Source of the DNA: an uncultured Gammaproteobacteria bacterium
Lineage (GTDB): Bacteria; Patescibacteriota; Microgenomatia; Levybacterales; GWA1-39-11
Length of the DNA: 50,530 bases
NCBI GenBank assembly: GCA_964651815.1
Contig: CAZYWG010000003.1
Coordinates: 1 to 50,530, forward strand
Direction of reading: 5' to 3'
The position numbers were made by a program, and so were the translations under genes. The notes under the pieces were generated by a model that made no database searches, was not told the DNA's origin, and saw nothing but the letters and a program-made list of their open reading frames with translations. The stretch's first letter is position 1. Each line of letters starts with the position of its first letter. Of this stretch, positions 1 through 50,530 are shown piece after piece.

Positions 1-385
1 CCCCAACTAAATATCCGTCAGACTTAAACCCTTCGCTAGAATTAAAATGCGCGTTAGTTGTCTTTGCAATTTTGCCATTATAAATAGGTAAAACGTCATC
101 ATGGAAAGCAAATGTCTCACCCGGTTTTAGGACAAGTCTGTATTCAAAAGGCTTTTCAACATTATTCCAGTTGATATTAGTAGAATCCATTTTTTGACCT
201 GTTGTATAGTCTACAGCAAGAAGAATATTGTCTTTAAAAACATTATTAACAAATGAATCACCATAGCGGTCATTTAACGAGAATTCGTGCGCAGCAAGTG
301 CCACAACTTTCGCGGGTTGAGTTCCGGCGGGTACAAGTCCTCCGAATATCAAATAGAGCATAGCTAGAGCAATAAATCTTTGCAT
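1..385 (-). CDS. VanW-like secreted protein (3' end runs off the window)
   Basis: Not in the ORF track. Manual translation from ATG at 385: MQRFIALAMLYLIFGG...LKPGETFAFHDD...GFKSDGYLVG. Signal peptide plus a VanW-type 'LKPGExFxF' motif. Confidence 0.6.
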   Translation of the reverse strand, partial: MQRFIALAMLYLIFGGLVPAGTQPAKVVALAAHEFSLNDRYGDSFVNNVFKDNILLAVDYTTGQKMDSTNINWNNVEKPFEYRLVLKPGETFAFHDDVLPIYNGKIAKTTNAHFNSSEGFKSDGYLVG

Positions 386-538
386 ATAAAACGCGTCTTT
401 TAAATGACACGGAGCTCAAATTATACCATACTATAGGACTGAAGTCAAGGAGGAACAGGCTCGTTTTATGTTGTTTTACTTCAAATCCCTTTCCATTGGT
501 ATTTTACATTTTCTTCTTGATAATCTACTATAAATATT

Positions 539-1270
539 GTGCCAAAGAAGAAAAAAATAAGGAAAAAGACGAGTAGAAAGAGCATTATACCAGGTTTTTT
601 AATCATTTCAGGCGTGGTAATAATGCTTATTCTGGTATTCGTCTTCAAAGGGTTGTTGGGAAGCAATGCAAATACGTGCGCAAACTCAATTTCATGTATA
701 AATGACCTTTCAGGCACGTACCAGCCTCAAAAGGTAGGTGTATTTATGGGGAAACAGATAGCTGTACCCCTTCCTAGGATCGCTGCCGAACATGCTTTGC
801 CTTCAGCTCCTAACGTTTTGGGCGAATCAACGGGGGTGAAGCATATTTATGTTGATCTAACACACCAGAGACTAATTGCCTACCAAGGAGGGAGTAAAGT
901 GTTTGTATTTCCAATTTCATCAGGAAAATGGCACCCAACGCCAACAGGCGACTTTCATATCTGGATTAAGCTTAGATATACGCGTATGACAGGGGGAAGT
1001 GGAGAGGACTTTTATGATCTTCCTAATGTCCCTTATGTCATGTTTTTTTACAATGATGATGTTTCAAAATCTCAAGGGTTTAGTATTCACGGGGCTTATT
1101 GGCATGATAATTTTGGCTACCCAATGAGCCATGGTTGTATAAACATGAGGCCTGAGGATGCAGCAAAGATTTTTGAGTGGGCAACACCCGTGACTCAAGG
1201 CGCAACAACTCTCGCAACAGATAAAGATCCGGGTACAGAAGTCACAATCTACGGCCAACCACCCGAATAA
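539..1270 (+). CDS. L,D-transpeptidase (YkuD family) with N-terminal membrane anchor
   Basis: Catalytic motif IHGAYWHDNFGYPMSHGCIN; TPTG motif; N-terminal TM helix. Confidence 0.92.
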   Translation: MPKKKKIRKKTSRKSIIPGFLIISGVVIMLILVFVFKGLLGSNANTCANSISCINDLSGTYQPQKVGVFMGKQIAVPLPRIAAEHALPSAPNVLGESTGVKHIYVDLTHQRLIAYQGGSKVFVFPISSGKWHPTPTGDFHIWIKLRYTRMTGGSGEDFYDLPNVPYVMFFYNDDVSKSQGFSIHGAYWHDNFGYPMSHGCINMRPEDAAKIFEWATPVTQGATTLATDKDPGTEVTIYGQPPE

Positions 1271-1372
1271 ATTCGATTTTCTTTACAAAATTTATTCATT
1301 TCGATTGTGTTTTTCCTCGAGTGCAAATTCCTTGATTCTTTTGGAAAATTAATGTAACATGAAAATCGCCTC

Positions 1373-1957
1373 ATGCAACCGACGACGGCGCAACAACTGA
1401 AACGGGCTGCAATTAACATTTTCTTTTTTCTTGGAGAAAGAATTGCACTTATTGCGCTTGTCATTCTTGGCTCAATTGCCGTTTTATTGCAGTCATCAAA
1501 ACCGGCCTTTTCTGAAAGCCCGCCTCTCAATTATTCAATTACTGTAAACGGCCTTTCATCTCTTAACAACGTCCCGCATGGCGCAATTGAAATGGTTATG
1601 GAAGCTCCAAAAGTTGCCTACACGCCTACTCCAACACCAAGCCCTACACCAACACCAATTCCTCCAACCCCAACGGCAACCCCCACACCAACTCCGGCAC
1701 CAACAGTTGACCCCTCGAACAATGAAATTTGGGATAGAATTGCGCATTGTGAATCAAACCAAAATTGGGGTGATAATACGGGCAATGGATACTTTGGAGG
1801 TTTGCAATTTTCTCAAGGCGCTTGGAATTCCGTTGGCGGAAGTGGAAATCCTTCGGAAGCTTCCCGCGACGAACAAATCCTCCGTGGTAAAAAGCTTCAA
1901 GAAGTGCGAGGATGGGGCGCGTGGGGTGCGTGTGCTCATGAGCTGGGTTTACATTAA
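1373..1957 (+). CDS. Resuscitation-promoting factor (Rpf)-family transglycosylase
   Basis: C-terminal WDRIAHCESNQNW..NTGNGYFGGLQF..W; Pro/Thr linker; N-terminal TM/signal segment. Confidence 0.92.
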   Translation: MQPTTAQQLKRAAINIFFFLGERIALIALVILGSIAVLLQSSKPAFSESPPLNYSITVNGLSSLNNVPHGAIEMVMEAPKVAYTPTPTPSPTPTPIPPTPTATPTPTPAPTVDPSNNEIWDRIAHCESNQNWGDNTGNGYFGGLQFSQGAWNSVGGSGNPSEASRDEQILRGKKLQEVRGWGAWGACAHELGLH

Positions 1958-1979
1958 GTCCAATTTTTACTTTTTCGAA

Positions 1980-2420
1980 TCAGAGAATCAGCATGTTTAC
2001 ACGCTCTACAACATCATCAATTTTTACATTTGATTTGATTAAAAATTCAACGGCGTTATCATAATATTGAGTCTCCCTGATATTATCCACCTCTCCCGCG
2101 TTTGTGAGCACTATAACCGGTGTCATTTTAAATTCAGGAATTTTTCTAAGTCTTTTAAGCATAACCTTTCCGTCCAAAACTGGCATTAAAAGGTCAAGCA
2201 AAATTATGTCCGGGTGGTACCTTTTTGCGGCAGCGAGGCCTTCTTCGCCATTAGCCGCTTTAAAAACGTCGTATCCTTCTTTTGTAAATCTATCCACAAG
2301 AGCCGAGCGTAGGACTTCTTCATCTTCTGTTATCAATATTTTTTTGGGAGTTTTGTGAACAGGTGAGGGTGTAACTTCTTCCTTTCCAGAGAGAATTTTT
2401 ATGTCTTGAATTATTCCCAT
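1980..2420 (-). CDS. Single-domain response regulator (receiver)
   Basis: ILITEDE, DLLMPVLDG and FLIK receiver motifs. Confidence 0.9.
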   Translation of the reverse strand: MGIIQDIKILSGKEEVTPSPVHKTPKKILITEDEEVLRSALVDRFTKEGYDVFKAANGEEGLAAAKRYHPDIILLDLLMPVLDGKVMLKRLRKIPEFKMTPVIVLTNAGEVDNIRETQYYDNAVEFLIKSNVKIDDVVERVNMLIL

Positions 2421-2505
2421 CCAATCTATAATATCTCTCGCGCGGTTTTTTTGTCAACAGACTTTGTTCGACTTCCGTTCGAAACCGAATAGTTAGTAAT
2501 CGCCT

Positions 2506-3936
2506 CTAGCCCAGGAGTTTTTGATAAAGAGTCAAATATTCTTGCGCGCTTTTGTTCCAGGAAAAATCCGTTGAAAAAGCGTTTTGGACCATTGTTTCAA
2601 ATGTCTTTTTATCATTCTTCCATACATCTAGCGCCTTCATTATTGTGTCTTCCAAAGTATCAGAATTATAAGTTGAGAAAAGATATCCATTAAATCCATC
2701 TTTAATAGAATCTTTGAGCCCTCCCGTGTTATGTGCAATTGGAATTGTCCCAAAAAGCATAGCTACCATTTGAACAAGTCCGCAAGGCTCATATTTTGAC
2801 GGGATAACAATAAAATCTGACGCAGCGTATATTTGGTGAGCCAGTTTGTCAGAATATGTAAAGTTGCAAGAAATATATTTTGGGGAAAATGTAGAAAGCC
2901 ATTTAAAGCGTTCTTCCCAGTCAGGGTCGCCGCTGCCAAGAATTACAATTTCAAATTCCATTTTGCTTTTACGTCTGAGCATTTTATGAAGAATCTCAAG
3001 ACCTTTTTGCGGCGCCTCAATTCTGCCTATAAAACAGAGTAGGGGTATGTCCTTTTTTACTTTGAGCCCCAGCTTTTTTTGCAAAAATTCTTTGTTTAAC
3101 GCTTTCCCTTTTTTCCAATCATAATATTTAATTTCACCATTAACACCCCTTTTTTCAACCGGATCATAAGGATAGTTTATTGCACGGTCATGTGTAGTTT
3201 GGCTAAAGTCTGCGTCAATTCCATTAAGGATCCCAAAAATTTTCTCTTGTCGCGCCTTCAATACTTCATTGAGCCCATTGCCTAATTCTTCTGTGAGAAT
3301 TTCTTTTGCATAAGTTGGGGAGACAGTTGTTATCATATCGGAATTTATAATTCCCTCAAGGAGTAGATTTATCTGATTGCCTTTAATTTCCCATTGGACA
3401 GGACCTGTGGAAGCTGGATCTATTCCAATATGCCTCACCACAGTCGTGGACGTTTTTTTCTGGTAAGCAAGATTGTGAATTGTGAGCATTGTTTTGACAG
3501 GTAGGTTTTCAAGCCTTACAAGAAGCGGGATAAATCCGCAATGGCTATCATTAAGGTGAATGATATCCGGCCTCCACGAAAGTAAGTTATTTTTTATAAT
3601 TTCAACAACGGCTTTATCAAAAAATCCCCATGTTTCGCGGGGTAATGCGCGATCCAAATATTTCTTGTTTTTGAGAAAATATGCTACAAAGTTTTTGTAA
3701 GGGTGTACTATTTCCCAAATCTCAACCGTCTCATTTTTTCCGGCGTACATAATTTTAAATTCGCAAACCTTTTCTTTTTTGGTCCGCCCGAATTTGGCAA
3801 CTTTGTAGTAAGGAGTCATAACGCGGATATCTACGCCGAGTTCTTTTAAAGCGCCTGGAAGTGCACGCGCAACATCCCCAAGTCCTCCAATTTTAAAAAA
3901 CGGGTCAAGTTCCCAAACGGTGAAGAGGACATTCAT
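2506..3936 (-). CDS. glgA: Glycogen/starch synthase (GT5)
   Basis: KIGGLGDV ADP-glucose motif; TVSPTYAKEI; PSKYEPCGLVQ; TGGLKD. Confidence 0.9.
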   Translation of the reverse strand: MNVLFTVWELDPFFKIGGLGDVARALPGALKELGVDIRVMTPYYKVAKFGRTKKEKVCEFKIMYAGKNETVEIWEIVHPYKNFVAYFLKNKKYLDRALPRETWGFFDKAVVEIIKNNLLSWRPDIIHLNDSHCGFIPLLVRLENLPVKTMLTIHNLAYQKKTSTTVVRHIGIDPASTGPVQWEIKGNQINLLLEGIINSDMITTVSPTYAKEILTEELGNGLNEVLKARQEKIFGILNGIDADFSQTTHDRAINYPYDPVEKRGVNGEIKYYDWKKGKALNKEFLQKKLGLKVKKDIPLLCFIGRIEAPQKGLEILHKMLRRKSKMEFEIVILGSGDPDWEERFKWLSTFSPKYISCNFTYSDKLAHQIYAASDFIVIPSKYEPCGLVQMVAMLFGTIPIAHNTGGLKDSIKDGFNGYLFSTYNSDTLEDTIMKALDVWKNDKKTFETMVQNAFSTDFSWNKSAQEYLTLYQKLLG

Positions 3937-4028
3937 AAATTCATTATACCAGCTAGCCTCAGTTAGTGCTGGACAAAGAAAAAAATCGTCAGCCCACGAG
4001 TAATTTAATCTAGGTCGAAAGTATAGTT

Positions 4029-4748
4029 CTAGTATCCGGTGAAGTCTTCTGATCTTATATTATCTTCATCAACTTTTGCTCCAATAAGAATTTCACGCAT
4101 CGCGCCTACCATTCCTGCCGGCCCACAAAGATAATAAATGGGAGCAGACAGATCATCAATGAATGAGGAGAGAAGAGAGGCATTTACTCTTCCTTTTTGC
4201 CCGGGCCAATCCGCCTGTTGGGTCATGCAAGGGACAAAAACAAAATTTTTATTCTCCGCGGCCAGTGCGTTGAGCTCGCCCATGAATGCTGCGTCACTTT
4301 CCGCGTGGTTTGAATAAAACAAATATATTTTGTGGGGGGATTTATCATGAGTCGCCTGTTTTATAATGCTCATGACTGGTGTAATTCCAATTCCGCCGGT
4401 TAAAAAGACTGCAGGTTTTTCTTTGTTATTATGTAAAGTGAAAGAGCCATACGGGCCTTCCGCGTTAATTTCAGAACCCGCCTCGAGCGTTTTTAAAACT
4501 CTTTTGAATGCCGTATCACGCATGCGAGTCGCAAACATGAGGTGGTCTTCATATGGTGATGCTACTATTGAAAATGTGCGAGTATCTCCTTCTTTATCTG
4601 TTTCCGGCGGATCAATAAGAGCCCAATCTATGGTTTGTCCTGCTTTAAATTCAAACCCTTCAGGACGTGCAAATTTAAACGACATGGTGCCTTCTGCAAC
4701 ATCTTTTTTCTCAAGAAGTTTGAGCCTGTACTTATTATTCACGGACAA
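4029..4748 (-). CDS. FAD/NAD(P)-binding ferredoxin reductase-like oxidoreductase
   Basis: RTFSIVASP, GPYGSF, GGIGITP and YLCGPAGM FNR-family motifs. Confidence 0.9.
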   Translation of the reverse strand: MSVNNKYRLKLLEKKDVAEGTMSFKFARPEGFEFKAGQTIDWALIDPPETDKEGDTRTFSIVASPYEDHLMFATRMRDTAFKRVLKTLEAGSEINAEGPYGSFTLHNNKEKPAVFLTGGIGITPVMSIIKQATHDKSPHKIYLFYSNHAESDAAFMGELNALAAENKNFVFVPCMTQQADWPGQKGRVNASLLSSFIDDLSAPIYYLCGPAGMVGAMREILIGAKVDEDNIRSEDFTGY

Positions 4749-4827
4749 AGTTTACTCCAATTAATATTTTTTGTCCACAAGTTAAAGGTGAAAAAATGTC
4801 ATGTGGTAACTCTGTTATAATTGGCAT

Positions 4828-5286
4828 ATGAAAGCTCCTGATTTTAAATTGCCGGATCAAAACGGGAAGTTACATACGTCTTATGATTATCGTGGAAAAT
4901 GGCTTGTAGTTTATTTTTATCCAAGGGATGAAACACCCGGGTGTACAAAGGAAGCATGTAGTTTTCGCGACAACAACACCAAATTTAAAAGACTGGGTGC
5001 GCAAGTTATAGGTATTTCAAAAGACACAGTTGCCTCTCATAAAAAGTTTGAAAATAAAAATAGGTTGAATTTTACAATTCTTTCAGACCAGGACCACAAA
5101 GTGATTGAAGCTTACGGCGCGTGGGGTAAGAAAAAGTTTATGGGGAAAGAGTACGACGGTATAAAAAGAAACACATACCTTGTAAATCCTGAGGGTGAGA
5201 TAGTTAAAACTTATGAAGGAGTAAATCCTCTGAGCCACACAAGCCAAGTCTTACAAGATCTGACAGGCCTCTCGCATTCAGCTTAA
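4828..5286 (+). CDS. bcp: Thioredoxin-dependent peroxiredoxin (Bcp/PrxQ)
   Basis: YFYPRDETPGCTKEACSFRD motif. Confidence 0.93.
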   Translation: MKAPDFKLPDQNGKLHTSYDYRGKWLVVYFYPRDETPGCTKEACSFRDNNTKFKRLGAQVIGISKDTVASHKKFENKNRLNFTILSDQDHKVIEAYGAWGKKKFMGKEYDGIKRNTYLVNPEGEIVKTYEGVNPLSHTSQVLQDLTGLSHSA

Positions 5287-5357
5287 ACCGCGAAAAATTA
5301 TTGCACAAAAAAACCGCGAGCCTTGCATTTTCTTCACCTTTTAATATAATCGGCAAT

Positions 5358-5858
5358 ATGGCAATTGAGGATGAAGAAATGATGAGGGCAGTTGATGAAG
5401 CTGTTGCCGTAATGGAAGAGAACAGACAAATTCCAATGAATTTACCAATAGGTGTTGCTTATGACTTGGGAGGGGCAGTGGTTCTGGAAAGATCAAGTAA
5501 ATTAATCAACGGGAAAAATGCGGAATTGGAACACTATGTCCTTGCAAAACTTGGGCAGATAGTACCCGGAGAGTTGAGGTTTTTGGGAAAGGATAGATAT
5601 AATGGCGATTTATCGCGTGAAGAGGGAATTTCTTTCAATGCTTGCGAGATAAATATGTGTGGCGAGAGCGCGCTTTTAGTTCCGGGAGGTTCTGAAATGA
5701 TGGACGAATCACATCAGGATGCAGCGGCTGGGCTACGTCACGACGCATATAGGAATGGGATTCTGCGCTCATATTTAACCGCCGAAAATATATTTGTTGC
5801 AGCTGGCGGAAAAAGGAATGAAGGTTTGAAAATAAGAGCCGAAGCGCAGTTGAGTTAA
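5358..5858 (+). CDS. Hypothetical protein
   Basis: Open frame; ATG at 5358 lies 7 nt after TATAAT (5345-5350). No recognised motif. Confidence 0.65.
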   Translation: MAIEDEEMMRAVDEAVAVMEENRQIPMNLPIGVAYDLGGAVVLERSSKLINGKNAELEHYVLAKLGQIVPGELRFLGKDRYNGDLSREEGISFNACEINMCGESALLVPGGSEMMDESHQDAAAGLRHDAYRNGILRSYLTAENIFVAAGGKRNEGLKIRAEAQLS

Positions 5859-6004
5859 TCCTGCATTTTCCTCGAATATTAGGGTCTCTGCCTTAGTGAA
5901 TTGTGTTTAGGTTAGCCTCTAATTCTTACAAAAATCTTTCTCATTTGCTATGCAAAAAGAGTATAGATGAGCCTAGAATAATGAGAGATTAAAAGGAGTA
6001 ATAT

Positions 6005-6421
6005 ATGCCAGATCTTTCTGATTTAACAAAAAAAGTCGAGGAGGCGAGAGACAAAAAAGTCTCTTCTGAAGAAAAGTTCAGAGCTGCCGAGTTGCGTAGA
6101 AATACTGCGCAGACGCGAGCCGGCGAGCTAGAGACAGAAAGAGATGCGGTTGAGCGCGAGATACAGAATTTTGAAAGAGATATATCAATGTTTGAAGCGA
6201 GTCTTAACACTGCTCGCAACAGCCGCGACGACGCAAGAAATAGGATGGAATCTGCGCAAAGCAGAATGGAAGAGGCACTACAAGAGATGCAGCTGGCTCA
6301 AGACGAAATGTTTGAAGCGCGTGGTGAATCTAATGAAGCGGATCAGCAAAGTGATACTGCCTACTACCAACTTGAAAGTCTGAGGAGGCGCGCAGAGCAA
6401 GTGCAAGGAGAGGGAGTGTAA
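6005..6421 (+). CDS. Coiled-coil protein
   Basis: Strong AAGGAG SD; E/R/A/Q-rich helical sequence. Confidence 0.75.
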   Translation: MPDLSDLTKKVEEARDKKVSSEEKFRAAELRRNTAQTRAGELETERDAVEREIQNFERDISMFEASLNTARNSRDDARNRMESAQSRMEEALQEMQLAQDEMFEARGESNEADQQSDTAYYQLESLRRRAEQVQGEGV

Positions 6422-6434
6422 GTGAGGTAATTCT

Positions 6435-6563
6435 ATGATAAAAAAAGTAAAAGAAGGTTACCAAGTTCAATCTGAGAAAGGACGTAATATGGGTACTTAT
6501 AAGACAGAGGTAGAAGCAAAAAAGCGTCTTCAACAAATTGAATACTTCAAACACAAAAAATAA
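6435..6563 (+). CDS. Small basic protein (42 aa), not in the ORF track
   Basis: MIKKVKEGYQVQSEKGRNMGTYKTEVEAKKRLQQIEYFKHKK, preceded by a GTGAGGT SD. Confidence 0.75.
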   Translation: MIKKVKEGYQVQSEKGRNMGTYKTEVEAKKRLQQIEYFKHKK

Positions 6564-6573
6564 ATTTTCCAGT

Positions 6574-6605
6574 TTACAATGAAAACTTCCAGGGCTTCTT
6601 TTTGG
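6574..6605. repeat. 32-bp imperfect direct repeat, copy 1
   Basis: TTACAATGAAAACTTCCAGGGCTTCTTTTTGG; 29/32 identical to 7436-7467. Confidence 0.9.
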
Positions 6606-6613
6606 AGGGTGGT

Positions 6614-7390
6614 TTACCTCTGGCCTAGAGGACTTGGTACAAATGTCGGTATTTTATATTTTGGATGTTTGAGGCCTCCGTAATTAATTGTTCCGCGCAT
6701 TCCGATTCTTGTTTGAATATTAACGTGGACATTTGCCCTCTGAAGTAGGGGACTAGTTACAATTGCATCTTGAATAGCCGCCTCATATAAGGGTTTGTAG
6801 CTGGCCGGATATTCCGCAACGCCATAAGTATAAACTTCAAGGACCGGCGGTATTTGTCCGCCCGACATTGTAGCAAATTCCTCAAGTGCTTCCGCAACGG
6901 CTTCTCGTGCAATACGAGTGCCGCGGGCTTGCTTCATTCTTTCTTCAATTTCCGTGAGCCTAAGTCTTCCCAACCTTTCTCTCAGCGCTTTGTCCGTGTC
7001 ATCATCCGGAGTTCTTGTATTTCTGTGAGATGCGGCCAGCCCTATCTTGGGATCAAAAACTCCAACTACTATGCATTCGGTTGCATGCCCCAGGGAAAAG
7101 TATTTCCCCGTTCTTTCAAACCAGGCAGCATCTCTGTGACCCCGTCTGTTAGTGCTTAGGCTTTCGTATCCTTTGGATTTACCATCAACTACAAGTCCAT
7201 CTGCAAGAATTTGGTCAATTTTTTCCTCTTTTGCCCTGAATATCTCGCGAAGCTCTAAGGCAGAACTTGTTGCTGAAGCTTTTATTTCTGCCTCAATTTC
7301 AACTTGTTTTGCAATCTCAAGACCGCTGGCCGGGGCCGGAGGTGTTGTTCCCTCGCGTTGGGCGCGCCTTCTTTCAGATCTGCTACTCAT
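6614..7390 (-). CDS. Hypothetical protein flanked by direct repeats
   Basis: 258-aa ORF; TATAAT 6 nt before the ATG. Confidence 0.75.
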   Translation of the reverse strand: MSSRSERRRAQREGTTPPAPASGLEIAKQVEIEAEIKASATSSALELREIFRAKEEKIDQILADGLVVDGKSKGYESLSTNRRGHRDAAWFERTGKYFSLGHATECIVVGVFDPKIGLAASHRNTRTPDDDTDKALRERLGRLRLTEIEERMKQARGTRIAREAVAEALEEFATMSGGQIPPVLEVYTYGVAEYPASYKPLYEAAIQDAIVTSPLLQRANVHVNIQTRIGMRGTINYGGLKHPKYKIPTFVPSPLGQR

Positions 7391-7435
7391 GCGGAAATTA
7401 TATCCTGGAGTAAAATAAAAATCAACATTTCCTTG

Positions 7436-7467
7436 TTACACTGAAAACTTTCAGGGCTTCCTTTTGG
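7436..7467. repeat. 32-bp imperfect direct repeat, copy 2
   Basis: TTACACTGAAAACTTTCAGGGCTTCCTTTTGG. Confidence 0.9.
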
Positions 7468-7522
7468 TCTGGCAGACTCACCATTTATTTCAATTGGAAT
7501 TTCCCCCCGGGGGTAATGCGGA

Positions 7523-8566
7523 TTAAACCGGGAGGTAATTGGTAGATTTCATGGAGGGGTCAACGTCCGGGTAGAAATTCCTTTCCCAAGCATGATTTTT
7601 AAGCTTCTCTATTAATTCGGCAGATAGTTTTTTACCATCAGATACTGCCGTATTTGCTACTACATTTTTTACTTTTCTCATTCCCGGAATTACACTTGAA
7701 ATTGCATCGAAAGAGAGTATATATCTCAAGTCAAGTTCCGCGAGAGTTTTTGCTTCTCCATCAAGATACGTTTTTAATGAGTCGGTTCTTTCTACTAAGT
7801 CTTTAAGTCTTTCTTTAGTAAAATATTTACTTCTTAGCTCATCCGCATCAAAAATAGAGTCTTTTGTAAGGGTACCAGTTAGTCCACCTTCATCAAGTGG
7901 CACACGTGCAATAAGTCCAATGTTATTTTTTTTGGCGTACGGAAATAATTTTTCTGTGGGTTTTTGATGAAAAACATTAAATATAAATTGAACAGTAGAG
8001 ATAAGTCCAGTATCAAGCGCCTTAAGACAATTTGTTGGTTGGTAATCGTTTGCTGAAATTCCAAAATATTTTACTTTTCCGGACTTCATAATTTTTTGAA
8101 TAGTTTCTTTCCATCCGTCTTCTTTTGCAAAGTCATCTTGCCAAACGTGAAATTGGATAAGATCTATTGTGTCAACTCCAAGACTTCTAAGTGAATCATC
8201 AACGCATTTTTCTATATGATCATTTGGGAATACTTCAGAAATTGGAGTACCTTTCCATGCCGGCCATTTCATATTTTTTCCGGGAACTTTTGTTGCAAGA
8301 ACAAGAGAGCCACGCTTACGGGACTCTTTTAAAAATTTTCCAATTAATTCTTCTGAGGGGTGGCGGTCCGGTTGTGTGTCATCATACCCGTATATCCAAG
8401 CCGTATCTATAAAGTTACCACCGATTTCTACAAATTTATGTAAACTTCTCAAGCTTTCGTTTAAATCCGAACCAACCCAGCACCCAGGATCATTTGCAAG
8501 TTGCCATGTGCCGCAGCCAACTTCTGAAACCTTCAGCCCCGTTTTACCAAGTGTTCTATACTTCAT
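7523..8566 (-). CDS. Aldo/keto reductase
   Basis: LGKTGLKVSEVGCGTW, FIDTAWIYG, LATK, SLRSLGVDTIDLIQFH, VIPG. Confidence 0.93.
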   Translation of the reverse strand: MKYRTLGKTGLKVSEVGCGTWQLANDPGCWVGSDLNESLRSLHKFVEIGGNFIDTAWIYGYDDTQPDRHPSEELIGKFLKESRKRGSLVLATKVPGKNMKWPAWKGTPISEVFPNDHIEKCVDDSLRSLGVDTIDLIQFHVWQDDFAKEDGWKETIQKIMKSGKVKYFGISANDYQPTNCLKALDTGLISTVQFIFNVFHQKPTEKLFPYAKKNNIGLIARVPLDEGGLTGTLTKDSIFDADELRSKYFTKERLKDLVERTDSLKTYLDGEAKTLAELDLRYILSFDAISSVIPGMRKVKNVVANTAVSDGKKLSAELIEKLKNHAWERNFYPDVDPSMKSTNYLPV

Positions 8567-8707
8567 TTAAAGCATTTATATCACATCGAAGACGAAGATT
8601 AAAGCAAAGCGTAGAGGAAGAAATTAGATTCTAACATTTTCCTGCACTTTCCGGTCGTTTATTGTGCCTCTCAGCTGGGAAGTTATTGGGTAAGTTGGTA
8701 AAGAGTT

Positions 8708-9040
8708 TTAATTCTTCAATTTGCTTTTTTTGGTCCTGTGTATATCTCCCCATTCTTCCATGAGTTTTAAAATCGGGAGAAGAGTTTTTCCATAATTTGT
8801 TAGAGAATATTCAACGTGAGGGGGGACTACGGGGAACACCTTTCTTATTATAATGCCGTCTGTTTCCAATTCCTTTAACTGCTGAATAAGCATTTTTTGA
8901 GTTATTCCTTCAATTCCTCTGTGAATTTCGCTTGTTCTTGCGGAGCCGCTTTTAACAGTAAAAAGAATTAGGGGTTTCCATTTTCCCCCAATTACATCAA
9001 GCGTTTCTTTTACGGACGAGCAGGCTAGTGATATTTTCAT
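8708..9040 (-). CDS. HxlR-family (winged HTH) transcriptional regulator
   Basis: LDVIGGKWK, ITQKML..QLKELE.DG, VPPHVEYSLT; N-terminal Cys. Confidence 0.92.
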   Translation of the reverse strand: MKISLACSSVKETLDVIGGKWKPLILFTVKSGSARTSEIHRGIEGITQKMLIQQLKELETDGIIIRKVFPVVPPHVEYSLTNYGKTLLPILKLMEEWGDIHRTKKSKLKN

Positions 9041-9042
9041 AC

Positions 9043-9075
9043 TTACTTTTTAGTAACTACTGCACTTTACAGTAG
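9043..9075. promoter_or_regulatory. Tandem palindromes, probable HxlR operator, in a divergent promoter
   Basis: TTACT-TTTT-AGTAA (9043-9056) and CTACTG-N7-CAGTAG (9057-9075). Confidence 0.55.
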
Positions 9076-9114
9076 GTACTTACATTATACACATGTACTT
9101 GTTATAAATCAACT

Positions 9115-9636
9115 ATGAGAAAAGAACAGAGTATAAAAGAAGTGTTGGGAGCAGCAATTGGGATTCGGGAAATTGCGCCTAGTGCGTGGCGTGATTATGA
9201 ATATATTCGGCACGAAATGTTAAGAAGCGATCCTGAGGCGTTTCCCCCGCAGGCATACGATGACCTGACAGAGGTGGAAGCCGTATGGAGAGCGCGTATT
9301 GAACAAGGGATTGTGCTTGTTGCTTATGATAGTGAAAAACCTGTTGGCATGATCAGAGCCACTTTTGACGGTGACACTTCAAGAGTATGGAATATGTATA
9401 CAAAACCGGATTACAGAGGTTTGGGACTTGCTAAGCGCTTGATGACAGGCCTTATGGGAAAGATCACGGCGCGCGGTGTGAGACTCGTTGATCTTGAAGT
9501 TGAAGATTCGCAAATTCCGGCACGTACAATGTACCAGAATGTTTTTGGATTTACGGAAGTAGGCCGTGTTGAAAATGAGCGCGGCGGCTATATGATTACA
9601 ATGCAAAGAGCATTAAAACTTGGCGCAGGATCTTAA
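9115..9636 (+). CDS. GNAT-family N-acetyltransferase
   Basis: MYTKPDYRGLGLAKRLM acetyl-CoA motif A; ARTMYQ..FGF. Confidence 0.9.
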   Translation: MRKEQSIKEVLGAAIGIREIAPSAWRDYEYIRHEMLRSDPEAFPPQAYDDLTEVEAVWRARIEQGIVLVAYDSEKPVGMIRATFDGDTSRVWNMYTKPDYRGLGLAKRLMTGLMGKITARGVRLVDLEVEDSQIPARTMYQNVFGFTEVGRVENERGGYMITMQRALKLGAGS

Positions 9637-9739
9637 AACCGCTATTCGCAGAGGATTACGAACTTTCCGGAGAGCTCAAATTCACTTAAGGAAGCTTGAC
9701 ACGAGCCAATTGCTTAATTTATGCTGAATGTAAGAGTAT

Positions 9740-10864
9740 ATGGCTAATACTTTTACAACTACCTCAACCACCGGGTTTTTAAGTAGAATTATTAATTCAT
9801 TTTTTGGAATTATCCTGGGCCTCGCTTTATTTATTGGGTCCTTTTTCCTTTTATATTGGAATGAGGGGAGGTTTGATACTTCCATTCTCGCCAGAACTGC
9901 TGTTGAAGTAAATTCTCAAACGGCAGCGGACACAGCGCTTTCAGGGAAACTTGTTTCAACAACTGGGACTTTAGTATCATCTCAAATGGTAGGGGATAAT
10001 ATGTTTTTTACCCCCGGAAATTATATTGCTGTCAAGCGTACCGCCGAGATGTATTCATGGATCGAGGAAAAAAGCTCGACAAGTCACGACAATCTCGGTG
10101 GTTCTCAAACCACACAAACAACCTACACATACAAAACCGAATGGACAGAAAATCCCCCGGATTCGGCCAATTTTCAAAACCCAGCGGATCACACAAATCC
10201 AACAGAGGCGATAAAAAGTGATGTTGTCAGAACTCAAAGCGCAAACTTGGGTATTTATAGCCTTGATATGAAAAGCGTAGATTTGCCGAATTTTTCAAAA
10301 ATAACACTGACTCCGTCTCAGATTAGTGCGGCAAATGGAGTGAATCTTGCCGACAGCACTTATTTATTCTCGGGGAGAGGTAGTATGACAGGTCCGCAAG
10401 TAGGGGACGAACGAATAAGTTATTCTGTGGTTAATAGCGGAATAAACGCAACGGTTTTCGGCCAACTAAATGGAAGCACGATTTATCCGTATTACGACGC
10501 AAAAGAACACAGACTTTACAGAATATTTGACGGTACTCGGAATACTGCAATTTTTACGCTTCATAATGAATATTCTCAATTAACATGGATATTGCGTGCT
10601 GTAGGGTTTTTTGCAATGTGGTTTGGCATGATGATGGTACTGGGTCCTGTTAGCGTGATTTTGAGTTTCTTTCCTTTCTTCGGTTCGTTGAGCCGTGCAA
10701 TTCTTGGCGCTGTGACGTTTCTTATTGCCGTTGTATTAACCGGTGCGACAATAATCATTTCGATGATTTTTCATAATCCGGTTGTGCTTGCAGTAACAAT
10801 ACTCGTGATCCTTGTAGTTATCTTTGCCATTGCACAAAGAAGAAGAACCACCGGCGCGTTTTAA
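9740..10864 (+). CDS. TMEM43 (LUMA/DUF1625)-family membrane protein
   Basis: LLYWNEG, R.AEMYSW.E, PQVGDERISY; one N-terminal and three C-terminal TM helices. Confidence 0.8.
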   Translation: MANTFTTTSTTGFLSRIINSFFGIILGLALFIGSFFLLYWNEGRFDTSILARTAVEVNSQTAADTALSGKLVSTTGTLVSSQMVGDNMFFTPGNYIAVKRTAEMYSWIEEKSSTSHDNLGGSQTTQTTYTYKTEWTENPPDSANFQNPADHTNPTEAIKSDVVRTQSANLGIYSLDMKSVDLPNFSKITLTPSQISAANGVNLADSTYLFSGRGSMTGPQVGDERISYSVVNSGINATVFGQLNGSTIYPYYDAKEHRLYRIFDGTRNTAIFTLHNEYSQLTWILRAVGFFAMWFGMMMVLGPVSVILSFFPFFGSLSRAILGAVTFLIAVVLTGATIIISMIFHNPVVLAVTILVILVVIFAIAQRRRTTGAF

Positions 10865-10910
10865 ATACAGCCTCAAGTCTCAGCTTTACACAAACTGGTA
10901 TAATAAGGGT

Positions 10911-11540
10911 ATGTTCAATGTTTTGTTAGCTCGTTTTAAGATTTCTACATATGTCCGATATCTTCTTTTGGTTTTGGCGGCTATCGGAGTTCTTGCAATA
11001 ATTTATTTTGGTTTTAGAACATTCGGTAGTGGCACTTATATTAATACGAATTCCGCTGCGGTTGTAAAACAAATACAAGCACTAAACCGCTATGAAACAA
11101 CCTCTTTTTCAATCGAGAAAATAATAGACGCGGGAACTACCGGAAACGTTTTAAACCAACTTTTATTCGGAGACAAGCTCTTGCTTATAGCCCACGGGAA
11201 AGTTGTTGCAGGATTTGATTTTTCAAAACTTTCGAATAATTCTGTTCAAGTAAATGGTGCCACCATAACACTTAATTTACCCGCGCCCGAGGTTCTTTTT
11301 ACAACGCTTGATGAAGGTCAAACAAGAGTTTATGACAGAAGCACGGGATTACTGACAAAAGGAGACAAAGACCTTGAGACAAAAGCGCGTGAGGCAGCAC
11401 AAAATTCAATTACGCAAGCCGCATGCCAAGAAAATATTTTAGATGAGGCTGCAAAAAATGGCCGCAACCAATTAACTACACTTCTTAAATCCTTAGGGTT
11501 TACAACAGTTATTGTTAATATTCCTTCTGCTTCTTGTTAA
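10911..11540 (+). CDS. DUF4230-family membrane-anchored protein
   Basis: LLIAHGKVVAGFDFS, TLNLPAPEV, ILDEAAKN. Start chosen 6 nt after TGnTATAAT. Confidence 0.8.
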   Translation: MFNVLLARFKISTYVRYLLLVLAAIGVLAIIYFGFRTFGSGTYINTNSAAVVKQIQALNRYETTSFSIEKIIDAGTTGNVLNQLLFGDKLLLIAHGKVVAGFDFSKLSNNSVQVNGATITLNLPAPEVLFTTLDEGQTRVYDRSTGLLTKGDKDLETKAREAAQNSITQAACQENILDEAAKNGRNQLTTLLKSLGFTTVIVNIPSASC

Positions 11541-12766
11541 GGTTCTGTTTTGTGGGCGCGGAGGGCGGGCAAAGATAACACGAGGCCTACCATACAAATT
11601 ATCATAAAGACTGCGGCAGAAGCATACGGCAAATTTTTACCAATTCCATAAATATACGCAGCATATAGTGGTGCAATGACGCGAGTTACAGATTGCATTG
11701 ACTGGTTTGCGCCGTGTATTCTTCCTTGCTTTTGCGCTCCTACGGCATTTGAAACTAGGCCAGAAAAAGAAGGTTCAACAAGGCCGTCACCCGTGATTAA
11801 AATTATTACTCCCACATAAATAAGGATTAATGATGGGAAGAAGACAACCATGGAAGCAACACAAAACCCAACAAAAGTCAGGAAAAATCCCAAGAAAGAT
11901 GTTTTATAATCCCCCAAAATTGGAAGGAGTTTATTTACAAGAAAACCCTGCGCAAAAATATCTATTAACCCCACCACAAAAAGTAGAAAACCAATTTGCG
12001 AGGGATTCCATGATAAGACGTCTTTTAAAAATACAGAAGAAATAGCCTGCATTCCAACTAAACCCAAGAAAAACATAAAGCCAATAAAGAAAAGCCAACG
12101 GAGCGCGCTAACGGAAAATACGTGGCTAAATTGAGCAAAAGGGTTAAGGTGTTTGAAATCAAAGTGGACAATTCTGTGTTCTTGTTTTAGGCTTTCAGGC
12201 AAAACAAAATATCCCCAAACCATGTTGAGGGCGGCAATTCCTGCTGCTAAAAAAAGAGGGGCAGTCAGAAATATAGTGGAGGAGAGCCCTCCAATAGCGG
12301 GACCCAGCATAAATCCAACGCCGCCGGCCGCACCAAGCAGGCCAAAATATTTCCCGCGGTCTTCCTTTTTTGAAATATCTGCAATGTATGCGTAAATTGT
12401 ACTTATGTTGCCGCCTGTCAGTCCGTCTATGACACGTCCCAAAAGCAGCATCCAAATTGCACCTGCAAAACCCATTACTAAATATCCAATAACCGTTCCA
12501 AATAAACTAATTAGAAGTATTGGGCGGCGGCCGTATTTGTCGGATAACAGGCCAAGGCCAGGGGCTGCCAAAAACTGGCAGAACGCATAGGAAGACATAA
12601 GTAAACCAACGTTAAGGGCAATTTGTTCTGTGCTTGGGTTGTGAAGATATTTTTCCACTAGGAAAGGCAAAATGGGAATAACAATGCTAAACCCTAGAAA
12701 TGTCAAAAAAGTGGTGAGAAGAATAAAACTTAATGCGCGGTTTTGACTTGAGAAAATATTCTGCAT
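11537..12766 (-). CDS. MFS transporter (TetA/DHA1-like)
   Basis: GLLSDKYGRRP motif A; GFMLGPAIGG motif C; about 12 TM helices. Confidence 0.92.
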   Translation of the reverse strand: MQNIFSSQNRALSFILLTTFLTFLGFSIVIPILPFLVEKYLHNPSTEQIALNVGLLMSSYAFCQFLAAPGLGLLSDKYGRRPILLISLFGTVIGYLVMGFAGAIWMLLLGRVIDGLTGGNISTIYAYIADISKKEDRGKYFGLLGAAGGVGFMLGPAIGGLSSTIFLTAPLFLAAGIAALNMVWGYFVLPESLKQEHRIVHFDFKHLNPFAQFSHVFSVSALRWLFFIGFMFFLGLVGMQAISSVFLKDVLSWNPSQIGFLLFVVGLIDIFAQGFLVNKLLPILGDYKTSFLGFFLTFVGFCVASMVVFFPSLILIYVGVIILITGDGLVEPSFSGLVSNAVGAQKQGRIHGANQSMQSVTRVIAPLYAAYIYGIGKNLPYASAAVFMIICMVGLVLSLPALRAHKTEP

Positions 12767-12820
12767 ATTTCATCTTACCAAAAAGATAGTGACAGAGAGT
12801 AAGTAGAAGTAGAAAGATAA

Positions 12821-13378
12821 TTATTTAAACAATTTGCCTTTTTTCCAGGGGGTACCAAGAATTGGCAGAAGATAACGGTCGGCACCCAAAAATCCTGCAA
12901 CTCGCCACGCGAGTATCAAAAGTAATTCGAGCAAGAATAGAACAGGATTTGTGCTGATTGTACCCGCAAAAAGGTAATTCATATTCATAAAGGCACCAAA
13001 GAATGCGGCAATCCCTGTGAAAATTCCGAGTATTAGTCCAACACCTACAAATAATTCACCAAAAGCAACAACGTGTGAAAAAAGTGAAGCGTTTGGTAAA
13101 ATTGCACTCTTCAAAAAGTCGGCATACCAACCTGAAACATCAGGATGTGCACCGGCAGTTTTTGCAATTGCGCCATTTAGAAATCCGGAAATTGCTCCTC
13201 CGGCGTTTGGCCCTACCCAGGCAGGATTATTTACTTTTGCCCATCCGGCAACAAGCCATTCCCAGCCAACATAAACCCTGATAATTAGCCAAAGAGGCGC
13301 AAGTTTTGTATTTGCAAAGAAAAATTTTGAAATAAACGGTTCCGGAATATCAATATATGATGAATTTGTCTTTGCCAT
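12821..13378 (-). CDS. DoxX/DoxD-like membrane protein
   Basis: RVYVGWEWLVAGWAK, GELFVGVGLILG, MNMNYLFAG. Confidence 0.85.
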   Translation of the reverse strand: MAKTNSSYIDIPEPFISKFFFANTKLAPLWLIIRVYVGWEWLVAGWAKVNNPAWVGPNAGGAISGFLNGAIAKTAGAHPDVSGWYADFLKSAILPNASLFSHVVAFGELFVGVGLILGIFTGIAAFFGAFMNMNYLFAGTISTNPVLFLLELLLILAWRVAGFLGADRYLLPILGTPWKKGKLFK

Positions 13379-13498
13379 ACTTTAAAGGTATCAGCTGCTG
13401 GAGTAGAAAGTCAATAGAAAGGTTAGATTTGGATAGAAGTTTTGATGACCCATTGTTTCTAAAAAAAGAATAAGGTATTTTATAGCAGATTCAGAAGT

Positions 13499-14200
13499 TT
13501 AATTTTCTTTTGTTGGGTCTTGATTAAGGTTGGGTGGAGATAATAAAAACATAGCCTCGATTTGTTGAAGTTTTTCTAAATCTCCCGGTACTGCAATTTG
13601 TAGTCCCTCAGTGTACAGGTGTGGGACGGGCGCTAATGGTCCTGAATCAATTGGGTAATATCCATCATGAAAACTAGCATCACCATTTTCCCTGATATCC
13701 TTACTTCTTGCCTCAAATCTTAAACCGTTGGGAAAAAAGACTTGAAGCCGCAATTGTTGCAGAAAACGTAGTTCTTCTTCTGTTAGCTTATTAGCTCTAT
13801 CTGGTTCATCTCTTTCAAGATAAACTCCTAGCAGCAAAGGGCTACTTAATATATCTTCAGAGTTGAATCTTATAAGGTCTGCTTTTTTATTTAATCTTGT
13901 ATTTTTATCTAAGTCTTGGGATGTCACTTGATATCCATCTTCAGGAAAGAAAGGGGCAAAAGCCTGTGCTCTGTTTTTATAAGCAGGAAAGGCGTGAGCG
14001 AGTACAGGTAATTTAGGAAGAAAGCCTTTTGTACCAAGAGAAACTCTAGAATCAAATATGGGAAATCCCTTGTAGCCGTAGTCACCGGATGAAGTTTCTG
14101 TCCTGGTTCTGTTAGGAACAAATAACTTAAAGGTTTCTCCAATCTGAACTGTTTCAGTAGGAGGGGTATTAATAGGTTCCGGAGCTTCATTAAATTCCAT
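13499..14200 (-). CDS. Hypothetical protein
   Basis: 233-aa ORF with TGATATAAT just upstream. Confidence 0.7.
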   Translation of the reverse strand: MEFNEAPEPINTPPTETVQIGETFKLFVPNRTRTETSSGDYGYKGFPIFDSRVSLGTKGFLPKLPVLAHAFPAYKNRAQAFAPFFPEDGYQVTSQDLDKNTRLNKKADLIRFNSEDILSSPLLLGVYLERDEPDRANKLTEEELRFLQQLRLQVFFPNGLRFEARSKDIRENGDASFHDGYYPIDSGPLAPVPHLYTEGLQIAVPGDLEKLQQIEAMFLLSPPNLNQDPTKEN

Positions 14201-14336
14201 GCCTATTAAATTATATCACTCCGGTAGCAAAATACTTTAAAGTAGGGCATCTACATCGACTCTGGGAATTTGACTTTGTGTTGACTGGGAATTTCTAAAA
14301 GCAAATGCCTTTGGTTTCTAATGATATAATAAACAC

Positions 14337-14705
14337 ATGAGTCATATTCTTGGAATTGGTGGTTTCCTTTTTCGCGCAGAGAATCCTGAGGAATTAAAGA
14401 AATGGTATATAGAAACGCTTGGTATAGACATCAAAGACTATGTTTGGCAGCAAAAAGCCGGTCCTACGGTTTTTCAACCAACGGCCCGCGACAGTGCTGA
14501 GTTTAGCATGGATAAGCAGTGGATAATCAACTTCCGCGTTGATAATCTCAAGGAATTGATAACAGAGCTCAAATCAAAAAACGTTGAGGTTGAGGAACGT
14601 GATGAATGGAATGTTTCTCCAGAAGAAGTAGGTACTTTTGCACGAATCCAAGATCCAGAAGGAAATCCAATAGAGCTTTGGCAACCCGGAGAAAAACAAG
14701 AATAG
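14337..14705 (+). CDS. VOC/glyoxalase-family protein
   Basis: GIGGFLFRA, INFRVDNL, DPEGNPIELWQP. Confidence 0.9.
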   Translation: MSHILGIGGFLFRAENPEELKKWYIETLGIDIKDYVWQQKAGPTVFQPTARDSAEFSMDKQWIINFRVDNLKELITELKSKNVEVEERDEWNVSPEEVGTFARIQDPEGNPIELWQPGEKQE

Positions 14706-14761
14706 CCTTTTGCACACTGCTTAGTTCCGTTCCCTCAAGCTTCTTGATATAATCATTTCTT

Positions 14762-15862
14762 ATGGCGAATGTTTCGGTAGGCATAGTTGGACTTCCAAAT
14801 GTCGGTAAGTCGACTCTTTTTAATGCGCTTCTCAAAAAACAGCAGGCTCTGGCTGCCAATTATCCTTTTGCAACTATTGAACCCAATGTTGGGATTGTTG
14901 CGGTGCCGGACGAACGGCTCGAAAAATTGGCAGAGATTACAAAATCGGAAGAAAATATGAATTCGCTTCCGCCCCTTCGGCCCGCGACTGTTGAATTTGT
15001 GGATATTGCCGGTCTTGTCAAAGGTGCTTCTGAAGGTGCCGGACTTGGGAATAAATTCTTGTCACACATTAGGGAAGTAAAAATCATTGCGCATGTAGTG
15101 CGGGCTTTTGAGGACGGAAACATAGTCCGCGAGGGTAGCGTTGACCCAAAAACAGATTATGAAACTATCCGGACAGAACTAGCTTTATCCGATTTACAAA
15201 CAATCTCAGCTTCAAAACAAAAAACAAAAGGTGCAACAGTGCTTCTTGATAAAATCGAAAAGGCACTTAACGATGGTATGAGTATAACTGGCTTAGAATT
15301 TTCAAAAGAAGAGAAAGAGTTTGTCCAAAGCCTCAATTTACTCTCCAGCAAGCCGGAAATAATAGTGTTGAATGTGCCGGAGCAGGATTACACTAACGAT
15401 AAAATCCCGGAGATAGCCCAGAAATATTTACAAGAGATTGCGACAGCTTCGGTTGGTAATGACAATATTGTTGTGATCTGCGCAAAGATTGAATCGGAAT
15501 TGGCGGAGCTAACGGACGAGGAGCAAAAAGAATATTTGAAGGATTTGGGAATTGAGGAATCGGGCTTAACGCGTTTAATCAAAAAAGCTTATGGCGAGCT
15601 CGGATTAATTTCATTTTTGACATGTGGTGAAAAAGAAGTGAAGGCGTGGACAGTCCGCGCGGGTTCTACAGCGCCTGAAGCAGCCGGTGAGATTCACACG
15701 GATTTTATAAAAAATTTTATAAAAGCAGAAGTTGTTTCTTACAATGATTTTGTAGCAAATGGGGGCTGGAAGAATTCTCGATCCTCCGGAAAAGAGCGAA
15801 TGGAAGGCCGTGACTATATTATGAACGATGGGGACGTTGTAGAGTTCAAGATAGGAAGATAA
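14762..15862 (+). CDS. ychF: Redox-regulated ATPase YchF
   Basis: [32 protein letters not shown]-terminal TGS domain (IHTDF, GDVVEF). Confidence 0.97.
15434..15463 (+). repeat. In-frame GAGATTGC...AATGAC repeat element in ychF
   Basis: GAGATTGCGACAGCTTCGGTTGGTAATGAC encodes [10 protein letters not shown]; same termini as the copies at 22671 and 25272. Confidence 0.55.
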
Positions 15863-16048
15863 GTGCCCTACACGTCGCCCCATAAAATGGGTCTCCTAAG
15901 GGTGCCATCATATTTTTAAGGAATGCACAAATTTAAAATAGGCCGCTAAATCAGTGCTTCTTTCTATTTTCTTACATTTCCTTAACGCACTTCTTCAAAG
16001 CAAATACTTAAATACAGATAGGCAGGGAAGAATTCTCCTGGTTTGTCT

Positions 16049-17797
16049 ATGGTGGCACAACTTAAAAAGGTGAGAAACTACAGAAATATTGTTGATCTTG
16101 GATCTAAAGAAGATTATCTTAGTGATTATATTAAGAGGGAAGAGGAAGCCGAAAAGTTTATGGCTCGTGCGACAAAGCTTTTAATGTCTTCTCTTAACTA
16201 CGGTCTTACCCTTAAAAAACTTGCACAACTTTTAGTCCCCCGTCTTGCCGATTTTTCCGTAGTAAATATCATAAATGATAAGGGAAAACTTGAGCAAATT
16301 GCCGTTGCCCACACTGACCCAAAAAAAGTTGCTTGGGCGCTTTCCTTGCAGAAAAAGTTGGCAAAATACACAACAGAAGACCAGCGAAAAAAAGATCTTG
16401 AAAGATTGATGGTGGGAAAAGCTCAGCTATATCCTGCAATTACAAAAGAACTTCTTGATAAATCAATTAAGTCGCCTGAACAAAGAAAACTTGTTGATAT
16501 GCTTGATCTTAAGTCTGTGATTACAGTTCCTATTACTTCCGGAAAGAAAGTTTTAGGATCTGTGTCTCTTGTTTCAACGGGAAATGGTCACCAGTATGAT
16601 GATAAGGATTTAAAAATAGCCCAAGAAATTGGCCGGCGCGCCGGCCAGGCAATTGAAAATGCGAGCCTTTACTACGCCGCCCAAAAAGAAATCAAAAAAA
16701 GAAAGAAAATAGAAGAAGAGCTCAGGCGGTCCAGGGAGCAGCTGAGCGTGATTCTTGAAAATGTTGCTGATGGAATATCTGTTTTTGATGAAAATGCAAA
16801 AGTTGTTTTTGTTAACCATGCTATTGCACTTGCATCAGGATATAGGACAACAAAAGGAATGTTACATGAACCGGAAAAATGGCAGAATATTTTTGAAGTG
16901 ACAAATGAGGCAGGTGAGCAACTTGCCATCAATGAGCTCCCAGGCAGACGTGCTGTATTAACAAAATCATACGTTGAGGAGACATTAAAATCGTTTAACA
17001 AAAAAACAGGGGACACAAAGTGGAGTATAAACCGAGCGCGTCCCATTTTTGATAATAAAGGTAACTTAAAAGGGGCGGTTAGTATAACTCATGACATAAC
17101 CCAGAGAAAAGAATTAGAAAGGAAAAAGGATGACTTTATAAGCATTGCGTCCCACGAGTTGAAAACTCCAATTACTTCTATCAAAGGATTTGTGCACATT
17201 TTGAGTAAAAGACTCGAGGAAAATGATAAGCCGTCTTATGACCTTCTTTCACGAGTTGATTTTCAGCTTGATAAATTAACAGATCTTATAGAAGAACTTC
17301 TTGAGATGTCGCGTTCGCGTCATGGCAAATTGGTTTATAAAAAAAAGACATTTGATTTCTCAACACTCGTAAACGAGGTAGTGGACGACATGCAGCAAAC
17401 AAATGAGAAGTACAAAATAATTTTAGTCAACGGAATTAAGCAAAAAATTAGAGGAGATAGAGAGCGTTTATCACAGGTTTTGGTGAATCTTATCAATAAT
17501 GCTATAAAATATTCACCTGATAGCGAGAAAATAATCGTTAGAGTCAAAAAAAATGAAGGATCTCTTCAGGTGGGGATCCGCGACTTTGGGATTGGAATTG
17601 ACAGACGTGAGCGCGAGCGCATTTTTGACAGGTTTTATAGGGTTGAAAGCCCTGAGCATAAAACTTTTCCAGGACTTGGAGTTGGATTGTATCTTTCTAG
17701 GGAAATTATTGAAAGACACAAGGGCAAAATATGGTTTGAAAGCAAGCGAGGGAAGGGCTCTACCTTTTATTTTGAAATTCCATTTAAGGTAAACTAA
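16049..17797 (+). CDS. GAF+PAS sensor histidine kinase
   Basis: H-box ASHELKTPIT; N-box NLINNAIKYS; G1 DFGIGI; G2 GLGVGL. Confidence 0.95.
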   Translation: MVAQLKKVRNYRNIVDLGSKEDYLSDYIKREEEAEKFMARATKLLMSSLNYGLTLKKLAQLLVPRLADFSVVNIINDKGKLEQIAVAHTDPKKVAWALSLQKKLAKYTTEDQRKKDLERLMVGKAQLYPAITKELLDKSIKSPEQRKLVDMLDLKSVITVPITSGKKVLGSVSLVSTGNGHQYDDKDLKIAQEIGRRAGQAIENASLYYAAQKEIKKRKKIEEELRRSREQLSVILENVADGISVFDENAKVVFVNHAIALASGYRTTKGMLHEPEKWQNIFEVTNEAGEQLAINELPGRRAVLTKSYVEETLKSFNKKTGDTKWSINRARPIFDNKGNLKGAVSITHDITQRKELERKKDDFISIASHELKTPITSIKGFVHILSKRLEENDKPSYDLLSRVDFQLDKLTDLIEELLEMSRSRHGKLVYKKKTFDFSTLVNEVVDDMQQTNEKYKIILVNGIKQKIRGDRERLSQVLVNLINNAIKYSPDSEKIIVRVKKNEGSLQVGIRDFGIGIDRRERERIFDRFYRVESPEHKTFPGLGVGLYLSREIIERHKGKIWFESKRGKGSTFYFEIPFKVN

Positions 17798-17799
17798 TT

Positions 17800-18177
17800 A
17801 TGATTATGGCTAAGAGAATTTTAGTGGTTGATGATGATCCGGCGATTCTTGAAGTGATTGAAATTATTCTGTTGGAAAATAAGTATGATGTTGAGACATC
17901 ACGCTCCGGGCGCGTTTTTAGGGATTTGAAAAACAAGCCGGATTTAATTTTGCTTGACGTTTTACTAAGCGGAGAGGATGGGCGGGATATTGTAAAAAAA
18001 CTCAAGTTGGATGATAAGACCCGGGACATCCCGGTTGTCATGATTTCTGCCCACCCAAGTGCAGGCGACACTGTGAGAAAATTTGGCGCGAATGATTTTT
18101 TGTCAAAGCCGTTTGATATTGATGACCTTCTCAGGATAATTAAAAAAAACATGAAGAAGGCAAGTATTCATAATTAA
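17800..18177 (+). CDS. Single-domain response regulator
   Basis: LVVDDD, LLDVLL, MISA, KPFD. Confidence 0.93.
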   Translation: MIMAKRILVVDDDPAILEVIEIILLENKYDVETSRSGRVFRDLKNKPDLILLDVLLSGEDGRDIVKKLKLDDKTRDIPVVMISAHPSAGDTVRKFGANDFLSKPFDIDDLLRIIKKNMKKASIHN

Positions 18178-18234
18178 CCAAATAAATCCACAATTGACAA
18201 AGATCAGAAAAATTTGTTAAATGTCAGAAGTTCT

Positions 18235-18576
18235 ATGTCTAAGGGAGAACAGGATTGTATTTTTTGCAAAATTGTCAAAGGGGAAATTCCCAAAGATTTC
18301 AGGTTTGAAGACGAATTATTAGTGGCGTTTGATGATATCCACCCGCAGGCAGACACTCATGTTTTGTTTGTGCCAAAAAAACACATAAACAGTTTTGATG
18401 TTTTGTCTCAAATGGACGAGAAAATTCTTTCGTCATTAAGGGTTGGGGTAAATAAAATAGTCCAAGAAGCAAAGCTTTTTAACCGCGGCTACAAAGTCCA
18501 GTTGTTTGCAGGCGGCGCGCAAACTATTGACCATCTTCATTTTCACCTTATAGGTCCTATTGGCCTGAGAGTATAA
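18235..18576 (+). CDS. HIT-family nucleotide-binding protein
   Basis: CIFCKIV and HLHFH histidine triad. Confidence 0.92.
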   Translation: MSKGEQDCIFCKIVKGEIPKDFRFEDELLVAFDDIHPQADTHVLFVPKKHINSFDVLSQMDEKILSSLRVGVNKIVQEAKLFNRGYKVQLFAGGAQTIDHLHFHLIGPIGLRV

Positions 18577-18710
18577 ATCAGCCAGAGGCTTCTTTTTCAA
18601 CAGGGTTTGTAATATAATGTAGATACTATAGTTCGAATTCAATGTTTGAACTCAAGATGTTACTCGCGCAGTTTATGTGCGTGAGATTCTAAAAGGAGGT
18701 GTTTTTTATT

Positions 18711-18899
18711 ATGGTTTTTGTTAAAAAATCAACAGGAGATTCGCCAGACGCAATGATTCGCAAATTTTCTCGCAAAGTAATGAGCGAGGGTATTATTCAG
18801 GAAATGAAGAAACGAGAGTTTCACTTGAAGCCTTCTTTGGCCCGAAAATATAGAAAAGAACTTGCCCGCAAATTTGCTAAGATCAATAATCACAACTAA
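18711..18899 (+). CDS. rpsU: 30S ribosomal protein S21
   Basis: IRKFSRKV..EG...E.KKREFHLKPS; AAGGAGGTG SD. Confidence 0.9.
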   Translation: MVFVKKSTGDSPDAMIRKFSRKVMSEGIIQEMKKREFHLKPSLARKYRKELARKFAKINNHN

Positions 18900-19011
18900 G
18901 CATTTGTGCATAGAAATCTAAAGAACCAAGCATCAAGCTTCAAACAAATATTTAACGTTAAATAATTAAAACTATTTTGCGATTTGGAATTTGGATCTTG
19001 GAATTTGATTT

Positions 19012-19395
19012 ATGGATGTTTCCGTTCCAATTTATATTGAGAGTCGCTATAGGGTGAATCGAAAAAGAATCAAGCAAGCAGTTGTTGATACTCTTTCAAA
19101 AAATGGTGTCACAAGCCCCGCGGAAGTATCAGTTGCAATAATTGGGGACCGCAAAATGCGCGCACTCAACAAAAAGTACAGAAAAATTGATAAAACAACA
19201 AATGTTTTGTCTTTTCCACTTGCGGAGGGTAAAAAAGTTCCACTTCCTACAGACAAACTTTATCTTGGAGACGTAGTTATCTCTTATCCCGTTGTCATAA
19301 CTGAGGCATCTCAATATAACAAGCTAGTGGATGATTGGGTTGCGGAACTTGTAGAGCACGGCGTCACACATTTACTCGGTATTCACCATAAATAA
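19012..19395 (+). CDS. ybeY: rRNA maturation endoribonuclease YbeY
   Basis: LNKKYR..DKTTNVLSF, LGDVVIS, HGVTHLLGIHH. Confidence 0.93.
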   Translation: MDVSVPIYIESRYRVNRKRIKQAVVDTLSKNGVTSPAEVSVAIIGDRKMRALNKKYRKIDKTTNVLSFPLAEGKKVPLPTDKLYLGDVVISYPVVITEASQYNKLVDDWVAELVEHGVTHLLGIHHK

Positions 19396-19437
19396 CTCCT
19401 TATTGACAGTCTTTATATGCAGTAATATCATTTCAGT

Positions 19438-20385
19438 ATGAAGATTGCAGTTTTTTATCCACGGGAAAACTTTACAGAAGAGCAGAGAATTAGACTTTCA
19501 AAACTTGGTGAAGTTACATATATAGATCCACCAATCGAACACGATCTTGAAGAGCTAAAAAAAATTGCTGCCGGCGCAGATATATTAGCAATAGATCCTG
19601 ATAATTTTGGTGGTTTTGAAAAGGCCAGAGACAGAGTAACCGAACTCTTGGAAACACTACCTAATTTAATAGGGTTAGCACTTGATACAACATCGTTTGG
19701 CTATATAGATGTTGATTATTGTAGGAAGAGAAATCTTGTGGTTACAGATTGTCCTGGTTGGTCGCGTGAAACAGTTGCTGAGTTATCTCTCGCAATGTTG
19801 TTAAATCTTTCAAAAAAAATTATTTTTAACGACCGCAAAACCCAAAAAGGTGAATTTAAACTAGAAATGGGCTACGAATTAAAGGGAAAGAAACTAGGAA
19901 TTATTGGTGTAGGAAGTATTGGGAGCGCAACTGCTGAATTAGCCCGTGGAATTGGAATGGTAACTATTGGATATAACCATTTTCCAAAAAAAGTTGATGG
20001 TATTGAGATGAAGAATTCTCTTGACGATTTATTAAAAGAATCTGATGCTATTTCAATACATATTACTCATCGGGATGAAAATAAACATTTCATCGGGAAA
20101 GATCAAATTTCAAAAATGAAGAGCGGAGTAATTATTGTAAATATGGCAGATCGTGAACAAGTAGACGAGGAGGCAATGGCTGAAGCTATGAAGAGCGGTA
20201 AGGTTTTTGGTTATGCATTTGAAGGAGAAGATTTAACAAGTACGCCGCTTGCAAAAGTAGACAATGCAATTGGTTTAAAAGGTTTTGGTTGGTATACAAA
20301 GGAAGCTCTTGAACGTTTGTTTGAAGTTTGGGTTAAAAAGATTGAATCGATAGCAAAAGGTAAACCCCAAAACGTAGTTTCTTAG
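19438..20385 (+). CDS. D-isomer-specific 2-hydroxyacid dehydrogenase-like protein (atypical active site)
   Basis: ETVAE, ELKGKKLGIIGVGSIG, MKSGVIIVN; canonical TPH His absent. Confidence 0.85.
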   Translation: MKIAVFYPRENFTEEQRIRLSKLGEVTYIDPPIEHDLEELKKIAAGADILAIDPDNFGGFEKARDRVTELLETLPNLIGLALDTTSFGYIDVDYCRKRNLVVTDCPGWSRETVAELSLAMLLNLSKKIIFNDRKTQKGEFKLEMGYELKGKKLGIIGVGSIGSATAELARGIGMVTIGYNHFPKKVDGIEMKNSLDDLLKESDAISIHITHRDENKHFIGKDQISKMKSGVIIVNMADREQVDEEAMAEAMKSGKVFGYAFEGEDLTSTPLAKVDNAIGLKGFGWYTKEALERLFEVWVKKIESIAKGKPQNVVS

Positions 20386-21482
20386 GTTGATCGATCGATT
20401 AGGCCTACCGCAGCTTTTGCAGTCCCTGGAGCAATAGTCCATCCCATTCCTCCGTGTCCCACATTGTGAACCACGACTTTCTTTCCTGCTCCTGTTTCTG
20501 CCGCAACTAAAGTCCCTTTTTCTCGGTAAGGACGTAGACCTGTTGTTTCCCCAACAATTTGATCTTCCGACAATTTGCCTTGTAAATCTTTGAAAACATC
20601 AACGTCAATACTAAGTAATCCATTCATTCTAGCCCAGACATCTTCTCTTTCTTCTCTCGTAGGTTCAGCTGAATCAAATTTGCCTTCGTGTATAAAAAGA
20701 GTCCCCAATACTAGGCGATCCGCAGATCTTGGAAGCATAATTAAATCGTCTGCACTAACAATATTATCAACCCCGGGATTATCTAAAAATAACAAGTGTC
20801 CTTTTACGGCTTTTAAGTCCAAATTTGGGAATATATCGCGAGCCTTAAGCCCCATACAATTAACAAGAAAGGTTTCAGGCAACTTATATAAGTCATCCTT
20901 ATCTTGAATTCTGCGAGAAATAACATTTCCACCAAGTTCTTTGAATTGTTCTTGAAGGCGCTGGAGCATATCGGGCGTGTTGAAAGCAAGAGTAGTAAAA
21001 TCCCATCCATATTTATATTCAAGCGGATTTGATGGAATCCCAAACTCTTTTACTGGTCCGAGTTGTTCTAATAAGCCCCTTAGATACTCCGGCATAGGCT
21101 CTTCATGTCTCATCAGTTCGGTATTTTCTCTCCGCATCATTGCGCCCTTATACTTTTCAGCTACTTGTTGGTCTGTATAAAACCTGAAGGAGTCTTCTAT
21201 CCATTTAATTTGTTCCAATTGTTCCTGCTTAGTTATTCCGTTTTCTTCAACGAAAGGAAGCCATTGTGCCACCCCTGCTTCAGAAGCACTTGAGACTCGC
21301 TGTCTTTCAGGGAATTGCACTAGTTGAGGATCATGATGTTGAAATTCGTAAATATTCACTCCGTGCCCTTTTTTTAGGGCTTCGATTCCTGTTTGGAGAC
21401 CCACAACTCCTTTACCGACTACCCCAATATCGGGCCTTAAATTTATCGTAGGAGTGCCAGGTCGTGATACTGTCTCAGTCAT
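20382..21482 (-). CDS. FAD-dependent D-amino acid oxidase (DAO family)
   Basis: VVGKGVVGL, VNCMGL.AR, GLRPYR, VHNVGHGGMGWT. Confidence 0.85.
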   Translation of the reverse strand: MTETVSRPGTPTINLRPDIGVVGKGVVGLQTGIEALKKGHGVNIYEFQHHDPQLVQFPERQRVSSASEAGVAQWLPFVEENGITKQEQLEQIKWIEDSFRFYTDQQVAEKYKGAMMRRENTELMRHEEPMPEYLRGLLEQLGPVKEFGIPSNPLEYKYGWDFTTLAFNTPDMLQRLQEQFKELGGNVISRRIQDKDDLYKLPETFLVNCMGLKARDIFPNLDLKAVKGHLLFLDNPGVDNIVSADDLIMLPRSADRLVLGTLFIHEGKFDSAEPTREEREDVWARMNGLLSIDVDVFKDLQGKLSEDQIVGETTGLRPYREKGTLVAAETGAGKKVVVHNVGHGGMGWTIAPGTAKAAVGLIDRST

Positions 21483-21551
21483 GTTCTAATTATACCATTT
21501 AGAGGCTGTAATACTTGACTTAAGACAGCAAATCTTTAGAATAGTAAAGCC

Positions 21552-23090
21552 ATGGTTTACTACCGCAAATACAGACCTCAGACAATTGCAGATCTTGATC
21601 TTGCTGCGGTTCGGGAACGGCTAACTTCAATCCTGCAGGCAAAAGAACTCCCACATGCGTTTTTGTTTACAGGACCCAAAGGTCTTGGGAAAACTTCGAG
21701 CGCACGAATTTTGGCAAAAGCAATTAATTGCGATGAAAGGGTAAAGGGTAAAGGGGGAAGCGTAAAGGAAACCCCTAGTATTGAGCCATGCAACAAATGT
21801 GAGAATTGTAAATCTATTACAAACGGATCTAATCTTGATGTGATAGAAATTGACGCGGCTTCTAACAGGGGAATTGATGAAATCAGGGATTTGCGTGAGA
21901 AAATAAAATTCTCGCCAGCCACACTCCCCAAAAAAGTCTACATAATTGATGAAGTCCATATGTTGACAAATGACGCGTTTAACGCTCTTCTCAAAACGCT
22001 TGAGGAGCCACCCGCACATGCCGTTTTTATTCTTTGCACAACAGAATTGGAAAAAGTCCCGCCAACCATTATTTCCCGCGCATTCCATGTCACATTTCAA
22101 AAGCCAACACTTAATGAAGTTGTTGGTTCGCTCAATAGAATTGTAAAAGGCGAGAAGCTTGACGTTGATAAAAACGTGTTAGATAGAATTTTTTCACTAT
22201 CTGAAGGGTCTTTTCGCGACGCGGCCAAAATCCTTGAAGATCTTGCATTTTCCGCAGGCAACGAAAAAATAACTCTTGCAACAGTTGAGAAAAACTATAA
22301 ATCAGAAAGTATAGATCAAGAAGCAGTCAAACTTATTAATGCGCTTGCCGTAAAAAACCTTTCGGAAGCTTTAAAAATAATTGAGATACTTATAAAAAAG
22401 GGCGTAGATTTTAAGTTTGTCACGGAAAAACTTGCCTCAATTCTGCACGCCGTAATTCTAATTCAGGCAGGGGTGAGTGAAACAACTATGGAAGTCCCTA
22501 AAAATTTAAATCCGCAAGACGCGGGTAGACTTCTCGAACTAATTAATGAATCCTACAAAAATATTAAGCTTGCCGTTATGCCTCAATTGCCTCTTGAATT
22601 GGTTGTGGTGGAGTGGTGCGTTGGAGGGAGAATCCAGAATCTGGAATCAGGAATAAAGAATAAGGAGAAAGAGATTGCTTCGGACTCTTTGAGTCCTCGC
22701 AATGACAAAGAGGAAAAGCAGGTTGTAAACAGCGAATCGAATGCAGAAAAAAAAGACGAAAAACCTAAATCAGAAGACAAAGCAAGCAAGAACGAACAAC
22801 AAACAAATAACGAAAATCCTCATGGCGTTCTTTTCCGCGCAAACGGGAAAAGCGAGGATTTTTTTGCAACTTTTCTTGCCGCATTAAAACACGATAACCA
22901 CTCAATTGCGGGAATTTTGCGTGGGTGCCGCTTGGTTGAAATAAGTGGTAGCACAGTTACGTTTGAAACAAAATACAAATTCCATAAAGACAAGCTAAGC
23001 GAGGCAAAAACGCGTACCGTTTTAGACGCGCGCGCAAGTGAGATATTAAGGGAAGATGTACATGTTGTTGTAAATCTGTTGGAAAAATAA
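21552..23090 (+). CDS. dnaX: DNA polymerase III subunit gamma/tau
   Basis: YRKYRPQ, GPKGLGKTS, IEIDAASNRG, IIDEVHML, NALLKTLEEPP. Confidence 0.97.
   Translation: MVYYRKYRPQTIADLDLAAVRERLTSILQAKELPHAFLFTGPKGLGKTSSARILAKAINCDERVKGKGGSVKETPSIEPCNKCENCKSITNGSNLDVIEIDAASNRGIDEIRDLREKIKFSPATLPKKVYIIDEVHMLTNDAFNALLKTLEEPPAHAVFILCTTELEKVPPTIISRAFHVTFQKPTLNEVVGSLNRIVKGEKLDVDKNVLDRIFSLSEGSFRDAAKILEDLAFSAGNEKITLATVEKNYKSESIDQEAVKLINALAVKNLSEALKIIEILIKKGVDFKFVTEKLASILHAVILIQAGVSETTMEVPKNLNPQDAGRLLELINESYKNIKLAVMPQLPLELVVVEWCVGGRIQNLESGIKNKEKEIASDSLSPRNDKEEKQVVNSESNAEKKDEKPKSEDKASKNEQQTNNENPHGVLFRANGKSEDFFATFLAALKHDNHSIAGILRGCRLVEISGSTVTFETKYKFHKDKLSEAKTRTVLDARASEILREDVHVVVNLLEK
22671..22706 (+). repeat. 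In-frame palindromic repeat element in dnaX
   Basis: GAGATTGCTTC-GGACTC-TTT-GAGTCC-TCGCAATGAC encodes EIASDSLSPRND. Confidence 0.75.
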
Positions 23091-23151
23091 GTATAATAGA
23101 TTTTGTCTTGCGATGACCGGTCGCTCGACATTGAAAGGATGGTGATTACAT

Positions 23152-23427
23152 ATGTTTAATCCATTAAAACAAGTAGGAGAACTCAATGAGCTCAGAAAAC
23201 AAGCAATGGCGCTTCAGAATGCTCTAAAACAGATCATAATTAATGAGCAAAAAGGTAGGGCAGAAGTAGAACTTTCTGCTGATATGAAAATTCATAGTGT
23301 CAAAGTAAATGGTGAAGAAATGAATGACCTAAAAGACTGTCTCAATGACGCAATTGAAAAAGCCCAGAAAAAAGCGGCTGGTAAAATGCAAGAAATGGGT
23401 GGTCTTGGCGGCATGTTTGGACAGTAG
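23152..23427 (+). CDS. ybaB: YbaB/EbfC nucleoid-associated protein
   Basis: Follows dnaX; QAMALQNAL...NDAIEKAQKKAA.KMQEM. Confidence 0.8.
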   Translation: MFNPLKQVGELNELRKQAMALQNALKQIIINEQKGRAEVELSADMKIHSVKVNGEEMNDLKDCLNDAIEKAQKKAAGKMQEMGGLGGMFGQ

Positions 23428-23513
23428 AGTTGTAAGCACAAAGAACCAAATCTTAAGCTCCAAGCAAATATTAAATTTTAAAATTTGAAATTTTATTTTC
23501 AATTTGGTGCTTA

Positions 23514-23537
23514 TTTACCCTGAACGAAAGCGAAGGG
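23514..23537 (+). repeat. TTTACCCTGA...CGAAGGG short dispersed repeat
   Basis: Related copies at 26595-26617 (reverse) and 34741-34763. Confidence 0.75.
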
Positions 23538-23559
23538 GTTCTTGGAATTTATATAAACT

Positions 23560-24462
23560 ATGCTTTTTGTTGGCGATCTTGATAATCATAAGCTTTCAGA
23601 AAAACTCGCAAAAATATTCGGCGTTACGGCTATTTATCCTGACAAACACATTTTTCCGGACGGAGAAATGCGAGTCAGGATTCTTGAAAAAGTTGCTGGC
23701 GAGCCGGTAGTTTTCCTAAAATCCCACGTTGCTCCGGTTGATTCAAATGTTCTTGAAACGCTTTTTTTAATAGACATTCTTAAGCGCAACGGCGCGGGTT
23801 TAATCACCGGAATTATTCCATACCTTGGCTATATGCGCGCTGACCATATGTTTCGGACCGGAGAGGGCGTGCCTCTTGAAGTTTTAATTTCTGCTTTTGA
23901 AGCTGTGGGCCTTGCTAAAATATTAATTGTTGACCCTCATTCAATTAGAATTCCCGAGCTCTTTCATATTCCTGTCGTAAATTTATCGGCGCTAGAAGTA
24001 TTTGCAGCGGCCATTCGTGAACTAAATTTGCCAAAAGATTCCTATACTCTTGTTACACCTGACAAAGGGGGAGTCCGAAGGGTGAAATTGTTATCTGAAA
24101 TGTTAGGAAATGCGCCTTACGCTACAATTCAAAAAAATAGAGATCTTGAAACGGGAAATGTTGAGGCTTCCAAAGTAGAGGATAAAATCGAGAAAATATG
24201 CTTTGTAATAGACGACATGATTTCCAGCGGTGGAACAATTGTAAAAGCGCTAGACGCGTTGACTGAAGCTGGTGCGAAAGAGCTATATGTAATGGCAACG
24301 CACGGTGTTTTTTCAGAAAATGCACCCCGTTTGCTTCAAACTTCAAAAGCTAAAAAAGTGTTTGTTACAAATTCAATTCCTGTCCCTGAGGCAAAAAGAT
24401 TTCGGAAGTTACAGGTTCTATCAATTGCCGATCTGATTGCTCAACATATTCTCGAGCCCTAG
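23560..24462 (+). CDS. prs: Ribose-phosphate pyrophosphokinase
   Basis: FPDGE, PYLGYMRAD, PDKGG, DDMISSGGT, ATHGVFS. Confidence 0.93.
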   Translation: MLFVGDLDNHKLSEKLAKIFGVTAIYPDKHIFPDGEMRVRILEKVAGEPVVFLKSHVAPVDSNVLETLFLIDILKRNGAGLITGIIPYLGYMRADHMFRTGEGVPLEVLISAFEAVGLAKILIVDPHSIRIPELFHIPVVNLSALEVFAAAIRELNLPKDSYTLVTPDKGGVRRVKLLSEMLGNAPYATIQKNRDLETGNVEASKVEDKIEKICFVIDDMISSGGTIVKALDALTEAGAKELYVMATHGVFSENAPRLLQTSKAKKVFVTNSIPVPEAKRFRKLQVLSIADLIAQHILEP

Positions 24463-24913
24463 ACCTCCTCATGTCTTTTATTCTAGACATAATATTCTTT
24501 TTATTTGCAAGCGCTATGTCTGAAATATCAGTTATTGCAACTCCTCCCGAGAGTGAGTCATTCGGAAAACTTAAGATATTAGGTATGGCCGGAGGTGTTT
24601 CAGATTCAATAACTATTGGCTGATTTCCTCTAGGCCTAAGTCTATTAAGCAAGTCTCGGCCGTTAACTACTGCAGCAGCCGCAAGTATTCCTATTCCTGC
24701 CAACTCTGCTAGGCTACTATTATCCACACCTGGGATAAAAAATGTATTAGGTACAAAACTTCTCCCCAGGGAGTAGGTCATCCCTGCTGCTCCGGTTACG
24801 CACACAGCTGCCCAAGCTATAAATAATGGGTGTTTTGCGATATCCATAAAAGGTTCTATAAATTGCTCATCAATAAATTCTCGATTGGCGCTCTTCCTCT
24901 CTATGTTTGCCAT
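24365..24913 (-). CDS. Hypothetical membrane protein
   Basis: Two hydrophobic segments; overlaps the prs 3' end convergently. Confidence 0.6.
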   Translation of the reverse strand: MANIERKSANREFIDEQFIEPFMDIAKHPLFIAWAAVCVTGAAGMTYSLGRSFVPNTFFIPGVDNSSLAELAGIGILAAAAVVNGRDLLNRLRPRGNQPIVIESETPPAIPNILSFPNDSLSGGVAITDISDIALANKKNIMSRIKDMRRSRAREYVEQSDRQLIEPVTSEIFLPQGQELNL

Positions 24914-25033
24914 TATAAGAGGAGTGTAGGGCTTTGGTATATGTAATGCAAGTAAGAAAAGTTAAGATCCTGTTAAGTATTTGGAAGGGTTGTGTCAAGC
25001 TCAAAAACCCATTCAGAGATAAACTGCGGACAT

Positions 25034-25267
25034 ATGAAAAGTTCAGAACAGAGTTTAAAAACGGAAAAAGTAGATATACAGGCGGATGTTTCAGAAGCGC
25101 GGGCCAAAGTTACCCAAGCAGAATTTGAAGCATCTAAAGAAGAAAGTGAAGCGGCGGAATTGGAAATAGAATTAAGAGAAGCAGAGGTTGCTGCGGAAAG
25201 ACAAAAAGAGGCTGAGGAACGCGGTAAAGAAACAAAGGAGAGAATAGGAGAAGCATTGGGAGGATAG
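25034..25267 (+). CDS. Small acidic helical hypothetical protein
   Basis: E/A/K-rich ORF from ATG 25034. Confidence 0.55.
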   Translation: MKSSEQSLKTEKVDIQADVSEARAKVTQAEFEASKEESEAAELEIELREAEVAAERQKEAEERGKETKERIGEALGG

Positions 25268-25271
25268 CATC

Positions 25272-25324
25272 GTCATTGTGAAGCAATCTCGCGCATGAGA
25301 TTCCTTCGCTTCGCTCGGAAAGAC
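25272..25324. repeat. Intergenic inverted pair of GTCATTG..AAGCAATCTC / GAGATT..GAC elements
   Basis: Same family as the dnaX and ychF in-frame inserts. Confidence 0.7.
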
Positions 25325-25335
25325 AAGGAGGAAAT

Positions 25336-25644
25336 ATGAACCAAAATTATGAAACATTTAAAAAAGATTTTAAACGGGATTTTTTTGTCAAAATGGTGAT
25401 TGCTTTAAAATACTCTAAAACAACAAGAGGATCCAGCGCGGAATTTGCGAGTGACATTATAGATTTAATGAAAGAAGAGCAAGTTGGGGTAGCTTTTGCC
25501 AAGATAAATAAGCTTGCAGAGATTCATCCAGAGCTTTTGGAAATATTAATAAAACGGGGGAATGAATATGACGCTCGTGAAAAAGAAGAGAAAATGAACC
25601 AAATTATTATGAATTTAAGAGAGAAGGGTGGTGAAATAACATGA
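25336..25644 (+). CDS. Hypothetical protein
   Basis: AAGGAGG SD; 102 aa. Confidence 0.75.
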   Translation: MNQNYETFKKDFKRDFFVKMVIALKYSKTTRGSSAEFASDIIDLMKEEQVGVAFAKINKLAEIHPELLEILIKRGNEYDAREKEEKMNQIIMNLREKGGEIT

Positions 25645-26495
25645 GTGAAGTAACAGGAATGGGAACACCAATGAGTCCTGGGGTCCAATCATCAGTTGGA
25701 GGAGGGGTACAGAGCGCTCGAGGTGGTACTGAGAGCGTAGCGCATGCAGTGCACACTGTCCCTCCAAAAAATCAAGGTGGGACAGATGTTAATATTCCAA
25801 GCGCTATAAAAGATAAGAGCAGTAGTTCGGGAGGTAAAAAATCGCCAGGTTCTATAAATGGCGAAATAGTTTCAACTCCTGAATCAAAAAAGGTAGGAGC
25901 TGAATTACCCGGCGGGGCGAAAAAAGATAAAAATTCGGAGAGCTTCTATTCTGAAGAATTTACGGAAAAAGTTCTTAGGGTTGCCAAGGAAGAAGGGCTG
26001 GACGCAGCGCTTGAGATGTTAGCTCGCGGTGAGGTGAATGAGGAGGTTGGGCAGAATGTGAATGGTGCGATTGATGAATCGGAAGATGCGAAAAAAGATA
26101 AAAAGGAAAAAGTGGCTCCGGATCTCGTAGAAGACGATGTGCAAGCGCCAGAAGCAATAAATGGAGAGCGTAAGACGGAAAAGCCCGGAGATGATATTCA
26201 AGAAGCACCGTATGACCCAAAAGTTATTGAAATGGCAAGCCGCATTGTCAAAATGGCCGAGAGGAGCAGAAATGCAGGTAGGGAAATAGGTAACACCGGC
26301 GAATATATGTCGCCAGCGGACTATTACAGAATGATGCTTCTTCTTGAGGAGATGATGAAAGAGGAGAAAGACCCAAAGAAGAAAGTGACACTTTTTGATA
26401 TGTTACTTATGTTGATTGGAGAATTTTTGAGAGGGACATTTGTGGAAAGCGGACAAGCTGTAGCTAAAGATGTTGGAGAAAGTGCCGCAGCATAA
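25641..26495 (+). CDS. Hypothetical protein, largely low-complexity and acidic
   Basis: ATGA overlap with the upstream gene; GGTGGTGA SD. Confidence 0.75.
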   Translation: MSEVTGMGTPMSPGVQSSVGGGVQSARGGTESVAHAVHTVPPKNQGGTDVNIPSAIKDKSSSSGGKKSPGSINGEIVSTPESKKVGAELPGGAKKDKNSESFYSEEFTEKVLRVAKEEGLDAALEMLARGEVNEEVGQNVNGAIDESEDAKKDKKEKVAPDLVEDDVQAPEAINGERKTEKPGDDIQEAPYDPKVIEMASRIVKMAERSRNAGREIGNTGEYMSPADYYRMMLLLEEMMKEEKDPKKKVTLFDMLLMLIGEFLRGTFVESGQAVAKDVGESAAA

Positions 26496-26513
26496 ATGCT
26501 TGGCGGGAACGTG

Positions 26514-26542
26514 TTGACAATTATTATTTAGATGTTTAAAAT
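26514..26542 (+). promoter_or_regulatory. Sigma70-type promoter for the T-box/csaA-proS transcript
   Basis: TTGACA-17 bp-TAAAAT. Confidence 0.8.
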
Positions 26543-26549
26543 ATGTTTA

Positions 26550-26742
26550 CAAAGCGTTTGAGTCTGGTTCCCGCCAGGCAAGCTGACTACGAAGCCCTTC
26601 GACACTCTCAGGGTAAAAGTAGTACGGAAGCTTAACCGTTAAATAGAGAAAATAAGCCCCGATTAAATCGGGGGAAGCAAGGTGGTACCACGGTAATTTA
26701 ACCGTCCTTGTCCCGAACAGATCGGGATGAAGGCGGTTTTTT
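26550..26742 (+). ncRNA. T-box riboswitch (Pro specifier, ultrashort Stem I)
   Basis: Antiterminator CAAGG-TGGTACC-ACGG..CCGT-CCTTG (bulge 26683-26689); CCGTTA F-box; AGTA in Stem II; terminator ending in a U run at 26737-26742; loop TTCCCG holds Pro codons. Confidence 0.88.
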
Positions 26743-26807
26743 CGTGCGTGTTAAACTCACGACACTAATGCTTTAGCGTAGTGTTTATAAAAATAAGATT
26801 CAAATTT

Positions 26808-27158
26808 ATGAAACCTAAAATTACATTTGAGGATTTTGATAAAGTAGATATCCGCGTAGGTCGTGTAGTGAAAATCGAAGACTTTCCTGAGGCAAGAAAA
26901 CCAGCATATAAATTGTGGATTGATCTAGGTCAGGAAATAGGCACAAAAACTTCAAGCGCTCAGATTGTCAAAAATCAAACCAAAGAAGATCTGCTTAATA
27001 AATTAGTTTGTTGCGTTGTAAATTTTGAACCCCGTCAAATTGGCCCTTTTGTCTCGGAAGTTCTGACTCTTGGACCGGATGACGGAACGGAAGATGATAG
27101 CCGTTGGGTTGTTATTAGACCGTTGAAAGAGGTTCCTCTTGGTAGTAAAGTTAAATAA
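26808..27158 (+). CDS. csaA: tRNA-binding/chaperone protein (CsaA/Trbp111 family)
   Basis: FDKVDIRVGRV, ARKPAYKL, SSAQI, VVNFEPRQIGPFVSEVLTLG. Confidence 0.9.
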   Translation: MKPKITFEDFDKVDIRVGRVVKIEDFPEARKPAYKLWIDLGQEIGTKTSSAQIVKNQTKEDLLNKLVCCVVNFEPRQIGPFVSEVLTLGPDDGTEDDSRWVVIRPLKEVPLGSKVK

Positions 27159-27160
27159 GT

Positions 27161-28387
27161 ATGAAATACTCAAAGCTTTTTGGAAAAACAATCAAAGATA
27201 CTCCTAAAGATGTCACGCTTGCTTCTCACAAGCTGCTTTATCAAGCGGGATTTGTCCGCGAATCAACAGCCGGCAGATATTATTTTCTTCCGTTGGGTTT
27301 AAGGGTTCAACAAAAAATTCAGAAAATAATTAAAGAAGAAATGGATGCTGCTGGTGCTCAAGAGATACTAACGCCAGTTCTTCATCCAATTGATTTATGG
27401 AAAGAAACAAACAGAACGAATTCCGTTGGTTTTGAATTAATGGTGATAAAAGATAGAAATAAAACAGAGTTTGTTCTTGGTGGAACAGCAGAAGAAATGC
27501 TTGTGGATTTAGTACGGAAATTCCAGATTTCATATAAAGATTTACCATTCAACATTTATCAGTTTTCAACAAAATTCAGAGATGAATTAAGAGCCCGCGG
27601 AGGTCTTCTCCGTTTGAAGGAATTTGTTATGAAAGATGCTTATTCATTTCACGCAACCGAGGAAGACTTTAAGCGCGAGTATGAAAAAATGTCAAACACA
27701 TACTCTGAAATTTTTAGGCGTGTAGGACTCACTGCTGTTAAAACAGAGTCTGACAATGGTTATATTGGGGGAGAATATAGCCACGAATTCCAAGTGGTTT
27801 GCGAAAGTGGTGAGGATGAAATTGTTTATTGTCCGGGGGGCGATTTTTCTCAAAACTCTGAAATTGCAAAAGTAGAAGCTGGAAAACAGTGTGATTTGGG
27901 ACACGGGCCGCTTAAAAAAGTTAAGTCCATTGAGGTAGGGAATATTTTTCAACTTGGTTATCACTATTCTTCAAAAATGAAAGGTGCGGAGTTTGTAAAT
28001 GAAGACGGAACAAAAAAGCCTTACTACATGGGTTGTTATGGAATAGGTCTAGCTCGGACACTCGCGACAATAGTTGAGGTGCATCACGATGAAAAAGGTA
28101 TTATTTGGCCTGAAAGTGTTACGCCGTTTGCGGTTCATTTAGTTAATATCGGCCATAATGAATATGCGCAAAAAGTTTATGACAAACTCGTTTCCGGAAG
28201 CGTGGAAGTTCTCTGGGATGACAGAGATATTTCTGCAGGGCAAAAATTTGCAGATGCAGATTTGATTGGAATTCCTGTCAGGCTTGTTGTCTCTGAAAAA
28301 AATGGCGAAAAGCTGGAATGGAAGAAAAGAAATTCGAGTGAACCGGAAATTATTGACCTAAAAGTTGTAATAGAAAAGTTAAAATAG
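27161..28387 (+). CDS. proS: Proline--tRNA ligase (short form lacking the INS editing domain)
   Basis: FRDELRARGGLLR..EF.MKDAYSF, IEVGNIFQLG, MGCYGIG, KFADADLIGIP; only 408 aa. Confidence 0.95.
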   Translation: MKYSKLFGKTIKDTPKDVTLASHKLLYQAGFVRESTAGRYYFLPLGLRVQQKIQKIIKEEMDAAGAQEILTPVLHPIDLWKETNRTNSVGFELMVIKDRNKTEFVLGGTAEEMLVDLVRKFQISYKDLPFNIYQFSTKFRDELRARGGLLRLKEFVMKDAYSFHATEEDFKREYEKMSNTYSEIFRRVGLTAVKTESDNGYIGGEYSHEFQVVCESGEDEIVYCPGGDFSQNSEIAKVEAGKQCDLGHGPLKKVKSIEVGNIFQLGYHYSSKMKGAEFVNEDGTKKPYYMGCYGIGLARTLATIVEVHHDEKGIIWPESVTPFAVHLVNIGHNEYAQKVYDKLVSGSVEVLWDDRDISAGQKFADADLIGIPVRLVVSEKNGEKLEWKKRNSSEPEIIDLKVVIEKLK

Positions 28388-28930
28388 CCCAAAGATTTTG
28401 GCCCAGAAAGCTCCCCAAACAGCAAGAAGCACAACAAGTAACGCCCCAATTACTTTAGCTGACAAGATTGCTTTACCGGATTTTCCTGTTGCCGCTCCAG
28501 GTTTTGCATTATCCTTTGCCGCGTGCCCGTCTTTAAATACAAAAGGTTTTGAACTATCTGCAGGTTTCGCGCCACCGGTTGTAAATGGCATGGTGGTTGA
28601 GCTAGGCATAGTTGGCGCTGAAGGTGGAGACGGTGGAGTGGGAGAAGGCGCGATTACGCCGGGTGGGGTTGACATGGTAGGAGCCGGATTTGAAGGTGCC
28701 TGGGGTTGCATATTTGAAGTATCCATTGGTGGAGTTGGTACCATCCCTGTAGTGGGAGACGGATTTGTAGGCATTGGGGCACTTGATACAGGAGGTGACA
28801 TAGTTGGTGCGGCAGGTACTCCCCCGGCCGGTGTTTGCGCCGAGTCTTCGGGTTTTTTAACCGGCGTATTCATTACGCGTTCATAAATTTCTTTAAGGTC
28901 GGGGTTAAGCTCCTGTTTTTTAGGATCCAT
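28379..28930 (-). CDS. Pro-rich protein with C-terminal TM anchor
   Basis: N-terminal LKEIYERVM helix, Pro/Thr/Ser-rich linker, C-terminal hydrophobic helix. Confidence 0.8.
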   Translation of the reverse strand: MDPKKQELNPDLKEIYERVMNTPVKKPEDSAQTPAGGVPAAPTMSPPVSSAPMPTNPSPTTGMVPTPPMDTSNMQPQAPSNPAPTMSTPPGVIAPSPTPPSPPSAPTMPSSTTMPFTTGGAKPADSSKPFVFKDGHAAKDNAKPGAATGKSGKAILSAKVIGALLVVLLAVWGAFWAKIFGLF

Positions 28931-29094
28931 ACTTAAATAATAGGGTTATTTGCTAACTCTTGTCAAGTTACTATAAAATGAGTATACTTGTGGATCTTCG
29001 TTAAGTAATCGCAAGTATAATTTTCAATTTGAAATTTTAAATTTTCATTGAAAACTAAAAATTAAAAATTATAAATTATAAATTATAAATAGTT

Positions 29095-30027
29095 ATGAAA
29101 ATAATTGTCACACATAAAGCCTCAGATCTTGACGCAGTTGCTTCATCCTGGATGATAAAAAGATTCTTACCGGGTTGGGAAAATGCGGAATCCCGTTTTG
29201 TTCCGGCTGGCGACAAATTGGCAGGAAAATATCTGCGTGAGGGGGAAATTATTGAGCGAGTTGCGTTTGGTGATGGAGAAGAAGCAGATGTAATTCATGT
29301 TGATACAGGAATGTGCTCACTTGACCATCACCAAATTAGTAGTGATGATGTTTGCGCAACGAGTCTTGCTTTTGATTACGTTCTAAAAAACAATGAATTT
29401 TTGCCAAATGATGTAAATAAAGTTGAGGCTTTAAGGCGTATTGTAGAATACACTGTCAATGATGACCATTTCCAGGAAGTTTTTTATGAAAATCCCACAG
29501 CCGACGTGTATGATTTCTCAATTGTTGGACTTCTTCATGGAATCAAGCTTTTGTATCCAAAAGATGACACATCAGTCCTAAATTTTGGATTTGATGCACT
29601 TGATTCGGCCTTCCATTATTTTGAAAACAAAATTTGGGCGGAGAAAGAAATAGAGGAGAAGGGAATTCGATTTGATTCAAAATGGGGAAAATCCTTAGCT
29701 ATAGAAACTCTTAATGATACCGTTATGAAAATGGGGCAGACCATGGGATATGTTCTCACTGTCCGCAAAGACCCTGCAAGCGGAAATGTAAGAATAAAAG
29801 CCAGGCCGAGGAGAAGGACTAATGGAAAATTCCCGGAGGGCGTTTTTGAAAATGTAGATATAGATTTAACCCCAGTTTATGAAAAACTTAAAAAAATGGA
29901 CCCGGAAGCAACCTGGTTTTTGCATATATCAAAGCGAATGTTGCTGAATGGAAGCTCTAAGAATCCCAACATGAAAGGTTCAAAACTTACCCTTGATGAG
30001 GTTGTTGAGGTCCTCCAGAATATCTAG
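29095..30027 (+). CDS. DHH/MYG1-like phosphoesterase-fold protein
   Basis: VTHKASDLDA, VDTG and LDHHQ metal-binding motifs. Confidence 0.7.
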   Translation: MKIIVTHKASDLDAVASSWMIKRFLPGWENAESRFVPAGDKLAGKYLREGEIIERVAFGDGEEADVIHVDTGMCSLDHHQISSDDVCATSLAFDYVLKNNEFLPNDVNKVEALRRIVEYTVNDDHFQEVFYENPTADVYDFSIVGLLHGIKLLYPKDDTSVLNFGFDALDSAFHYFENKIWAEKEIEEKGIRFDSKWGKSLAIETLNDTVMKMGQTMGYVLTVRKDPASGNVRIKARPRRRTNGKFPEGVFENVDIDLTPVYEKLKKMDPEATWFLHISKRMLLNGSSKNPNMKGSKLTLDEVVEVLQNI

Positions 30028-30514
30028 TTTGATAGCCCAAGCTGTTTAGGGCACTTTCAACTGCCTTTGCATTGTAATAAACTACGCTCAAGATTGGCTG
30101 GTACCTTTGTGCGAGAGCATTTGCTGCACCCTCCGTCAGTACCACGTCGTTTAGAGCAGCACTATGTCGTCTCCTAAATGTTAACGGTTCCGAATTGTCC
30201 ACGGTCCAACCCTCAACAACCATGGGGACTCCATTTACGTTTCCATTTATTCTGTAGCTCATATGGCCTTTAATATCCGGTTGATATTCCAGTCCGTCAA
30301 GTTCTGTGAGCAGTTGAGCACGGTCTTGGGCGTTTTCCAATTTGCTTTTTGCCGAATCTACGTGCTGCGTGAGTTTTGCCCTTCTGAATATTCGTGTGTT
30401 TGAATGTTGTTGTTTTTGAACTGCATAAGATAAATCTTCTTGTGCCAGGAATATATCTTTTGCAGCTTGCTGTTTAAAGACTATGAGTGATTGTTTGGCC
30501 ATTCCTTCTACCAT
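29987..30514 (-). CDS. Hypothetical protein
   Basis: 175-aa ORF; TGTTATAAT 7 nt before the ATG. Confidence 0.65.
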   Translation of the reverse strand: MVEGMAKQSLIVFKQQAAKDIFLAQEDLSYAVQKQQHSNTRIFRRAKLTQHVDSAKSKLENAQDRAQLLTELDGLEYQPDIKGHMSYRINGNVNGVPMVVEGWTVDNSEPLTFRRRHSAALNDVVLTEGAANALAQRYQPILSVVYYNAKAVESALNSLGYQTRYSGGPQQPHQG

Positions 30515-30553
30515 GTTTTAGATTATAACACCAGCTTTACGTGGTTCAATATG

Positions 30554-31468
30554 TTAGGCTTCTGCTTGTTCGGCGGTTTTGAGGTCGATTAGGATTTTTT
30601 CAATGTCTCCGTCCATAATAGCAGGGAGATTGTGGTAAGATTGGCCAATTCTGTGGTCTGTCACACGGTCCTGGGGGAAATTATAGGTTCTTATTTTTTC
30701 GGCTCTGGTGCCTTTTCCCACCTGAGTTGATTTAAGTTCTCCCATCATTTCATTTCTTTTCTCAAGTTCAAGCTCCCAAAGTTTTGCACGCAGTAATTTC
30801 ATGGCATTTTCCCTATTTTGGTGTTGTTGGCGCTCCGTCTGGCATGTGACTACAATTCCCGATGGAATATGCTTCAATCTGACAGCTGTGGAAACCTTAT
30901 TAACATTCTGGCCGCCATGGCCGCCGGCGCGGAACGCATCAAACTCAATATCATCTGGATTGATATGTTGATCTATATCTTCGAGTTCGGGTAGAGCAGA
31001 GACAACCGCGGTTGACGTATGCACTCGGCCGCGCTTTTCAGTCTCAGGAATTCTCTGTACGCGGTGGACGCCGGCCTCAAATTTAAACATGCCAAACGCA
31101 TTTCGTGTAATAATTTTAAAAGCAGTTTCATCCAAAAATTCCACCCTTAACTTTTTAATTTCCGCATAACGTTGGTACATTCTCAAAAGCTCTTTTGCCC
31201 AAATTTTGGCTTCATCTCCGCCTGCCGCGCCTTTTACCTCAATAATTACGTTTCTATGAGAAAGTGTATCTCCCGGTTTTGATGAACCACTCGTTGCGTA
31301 ATTATCTCCGCCCGAAGCCGCCGTTTCAAGCTCAATTTTCTGCTTTTTTAGGTCTGCAAGTTCTTCTCCTGCCATAGCAGCCATTTCAGGATCTGCGAGT
31401 AAAGCCTCAGCATCCTTTATTTTTTGATCTATGATATTTATCTGGTCTTGTATATATGAATTGTCCAT
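30554..31468 (-). CDS. prfA: Peptide chain release factor 1
   Basis: [12 protein letters not shown] (PxT motif), [23 protein letters not shown]. Confidence 0.95.
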
Positions 31469-31514
31469 AGTGGAATGTCTGACTTAAATGTCAGTCAAAA
31501 TAATGGTTTTAATG

Positions 31515-31805
31515 TTAGCGTTTGAGCGCCTGAAGCATTTCTCGAAGGGTCTGTGGGCCTTGATCGTCTTTGTTTTCTTGCTTTTTCTTGGACTTTAAGG
31601 GTTGAGCTTGAGACTGCTTAATCTTAAATCTTTCAATTCTTGAAGCGGTATCTACAAAACGTGCCTGACCAGTGTAAAAAGGATGGCATTTACTGCAAAG
31701 TTCAACGTGAATTGTTTGTTTGGTTGAGCCTGTGACAAATTTTTCGCCACAAGAACATACAACCTGAGCGTCGTCAAAGTATGTAGGGTGCATTTGTGCT
31801 TTCAT
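31515..31805 (-). CDS. rpmE: 50S ribosomal protein L31
   Basis: HPTY..CSCG..CSKCHPFYTG (Zn-binding type). Confidence 0.95.
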   Translation of the reverse strand: MKAQMHPTYFDDAQVVCSCGEKFVTGSTKQTIHVELCSKCHPFYTGQARFVDTASRIERFKIKQSQAQPLKSKKKQENKDDQGPQTLREMLQALKR

Positions 31806-31850
31806 GATGGTACAATTATACCCTGTTTTTTAAATTTACGCAAGAACACT

Positions 31851-32507
31851 ATGGGTGCAGAACAAACAGGTAGAACAAAGAGGTCTCATGCAACAGGACA
31901 CAGGCGTGTCACTGGGCAGGAAATTAAAGGTAATATACCGGTTGAAGCTATTCATACCAATCTGACGGTTTGGCCATCAGTAAGGCCTTTATCGGAAAGA
32001 TTATTTCCCCCATCAGAAATTATAGATATAACTCAACTTAAACCGAGACAAGTTTATAATGCGCTACATCAGAAAGACAGAATCATTGATGCTAACCAAA
32101 CCTATGGATTACCCGCACATATCCAGCAGAGAAGAAAAGAAGGATATGAAAGGGCTAAAAGAACATCAAAGGGTATAACCCCAGAACAATACGAAGTTAA
32201 TATAACCACCTTCACACGGCGTGTTTTAGAAAGAGGACTCATCAGTGATATATCGGATTGGGAATCAGTTAAAGATCAGCTTGAGGCTAAGGGGAGAGAA
32301 GTACGTTCAAGATCAAGAATTTTAATTTTAGAAACAATAGTTAGGGCCAAGAGGTTAATAGCTGAAGGCAATACAGAGATGGTCAAGTTTTACCCAAGAC
32401 TTTTAAGAGCAATAGAAGGAGTTTTTTACAGAGAAGAAGATTATGCCGATTTAAATCTGATCAAAAACTCTTCCTCTACCAAAAAAAACCTACCGTTTTC
32501 TAAGTAA
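31851..32507 (+). CDS. Hypothetical protein
   Basis: Basic ORF from ATG 31851; no recognised motif. Confidence 0.65.
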   Translation: MGAEQTGRTKRSHATGHRRVTGQEIKGNIPVEAIHTNLTVWPSVRPLSERLFPPSEIIDITQLKPRQVYNALHQKDRIIDANQTYGLPAHIQQRRKEGYERAKRTSKGITPEQYEVNITTFTRRVLERGLISDISDWESVKDQLEAKGREVRSRSRILILETIVRAKRLIAEGNTEMVKFYPRLLRAIEGVFYREEDYADLNLIKNSSSTKKNLPFSK

Positions 32508-33422
32508 ATGAATTGGGTGCCAGTGGATTCGACCCTCAGAAATATAAATTCCTAAGAATACAAGAAGCGATCCTATTATAAAAAAAGAATTAGGATATTC
32601 TCCAAGAAGAGGAATTGCTATGATGACAGTTACAACAGGATCTATATATGTAAATACGCTTGATTCGGAGGCTTTCAAATATTTTAAAGCCAAAAAGAAA
32701 AGATAATATGCGGCGGCAGAGGACAGGAAAATTCCAAAAAATGCCCCAACCTCGCTTTTTGTAGTGAGCGCAAGATGAAAATGATTAAGGGACAGTTCAT
32801 TAAAGAAAAATGGGAAAAAAGACATACTCCCAATCAAAAACGCCCAAAATACAACAGGTGCAGGTTCATATTTTTCCATAAGTTTCCGCCCAATTAATGT
32901 TGTCCCCAGACTTCCAAGCATTGCCACAACAAACATCATATTCCCTGCAAAAGAAATGTTTGACGAAAGGCTCACACCATGCCAAAGGAGAGGACTTAAA
33001 AGAATTGTGAGAACACCCAAAAGCCCAACATGCGCGCCTAGAATTATTTTTTTATTAACTTTTTCGCGTAAGAAAATAAATGATCCAAAAATGATAAAGA
33101 TAGGGGCAGCAGAACCAATTATCCCTGCATTAATGCTTTGGGCGTTTTTGAGGCCAACAAAAAAGAAAGAAATGTTAATTGTTATTCCTAAAAAGGCCAT
33201 CAAGAAAAGCTTTCTTATATCTTCTTTGTTAATCCTTAAATTTTTATACGCAAACGGGAACATAATGAGTGCCGCAAAAAAGAAGCGCATGAATGCTAGG
33301 GTGAATGGGCCAATATCGGTAAGTGCCCATTTAAAAATAGGTGGAGCTGCCCCCCAAATAGTGTTGGCAATAATAAGTGCAATAACCGCTGATCTAATGG
33401 GATGTAATTTAAGAAATTGCAT
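32490..33422 (-). CDS. EamA/DMT-family transporter
   Basis: IWG, RFFFA, FLREK, YIDPV, LLGE; about 10 TM helices. Confidence 0.92.
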   Translation of the reverse strand: MQFLKLHPIRSAVIALIIANTIWGAAPPIFKWALTDIGPFTLAFMRFFFAALIMFPFAYKNLRINKEDIRKLFLMAFLGITINISFFFVGLKNAQSINAGIIGSAAPIFIIFGSFIFLREKVNKKIILGAHVGLLGVLTILLSPLLWHGVSLSSNISFAGNMMFVVAMLGSLGTTLIGRKLMEKYEPAPVVFWAFLIGSMSFFPFFFNELSLNHFHLALTTKSEVGAFFGIFLSSAAAYYLFFLALKYLKASESSVFTYIDPVVTVIIAIPLLGEYPNSFFIIGSLLVFLGIYISEGRIHWHPIHLLRKR

Positions 33423-33476
33423 TGGGCAAAATTCGTATCAAGTATTAAGTATAAAGTATTTAGTATAAAAACGTAA

Positions 33477-34721
33477 TTACTTAATGGAGTCTGGGAGTTG
33501 GTCAAGTGATACGGTTTTTTGTTCGCCAGTTTTCAAATCTTTTATTGTTGCTTGATTTGTTTCTGCCTCTTTTGGCCCAATAATCACGACATATGGAATC
33601 TTTTTCTGGTCTGCGTATTTCAGCTGTTTTTCCATTTTTGCATTTGGGTCTATATAAAGCTCTTGGCCAATATTATTCTCACTTAAAACCTCGCAAACTT
33701 TAATTGATTCATCAAGAAGCTCCGGCGAAAAAACTGTAACTAAAGCTTTTACGGTTTGAAGATTCTTGGGGAATAAGTCAAGCGTGTCCATTGCTTCTAT
33801 GATCCTGTCAAATCCAAAGGCGCACCCAACGGCCGGAATATCCCGCCCTGCAAACATACCAATAAGATTGTCGTAGCGGCCTCCGCCGCAGACAGACCCT
33901 GCGTCATATCCTTCAATTTCAATTTCAAATATCGTGCTGGTATAGTAATCGAGTCCGCGGGCCAAAGTTGGTTCAAATTCGTATTGGGTTTCAGGAATAT
34001 CTAGTTTTTTTAGGTATTCAAATAGAGACATAAAGCTCTCCGGTGGAAGTTGGTTTTCAAGAAAATCCAAAATTTGCCTTCTGGCATTTATATCTTTTCC
34101 GAGTTTCCCAATTTCATCTAAAACGCCTTTCTCACCAATTTTGTTGATTTTGTCAACTGCCCGCAAAATTGCCGGTAATTCACTTTCTGTTGCAAGACCT
34201 TGTTTTACTAAATTTCCAAAAACATTTCTGTCATTAATTAAAACTTTAAATTTCTCAAATCCCAGATTCCTGAGCGCAGTTATAGTGATCTCAATAATTT
34301 CCGCGTCGGCAAGAAGAGAGCTAGTCCCAACCGTATCAATATCACACTGCGTAAACTCCCGGAAACGCCCTCTTTGTGTGTTTTCTCCTCTCCAAACATT
34401 TGATATTTGGTAGCGTTTGAAGGGTAGAGGGATTTGTCCTTGATATTGGGCAACAACGCGCGCCAGCGGCACTGTTTGGTCATAACGGAGAGTGACAAGA
34501 TCATTCCCTTTGGTTTCAAAGCTGTACATGAGCTTATCTCCTTCTTCCCCATATTTTCCGAGCAAAATTTCTTGATATTCAAGGACTGGTGTTTCAAGCG
34601 GATCAAAGCCATAAGACTCAAATACCTTTCTCAAGGTGTCAATTACATACTGTCGTTTCCGCGCCTGCTCAGGCAGAAAGTCACGAAAACCCTTTAAAGT
34701 TCTAGGTAAAATTTTATTCAT
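33477..34721 (-). CDS. hisS: Histidine--tRNA ligase
   Basis: KGFRDFLP, LRYDQTVP, GRFREFTQCD, ARGLDYYT, GGGRYD. Confidence 0.97.
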   Translation of the reverse strand: MNKILPRTLKGFRDFLPEQARKRQYVIDTLRKVFESYGFDPLETPVLEYQEILLGKYGEEGDKLMYSFETKGNDLVTLRYDQTVPLARVVAQYQGQIPLPFKRYQISNVWRGENTQRGRFREFTQCDIDTVGTSSLLADAEIIEITITALRNLGFEKFKVLINDRNVFGNLVKQGLATESELPAILRAVDKINKIGEKGVLDEIGKLGKDINARRQILDFLENQLPPESFMSLFEYLKKLDIPETQYEFEPTLARGLDYYTSTIFEIEIEGYDAGSVCGGGRYDNLIGMFAGRDIPAVGCAFGFDRIIEAMDTLDLFPKNLQTVKALVTVFSPELLDESIKVCEVLSENNIGQELYIDPNAKMEKQLKYADQKKIPYVVIIGPKEAETNQATIKDLKTGEQKTVSLDQLPDSIK

Positions 34722-34788
34722 AACGTTTCCTCTCTAGGACTTTACCCTGAGTAGTGCGAAGGGATAACGTACGTGGTTTAATTTTCAT
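34714..34788 (-). other. 24-aa uORF resembling the HisRS N-terminus and containing a repeat insert
   Basis: MKIKPRTLSLRTTQGKVLERKRYE*; overlaps the hisS start; promoter TTGAGC-17-TAAAAT ends 8 nt upstream of its ATG. Confidence 0.55.
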
Positions 34789-34839
34789 ATAGGTTGATTT
34801 TATCAGAACGTTTCTAAATGCTCAAGGAAAAAAAGGATT

Positions 34840-35346
34840 TTATGCGGTTTTTGAGACTATGCGGTGGGCGCGTCTGCGCTTAGTGGTTTTGCGGGTGTAG
34901 TGTTGTGACAAGACACTAATATTTCCATCAATTTCAAGAATCGCAAGGTCAACCTCACTTATTTTCTCAACGCCATGTTCACGGACGGATGCCTCCAGCT
35001 CCTCTTGAGTAATTTGAGCCTTATTCATGTTCTCACGTATTACGTGCCCTTCGTATACCAACATTAAGGGGTGGCCCTCCAGAAGATTTGTAAAAGTTTT
35101 GGATTTAAAAAAGAAAAGACCAAAAATTGAGTTGACGACAAATAATGTTGCTGCTGCAGCTATGCCCCCAAGAAGAGTAGCGTCGGGTCCAACCATAGCG
35201 TTTTGGACTGCGTTTGAGATCAATAAAATAAATACAAGGTCAGTTATTGAAAGTTGTGCAATTTCGCGCTTTCCAAAAACCCTGATGGCAATAACAATAA
35301 ATACGTAGACAACAAGCGAGCGCGCGACAATTGATAAGATCATCAT
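34840..35346 (-). CDS. DUF421 (YetF-like) membrane protein
   Basis: RVFGKREIAQLS..DLV, LLEGHP, AILEIDGNISV. Confidence 0.88.
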   Translation of the reverse strand: MMILSIVARSLVVYVFIVIAIRVFGKREIAQLSITDLVFILLISNAVQNAMVGPDATLLGGIAAAATLFVVNSIFGLFFFKSKTFTNLLEGHPLMLVYEGHVIRENMNKAQITQEELEASVREHGVEKISEVDLAILEIDGNISVLSQHYTRKTTKRRRAHRIVSKTA

Positions 35347-35397
35347 GATTATATTATAGCAACTAAGTGTACTCGCAACTAGCAACTAGTTTTCCAG

Positions 35398-36036
35398 TTA
35401 TTCTCGGCCTCCCTGGCCGACTTTATTTTCACCCGTTTTTGGTGGCCTCATGCGGGGCGCATTTTTCTTTCGTTTGAAAGTGTTACCTGTTGATCGTCCG
35501 CTTGGCGCCTCAATTGGATTATCAAGGTTTTGTTTAACATCATTTTTCTTTTTAGTTTCTTCTTCCAGTTCAAGTTGCCTTTTTTGCTGTTTTTCTTGAT
35601 CTTCACGGCTTCCACTTCTGGGTCCTTCCAAAATATCTTCCACCTGTCTTCTATGAAGTTCCTGCTTTAATTGCTCATTTACTGGATTTTTTGGCTTAGG
35701 AGGACCATCATTTCCCCAGAGTGCATCACTTACTTTTGGTTCTTCTTTTGGAGTTGGTGTGTTTTGTTTGGGATTTTCTTTTTGCGGGGAGCTTGCTGTT
35801 CCAGTTTGCGCGGCGAGTTCTTTTTGGATATCTTCAATCTCCTTTGAGCTTTGGGTTTTATCTTTCTGCAAACCCTGCTGGACCTGTTCATTTGTTAAGG
35901 TCGTCGTCCCATAAAGAAGTTGTGCCTCAAATTGCCTCGCGGTATCTGCCGCCTGTTTTCCTGTTTCTCTCACTGCATTTCTGACGCCTTCTCCTCCGGT
36001 TTCAAAAATTTTCTTAAGTATTTTTTTAGCAGCCAT
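35398..36036 (-). CDS. Hypothetical charged, low-complexity protein
   Basis: 212-aa K/E/Q-rich ORF. Confidence 0.7.
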   Translation of the reverse strand: MAAKKILKKIFETGGEGVRNAVRETGKQAADTARQFEAQLLYGTTTLTNEQVQQGLQKDKTQSSKEIEDIQKELAAQTGTASSPQKENPKQNTPTPKEEPKVSDALWGNDGPPKPKNPVNEQLKQELHRRQVEDILEGPRSGSREDQEKQQKRQLELEEETKKKNDVKQNLDNPIEAPSGRSTGNTFKRKKNAPRMRPPKTGENKVGQGGRE

Positions 36037-36211
36037 GCATTTAGTTTATAAAAGTATTACAGGTATCACAAGTATCACGGGTATCAAGGGGAAATTGCTC
36101 ATGATTCGCCAGACACTCTTGATACCTCTAAGCTCAGTTTATTTTCAGCAAGATATATTATTATCCAAAATTGACACGCAAAAATTCTTGTATTAAAATA
36201 TTTCTGATTAT

Positions 36212-37369
36212 ATGCGTAATTTGGTAATAATTGTAATTATTCTTGTAGCTGTTCTTCTTATCTGGAATGGTGCGTTAAAAGTTCTCCCAAATATCGCAAA
36301 AAATCAAAATATTCTTCAAGTTCCGAGCGAACAAAATGTTAAAGTTGTTAATGAAGAATCTGACGTTATAAACGTAGTCAAAAAAGTAGGTCCTTCAGTT
36401 GTAACCATTGGAATTGTTAACGATAATCAAAATACCCAAGGGATTGATAATTCTTCACCTTTTGGATTTTTCTTTGGGTCTCCTCAAGTGCCTCAGCAAA
36501 CACCAAATACTGCTCAAGACCAAAATTATATAGGAAGCGGATTTATTGTGGACCGTGGGGGTTTAATTGTAACTAATAAGCATGTTGTTTCAGATTCAAC
36601 CCAAACTTATGTCATTGTTGATTCAAAAGGGAATAAATACACAATCGCAAATATATATCGCGATCCTCTAAATGACTTGGCAATTCTTAAAGTTGCCAAA
36701 GTGCCATCCGGCGGATTTACCCCGGTGCAATTTGGCGATTCTAACAGGCTTGAAGTAGGGCAATTTGCAATTGCAATAGGGACGGCACTTGGGCAGTTTA
36801 GAAATACTGTGACAACCGGTGTTATATCGGGTTTGGGACGCGGTATCGCGGCCGGGTCGCCTTTTGAAGGGTTTGTTGAGCAACTTGATAATGTTATCCA
36901 GACGGACGCGGCAATTAATCCCGGGAATTCGGGCGGGCCGCTTCTCAATTCTGCCGGTCAAGTAATTGGTATTAATTCTGCAGTCTCTTCCCAAGGTCAA
37001 AACATTGGTTTTGCAATTCCAATTAATTTGGTTAAGCAGTCAATTGATGATTTTAATAAAACCGGACAATTCAACCGCGCGTACTTAGGTGTTTCATACG
37101 TCATGATTTCACGCGACGCAGCGCTTCTTAATAATTTACCTCAAGGAGCATTAGTTCGTAATGTTGTGGAAGGCTCTCCCGCGCAAAAAGCAGGAGTCCA
37201 GGCCGACGATGTAATCACAAAAATTGACGGGCAGGCAATTACTGACCAAAATAATCTTGCAACAATAATAAATACTAAAAAAGTGGGGCAGAGTGTAACT
37301 CTCACTGTTTTTCGAGATAACAATACAACTGACATTAAAGCAACGCTTGAGCAATCCCCTGGACAGTAA
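36212..37369 (+). CDS. htrA: HtrA/DegP-family serine protease with PDZ domain
   Basis: TNKHVV, DLAILKV, TDAAINPGNSGGPL; C-terminal PDZ. Confidence 0.95.
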   Translation: MRNLVIIVIILVAVLLIWNGALKVLPNIAKNQNILQVPSEQNVKVVNEESDVINVVKKVGPSVVTIGIVNDNQNTQGIDNSSPFGFFFGSPQVPQQTPNTAQDQNYIGSGFIVDRGGLIVTNKHVVSDSTQTYVIVDSKGNKYTIANIYRDPLNDLAILKVAKVPSGGFTPVQFGDSNRLEVGQFAIAIGTALGQFRNTVTTGVISGLGRGIAAGSPFEGFVEQLDNVIQTDAAINPGNSGGPLLNSAGQVIGINSAVSSQGQNIGFAIPINLVKQSIDDFNKTGQFNRAYLGVSYVMISRDAALLNNLPQGALVRNVVEGSPAQKAGVQADDVITKIDGQAITDQNNLATIINTKKVGQSVTLTVFRDNNTTDIKATLEQSPGQ

Positions 37370-37456
37370 GTTAACTCACAGCTTATAGCTTTTAGTTCAT
37401 GAACCCCATAGTATATATGTAGGTTAGGCACAAATAGCCTCAGGTGTGATATAATT

Positions 37457-37587
37457 CAATTCGTCTTTGAGGCTGGTGTGGGCGAATTGCATGCTCAAAA
37501 CAAGTCTTGGAGTAATTTAAGAATCTTCTCCTGATGACAAAATCATCGGGATCTAGCAGGACGAAAACCGCCTTGCTAGACTTGCAC
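37457..37587 (+). ncRNA. Candidate structured RNA (pseudoknot plus hairpins)
   Basis: Several complementary segments read by eye, downstream of TGnTATAAT at 37447-37455; no family recognised. Confidence 0.4.
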
Positions 37588-37700
37588 ATTAAAATTGCTA
37601 TTCTGATATTTTGGAGTTGTTGTTTTTGCCTTACTGTAAATAAAAAAAATTGTTTTTGGTGAGGTGAAAACAACAAGAAAAGAAAGGAGATCAGGGGGTA

Positions 37701-37949
37701 ATGTTTTACTGGATTGCTGAACGGGCTACCGGGATAGTTGTGTTACTGATTGTCATCATGATGTTGGGTTTTGCTTTTGGCATTACATTCATCGGCATGA
37801 TTGCAGCAGCACTTCTGTTTCTAGTAGTCGCACAGTACATTGCAGTACAAGATGACAGCAATTCTAAGAAGGCCTTTTTTATGGTCATCTGGATGCTCAT
37901 CTATGTCGTGTGTTACGTTGTTTACAGAGTTCTCGAGTCGCTCGCTTAA
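37701..37949 (+). CDS. Small membrane protein (about 3 TM helices)
   Basis: AAGGAG SD; highly hydrophobic. Confidence 0.75.
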   Translation: MFYWIAERATGIVVLLIVIMMLGFAFGITFIGMIAAALLFLVVAQYIAVQDDSNSKKAFFMVIWMLIYVVCYVVYRVLESLA

Positions 37950-37993
37950 CACATCCCGCATTCGGCGGATTAGCTCTCTGAAAGGAGAAGACG

Positions 37994-38167
37994 GTGAGTA
38001 AGTTAGCTATAGGAATAGGCGCACTATTGGTGTTCCCTTGCGGGACATTCATAGGGGAGGCTTCTCTGAACACCGGGTTTGTACTGGTGGCTATAGGGTC
38101 CATCTCAATGGGTGCCGGAATCGTATCCGAGTGGATTCACGATCCGAAACTGTTCTGGGGGCATTAA
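37994..38167 (+). CDS. Small 2-TM membrane protein (57 aa), not in the ORF track
   Basis: GTG start after AAGGAG; MSKLAIGIGALLVFPCGTFIGEASLNTGFVLVAIGSISMGAGIVSEWIHDPKLFWGH. Confidence 0.65.
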   Translation: MSKLAIGIGALLVFPCGTFIGEASLNTGFVLVAIGSISMGAGIVSEWIHDPKLFWGH

Positions 38168-38238
38168 TTAGCGTTACCTCAAGTTGAGCCGCCATTGCGG
38201 ATTAGTCTGGCCCAGAGGGGTAAGGAGAAACTGTCACC

Positions 38239-38475
38239 ATGGTGATAGTATACGTTCTGGTTGAAACAGATCCCGACGCAACTAAGCGTGTTTACAGTGA
38301 GCTCCTCAAAGTTCCAGGTGTGGTGGAGATTCACGAGGTCATGGGTCCTTATGACATCATTGTGGAGCTCAGCGTCCCCAACTTGGTAGACGTACCACCC
38401 ATCCTGAGCGAGCAGATTCGCACCATCTCGGGCATTCAGAGCACAACATCGCTCGTGTCCTTCCCGGACGCATAG
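38239..38475 (+). CDS. Stand-alone Lrp/AsnC ligand-binding (RAM) domain protein
   Basis: YVLV...PGVVEIHEVMGPYDIIV...IRTISGIQSTTSL; no HTH. Confidence 0.9.
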   Translation: MVIVYVLVETDPDATKRVYSELLKVPGVVEIHEVMGPYDIIVELSVPNLVDVPPILSEQIRTISGIQSTTSLVSFPDA

Positions 38476-38504
38476 CCTGCGAAAGCAGAGAAAGAGAGGC
38501 AGAA

Positions 38505-38915
38505 ATGCACGAACTCATAGTGTCTGGGCTTTTCGGCGCTGGCGTAGTGGGGACGCTTTACGTTCTCTTAAAGGTGAGCCGAACGGCACGCTTAGTGCTC
38601 TTCTACGGGATGGTGACATTGCCATTGTGGGTGGTCGCTGGAGCGTTCGGTCTTGCCGTGCTCGGAGCCTTCGTAACGTTTCAGGATGACGTGATAGCTG
38701 GCTTGATGCTGGTAACCGTTGGCTTAGCTGCGTCACTGTTCGCCATGTGGGCATTCATCCATATCTGGGAGGAGACGTTCGGCCCAATCGGAGGCTTCGG
38801 ATCAGGACCGGGTATTAAGCGCCTGCTCCTCAGCGTTCGAAGCGCCGTCGCGCATCTCTTCGAGGGTTTCCCTTGGGTCAAGACGGTACGTCTTTCCCAC
38901 GTGTTCGCCCGATAG
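38505..38915 (+). CDS. Membrane protein (about 3 TM helices)
   Basis: GAGAGG SD; hydrophobic segments. Confidence 0.7.
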   Translation: MHELIVSGLFGAGVVGTLYVLLKVSRTARLVLFYGMVTLPLWVVAGAFGLAVLGAFVTFQDDVIAGLMLVTVGLAASLFAMWAFIHIWEETFGPIGGFGSGPGIKRLLLSVRSAVAHLFEGFPWVKTVRLSHVFAR

Positions 38916-38986
38916 CGCACACAAAAACTGAATAGCGTTTAGTCGCGAAAAGATTCACGTAAGTGAAGTACTCTGCGACACGCAAG

Positions 38987-39087
38987 GAAGATGCCCGGCC
39001 GGTTTTGGTTATGAAATGTGCAATGGCGTGTCCATTTGCAGCGCTTTTGCGCTTCATAATTCTTCTCCGGTCGGGTTCTTCTTTTTT
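38987..39087 (+). terminator. Large branched hairpin followed by a U tract
   Basis: GAAGA..GCCCGGCCGG pairs with CCGGTCGGGT..TCTTC, followed by T6. Confidence 0.6.
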
Positions 39088-39262
39088 AGGAACACTTGTT
39101 TTTTTGTTTCAAAAAACTTAGTGTTTCTTAACTTCAGGCAAGAATTGCCTGAAGCAACCTTATAGACCACAGACTACCACAAGCAACATACTACTTGTAA
39201 TTCCGCCTCATTTTTTGTATCATTACGTTTGTGCCTCCGGCTTTGGAGGAATTTTTTTATTT

Positions 39263-39535
39263 ATGAAAAATTATCAATTAGTTTTACTTTTAAAATCAGA
39301 TCTTAAAAAAGACGCAAAGGACAAGCTTTATGCAGATATCAAAACATGGATAGGTACAGTAGCTTCCGCCAAAGAGGAATCTTTAGGTGAAAAAAAGCTT
39401 GCGTATCCTGTAAAACGTGCAAAAAGTGGAGAATATGTGGTTATGAATTTTGAAACGGAAAATGTGACAGATGACCTGAATAAAAAACTTTTGATAAGGG
39501 ACGAAATTTTAAGACATCTGTTGGTGAGGAACTAA
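39263..39535 (+). CDS. rpsF: 30S ribosomal protein S6
   Basis: YQLVLLL, LGEKKLAYPVK, ILRHLLVR; rpsF-ssb-rpsR synteny. Confidence 0.93.
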   Translation: MKNYQLVLLLKSDLKKDAKDKLYADIKTWIGTVASAKEESLGEKKLAYPVKRAKSGEYVVMNFETENVTDDLNKKLLIRDEILRHLLVRN

Positions 39536-39621
39536 AGTGAAGGCTTAGAGGTACTTCAATCATTTCATGATCGAAGTTAAGAAAATCTAATCCTCACTAA
39601 AGTTCGGAAAGATTTTCTAAA

Positions 39622-40161
39622 ATGGCAAGGAGTTTAAACAAGGTAGAGTTGATTGGAAATTTAACCAGGGATCCGGAGTTGCGTTATACGCCGCAAGGAA
39701 CAGCTGTTTGTACTTTTGGGCTTGCAACAAACAGAAGTTGGGTTACAGATTCAGGAGAAAAAAGGGAAGAGGCGGATTTTCACAGAATTGTTGCTTGGAA
39801 TAAGTTGGCAGAACTATGTTCACAACTTCTTTCAAAGGGCCGAAAGATTTATGTTGAGGGCAGATTGTCAAATAGAAGTTGGACAGCACAGGATGGTACG
39901 CAGAAAAGCATCACGGAAATAGTTATCAATGATATGATAATTCTCGATTCAAGACGCGATGCACCGGAACCTGAAGGGCACGCGTCGCAGGAAGAGGCAA
40001 CAGAGTTTGTAGATGCGCCACCGGCTGAAGGATCGCCCGTTGCGGAAGAAAGTACTTCTACTAAAAAAGCAGAAGCAAAAGAAGTGCCCGAGAAAAAAGA
40101 AACAAAAAAAACAAAACAAGAAGTATCAGAAGAAGTAAATCCTGATGATATACCATTTTAG
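39622..40161 (+). CDS. ssb: Single-stranded DNA-binding protein
   Basis: LNKVELIGNLTRDPELRYT; acidic tail DDIPF. Confidence 0.97.
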   Translation: MARSLNKVELIGNLTRDPELRYTPQGTAVCTFGLATNRSWVTDSGEKREEADFHRIVAWNKLAELCSQLLSKGRKIYVEGRLSNRSWTAQDGTQKSITEIVINDMIILDSRRDAPEPEGHASQEEATEFVDAPPAEGSPVAEESTSTKKAEAKEVPEKKETKKTKQEVSEEVNPDDIPF

Positions 40162-40196
40162 TCAATTTAGAATTTAAAATTAAAAAAAAAGAAAGT

Positions 40197-40451
40197 ATGG
40201 CAAAACAAACAAAAAATACAAAAAGAAGAGCGAGAAAGCAAGAAACAGTTGCAGAGTGTTTTTATTGCAAAGAAGGTAAAACTCCTTCATTTTTGGAATA
40301 TGAAATTCTTTCAAAATTTACTTCAGAACGTGGAAAAATAATGCCACGTTCAAGAAGTGGTATTTGTGCAAAACACCAAAGAAAATTAACCAGTGAAATT
40401 AAAAGAGCAAGATATATGGCTTTTCTTCCATTTGTGGTAAGGCCTGAATAG
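40197..40451 (+). CDS. rpsR: 30S ribosomal protein S18
   Basis: CYFC, SERGKIMPR, CAKHQRKL..EIKRAR.MAFLPF. Confidence 0.96.
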   Translation: MAKQTKNTKRRARKQETVAECFYCKEGKTPSFLEYEILSKFTSERGKIMPRSRSGICAKHQRKLTSEIKRARYMAFLPFVVRPE

Positions 40452-40539
40452 GTAAATCTCCCTCCTTGATATACTTCCCAAAAATTAGTATTATTTAATT
40501 CTGTCCTTCTTTGCCTATTGGTTCTGAATAGACTATCCA

Positions 40540-41820
40540 ATGAATAAAAACGTAACGCTAAGAGCTTTCCAAATAATTCTTATTATTATAATTTCCGCTG
40601 CGGCGGGTTATATCTACGGCACTAATAAAGTTAATGTTGCCCTAAAAAATTTCAAGCCAATTGTTTCAGTAACCACAAAAAATCCACCAAACGGCGAAAG
40701 TCTAAACATGAAGATGTTTTATGATGTTTTTGACCGTGTAAACCAAGATTATTACGACAAATCAAAAATTGATGCAAACAAAATGGTTCAGGGTGCAATA
40801 ACCGGAATGCTTGCAACTCTAAATGATCCGTATACTTCTTTTTTCCCTCCGGCCCAAGCAACAGCTTTTAAAACACAACTTGCGGGACAATTTTCAGGGA
40901 TAGGTGCCGAGCTTTCCCAAACAACAGACAATAAAATTGTGGTTGTCGCACCACTTGATGATTCACCGGCGCAAAAAAATGGAATAAAAGCAGGAGACTT
41001 GGTATTAGCAGTTGATGGGACAAGCACTGCAGGCTGGATGGTCCAGCAAGCGGTAGATAAGATCCGCGGTACAAAAGGGACGCCTGTTGAATTAACAATT
41101 TTACATGACAAAGCAAAGTCGCCTGTTACTATCAAAATTATAAGGGGTGACATAATTATTAAAAGCGTGACCGGTTGGGTAAAAAATTACACATGTCAGA
41201 GTGGAGATTGTTCTGAGACTCCAAGCGGACGTCAGATCGCGTATATCAGGCTCTCACAATTTGGAGACAGGACAAATGATGAATGGCTTTCAACAGTTAA
41301 TACCATCAATTCAAAACTAAAAGACCAAAAAAATGCCGGTTTGATATTAGACCTTAGAAACAACCCTGGAGGATATCTTAATGATGCGGTATTTATTGCC
41401 TCGGAGTTTATAGACCACGGTGTTGTAGTTATCCAAGAGGATTCTGCAAAAAACCAGGAGGCGCTTTCAGTCTCCCGACGCGGTACACTCCTTGATATTC
41501 CAATTATTGTGCTGGTAAATAAAGGGTCAGCCTCAGCCTCAGAAATAACGGCAGGGGCGCTGCGTGACCACAACCGTGCAAAACTTCTTGGTGAAAACTC
41601 CTTTGGAAAAGGGACGGTTCAGCAAGCGGTTGACCTCGATAAAGGCGCGTCAGTTCACGTTTCTGTTGCAAAATGGCTTACACCAAACCAGACGTGGGTC
41701 CACCATGTAGGTCTGAAGCCTGATTTTACGGTTGAGTTTGACGCATCAAAATCTGCCAAGATTGTGGCAAAAGGAATAGATAACCAGATCCAGTCCGCAA
41801 TCACCGAACTCCTGAAATAA
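40540..41820 (+). CDS. ctpA: S41 carboxyl-terminal processing protease
   Basis: DPYT, GIGAEL, PDZ, DLRNNPGG, SASASEI, SFGKGTVQ. Confidence 0.95.
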   Translation: MNKNVTLRAFQIILIIIISAAAGYIYGTNKVNVALKNFKPIVSVTTKNPPNGESLNMKMFYDVFDRVNQDYYDKSKIDANKMVQGAITGMLATLNDPYTSFFPPAQATAFKTQLAGQFSGIGAELSQTTDNKIVVVAPLDDSPAQKNGIKAGDLVLAVDGTSTAGWMVQQAVDKIRGTKGTPVELTILHDKAKSPVTIKIIRGDIIIKSVTGWVKNYTCQSGDCSETPSGRQIAYIRLSQFGDRTNDEWLSTVNTINSKLKDQKNAGLILDLRNNPGGYLNDAVFIASEFIDHGVVVIQEDSAKNQEALSVSRRGTLLDIPIIVLVNKGSASASEITAGALRDHNRAKLLGENSFGKGTVQQAVDLDKGASVHVSVAKWLTPNQTWVHHVGLKPDFTVEFDASKSAKIVAKGIDNQIQSAITELLK

Positions 41821-41860
41821 AATCGTTGCACTGTCCTTTTCCTTGTGTTATATTCCACCT

Positions 41861-42388
41861 ATGTCGCAAGAATCCCCACAATTTGAATTAATAGATAGAG
41901 ATTTATCGCGCTCTAATAGAAGGAGAGATGGAATAGAAGATGATATGACAGAGGGCGTGAGAGACGCGTTCGCTTTTGCAAGGGTAGTATCCAGAAAACT
42001 CGGACACAGCCACATTACATCAGAGCACATACTTCTTGGTTTAGTAAGATCCGATAGGATGTCAATTGCTCGAAGAGTCTTAGAATCAGGCAAACTAAAC
42101 GTAGAAGATATGGGTGTTGTTGTAAGCGGTAAGGTAATCGCAAGAACACCAATTAGAGAAAGCGGCAGCATGAATGGGATGACTATTGAGGCAAATGTTG
42201 CTTTTGAAGCGGCTAAAAAGGAAGCCGAGATAATGGGCGATAAGTTTATAGGGACTCACCATTTGATTTTGGGTTTATCCCAAGGAGAGAATGCGGCATC
42301 AAGCACATTACAAAGTTATGGAATTGATCAAAGAGTTTTGAGAGATGGAGTAGTTGCTGCGGTTTCCGTCATAAGAGGATCCTCCTAA
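41861..42388 (+). CDS. Stand-alone Clp N-terminal repeat domain protein
   Basis: Two Clp_N repeats (HITSEHILLGL, FIGTHHLILGL); no AAA+ module. Confidence 0.85.
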   Translation: MSQESPQFELIDRDLSRSNRRRDGIEDDMTEGVRDAFAFARVVSRKLGHSHITSEHILLGLVRSDRMSIARRVLESGKLNVEDMGVVVSGKVIARTPIRESGSMNGMTIEANVAFEAAKKEAEIMGDKFIGTHHLILGLSQGENAASSTLQSYGIDQRVLRDGVVAAVSVIRGSS

Positions 42389-42452
42389 ACTAATTATTAA
42401 CTTTTAGAAATCCTTCTTTCATAGCTAGCCTTGTTCTGTTAAAATCAAAGCT

Positions 42453-43841
42453 ATGAAACTATATAACACGCTTTCGCGAGCTATTGAAGAATTTAAGCCT
42501 ATTGACCCACCAAAAGTTGGGCTATATGCTTGCGGACCAACAGTTTATGATTACACACATATTGGTCACCTCAGAAAATATATTAATGATGATGTTTTAG
42601 CCAGGGCATTGAAGGCTAATAATTATGATGTTAAGCACATTATGAATATAACTGACGTAGGCCACTTAAGTTCTGACTCTGACGCAGGGGAAGACAAACT
42701 TGAAAAAGGAGCCGCAAAACTCGGGAAAACACCTCTTGAAGTTGCAGAATATTTTGAAGCGGATTTTTGGAAATCTTTAAAGCTTGTAAATATTGCTGAC
42801 CCTGACGTTGCGCCGCGCGCAACAGAGCATATTGAAGACCAGATAGCATTAATTGAGCAACTTGTAAAGAAAGGCTATACCTACAAGACAAATCAAGCAA
42901 TTTATTTTGATGTCTCAAAATTTGCAGACTATACAAAACTCTCAGGCCAAAAACTAGAAGATAAAATCACAGGAGCGCGTTCTGACGTAGTAGTGGATAA
43001 TGAGAAAAAAAATCCGGCGGACTTTGCACTTTGGTTTTTTACGGTTGGTCGCTTCAAAAATCATGCGTTAAAATGGGAATCGCCTTGGGGTGAGGGTTTT
43101 CCCGGCTGGCATATTGAATGTAGTGCAATGTCTATGAAATACCTCGGTTTGAGTTTTGATATTCACACAGGTGGAATAGATCATATTTCAGTTCACCATA
43201 CAAATGAAATTGCGCAGAGTGAAGCCGCAACTGGCAAGCAGTTTGTCAAATATTGGGTCCATTATGCTTTTCTGACAGTGGCGGACGAAAAAATGTCAAA
43301 GTCGCTTGGGAATTATTACAGAATCCATGATGTAACAAGTCGCGGGTTTAATCCATTAGCTTTCAGATATTTAACGTTTCAAACGCATTACCGTTCTGAA
43401 ATGAATTTTACATGGGAGGCTCTGGAGGGTGCACAAATTGCATTAAGCAAGCTTTACGAGCAAGCTGCAGGATTTACAGAAGTTCACAAAGATACTGATA
43501 TTGAAGTAGAGCGTGAATTTTTGGAAGCAGTAGGGCAGGACCTAAATATGCCAAGAGCATTGTCTATTGTGTGGGATATGTTAGGGTCTGCGCACATTAA
43601 GCCTGCAATAAAAGCTGCGACTTTATACAAAATGGATGAAATTTTGGGTCTATCAATTGCAAAAAATGCGGCGCTTGCCGGCAAAATTCCCGACGGTATT
43701 ATGAAAATGGTTGAAACTCGTGAGAAGCTTAGGAAGCAACACAAATTTATGCAAGCAGATCACATGCGCAACAGAATTGAAAAAATGGGATACATAATTG
43801 AAGATAAAGATAAGAAGACAAAAGTTCTACGGAAGGTTTAA
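42453..43841 (+). CDS. cysS: Cysteine--tRNA ligase
   Basis: [23 protein letters not shown]. Confidence 0.97.
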
Positions 43842-43871
43842 GCTCGCTTATTTTGATTTCATGCACCTAGC

Positions 43872-44684
43872 TTATTTAGCAGATTTTGATTTTCCTGTTG
43901 TTGGCGCTAGAATTTCAGTTTGAGAACCAACTGAATCCATAATCTTTTTTAGTTCCTGCGAGATGGTAAGCGACGGAAGTCTTACAATTCTCTCCGCATT
44001 AATCTGGTCAGGTATTTTTTTATCCATAAACCCTATTACTATAATTCTTTCGCCTGACGCGATTTTTGAAAAACCGGATTTTGCAGTATCACCATTTTCA
44101 TAAACAATAGTTTTTGTAGAGCTTTCAACGCTCGCTGTCAACTTTTTTCCGGTTTCAGAGGCCATAGTCAAATTGAAGTTTGCCGCGTCTTTATCAATTA
44201 CCACTCCTTCAATATTCAGAGGGATATTGGAAGCGCTTGATACAAATCTTGCAAGAAGCCTTTGAGTTTCTTTGTTGTAAAGCCCTATGATGGAAAGTAC
44301 ATCACCTGCTTTTATATCTGAAATTCCAAAAGAAGAATTATCGGATGAATCAAATTTTGTAAGCTCGTCTACATCAATAATAACCTCTTTATTATTAAGG
44401 TTTGTTGCCGTAATTTGCGTATCTGTGGCGCTTTTAACTTTTGCAACAATACCTCTTTTGTCCACAAGTTTCAATTGCGCAACTTTACTTGCAACCAAAT
44501 CCTTTATTTTTTCGATCTGGGTATCCTGCTGCGTAAGTGTAGGAGTTGGCGCAGATTTCCTGGATGGCGTTGTGGTTATGCTTTTGCTATCAGCTGGAGA
44601 CGGAGTTGGTGTAGCAGCCGCGGCAGGTCCTACCGCGAAAGTGATGAGTAGCAAGAGTATAAAAAGTAAGTTTAATTTTTTCAT
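43872..44684 (-). CDS. Secreted protein with tandem OB-fold-like (DUF5666-like) domains
   Basis: Signal peptide; two repeats of 'T.......F/S.I..G..I..IG'. Confidence 0.65.
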   Translation of the reverse strand: MKKLNLLFILLLLITFAVGPAAAATPTPSPADSKSITTTPSRKSAPTPTLTQQDTQIEKIKDLVASKVAQLKLVDKRGIVAKVKSATDTQITATNLNNKEVIIDVDELTKFDSSDNSSFGISDIKAGDVLSIIGLYNKETQRLLARFVSSASNIPLNIEGVVIDKDAANFNLTMASETGKKLTASVESSTKTIVYENGDTAKSGFSKIASGERIIVIGFMDKKIPDQINAERIVRLPSLTISQELKKIMDSVGSQTEILAPTTGKSKSAK

Positions 44685-44685
44685 A

Positions 44686-45108
44686 TTAAAAACTTTCGGT
44701 AGAATATGTTACAACACGTGTGTCACTGCTTTCTTCCCCGTTTGGTTTTATCGCCCGTGTTACTATTTTATTTGCACCGGCGGCAATTGAAATTGTCACG
44801 GAAAAACTTCCATCTGAGGCCGGTTGGGCAACTACATCTTCTTGATTTGTTGAAACAGTAACTGTTGATTGAGCACTTGTCTTGCCCTTAACTTCAATTG
44901 TTCTTCTGTCAGATAGTGATTCATCCTGAGGGGAATCAATTATCAAATCAGACGGCTTTTTAGGGGAAAGGGTAGGACTTCCAGTTTCGGTTGTTGCCGG
45001 TGCTTTGGCTGGTGTGATTTTTGTTTGTTGGTATAAGAAAAAGAGCAGGGTTGTAATTAGCAGTCCTATAACTATCGCGATGAAAACAATTATTATTCTC
45101 TCCCGCAT
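44686..45108 (-). CDS. Membrane-anchored Ig-like domain protein
   Basis: N-terminal TM helix; IDSP.D, VKGKT, DGSFS..I...AGANKI. Confidence 0.75.
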   Translation of the reverse strand: MRERIIIVFIAIVIGLLITTLLFFLYQQTKITPAKAPATTETGSPTLSPKKPSDLIIDSPQDESLSDRRTIEVKGKTSAQSTVTVSTNQEDVVAQPASDGSFSVTISIAAGANKIVTRAIKPNGEESSDTRVVTYSTESF

Positions 45109-45129
45109 ATTGTAATCCCCCTTTCTGGT

Positions 45130-45207
45130 GTCATTTCTGAGTTCGCGGTGCGAACGAAGACTAATTTGTTTAAAACCTTCTTCCCAAAAAATCGGGATCA
45201 GGATGAC
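45130..45207. repeat. MITE/REP-like element with GTCATTTCTGA / TCAGGATGAC inverted termini
   Basis: Imperfect terminal inverted repeats enclosing internal hairpins. Confidence 0.55.
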
Positions 45208-45337
45208 TTAACGCAGGGCAAGGCGGTGTCCAATATGATAGATTAAAAAGCACTTCTTGTCAAGGAAGGCAAAACTGTGGTAGGATAGTCCAACAAATAG
45301 TTACTAGTAGCTAGCTTCTAGTATCTTCTAAAAAAAT

Positions 45338-45826
45338 ATGGACATTGCAAAAGTAGGAGAAAAATCACTCAGAATAAAATCTAAAAACGCATCGTTTATA
45401 ATTAACCCTGAAAAAAAAATTGAAGAGGAAATAGTTATTTTGACGGAAAAACCTCAAGATTATTCCCAGTTTGGAGATAATATTGTAATCTCCGGGCCGG
45501 GAGAATATGAAGCAGCAGGCGTAAGTATAAAAGGGGATTCAAGTGATGGTGGAATTGCTTATGATTTTTTGGAAGATGGTCAGAGGCTTGTTGTCTTATC
45601 AAATCCAAAAGTTGCAAAATCAAAAGATGTAGAAGATGCAAGTGCAGTTGCGGTTTTTCTTGGCGATACGCCCGATAATTTATCTGACCTCACGGCAGAA
45701 TTGGTAGTAGTAATTGGTCCTGAAACAAGCCTTCCGGCAGACCGCGAGAATATAAAAAAAACAGACAAAATAAATCTTAAGAAGACTGAGGAGTACAAAG
45801 GATTCCTCGTTCACCTTTCGAAATAG
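45338..45826 (+). CDS. Degenerate MBL-fold (metallo-beta-lactamase-like) protein
   Basis: SLRIKSK..SFIINP and ISGPGEYEAAGVSIKG; no HxHxDH. Confidence 0.55.
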   Translation: MDIAKVGEKSLRIKSKNASFIINPEKKIEEEIVILTEKPQDYSQFGDNIVISGPGEYEAAGVSIKGDSSDGGIAYDFLEDGQRLVVLSNPKVAKSKDVEDASAVAVFLGDTPDNLSDLTAELVVVIGPETSLPADRENIKKTDKINLKKTEEYKGFLVHLSK

Positions 45827-45860
45827 CAATTGGAACTAGTTGCTAGTATCTATTTAAAAC

Positions 45861-47195
45861 ATGGCAGGTCAACGTATCCCACCAAATAGTATTGAAGCTG
45901 AATCAGCAGTTTTAGGCGCTCTTATGATAGACCATGAGGCAATAAACACTGTTGTCCAAATAGTTAAAGCAGACTACTTTTACAATGGAAATAATAGGCT
46001 TATTTATGACGCCATGCTTGTCTTATATGAAGAAAGAAAGCCAATTGATCTCTTGACGCTAACCCATTCGTTGAAAAAAAAGAAGCAATATGATCTTGTT
46101 GGAGGTTCTGACTATTTAACGTCATTAACAAACGCAGTTCCAACTGCAGCCAATATAGAGCATTACGCCCAGATTTTAAAAGAGACTTATATTAGGCGGT
46201 CTCTTATTACTATTGCTGCGTCAATGACTGACCTTTCTTTTGAAGAAAACAAACCCTCTTCAGAACTTCTTGATTCCGTTGAGCAAACTATTTTTAGTGT
46301 TTCTCAAGAAAATGTAAAACAGGGGTTTATCCACGTTAAAGATGCACTTGCGCAAAGTTTTGATAAATTGGACGAGCTCCATAAGCGCAATTCTGCTTAT
46401 CGTGGAATCGAGACTGGATTTGTGGATCTTGATTTGCTTCTGTCCGGTCTGCAAGATTCAAATTTAATTGTTTTAGCAGCACGTCCGGGACAGGGTAAAA
46501 CAGCTTTTGTAATAAATATTGCGCAATTTGTCTCAGCGGTCAAGAAAAATCCGGTAGGGGTATTTTCTCTCGAAATGAGTAAAGAAGAACTTGTTGACCG
46601 TTTGCTTATTTCTCAAGCAAATATTGATGCTTGGAAACTTAAGACCGGAAAGTTGTCAGAAGACGATTTTGAAAAACTCTCAAATGCAATGGGAGAGCTG
46701 GCGGAAGCCCCGATTTTTATAGATGATACTCCGGGAATTTCAATTGCTGAAATCAGGTCAAAAGCGCGTCGTCTTCAGCTCGAACACGGTCTTAAGCTAC
46801 TTATTGTTGACTACATGCAACTTATTTCGCCGGGCAGGCGCTTTGAAAATCGCGTGCAAGAAGTAACTTATATTTCTCAATCCCTTAAAAACCTCGCCCG
46901 CGAACTTAAAATCCCTGTTATTGGAGTTTCACAGCTGTCGCGTGCAGTAGAGCATAGAGGGGAGCGCCGCCCGCAATTGGCTGATCTTCGTGAGTCAGGG
47001 TCTATTGAGCAGGATGCAGACGTGGTAATGTTTCTTTATACACAAGACGAAGATTTTACTCCTCAAAGAATTGTTAAAATAAACATTGCCAAACACCGTA
47101 ATGGTCCGGTAGGAGAGCGAGAGCTTCTTTTCCGCGGCGACCGTATTAAATTCTTCAATGTAGAGCATACCGCCGGTGAAACCGCGGCAAATTAG
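45861..47195 (+). CDS. dnaB: Replicative DNA helicase
   Basis: PPNSIEAESAVLG, AARPGQGKT, SLEMS, VDYMQL, DLRESGSIEQDAD, KHRNGP. Confidence 0.97.
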   Translation: MAGQRIPPNSIEAESAVLGALMIDHEAINTVVQIVKADYFYNGNNRLIYDAMLVLYEERKPIDLLTLTHSLKKKKQYDLVGGSDYLTSLTNAVPTAANIEHYAQILKETYIRRSLITIAASMTDLSFEENKPSSELLDSVEQTIFSVSQENVKQGFIHVKDALAQSFDKLDELHKRNSAYRGIETGFVDLDLLLSGLQDSNLIVLAARPGQGKTAFVINIAQFVSAVKKNPVGVFSLEMSKEELVDRLLISQANIDAWKLKTGKLSEDDFEKLSNAMGELAEAPIFIDDTPGISIAEIRSKARRLQLEHGLKLLIVDYMQLISPGRRFENRVQEVTYISQSLKNLARELKIPVIGVSQLSRAVEHRGERRPQLADLRESGSIEQDADVVMFLYTQDEDFTPQRIVKINIAKHRNGPVGERELLFRGDRIKFFNVEHTAGETAAN

Positions 47196-47223
47196 GGCTT
47201 ACAAGTAGTGATATAATTATCTT

Positions 47224-47670
47224 ATGGCATCAACACTTGAAACAGTTACAAGAGAGCGTAGTATGAGACCGTTTTTTAAAGCGCTTGCGGATAAGAAGAT
47301 TAGTGGTCAAGATGTGTCCGCTTATCGTGTTCAGCAGGGCGGCGTTGTAAACATTACTCACCCGAATCTCGGGGTATTAGTTGTTATCGAAAGTGGAGAA
47401 GGCGTAGATGTTTCTGTTAAGTCTTTGGCAAAGTACGCAAGGTTTGTTGGAAAGGGTGGTTTCGAAATGGAAAGTGATGGAGGATTTCATTTTCAGCTTG
47501 AGCATGAAGAAAACGTAATGCTGGTTAATAAGAGAAAAAGGGTGGAAATGGATATTAGACTAAGTCCTTCAAATCCACCGCCCGCGGAAGAAGCTATGGT
47601 AGGTGCTAGGGTTAAGCCCGTTCCCCCAACATTAAGCGCAGCAGCTGCGAAAGAAATTCCGAGGTCTTAA
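47224..47670 (+). CDS. Hypothetical protein
   Basis: 148-aa ORF starting 6 nt after TGATATAAT. Confidence 0.7.
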   Translation: MASTLETVTRERSMRPFFKALADKKISGQDVSAYRVQQGGVVNITHPNLGVLVVIESGEGVDVSVKSLAKYARFVGKGGFEMESDGGFHFQLEHEENVMLVNKRKRVEMDIRLSPSNPPPAEEAMVGARVKPVPPTLSAAAAKEIPRS

Positions 47671-47712
47671 AATCACCGGCCAATTTAGTATAATATTCAA
47701 GTTCGTATTCAG

Positions 47713-47929
47713 GGGCCTATGGTATAGTGGTAGCACGGGGCATTCGTGCCTGCGATTGTGTATGCATGGGCTTATAGGTAAGTGGTATACCGGTACATTC
47801 GCATTGTACAGTCCCGAGTTCGATTCTCGGTAAGTCCACAAAACTTTTGCAGGCACTGAGACGGGATTCGATCCCCCATGGTCTACATAAAATGGCACCC
47901 AGACGCCAGTTCGATTCTGGCTAGGTCCA
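47713..47929 (+). tRNA. Interrupted outer tRNA-Ala-like gene (5' half 47713-~47750, 3' half ~47896-47929) enclosing a complete tRNA
   Basis: Acceptor GGGCCTA/TAGGTCC-A with G3.U70; D-arm GTAT-AGTGGTA-GCAC; perfect T-arm GCCAG-TTCGATT-CTGGC; anticodon arm broken by an insert of about 150 nt. Confidence 0.75.
47768..47838 (+). tRNA. tRNA-Ala(CGC), complete, nested; CCA not encoded
   Basis: GGGCTTA/TAAGTCC-A; D-arm GGTA/TACC; anticodon arm GTACA-TTCGCAT-TGTAC; T-arm CCGAG-TTCGATT-CTCGG; G3.U70. Confidence 0.95.
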
Positions 47930-48071
47930 CCCCGCTTTGGCGGGGTGCATCAAACACATAGTGATTGAGCAACCAAAAACCTAAACTCCTACTGGAATTG
48001 TGACTCGAGCTGAATAATATTAGAAAAAACCTGTTGCATTTTATTTTTTAATTCAATATAATTTGTTATTA

Positions 48072-48186
48072 ATGGGACAGCTAAAAATGAAAATTTTTCT
48101 TAACACTCAGGTCGCGCTTGTCGTAGTTGACGCGTGATTTTGAGTGGGAGAAAAATCTTTTGGGCCTCCCACGGGAGGCTTTTTTT
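48072..48186 (+). promoter_or_regulatory. Leader-peptide transcription attenuator (Val-rich)
   Basis: Leader ORF 48072-48137 MGQLKMKIFLNTQVALVVVDA; 1:2 hairpin; 2:3 pairing GTGGGAG/CTCCCAC; terminator GCCTCC-CACG-GGAGGC-T7; promoter TTGCAT-17-TATAAT (48034-48062). Confidence 0.7.
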
Positions 48187-48209
48187 ATGGCCTAAAGGTG
48201 GTGAGTTAT

Positions 48210-48500
48210 ATGACAGAAGTACCGCGCTTAAGCGCAGAAGAACAATTTAAAGTAGAACAATACGACCGTGCTAAAACTATTGCAACGCATTTAGTTGGAA
48301 TTGCTCGCTCAATTCCCAAGCAGGAGAGAGGGCAATATGGAATACCCGATTTTGTTGACTTGCGGGGAATGAGAAACTCGTTGGCAAGAACTTATTTAAA
48401 AAGCGATCCACATGAAGAAGATGATCTTCATATTGGGATTGCTCAGGGTATATCAAAGTGGTTTATAGATTCTCTTCCGAGAATACAGCACGAGATATAA
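48210..48500 (+). CDS. Hypothetical protein (96 aa) downstream of the attenuator
   Basis: ATG 48210 after an AAGGTGGTGA SD. Confidence 0.7.
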   Translation: MTEVPRLSAEEQFKVEQYDRAKTIATHLVGIARSIPKQERGQYGIPDFVDLRGMRNSLARTYLKSDPHEEDDLHIGIAQGISKWFIDSLPRIQHEI

Positions 48501-49047
48501 CATCGTTAACTTTATAATTAAGGTCATCTATCGACCCGTCGTTATCAATTATAATATCGGCAAGATCAAGACAAGCTTTTACTTGTTGGCGGTGACTTCC
48601 AACTTGCGAAAGTTCAAGGTCGTCGAGTGTTTTGAATTCCTCCCACGTTGAGACGCCGGCCTTATTTGTCCCGCGGTTTTTGAAGAAGTCAAAACGTCGT
48701 CTTTGGTCTGCTATAACTCCAATTATCTTTGCGCCGAATTTTTCTTTTATAAAAGTGACTTCCGCAGGGTTTCTAATTGCATCAACCACTACAAATTGGG
48801 GATTATCTTTTTCGATGAGTTCGGCCGTCCTTTTTGCCAATATGTCTGTTCCAAGTGTCCCACGTAAATCATTTGCCACCTCATAAAGCGTCTCTCGAGT
48901 TATTTCCATTCCGCGTGCCGTGATTTCTTCCCTGATTCTATCGGAAAGAGAGTAGACTGAATATCCCTTTTCTTTTAGAATTTGCGCAACCGTACCTTTG
49001 CCGGATGCAATTGGTCCAACAAGCCCGAAAACACGTTTGTCCATCAC
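48463..49047 (-). CDS. P-loop nucleotide kinase (dephospho-CoA kinase-like/UPF0200)
   Basis: GPIASGKGT P-loop; VVDAIRNPAE; ADIIIDNDGS. Confidence 0.82.
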   Translation of the reverse strand: MMDKRVFGLVGPIASGKGTVAQILKEKGYSVYSLSDRIREEITARGMEITRETLYEVANDLRGTLGTDILAKRTAELIEKDNPQFVVVDAIRNPAEVTFIKEKFGAKIIGVIADQRRRFDFFKNRGTNKAGVSTWEEFKTLDDLELSQVGSHRQQVKACLDLADIIIDNDGSIDDLNYKVNDVISRAVFSEENL

Positions 49048-49117
49048 AACATTTTAGAATTTTGAGATGAATAATGCAATTATTGAAGAAGTCAGAGCCC
49101 TATAGTATAATCATGAA

Positions 49118-49489
49118 ATGTCGGAACGAAAATTTGGACTGTTTGGAAGAGGTAAAGACGGTGGTCACAAAGTACCTAGAAAGACCAATATTGGTTTGTC
49201 CGACTTTGTTTACTCACTCGAAGAAGGACAAGTGAGAAGACCTATGCATCTTATTTTGTCTTCAGATAAATCATTCGGTTCTGCGAATAGAGATTTGGTT
49301 TCAACTGTAAATCTAGAGCAAATTGACAAGCAACAACAAGATTGGCTTGACCCACGTGGCTTAATGGATCTTCTTTCGGAATTGACCTCAGCATCATTGT
49401 GGAAGAATATTATCACAAAAAGACCTTTTAAAACCCAACTTAAAGTAATGTGGAGTTTAGGTTCAATGTCCACAAACGAGGCGCTTTAA
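49118..49489 (+). CDS. Hypothetical protein (possibly the 5' part of a frameshifted gene)
   Basis: TATAAT 6 nt before the ATG; the stop falls inside the next open frame. Confidence 0.55.
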   Translation: MSERKFGLFGRGKDGGHKVPRKTNIGLSDFVYSLEEGQVRRPMHLILSSDKSFGSANRDLVSTVNLEQIDKQQQDWLDPRGLMDLLSELTSASLWKNIITKRPFKTQLKVMWSLGSMSTNEAL

Positions 49490-49920
49490 AGATTGAAGAA
49501 ATAAATCAACGCCTTATGATAGCGGCGGTTGCAGGTGGAGTGATGGCAGCGGCAACAGGAAGTGATTTTGATAAATTACTAAAGCCTGAAAAGGCTATGC
49601 CCGGCTCAGAGCAGGAAGCAAGACAGTCCATGGCACTTGAAATAGGAAACAGATTTAAGACTAAGGCGAGTACACCTCGTGAATTGTATAGTAGAATGCA
49701 AGAACTCTTTCCACCAAATGTAGATACTAAATCCAGTGGCGAAAGCTTTTTTGAGCTTTTAGTAAAATATGGAGCATTTGAAAATACGCGAAGAAATACT
49801 AGATGTCCGGCAGTCAAAGTCACAAAATTTATCCTTGAGGAATTTGGATCTATGTTGCAAACAGAACAATACAGAGAAAAATATTTACAACACGCAGTCA
49901 AGCCAGAGGCTTTAAAATAG
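49450..49920 (+). CDS. Hypothetical protein (possibly the 3' part of a frameshifted gene)
   Basis: Open in the -1 frame across the upstream stop; no clear SD or promoter of its own. Confidence 0.5.
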   Translation: MEFRFNVHKRGALKIEEINQRLMIAAVAGGVMAAATGSDFDKLLKPEKAMPGSEQEARQSMALEIGNRFKTKASTPRELYSRMQELFPPNVDTKSSGESFFELLVKYGAFENTRRNTRCPAVKVTKFILEEFGSMLQTEQYREKYLQHAVKPEALK

Positions 49921-49989
49921 ATAGAGGATTATCTTGTGGTTGCCCAGTTACTACTTGTCTGGTGCACTGAAAAATCAAAGATTTTTCAG

Positions 49990-50072
49990 TGGGCAAGGAG
50001 GGAGTCGGACCCTCATGGAGTTGCCCCCATTAGTTTTTGAGACTAACGCGTATACCATTCCGCCACTTGCCC
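49990..50072 (-). tRNA. tRNA-Leu(CAA)
   Basis: GGGCAAG/CTTGCCC-A; anticodon arm TTAGT-CTCAAAA-ACTAA; long variable arm; T-arm GAGGG-TCCGACT-CCCTC. Confidence 0.93.
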
Positions 50073-50154
50073 TTAGTTTGCTACTCACCGGATAAAACCG
50101 ATTGAGTTTCGAACCTGTTTATTATATACTTTCGAATGTTTACGATCAACAATT

Positions 50155-50530
50155 ATGGCAAAAAATTCAGTGAGACTCTCTGAGTATATAATTCCAAATA
50201 AGTATTCTGTTTCGCTTGTTCCTGATTTAGACGCGTTTACATTTAGTGGAGAAGAGGAAATCGAGATTGAAATTAGAAAGCCTACAGAAAAGATAACTCT
50301 TCACGCGGCAGAGCTAGCAATTTTGTCGGCTGAGATTGTTCAAAATAAAAAAACGGAAGCAGGAATAGTTTCTTATAGCGAAAAGGATGAAACGGTAACG
50401 TTTAGTTTTCCCTCAAAAGTTGGAACAGGCAAAGCTTCACTAATTCTAAAATTCGAAGGAATTCTCAATGACAAACTCCGTGGATTTTACAGGAGCCGTT
50501 ACGAAATAGATGGTAAAATATACCATATGG
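50155..50530 (+). CDS. pepN: M1-family aminopeptidase N (5' part; runs off the window)
   Basis: Manual translation MAKNSVRLSEYIIPNKY..PDLDAFTFSGEEEI..ITLHA..LNDKLRGFYRSRY. Confidence 0.85.
   Translation, partial: MAKNSVRLSEYIIPNKYSVSLVPDLDAFTFSGEEEIEIEIRKPTEKITLHAAELAILSAEIVQNKKTEAGIVSYSEKDETVTFSFPSKVGTGKASLILKFEGILNDKLRGFYRSRYEIDGKIYHM

What the first reader, a model, noticed from the sequence alone, without database searches (positions are those of the whole stretch)
47713..47929. Russian-doll tRNA locus: a complete tRNA-Ala(CGC) nested inside the anticodon arm of another tRNA-Ala
Seen: after a TATAAT (47689-47694) comes a tRNA 5' half (acceptor strand, D-arm, GGGCATTCG). Its matching 3' half (AGAC, perfect T-arm, TAGGTCC-A) is about 150 nt away. 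Between them sits an intact, sequence-divergent tRNA-Ala(CGC) (47768-47838), clamped by a 10-bp inverted repeat GTGCCTGCGA (47746-47755)/TTGCAGGCAC (47847-47856). Both tRNAs keep G3.U70 and A73. No simple splice restores a 7-nt anticodon loop; removing 47751-47899 gives GGGCA-TTCG-TGCCC, a UUCG tetraloop. Established: AlaRS reads G3.U70 and ignores the anticodon. Inference: (a) a tRNA-bearing intron or processing cassette, (b) a chargeable non-decoding tRNA-like RNA, or (c) a tRNA insertion that destroyed and replaced its paralogue. The intact pairing of the outer stems hints at selection or recency.
Basis: partly seen in the sequence, partly recalled or inferred. Interest (0 to 1): 0.92.

Follow-up and report, generated by a model that had tools for sequence, protein, structure and literature searches.

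The report
tRNA gene overwritten by nested copy
A bacterium's only alanine tRNA gene of one kind was split by a small inserted piece of DNA that brings its own working copy of the same tRNA, and similar nested replacements turn up for many tRNAs in related genomes.

Summary
A complete tRNA-Ala(CGC) (47768-47838) lies between the 5' part (47713-46) and 3' part (47898-929) of a second tRNA-Ala(CGC). Three runs' own contigs bridge both joints without a difference.

The outer gene is the resident one. It is contiguous downstream of dnaB in relatives G011 and G008. A contig from another study (X4) has the window's flanks (0 and 2 differences) with CATTG where the window has 151 nt. The nest is therefore a recent insertion.

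No excision can restore the outer anticodon arm, because C36-G40 are gone. ARAGORN's intron mode does not call it. EndA and RtcB were not found in the genome. The inner tRNA is the genome's only Ala(CGC).

The insert resembles nests in another family: inverted-repeat arm, tRNA, arm, relic 3' half.

Such nests are common. A strict arm pattern hit 59 of 245 genomes of the order, with 0 control hits. Of 90 places, 57 enclose a tRNA. Excising the cassette rebuilt an outer tRNA in 37 of 57, against 1 of 33 without cargo.

Verdict: insertional replacement, not an intron. How it inserts is unknown. I found no description in print.

The parts
47667..47694 (+). Promoter-like site TTAAAA-16 nt-TATAAT upstream of the outer 5' part; presumed to drive the whole nest
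   Evidence: 10 of 12 hexamer matches. The count in the region equals the shuffle mean, so the scan alone is weak. The motif TTAGTATAATATTC recurs upstream of the tRNA in G005, G007, G004, G002, G001 and G011.
47713..47746 (+). Outer (resident, 'type O') tRNA-Ala(CGC), 5' part: acceptor strand, D arm, anticodon stem 5' strand and loop bases up to G35
   Evidence: 88% identical to positions 1-34 of G011's contiguous tRNA. nhmmer partial hit, profile positions 1-34. The X4 contig continues from 47746 with CATTG into 47898. The D stem GTAT/GCAC has an A.C mismatch, present in both alleles.
47747..47897 (+). The inserted 151-nt segment, which replaces CATTG of the resident gene
   Evidence: tables 5 and 5c: the X4 contig skips 47747-47897 and has CATTG there. 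Alignment A1 shows it is homologous to nests in G244, G218 and G125.
47746..47755 (+). Left inverted-repeat arm GTGCCTGCGA, a diverged form of the order-wide arm CCCGCCTGC
   Evidence: Arm family.
47768..47838 (+). Inner ('type I') tRNA-Ala(CGC); G3.U70 and A73; no encoded CCA; the working gene
   Evidence: ARAGORN. Rfam 63.6 bits. The only Ala(CGC) among the 42 tRNAs of the genome. 97% identical to G005 and 95/93/92% to G029, G039 and G025 of another family.
47847..47856 (+). Right inverted-repeat arm TTGCAGGCAC
   Evidence: It pairs with 47746-47755 over 10 bp, one of them G.T.
47857..47885 (+). Decayed 3' half of a third tRNA-Ala ('type X'): variable region, broken T arm, acceptor strand ATGGTCT-A
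   Evidence: Read against G002/G001 X 3' halves (GGAGACGGGAGTTCGATTCTCCCATGGTCCA). Aligned to G244 and G125. No tRNA hit in Rfam at E up to 10.
47886..47897 (+). 12-nt tail of the insert (CATAAAATGGCA), origin unknown
   Evidence: No match found elsewhere.
47898..47929 (+). Outer tRNA-Ala(CGC), 3' part: from C41 of the anticodon stem through a perfect T arm to A73
   Evidence: 97% identical to positions 40-72 of G011's tRNA. nhmmer partial hit, profile positions 42-72. The X4 contig resumes at 47898.
47930..47945 (+). GC-rich hairpin CCCCGC-TTTG-GCGGGG directly after the outer 3' end, with no T run
   Evidence: Unique in the genome. Function not tested.
48162..48190 (+). Terminator-like hairpin plus T run; possible end of the tRNA transcript

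Best explanation
The locus is a tRNA gene overwritten from within.

Shown: this lineage carried an ordinary tRNA-Ala(CGC) gene ('type O') downstream of dnaB, behind its own promoter. In the window's strain, a 151-nt piece of foreign DNA replaced five bases (C36-G40) of that gene's anticodon arm. The piece carries a complete but divergent tRNA-Ala(CGC) ('type I') bracketed by a 10-bp inverted repeat. After it come the decayed 3' half of a third tRNA-Ala ('type X') and a 12-nt tail. This layout matches the core of an older nest of the kind still seen whole in another family (X 5' half, arm, type I, arm, X 3' half).

Inferred: the inner gene has no promoter-like site of its own, so it is read from the resident promoter. 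RNase P and the 3' processing enzymes would release it from the transcript. It is now the cell's only decoder of its kind. The outer halves are a dead gene that still looks intact only because the event is recent.

Inferred, with less confidence: the piece arrived as DNA from another member of the group. It joined on the left at the anticodon-loop sequence that both tRNAs share (CATTCG) and on the right by illegitimate joining. The target lost 5 nt, and the insert runs 41 nt past its right arm. Both features fit that route better than a clean arm-to-arm transposition.

Shown: the window is one instance of a wider pattern in which inverted-repeat-bracketed tRNA cassettes sit inside genes for the same tRNA.
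For: - Resident status of the outer gene. dnaB is followed by tRNA-Ala(CGC) in 10 of the 12 genomes of the genus. G011, the closest by DnaB at 87%, and G008 hold type O contiguous and identical to each other.
- Empty site. An X4 contig of 252 nt (depth 3.9, another study) reads 47603-47746 with 0 differences, then CATTG, then 47898-47998 with 2 differences. It carries the window's own D-arm variant.
- The filled allele is real. Contigs of X1, X2 and X3 bridge both joints with 0 differences.
- The outer gene cannot be restored. C36-G40 are absent. ARAGORN's intron mode (0-400 nt) calls only the inner tRNA.
- The inner tRNA is the only Ala(CGC) among 42 tRNAs. It scores 63.6 bits.
- The only promoter-like site on the + strand before 48127 is 47667-47694. 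Its motif is conserved in relatives.
- The insert is homologous to the G244, G218 and G125 nests beyond the tRNA itself: CATTCG(CA)|(CC)CGCCTGC.. on the left, and arm plus X 3' half on the right.
- The pattern recurs in the genus. G001 has a full X-around-tRNA nest. G002, G003 and G004 have 3' relics. G007 and G005 have 5' relics.
- The pattern recurs in the order. The arm pattern hits 59 of 245 genomes; the reversed-pattern control hits 0. 57 of 90 places enclose a tRNA, with 23 different anticodons.
- Excision tests. Removing the cassette rebuilds an outer tRNA in 37 of 57, always on the inner tRNA's strand and never on the opposite one. Where the joint lies in the D region, 8 of 10 have the same anticodon.
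- Elements without cargo lie in tRNA genes in 1 of 33 and 0 of 77 cases.
Against: - No RNA data. Expression, processing and the silence of the outer halves are inferred.
- The empty-site allele rests on one short, low-depth contig (252 nt, depth 3.9).
- The donor was not found. An exact 23-mer across the inner tRNA's 3' end and right arm had 0 hits in metagenome contigs. A looser pattern found 10 hits, of which 2 were real nests, neither like the window.
- The strict arm pattern has 0 hits in G000 itself. The window's arms belong to the family only by alignment.
- The excision test is permissive. Joining the left flank of one locus to the right flank of another still gave a tRNA call in 20 of 57. 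In 17 of the 37 rebuilt tRNAs the called anticodon differed from the cargo's. Most of these joints lie inside the anticodon loop, where the call depends on the cut; one clear exception is L230.
- Some outer genes stay well formed across two families. The Gln(TTG) nest in G022, G178 and G204 includes a T7-A66 to G7-C66 change. This could mean selection on outer halves in other nests.
- The joining mechanism is inferred from junction anatomy alone.
Confidence: 0.62

Rival explanations
1. The nest is the scar of a larger integrated element. A phage or island integrated into the anticodon loop of the resident tRNA-Ala(CGC) without rebuilding it, and carried its own tRNA-Ala(CGC) to make up for the loss (tRNA-dependent lysogeny). 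The rest of the element was later deleted. The tRNA stayed because the cell now depended on it.
For: - The principle is shown experimentally for actinobacteriophages: a short common core near the anticodon, no tRNA reconstruction, and a phage tRNA of the same isotype required (PMC10865867; abstract and passages read).
- An archaeal population showed a 5' tRNA fragment 1.8 kb upstream of a full tRNA, with a recombinase gene between them (PMC3293823; abstract read).
- The window has about 450 nt (a 148-aa ORF, no Pfam family) and about 530 nt of extra sequence on either side of the locus compared with G011.
Against: - The empty and filled alleles have almost identical flanks. A large integration followed by a near-total deletion would have had to happen within that short time.
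- No core sequence is repeated at the two joints; instead 5 nt are lost.
- No integrase family was found among the 8 neighbouring ORFs scanned.
- None of the nests examined holds more than spacers and arms between the halves.
- Exact 25-mers of the type I and type O 3' ends gave 0 hits in viral contigs.
Confidence: 0.15
2. The cassette is a small non-autonomous mobile element. The inverted-repeat arms are the ends recognised by a recombinase or transposase supplied in trans. It inserts into the loop-coding parts of tRNA genes and survives only when its cargo matches the gene it breaks. Alternatively, the cargo itself guides it to the matching gene. The window would be an aberrant event whose right end overshot.
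For: - The arms are conserved as sequences, not only as pairs. The two 10-mers CCCGCCTGCC and CCTGCCCGCC keep the same two mismatched positions and occur in both orientations relative to the tRNA.
- A second arm family (CCCCGTTAGA..TCTAACGGGGTGAA) is multi-copy and occurs in many phyla. It carries a tRNA in 8 of 85 matches, in either orientation (4 and 4).
- Joints fall in anticodon (22), D (10) and T (5) regions.
- 65% of cargo-bearing elements lie in tRNA genes, against 1 of 33 and 0 of 77 cargo-less ones.
- The window's left joint lies at the start of the arm.
Against: - No transposase or recombinase has been linked to the arms. Y1_Tnp was not found in G000.
- The arms are not repeated in G000.
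- The window's insert is not arm-to-arm, and it deleted 5 nt of target.
- No target-site duplication is seen at the window.
Confidence: 0.15
3. The nest works at the RNA level. Either the inner tRNA is an intron-like cargo and the outer halves are rejoined, or the outer halves stay together as a split, alanine-chargeable tRNA-like RNA with a role outside decoding.
For: - Both outer stems pair, and G3.U70 and A73 are kept.
- The whole 217 nt folds with the outer acceptor and T arm and the clamp formed: -76.7 kcal/mol, z -2.26, 6 of 200 shuffles as good.
- Clamp helices in other nests show paired changes. CCCCGTTAGAT/ATCTAACGGGG in G001 becomes TCCCGTTAAAT/ATTTAACGGGA in G102. CCCGCC/GGCGGG becomes CCCACC/GGTGGG in G107.
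- Some outer genes remain well formed across families.
- AlaRS charging of acceptor minihelices is established knowledge (recalled).
Against: - In the window, C36-G40 are missing, so rejoining cannot give a decoder.
- The PF01974 endonuclease and RtcB were not found in G000 at 94.8% completeness.
- No Rfam intron or other family matched at E up to 10.
- The event is a recent polymorphism, so intact stems carry no signal of selection.
- Outer halves are lost, truncated or riddled with hairpins in many relatives (G002, G005, G007, G073, G098, G232-type cases).
- The arm asymmetry gives A.C/C.A mismatches in one of the two orientations in which the arms are transcribed.
Confidence: 0.06
4. Assembly artefact: reads of two co-occurring organisms with different tRNA-Ala alleles were joined wrongly.
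For: Related organisms with contiguous type O and with type I tRNAs in other contexts co-occur in the same runs (loose ends, table 7).
Against: Independent per-run contigs of X1, X2 and X3 cross both joints with 0 differences. One 2276-nt contig spans the whole nest.
Confidence: 0.02

Closest known systems
tRNA-dependent lysogeny of actinobacteriophages (Guerrero-Bustamante and Hatfull, mBio 2024, PMC10865867; abstract and passages read)
   Same: A host tRNA gene is broken by inserted DNA near the anticodon and is not rebuilt. [quoted passage not shown]
   Different: There the insert is a whole prophage with a tyrosine integrase, and a 8-10-bp common core is repeated at attL and attR. Here the insert is 151 nt, has no core repeat, loses 5 nt of target and has no integrase nearby. 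The replacement tRNA sits directly between the halves.
tRNA gene fragments left by integrative elements (Islander database PMC4383910 and van der Gulik et al. 2023 PMC9897764, abstracts seen; Williams 2002 sublocation classes, recalled)
   Same: Displaced tRNA pieces mark past insertions. The anticodon loop is a classic crossover place. 3' relics behind a working tRNA (G002, G003, G004) look like this.
   Different: Classic islands rebuild the gene from their own 3' half and leave only a displaced 3' fragment kilobases away. They do not leave a 5' half, a whole foreign tRNA and a 3' half within 217 nt.
Archaeal disrupted tRNA genes: introns at many positions, split tRNAs, and the mobile-element model of Sugahara et al. 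2012 (PMC3293823, abstract read; reviews PMC4033280 and PMC4090602 seen in listings)
   Same: Interruptions fall in D, anticodon and T regions. A helix brings the halves together. A 5' fragment lies next to a full tRNA of the same kind in a natural population.
   Different: Archaeal interruptions are removed by a splicing endonuclease at bulge-helix-bulge motifs and the exons are ligated. Here no such motif or enzyme was found, the exon is damaged, and the interruption itself is a tRNA.
Bacterial group I introns in tRNA anticodon loops (recalled knowledge)
   Same: An insertion in the anticodon loop of a bacterial tRNA gene.
   Different: Group I introns are about 200 nt or more with a ribozyme core, and they restore the tRNA. 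This insert is 151 nt, is mostly a tRNA, has no Rfam intron match at E up to 10, and cannot restore the exon.
Palindromic miniature elements inside genes: Rickettsia palindromic elements, Correia, ERIC and REP elements (listing, e.g. PMC3733652; details recalled)
   Same: Short inverted-repeat elements, multi-copy, co-transcribed, tolerated inside genes. They resemble the cargo-less forms of both arm families seen here.
   Different: As far as I could find, none is described as carrying a tRNA gene or as sitting inside the gene for the same tRNA.

Membership tests
tRNA (Rfam RF00005), inner gene | Cloverleaf and conserved tRNA positions above the gathering score | tested here: met
   63.6 bits against a cut-off of 29. 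ARAGORN calls tRNA-Ala(cgc).
tRNA (Rfam RF00005), outer gene as a working tRNA | A contiguous or restorable anticodon arm with a 7-nt loop | tested here: not met
   C36-G40 are replaced by the insert. Not called by ARAGORN with introns of 0-400 nt allowed. No second tRNA hit at E up to 10.
Group I intron in a bacterial tRNA | Ribozyme core (P3-P9) recognisable by the Rfam intron models | tested here: not met
   cmscan of 47600-48100 at E up to 10 lists no intron family. 71 of the 151 nt are the inner tRNA.
Group I intron in a bacterial tRNA | Excision restores the exon sequence | tested here: not met
   The empty-site allele shows that 5 exon bases are missing from the filled allele.
Archaeal-type spliced or split tRNA | Splicing endonuclease (PF01974) encoded in the genome | tested here: not met
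   0 matches in G000 (94.8% complete). The control rings in 4 archaea.
Archaeal-type spliced or split tRNA | RNA ligase RtcB (PF01139) encoded in the genome | tested here: not met
   0 matches in G000. The control rings in 10 of 14 genomes.
Archaeal-type spliced or split tRNA | Bulge-helix-bulge motif at both exon-intron joints | tested here: inconclusive
   Judged by eye only: no 3-nt bulge / 4-bp helix / 3-nt bulge is seen. No dedicated program was run.
Integrative element at a tRNA gene (including tRNA-dependent lysogeny) | Integrase or recombinase gene in or beside the insert | tested here: not met
   The insert is 151 nt. The 8 ORFs between 43872 and 49920 gave DnaB, an AAA-type kinase, DUF5666 or nothing in Pfam. 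Wider flanks were not scanned.
Integrative element at a tRNA gene (including tRNA-dependent lysogeny) | Common core repeated at both joints | tested here: not met
   Left joint CATTCG|TGCC, right joint TGGCA|CCCAG. No repeat, and 5 nt are lost.
Integrative element at a tRNA gene (including tRNA-dependent lysogeny) | Host tRNA not rebuilt, and a replacement tRNA of the same isotype brought in | tested here: met
Inverted-repeat-bracketed tRNA cassettes of this order (arms CCYGCCYGC .. GGCRGGC) | A tRNA bracketed by the two arms | tested here: inconclusive
   The window has a 10-bp inverted repeat whose core GCCTGC/GCAGGC matches the family, and it aligns with G244 and G218. The strict pattern finds 0 matches in G000.
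Inverted-repeat-bracketed tRNA cassettes of this order (arms CCYGCCYGC .. GGCRGGC) | Lies inside a gene for the same tRNA, on the same strand | tested here: met
   The outer tRNA is Ala(CGC) in relatives and in the X4 allele. Family-wide: 37 of 57 rebuilt on the same strand, 0 on the opposite strand.

The most novel reading that the evidence does not exclude
Inverted-repeat-bracketed tRNA cassettes may be a so far undescribed class of small mobile elements. They would overwrite tRNA genes from within. They land in the loop-coding parts of the gene for the very tRNA they carry, perhaps guided there by pairing of the cargo with its chromosomal counterpart. They use the resident promoter and leave nested fossils, up to three layers deep (window; L157).

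At least two arm families exist. One of them reaches across many bacterial phyla. Such elements would drive horizontal turnover of tRNA genes in small genomes. They might also be favoured because they destroy the anticodon-loop sites that phages and islands use, or because they swap in tRNA alleles that escape anticodon nucleases.
Probability: 0.3. Interest if true: 0.9.

Novelty: new variant of a known kind. Interest (0 to 1): 0.8.

Why it matters
tRNA genes are usually treated as the most stable, vertically inherited parts of a bacterial genome. Here one is caught being replaced: the empty and filled alleles coexist in nature. Its relatives show the same kind of replacement for at least 23 anticodons.

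If the cassettes are mobile, they offer a new route for horizontal transfer of translation components in ultra-small genomes. They would also be a source of tRNA halves and pseudo-tRNAs that confuse annotation. And they would be a natural example of an insertion that is tolerated only because it carries the function it destroys.

The finding also gives a concrete, testable system for asking how DNA is aimed at tRNA genes. It needs only the two alleles, defined joints and short arms.

Tried and rejected
**Tried without result**
- Rfam at E up to 10 over 47600-48100 gave only the inner tRNA plus weak chance hits (Plastid-ycf2, isrB, istR, RsmY, cyano_tmRNA), all far below their cut-offs.
- Exact 25-mers of the type I and type O 3' ends gave 0 hits in viral contigs. 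Only exact matches are found, so this is weak.
- The exact 23-mer across the inner tRNA's end and right arm gave 0 hits in metagenome contigs.
- The looser pattern gave 10 hits. 8 were chance matches in coding DNA. 2 were real nests (L297, L298), neither like the window.
- The window's arms and the other arm motifs are not repeated in G000. I therefore dropped the idea that the window's cassette is a multi-copy element in its own genome.
- A search for long elements bounded by the CCCCGTTAGA arms inside the fetched loci gave 8 arm pairs 311-4318 nt apart. I did not examine what lies between them.
- No Rfam family covers the CCCCGTTAGA elements in the 18 loci scanned at gathering threshold.

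**Considered and rejected**
- I first read the A.C mismatch in the outer D stem as decay after the insertion. I rejected this because the X4 empty-site contig has the same D arm.
- I first read the G.U pairs in the clamps as a sign of an RNA helix. I rejected this as evidence because the arms occur in both orientations relative to the transcribed tRNA, and one orientation gives A.C/C.A.
- The strict local-alignment test for cognate flanks found only 20 of 57 with at least one flank (9 with both). It misses divergent outer alleles, so I replaced it with the excision test, whose own control is permissive (20 of 57).

**Literature and limits**
- Searches for nested tRNAs, tRNA-bearing elements, and Saccharibacteria or Patescibacteria tRNA insertions, and for the motif strings, found no description of this arrangement. 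Subscription journals and supplements were not searchable, so 'not in print' means only within these searches.
Records with the second arm family are titled Saccharibacteria, Parcubacteria, Patescibacteria and other phyla. I infer only that the window belongs to a small-genome lineage of that kind.
- No RNA runs were laid.
Full report
**1. What is in the window**

- A TATAAT lies at 47689-47694.
- The 5' part of a tRNA lies at 47713-47746.
- A complete tRNA-Ala(CGC) lies at 47768-47838.
- A 10-bp inverted repeat lies at 47746-47755 and 47847-47856.
- The matching 3' part of the first tRNA ends at 47929.

ARAGORN and Rfam call only the inner tRNA. The repeat finder shows that the outer pieces are 71-73% copies of the inner tRNA's two halves. 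A profile built from 89 distinct Ala tRNAs finds the outer pieces as partial hits, positions 1-34 and 42-72.

A third piece was overlooked. 47857-47885 is a decayed 3' half of yet another tRNA-Ala. Its T arm has lost two bases, and its acceptor strand reads ATGGTCT.

**2. The assembly is sound and the nest is a polymorphism**

One search found runs that hold the stretch. Their contigs were laid on 47400-48200.
- In X1 (possibly the source sample) a 2276-nt contig covers 47713-48200 with no difference.
- In X2 and X3 (same study) a 123-nt contig covers 47717-47839 and longer ones cover 47810/47811-48200, all with no difference.

Both joints are therefore bridged in three runs.

In X4, from another study, a 252-nt contig (depth 3.9) matches 47603-47746 exactly. 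It then reads CATTG and continues at 47898-47998 with two differences. That is an uninterrupted tRNA-Ala(CGC) with the anticodon arm GGGCA-TTCGCAT-TGCCC, in a near-identical relative. It even carries the window's unusual D stem (GTAT/GCAC, with one A.C mismatch).

The event is therefore 151 nt (47747-47897) replacing five bases, C36 to G40.

**3. The outer gene is the resident gene**

DnaB (45861-47195) is followed by tRNA-Ala(CGC) in 10 of the 12 genomes of the genus. In one the contig ends, and one lacks the tRNA there. G011, the closest relative by DnaB (87%), and G008 hold the outer type ('O') as one contiguous 72-nt gene, identical in the two. Other genera of the family hold it at 93-99%.

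The inner type ('I') is 97% identical to the gene at the same place in G005. It is 92-95% identical to genes of another family. The window's genome has 42 tRNA genes, and the inner gene is its only Ala(CGC).

**4. The outer gene is dead as a decoder**

Because C36-G40 are gone, no excision rebuilds a 7-nt loop and 5-bp stem. ARAGORN with introns of 0-400 nt allowed still reports only the inner tRNA. No intron family matches at E up to 10.

The genome is 94.8% complete. Neither the tRNA splicing endonuclease family nor RtcB was found in it, while the control genomes ring.

The whole 217 nt does fold with the outer stems and the clamp formed, but only modestly better than shuffles (z -2.26). Since the insertion is recent, the intact outer stems say nothing about selection.

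**5. Where the insert came from**

Alignment A1 shows that the insert is a diverged copy of the core of nests found in another family.
- In G244 and G218 a third tRNA-Ala type ('X') is interrupted at CATTCGCA| by CCCGCCTGC.., a type I tRNA, ..GGCGGGCAAG, and then |TTGCGG with the X 3' half.
- In the window the order is CATTCG|TGCCTGCGA.., type I, ..TTGCAGGCAC, a decayed X 3' half and a 12-nt tail.

So the window holds three layers: O around a partial X around I.

The left joint lies in the six bases CATTCG that O and X share. The right joint has no homology and costs the target five bases. The insert is not arm-to-arm. I read this as capture of foreign nest DNA by microhomology and illegitimate joining. 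This step is an inference from anatomy. The donor was not found.

**6. The same thing happens again and again**

Within the genus:
- G001 has a whole nest: X 5' half, CCCCGTTAGAT, a full tRNA-Ala(CGC), ATCTAACGGGGTGAA, X 3' half.
- G002 and G003 keep only the right arm and a 3' half.
- G004 keeps a 3' half of type I.
- G007 and G005 keep 5' relics.
- G007's working gene is a chimera of types O and I.

A search of 245 genomes of the order with G001's nest found the same nest at 91% in another family (G073) and variants in others. It also found type X as an ordinary contiguous gene in many genomes.

A strict pattern for the second arm family (CCYGCCYGC, 75-105 nt, GGCRGGC) hit 59 of 245 genomes. 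The reversed pattern hit none.

I fetched all 90 places. 57 enclose a tRNA, with 23 different anticodons.
- Leaving the cassette out in silico and asking ARAGORN for a tRNA across the joint succeeded in 37 of 57. The rebuilt tRNA was always on the strand of the inner tRNA and never on the other.
- Joints lie in the anticodon arm (22), the D region (10) and the T region (5).
- Where the joint is in the D region, so that the anticodon is untouched, 8 of 10 outer genes have the cargo's anticodon. One reads differently (L230) and one is unclear (L235).
- In all, 19 of the 37 show the same anticodon, 1 the same isotype and 17 another. Most of the 17 have joints inside the anticodon loop, where the call depends on the chosen cut.
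- The control is not clean. The left flank of one locus joined to the right flank of another still gave a tRNA call in 20 of 57. This shows that the flanks are tRNA halves, and that ARAGORN is permissive.

The sharper contrast is with elements that have no tRNA inside. Excision gave a tRNA in 1 of 33 for this arm family and 0 of 77 for the other family. The latter had only 70-nt flanks.

**7. What this says about mechanism**

Cargo-bearing elements sit in tRNA genes and cargo-less ones do not. This argues against a general RNA-level removal of these elements from tRNAs.

It fits two ideas. Either insertions into single-copy tRNA genes survive only with a matching cargo, or the cargo helps to find its target.

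The arms are conserved as two slightly different 10-mers with the same two mismatched positions, in both orientations relative to the tRNA. The second family's ends, CTTGC.. and ..GTGAA, also occur in both orientations (4 and 4). That points to recognition at the DNA level rather than to an RNA helix.

No enzyme was identified. Y1 transposase was not found in G000.

Against a pure fossil view, the Gln(TTG) nest is shared with the same joints by genomes of two families. It keeps a good outer cloverleaf in three of five, including a T7-A66 to G7-C66 change. Either such nests spread horizontally, or some outer genes are kept for a reason.

**8. Comparison with what is known**

The nearest worked-out system is tRNA-dependent lysogeny (PMC10865867). 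A phage integrates near the anticodon without rebuilding the host tRNA, and must carry its own copy. The logic is the same. The vehicle differs: a prophage with integrase and a repeated core, against a 151-nt piece with neither.

Displaced tRNA fragments from islands (PMC4383910, PMC9897764) and the archaeal case of a 5' fragment beside a full tRNA with a recombinase gene between them (PMC3293823) are related scars. Group I introns and archaeal spliced or split tRNAs resemble the layout, but their defining features were tested and not met. Palindromic miniature elements inside genes resemble the cargo-less forms.

I found no report of tRNA genes nested in genes for the same tRNA in bacteria, nor of such cassettes. 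The library lacks most subscription journals, and supplements were closed.

**9. Verdict**

The locus is a recent insertional replacement of the resident tRNA-Ala(CGC) by a horizontally acquired cassette that itself comes from an older nest. The outer halves are most likely inert.

The finding is more interesting than a single oddity, because it belongs to a widespread and apparently undescribed pattern. How the cassettes move, and why they end up in the matching gene, is open.

Noticed in passing
L089-L208 (named public records), e.g. L093 7344-7461 (- strand), L092 2652-2754 and 3983-4087, L095 77-195 (- strand): An inverted-repeat element (..ACCCCGTTAGA .. TCTAACGGGGTGAA) enclosing 80-110 nt of variable, AT-rich filling occurs in records from many phyla, including Saccharibacteria, Parcubacteria, Omnitrophota, Planctomycetota, Nitrospirota and Desulfobacterota. 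In 21 of 85 matches the left flank is ATGAAC or GTGAAC, and the right arm supplies GTG-AA just where a conserved protein begins (atpD, rplA, secE, gmd read by eye). No Rfam family and no literature hit for the motif.
   Followed up: partly
L157 7411-7520 with flanks; L159 6614-6723 (- strand): Deeper dolls elsewhere. In L157 a tRNA-Ala(TGC) cassette lies in the D loop of a second tRNA-Ala, which lies behind the 5' half of a third that is interrupted in its anticodon loop. In L159 an outer tRNA-Thr(TGT) carries both a cargo-bearing element and a small empty element in its T loop.
   Followed up: no
L032 (G004), L033 (G014), L081 (G098), L027 (G008); G000 contig C4 near 82302: A small hairpin with a symmetric GAA/GAA internal loop (GTCCTCCGAAGC-TTTA-GCGAAGGAGGAC and longer forms) recurs inside the loops of dead tRNA halves. 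In G004 and G014 it sits exactly between positions 37 and 38. It also follows a working tRNA in G008. One copy of the core motif is in the window's genome.
   Followed up: partly
L049 (G073), L051 (G244), L065 (G027), L056 (G091), L213 (G007): A 40-50-nt insertion with a conserved core (..GCGGAC..GAGCTCGCYTGCTTGACARG..) sits in the D loop of outer tRNA halves of different identities (Ala CGC, Ala GGC, Trp).
   Followed up: no
L029 / L008 (G007), tRNA at L008 1502-1573: G007's working tRNA-Ala(CGC) is a mosaic. It has the 5' part and anticodon arm of type O and the T arm of type I. This suggests recombination between alleles at this locus.
   Followed up: no
window 47722-47737: The resident type O tRNA of this lineage has a weak D stem (G-C, T-A, A.C, T.G), where relatives have GTTC/GAAC. 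The same variant is in the uninterrupted X4 allele, so it predates the insertion.
   Followed up: partly
window 47224-47670 and 47930-48462: A 148-aa ORF without a Pfam family lies between dnaB and the tRNA locus. About 530 nt lie between the locus and the kinase-like gene (48463-49047, - strand). Neither has a counterpart in G011, where dnaB, the tRNA and the kinase gene are almost adjacent.
   Followed up: partly
whole genome G000: ARAGORN finds 42 tRNAs. It finds no Lys(TTT), no Glu(TTC), no Pro(CGG) and only one CAT tRNA. The genome is 94.8% complete in 15 contigs, so these may lie in gaps or be interrupted beyond recognition. Intron mode found none.
   Followed up: partly
L039 (G042), about 80 nt upstream of the tRNA at 452-523: Two tandem copies of a 37-nt unit (GGGCCTTAGAGCGTTAGCTCGCAGGACCAAAAAAGTT) look like a tRNA-Ala reduced to an acceptor stem plus one hairpin.
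   Followed up: no
L233, L236, L280, L286, L293 and others: Short hairpins made of the same arms (for example CCTGCCCGCAAAGCATGCTAGCATTGCAGGCGGG) occur singly and in tandem outside tRNA genes in several genomes of the order. They look like a REP-like repeat family.
   Followed up: no
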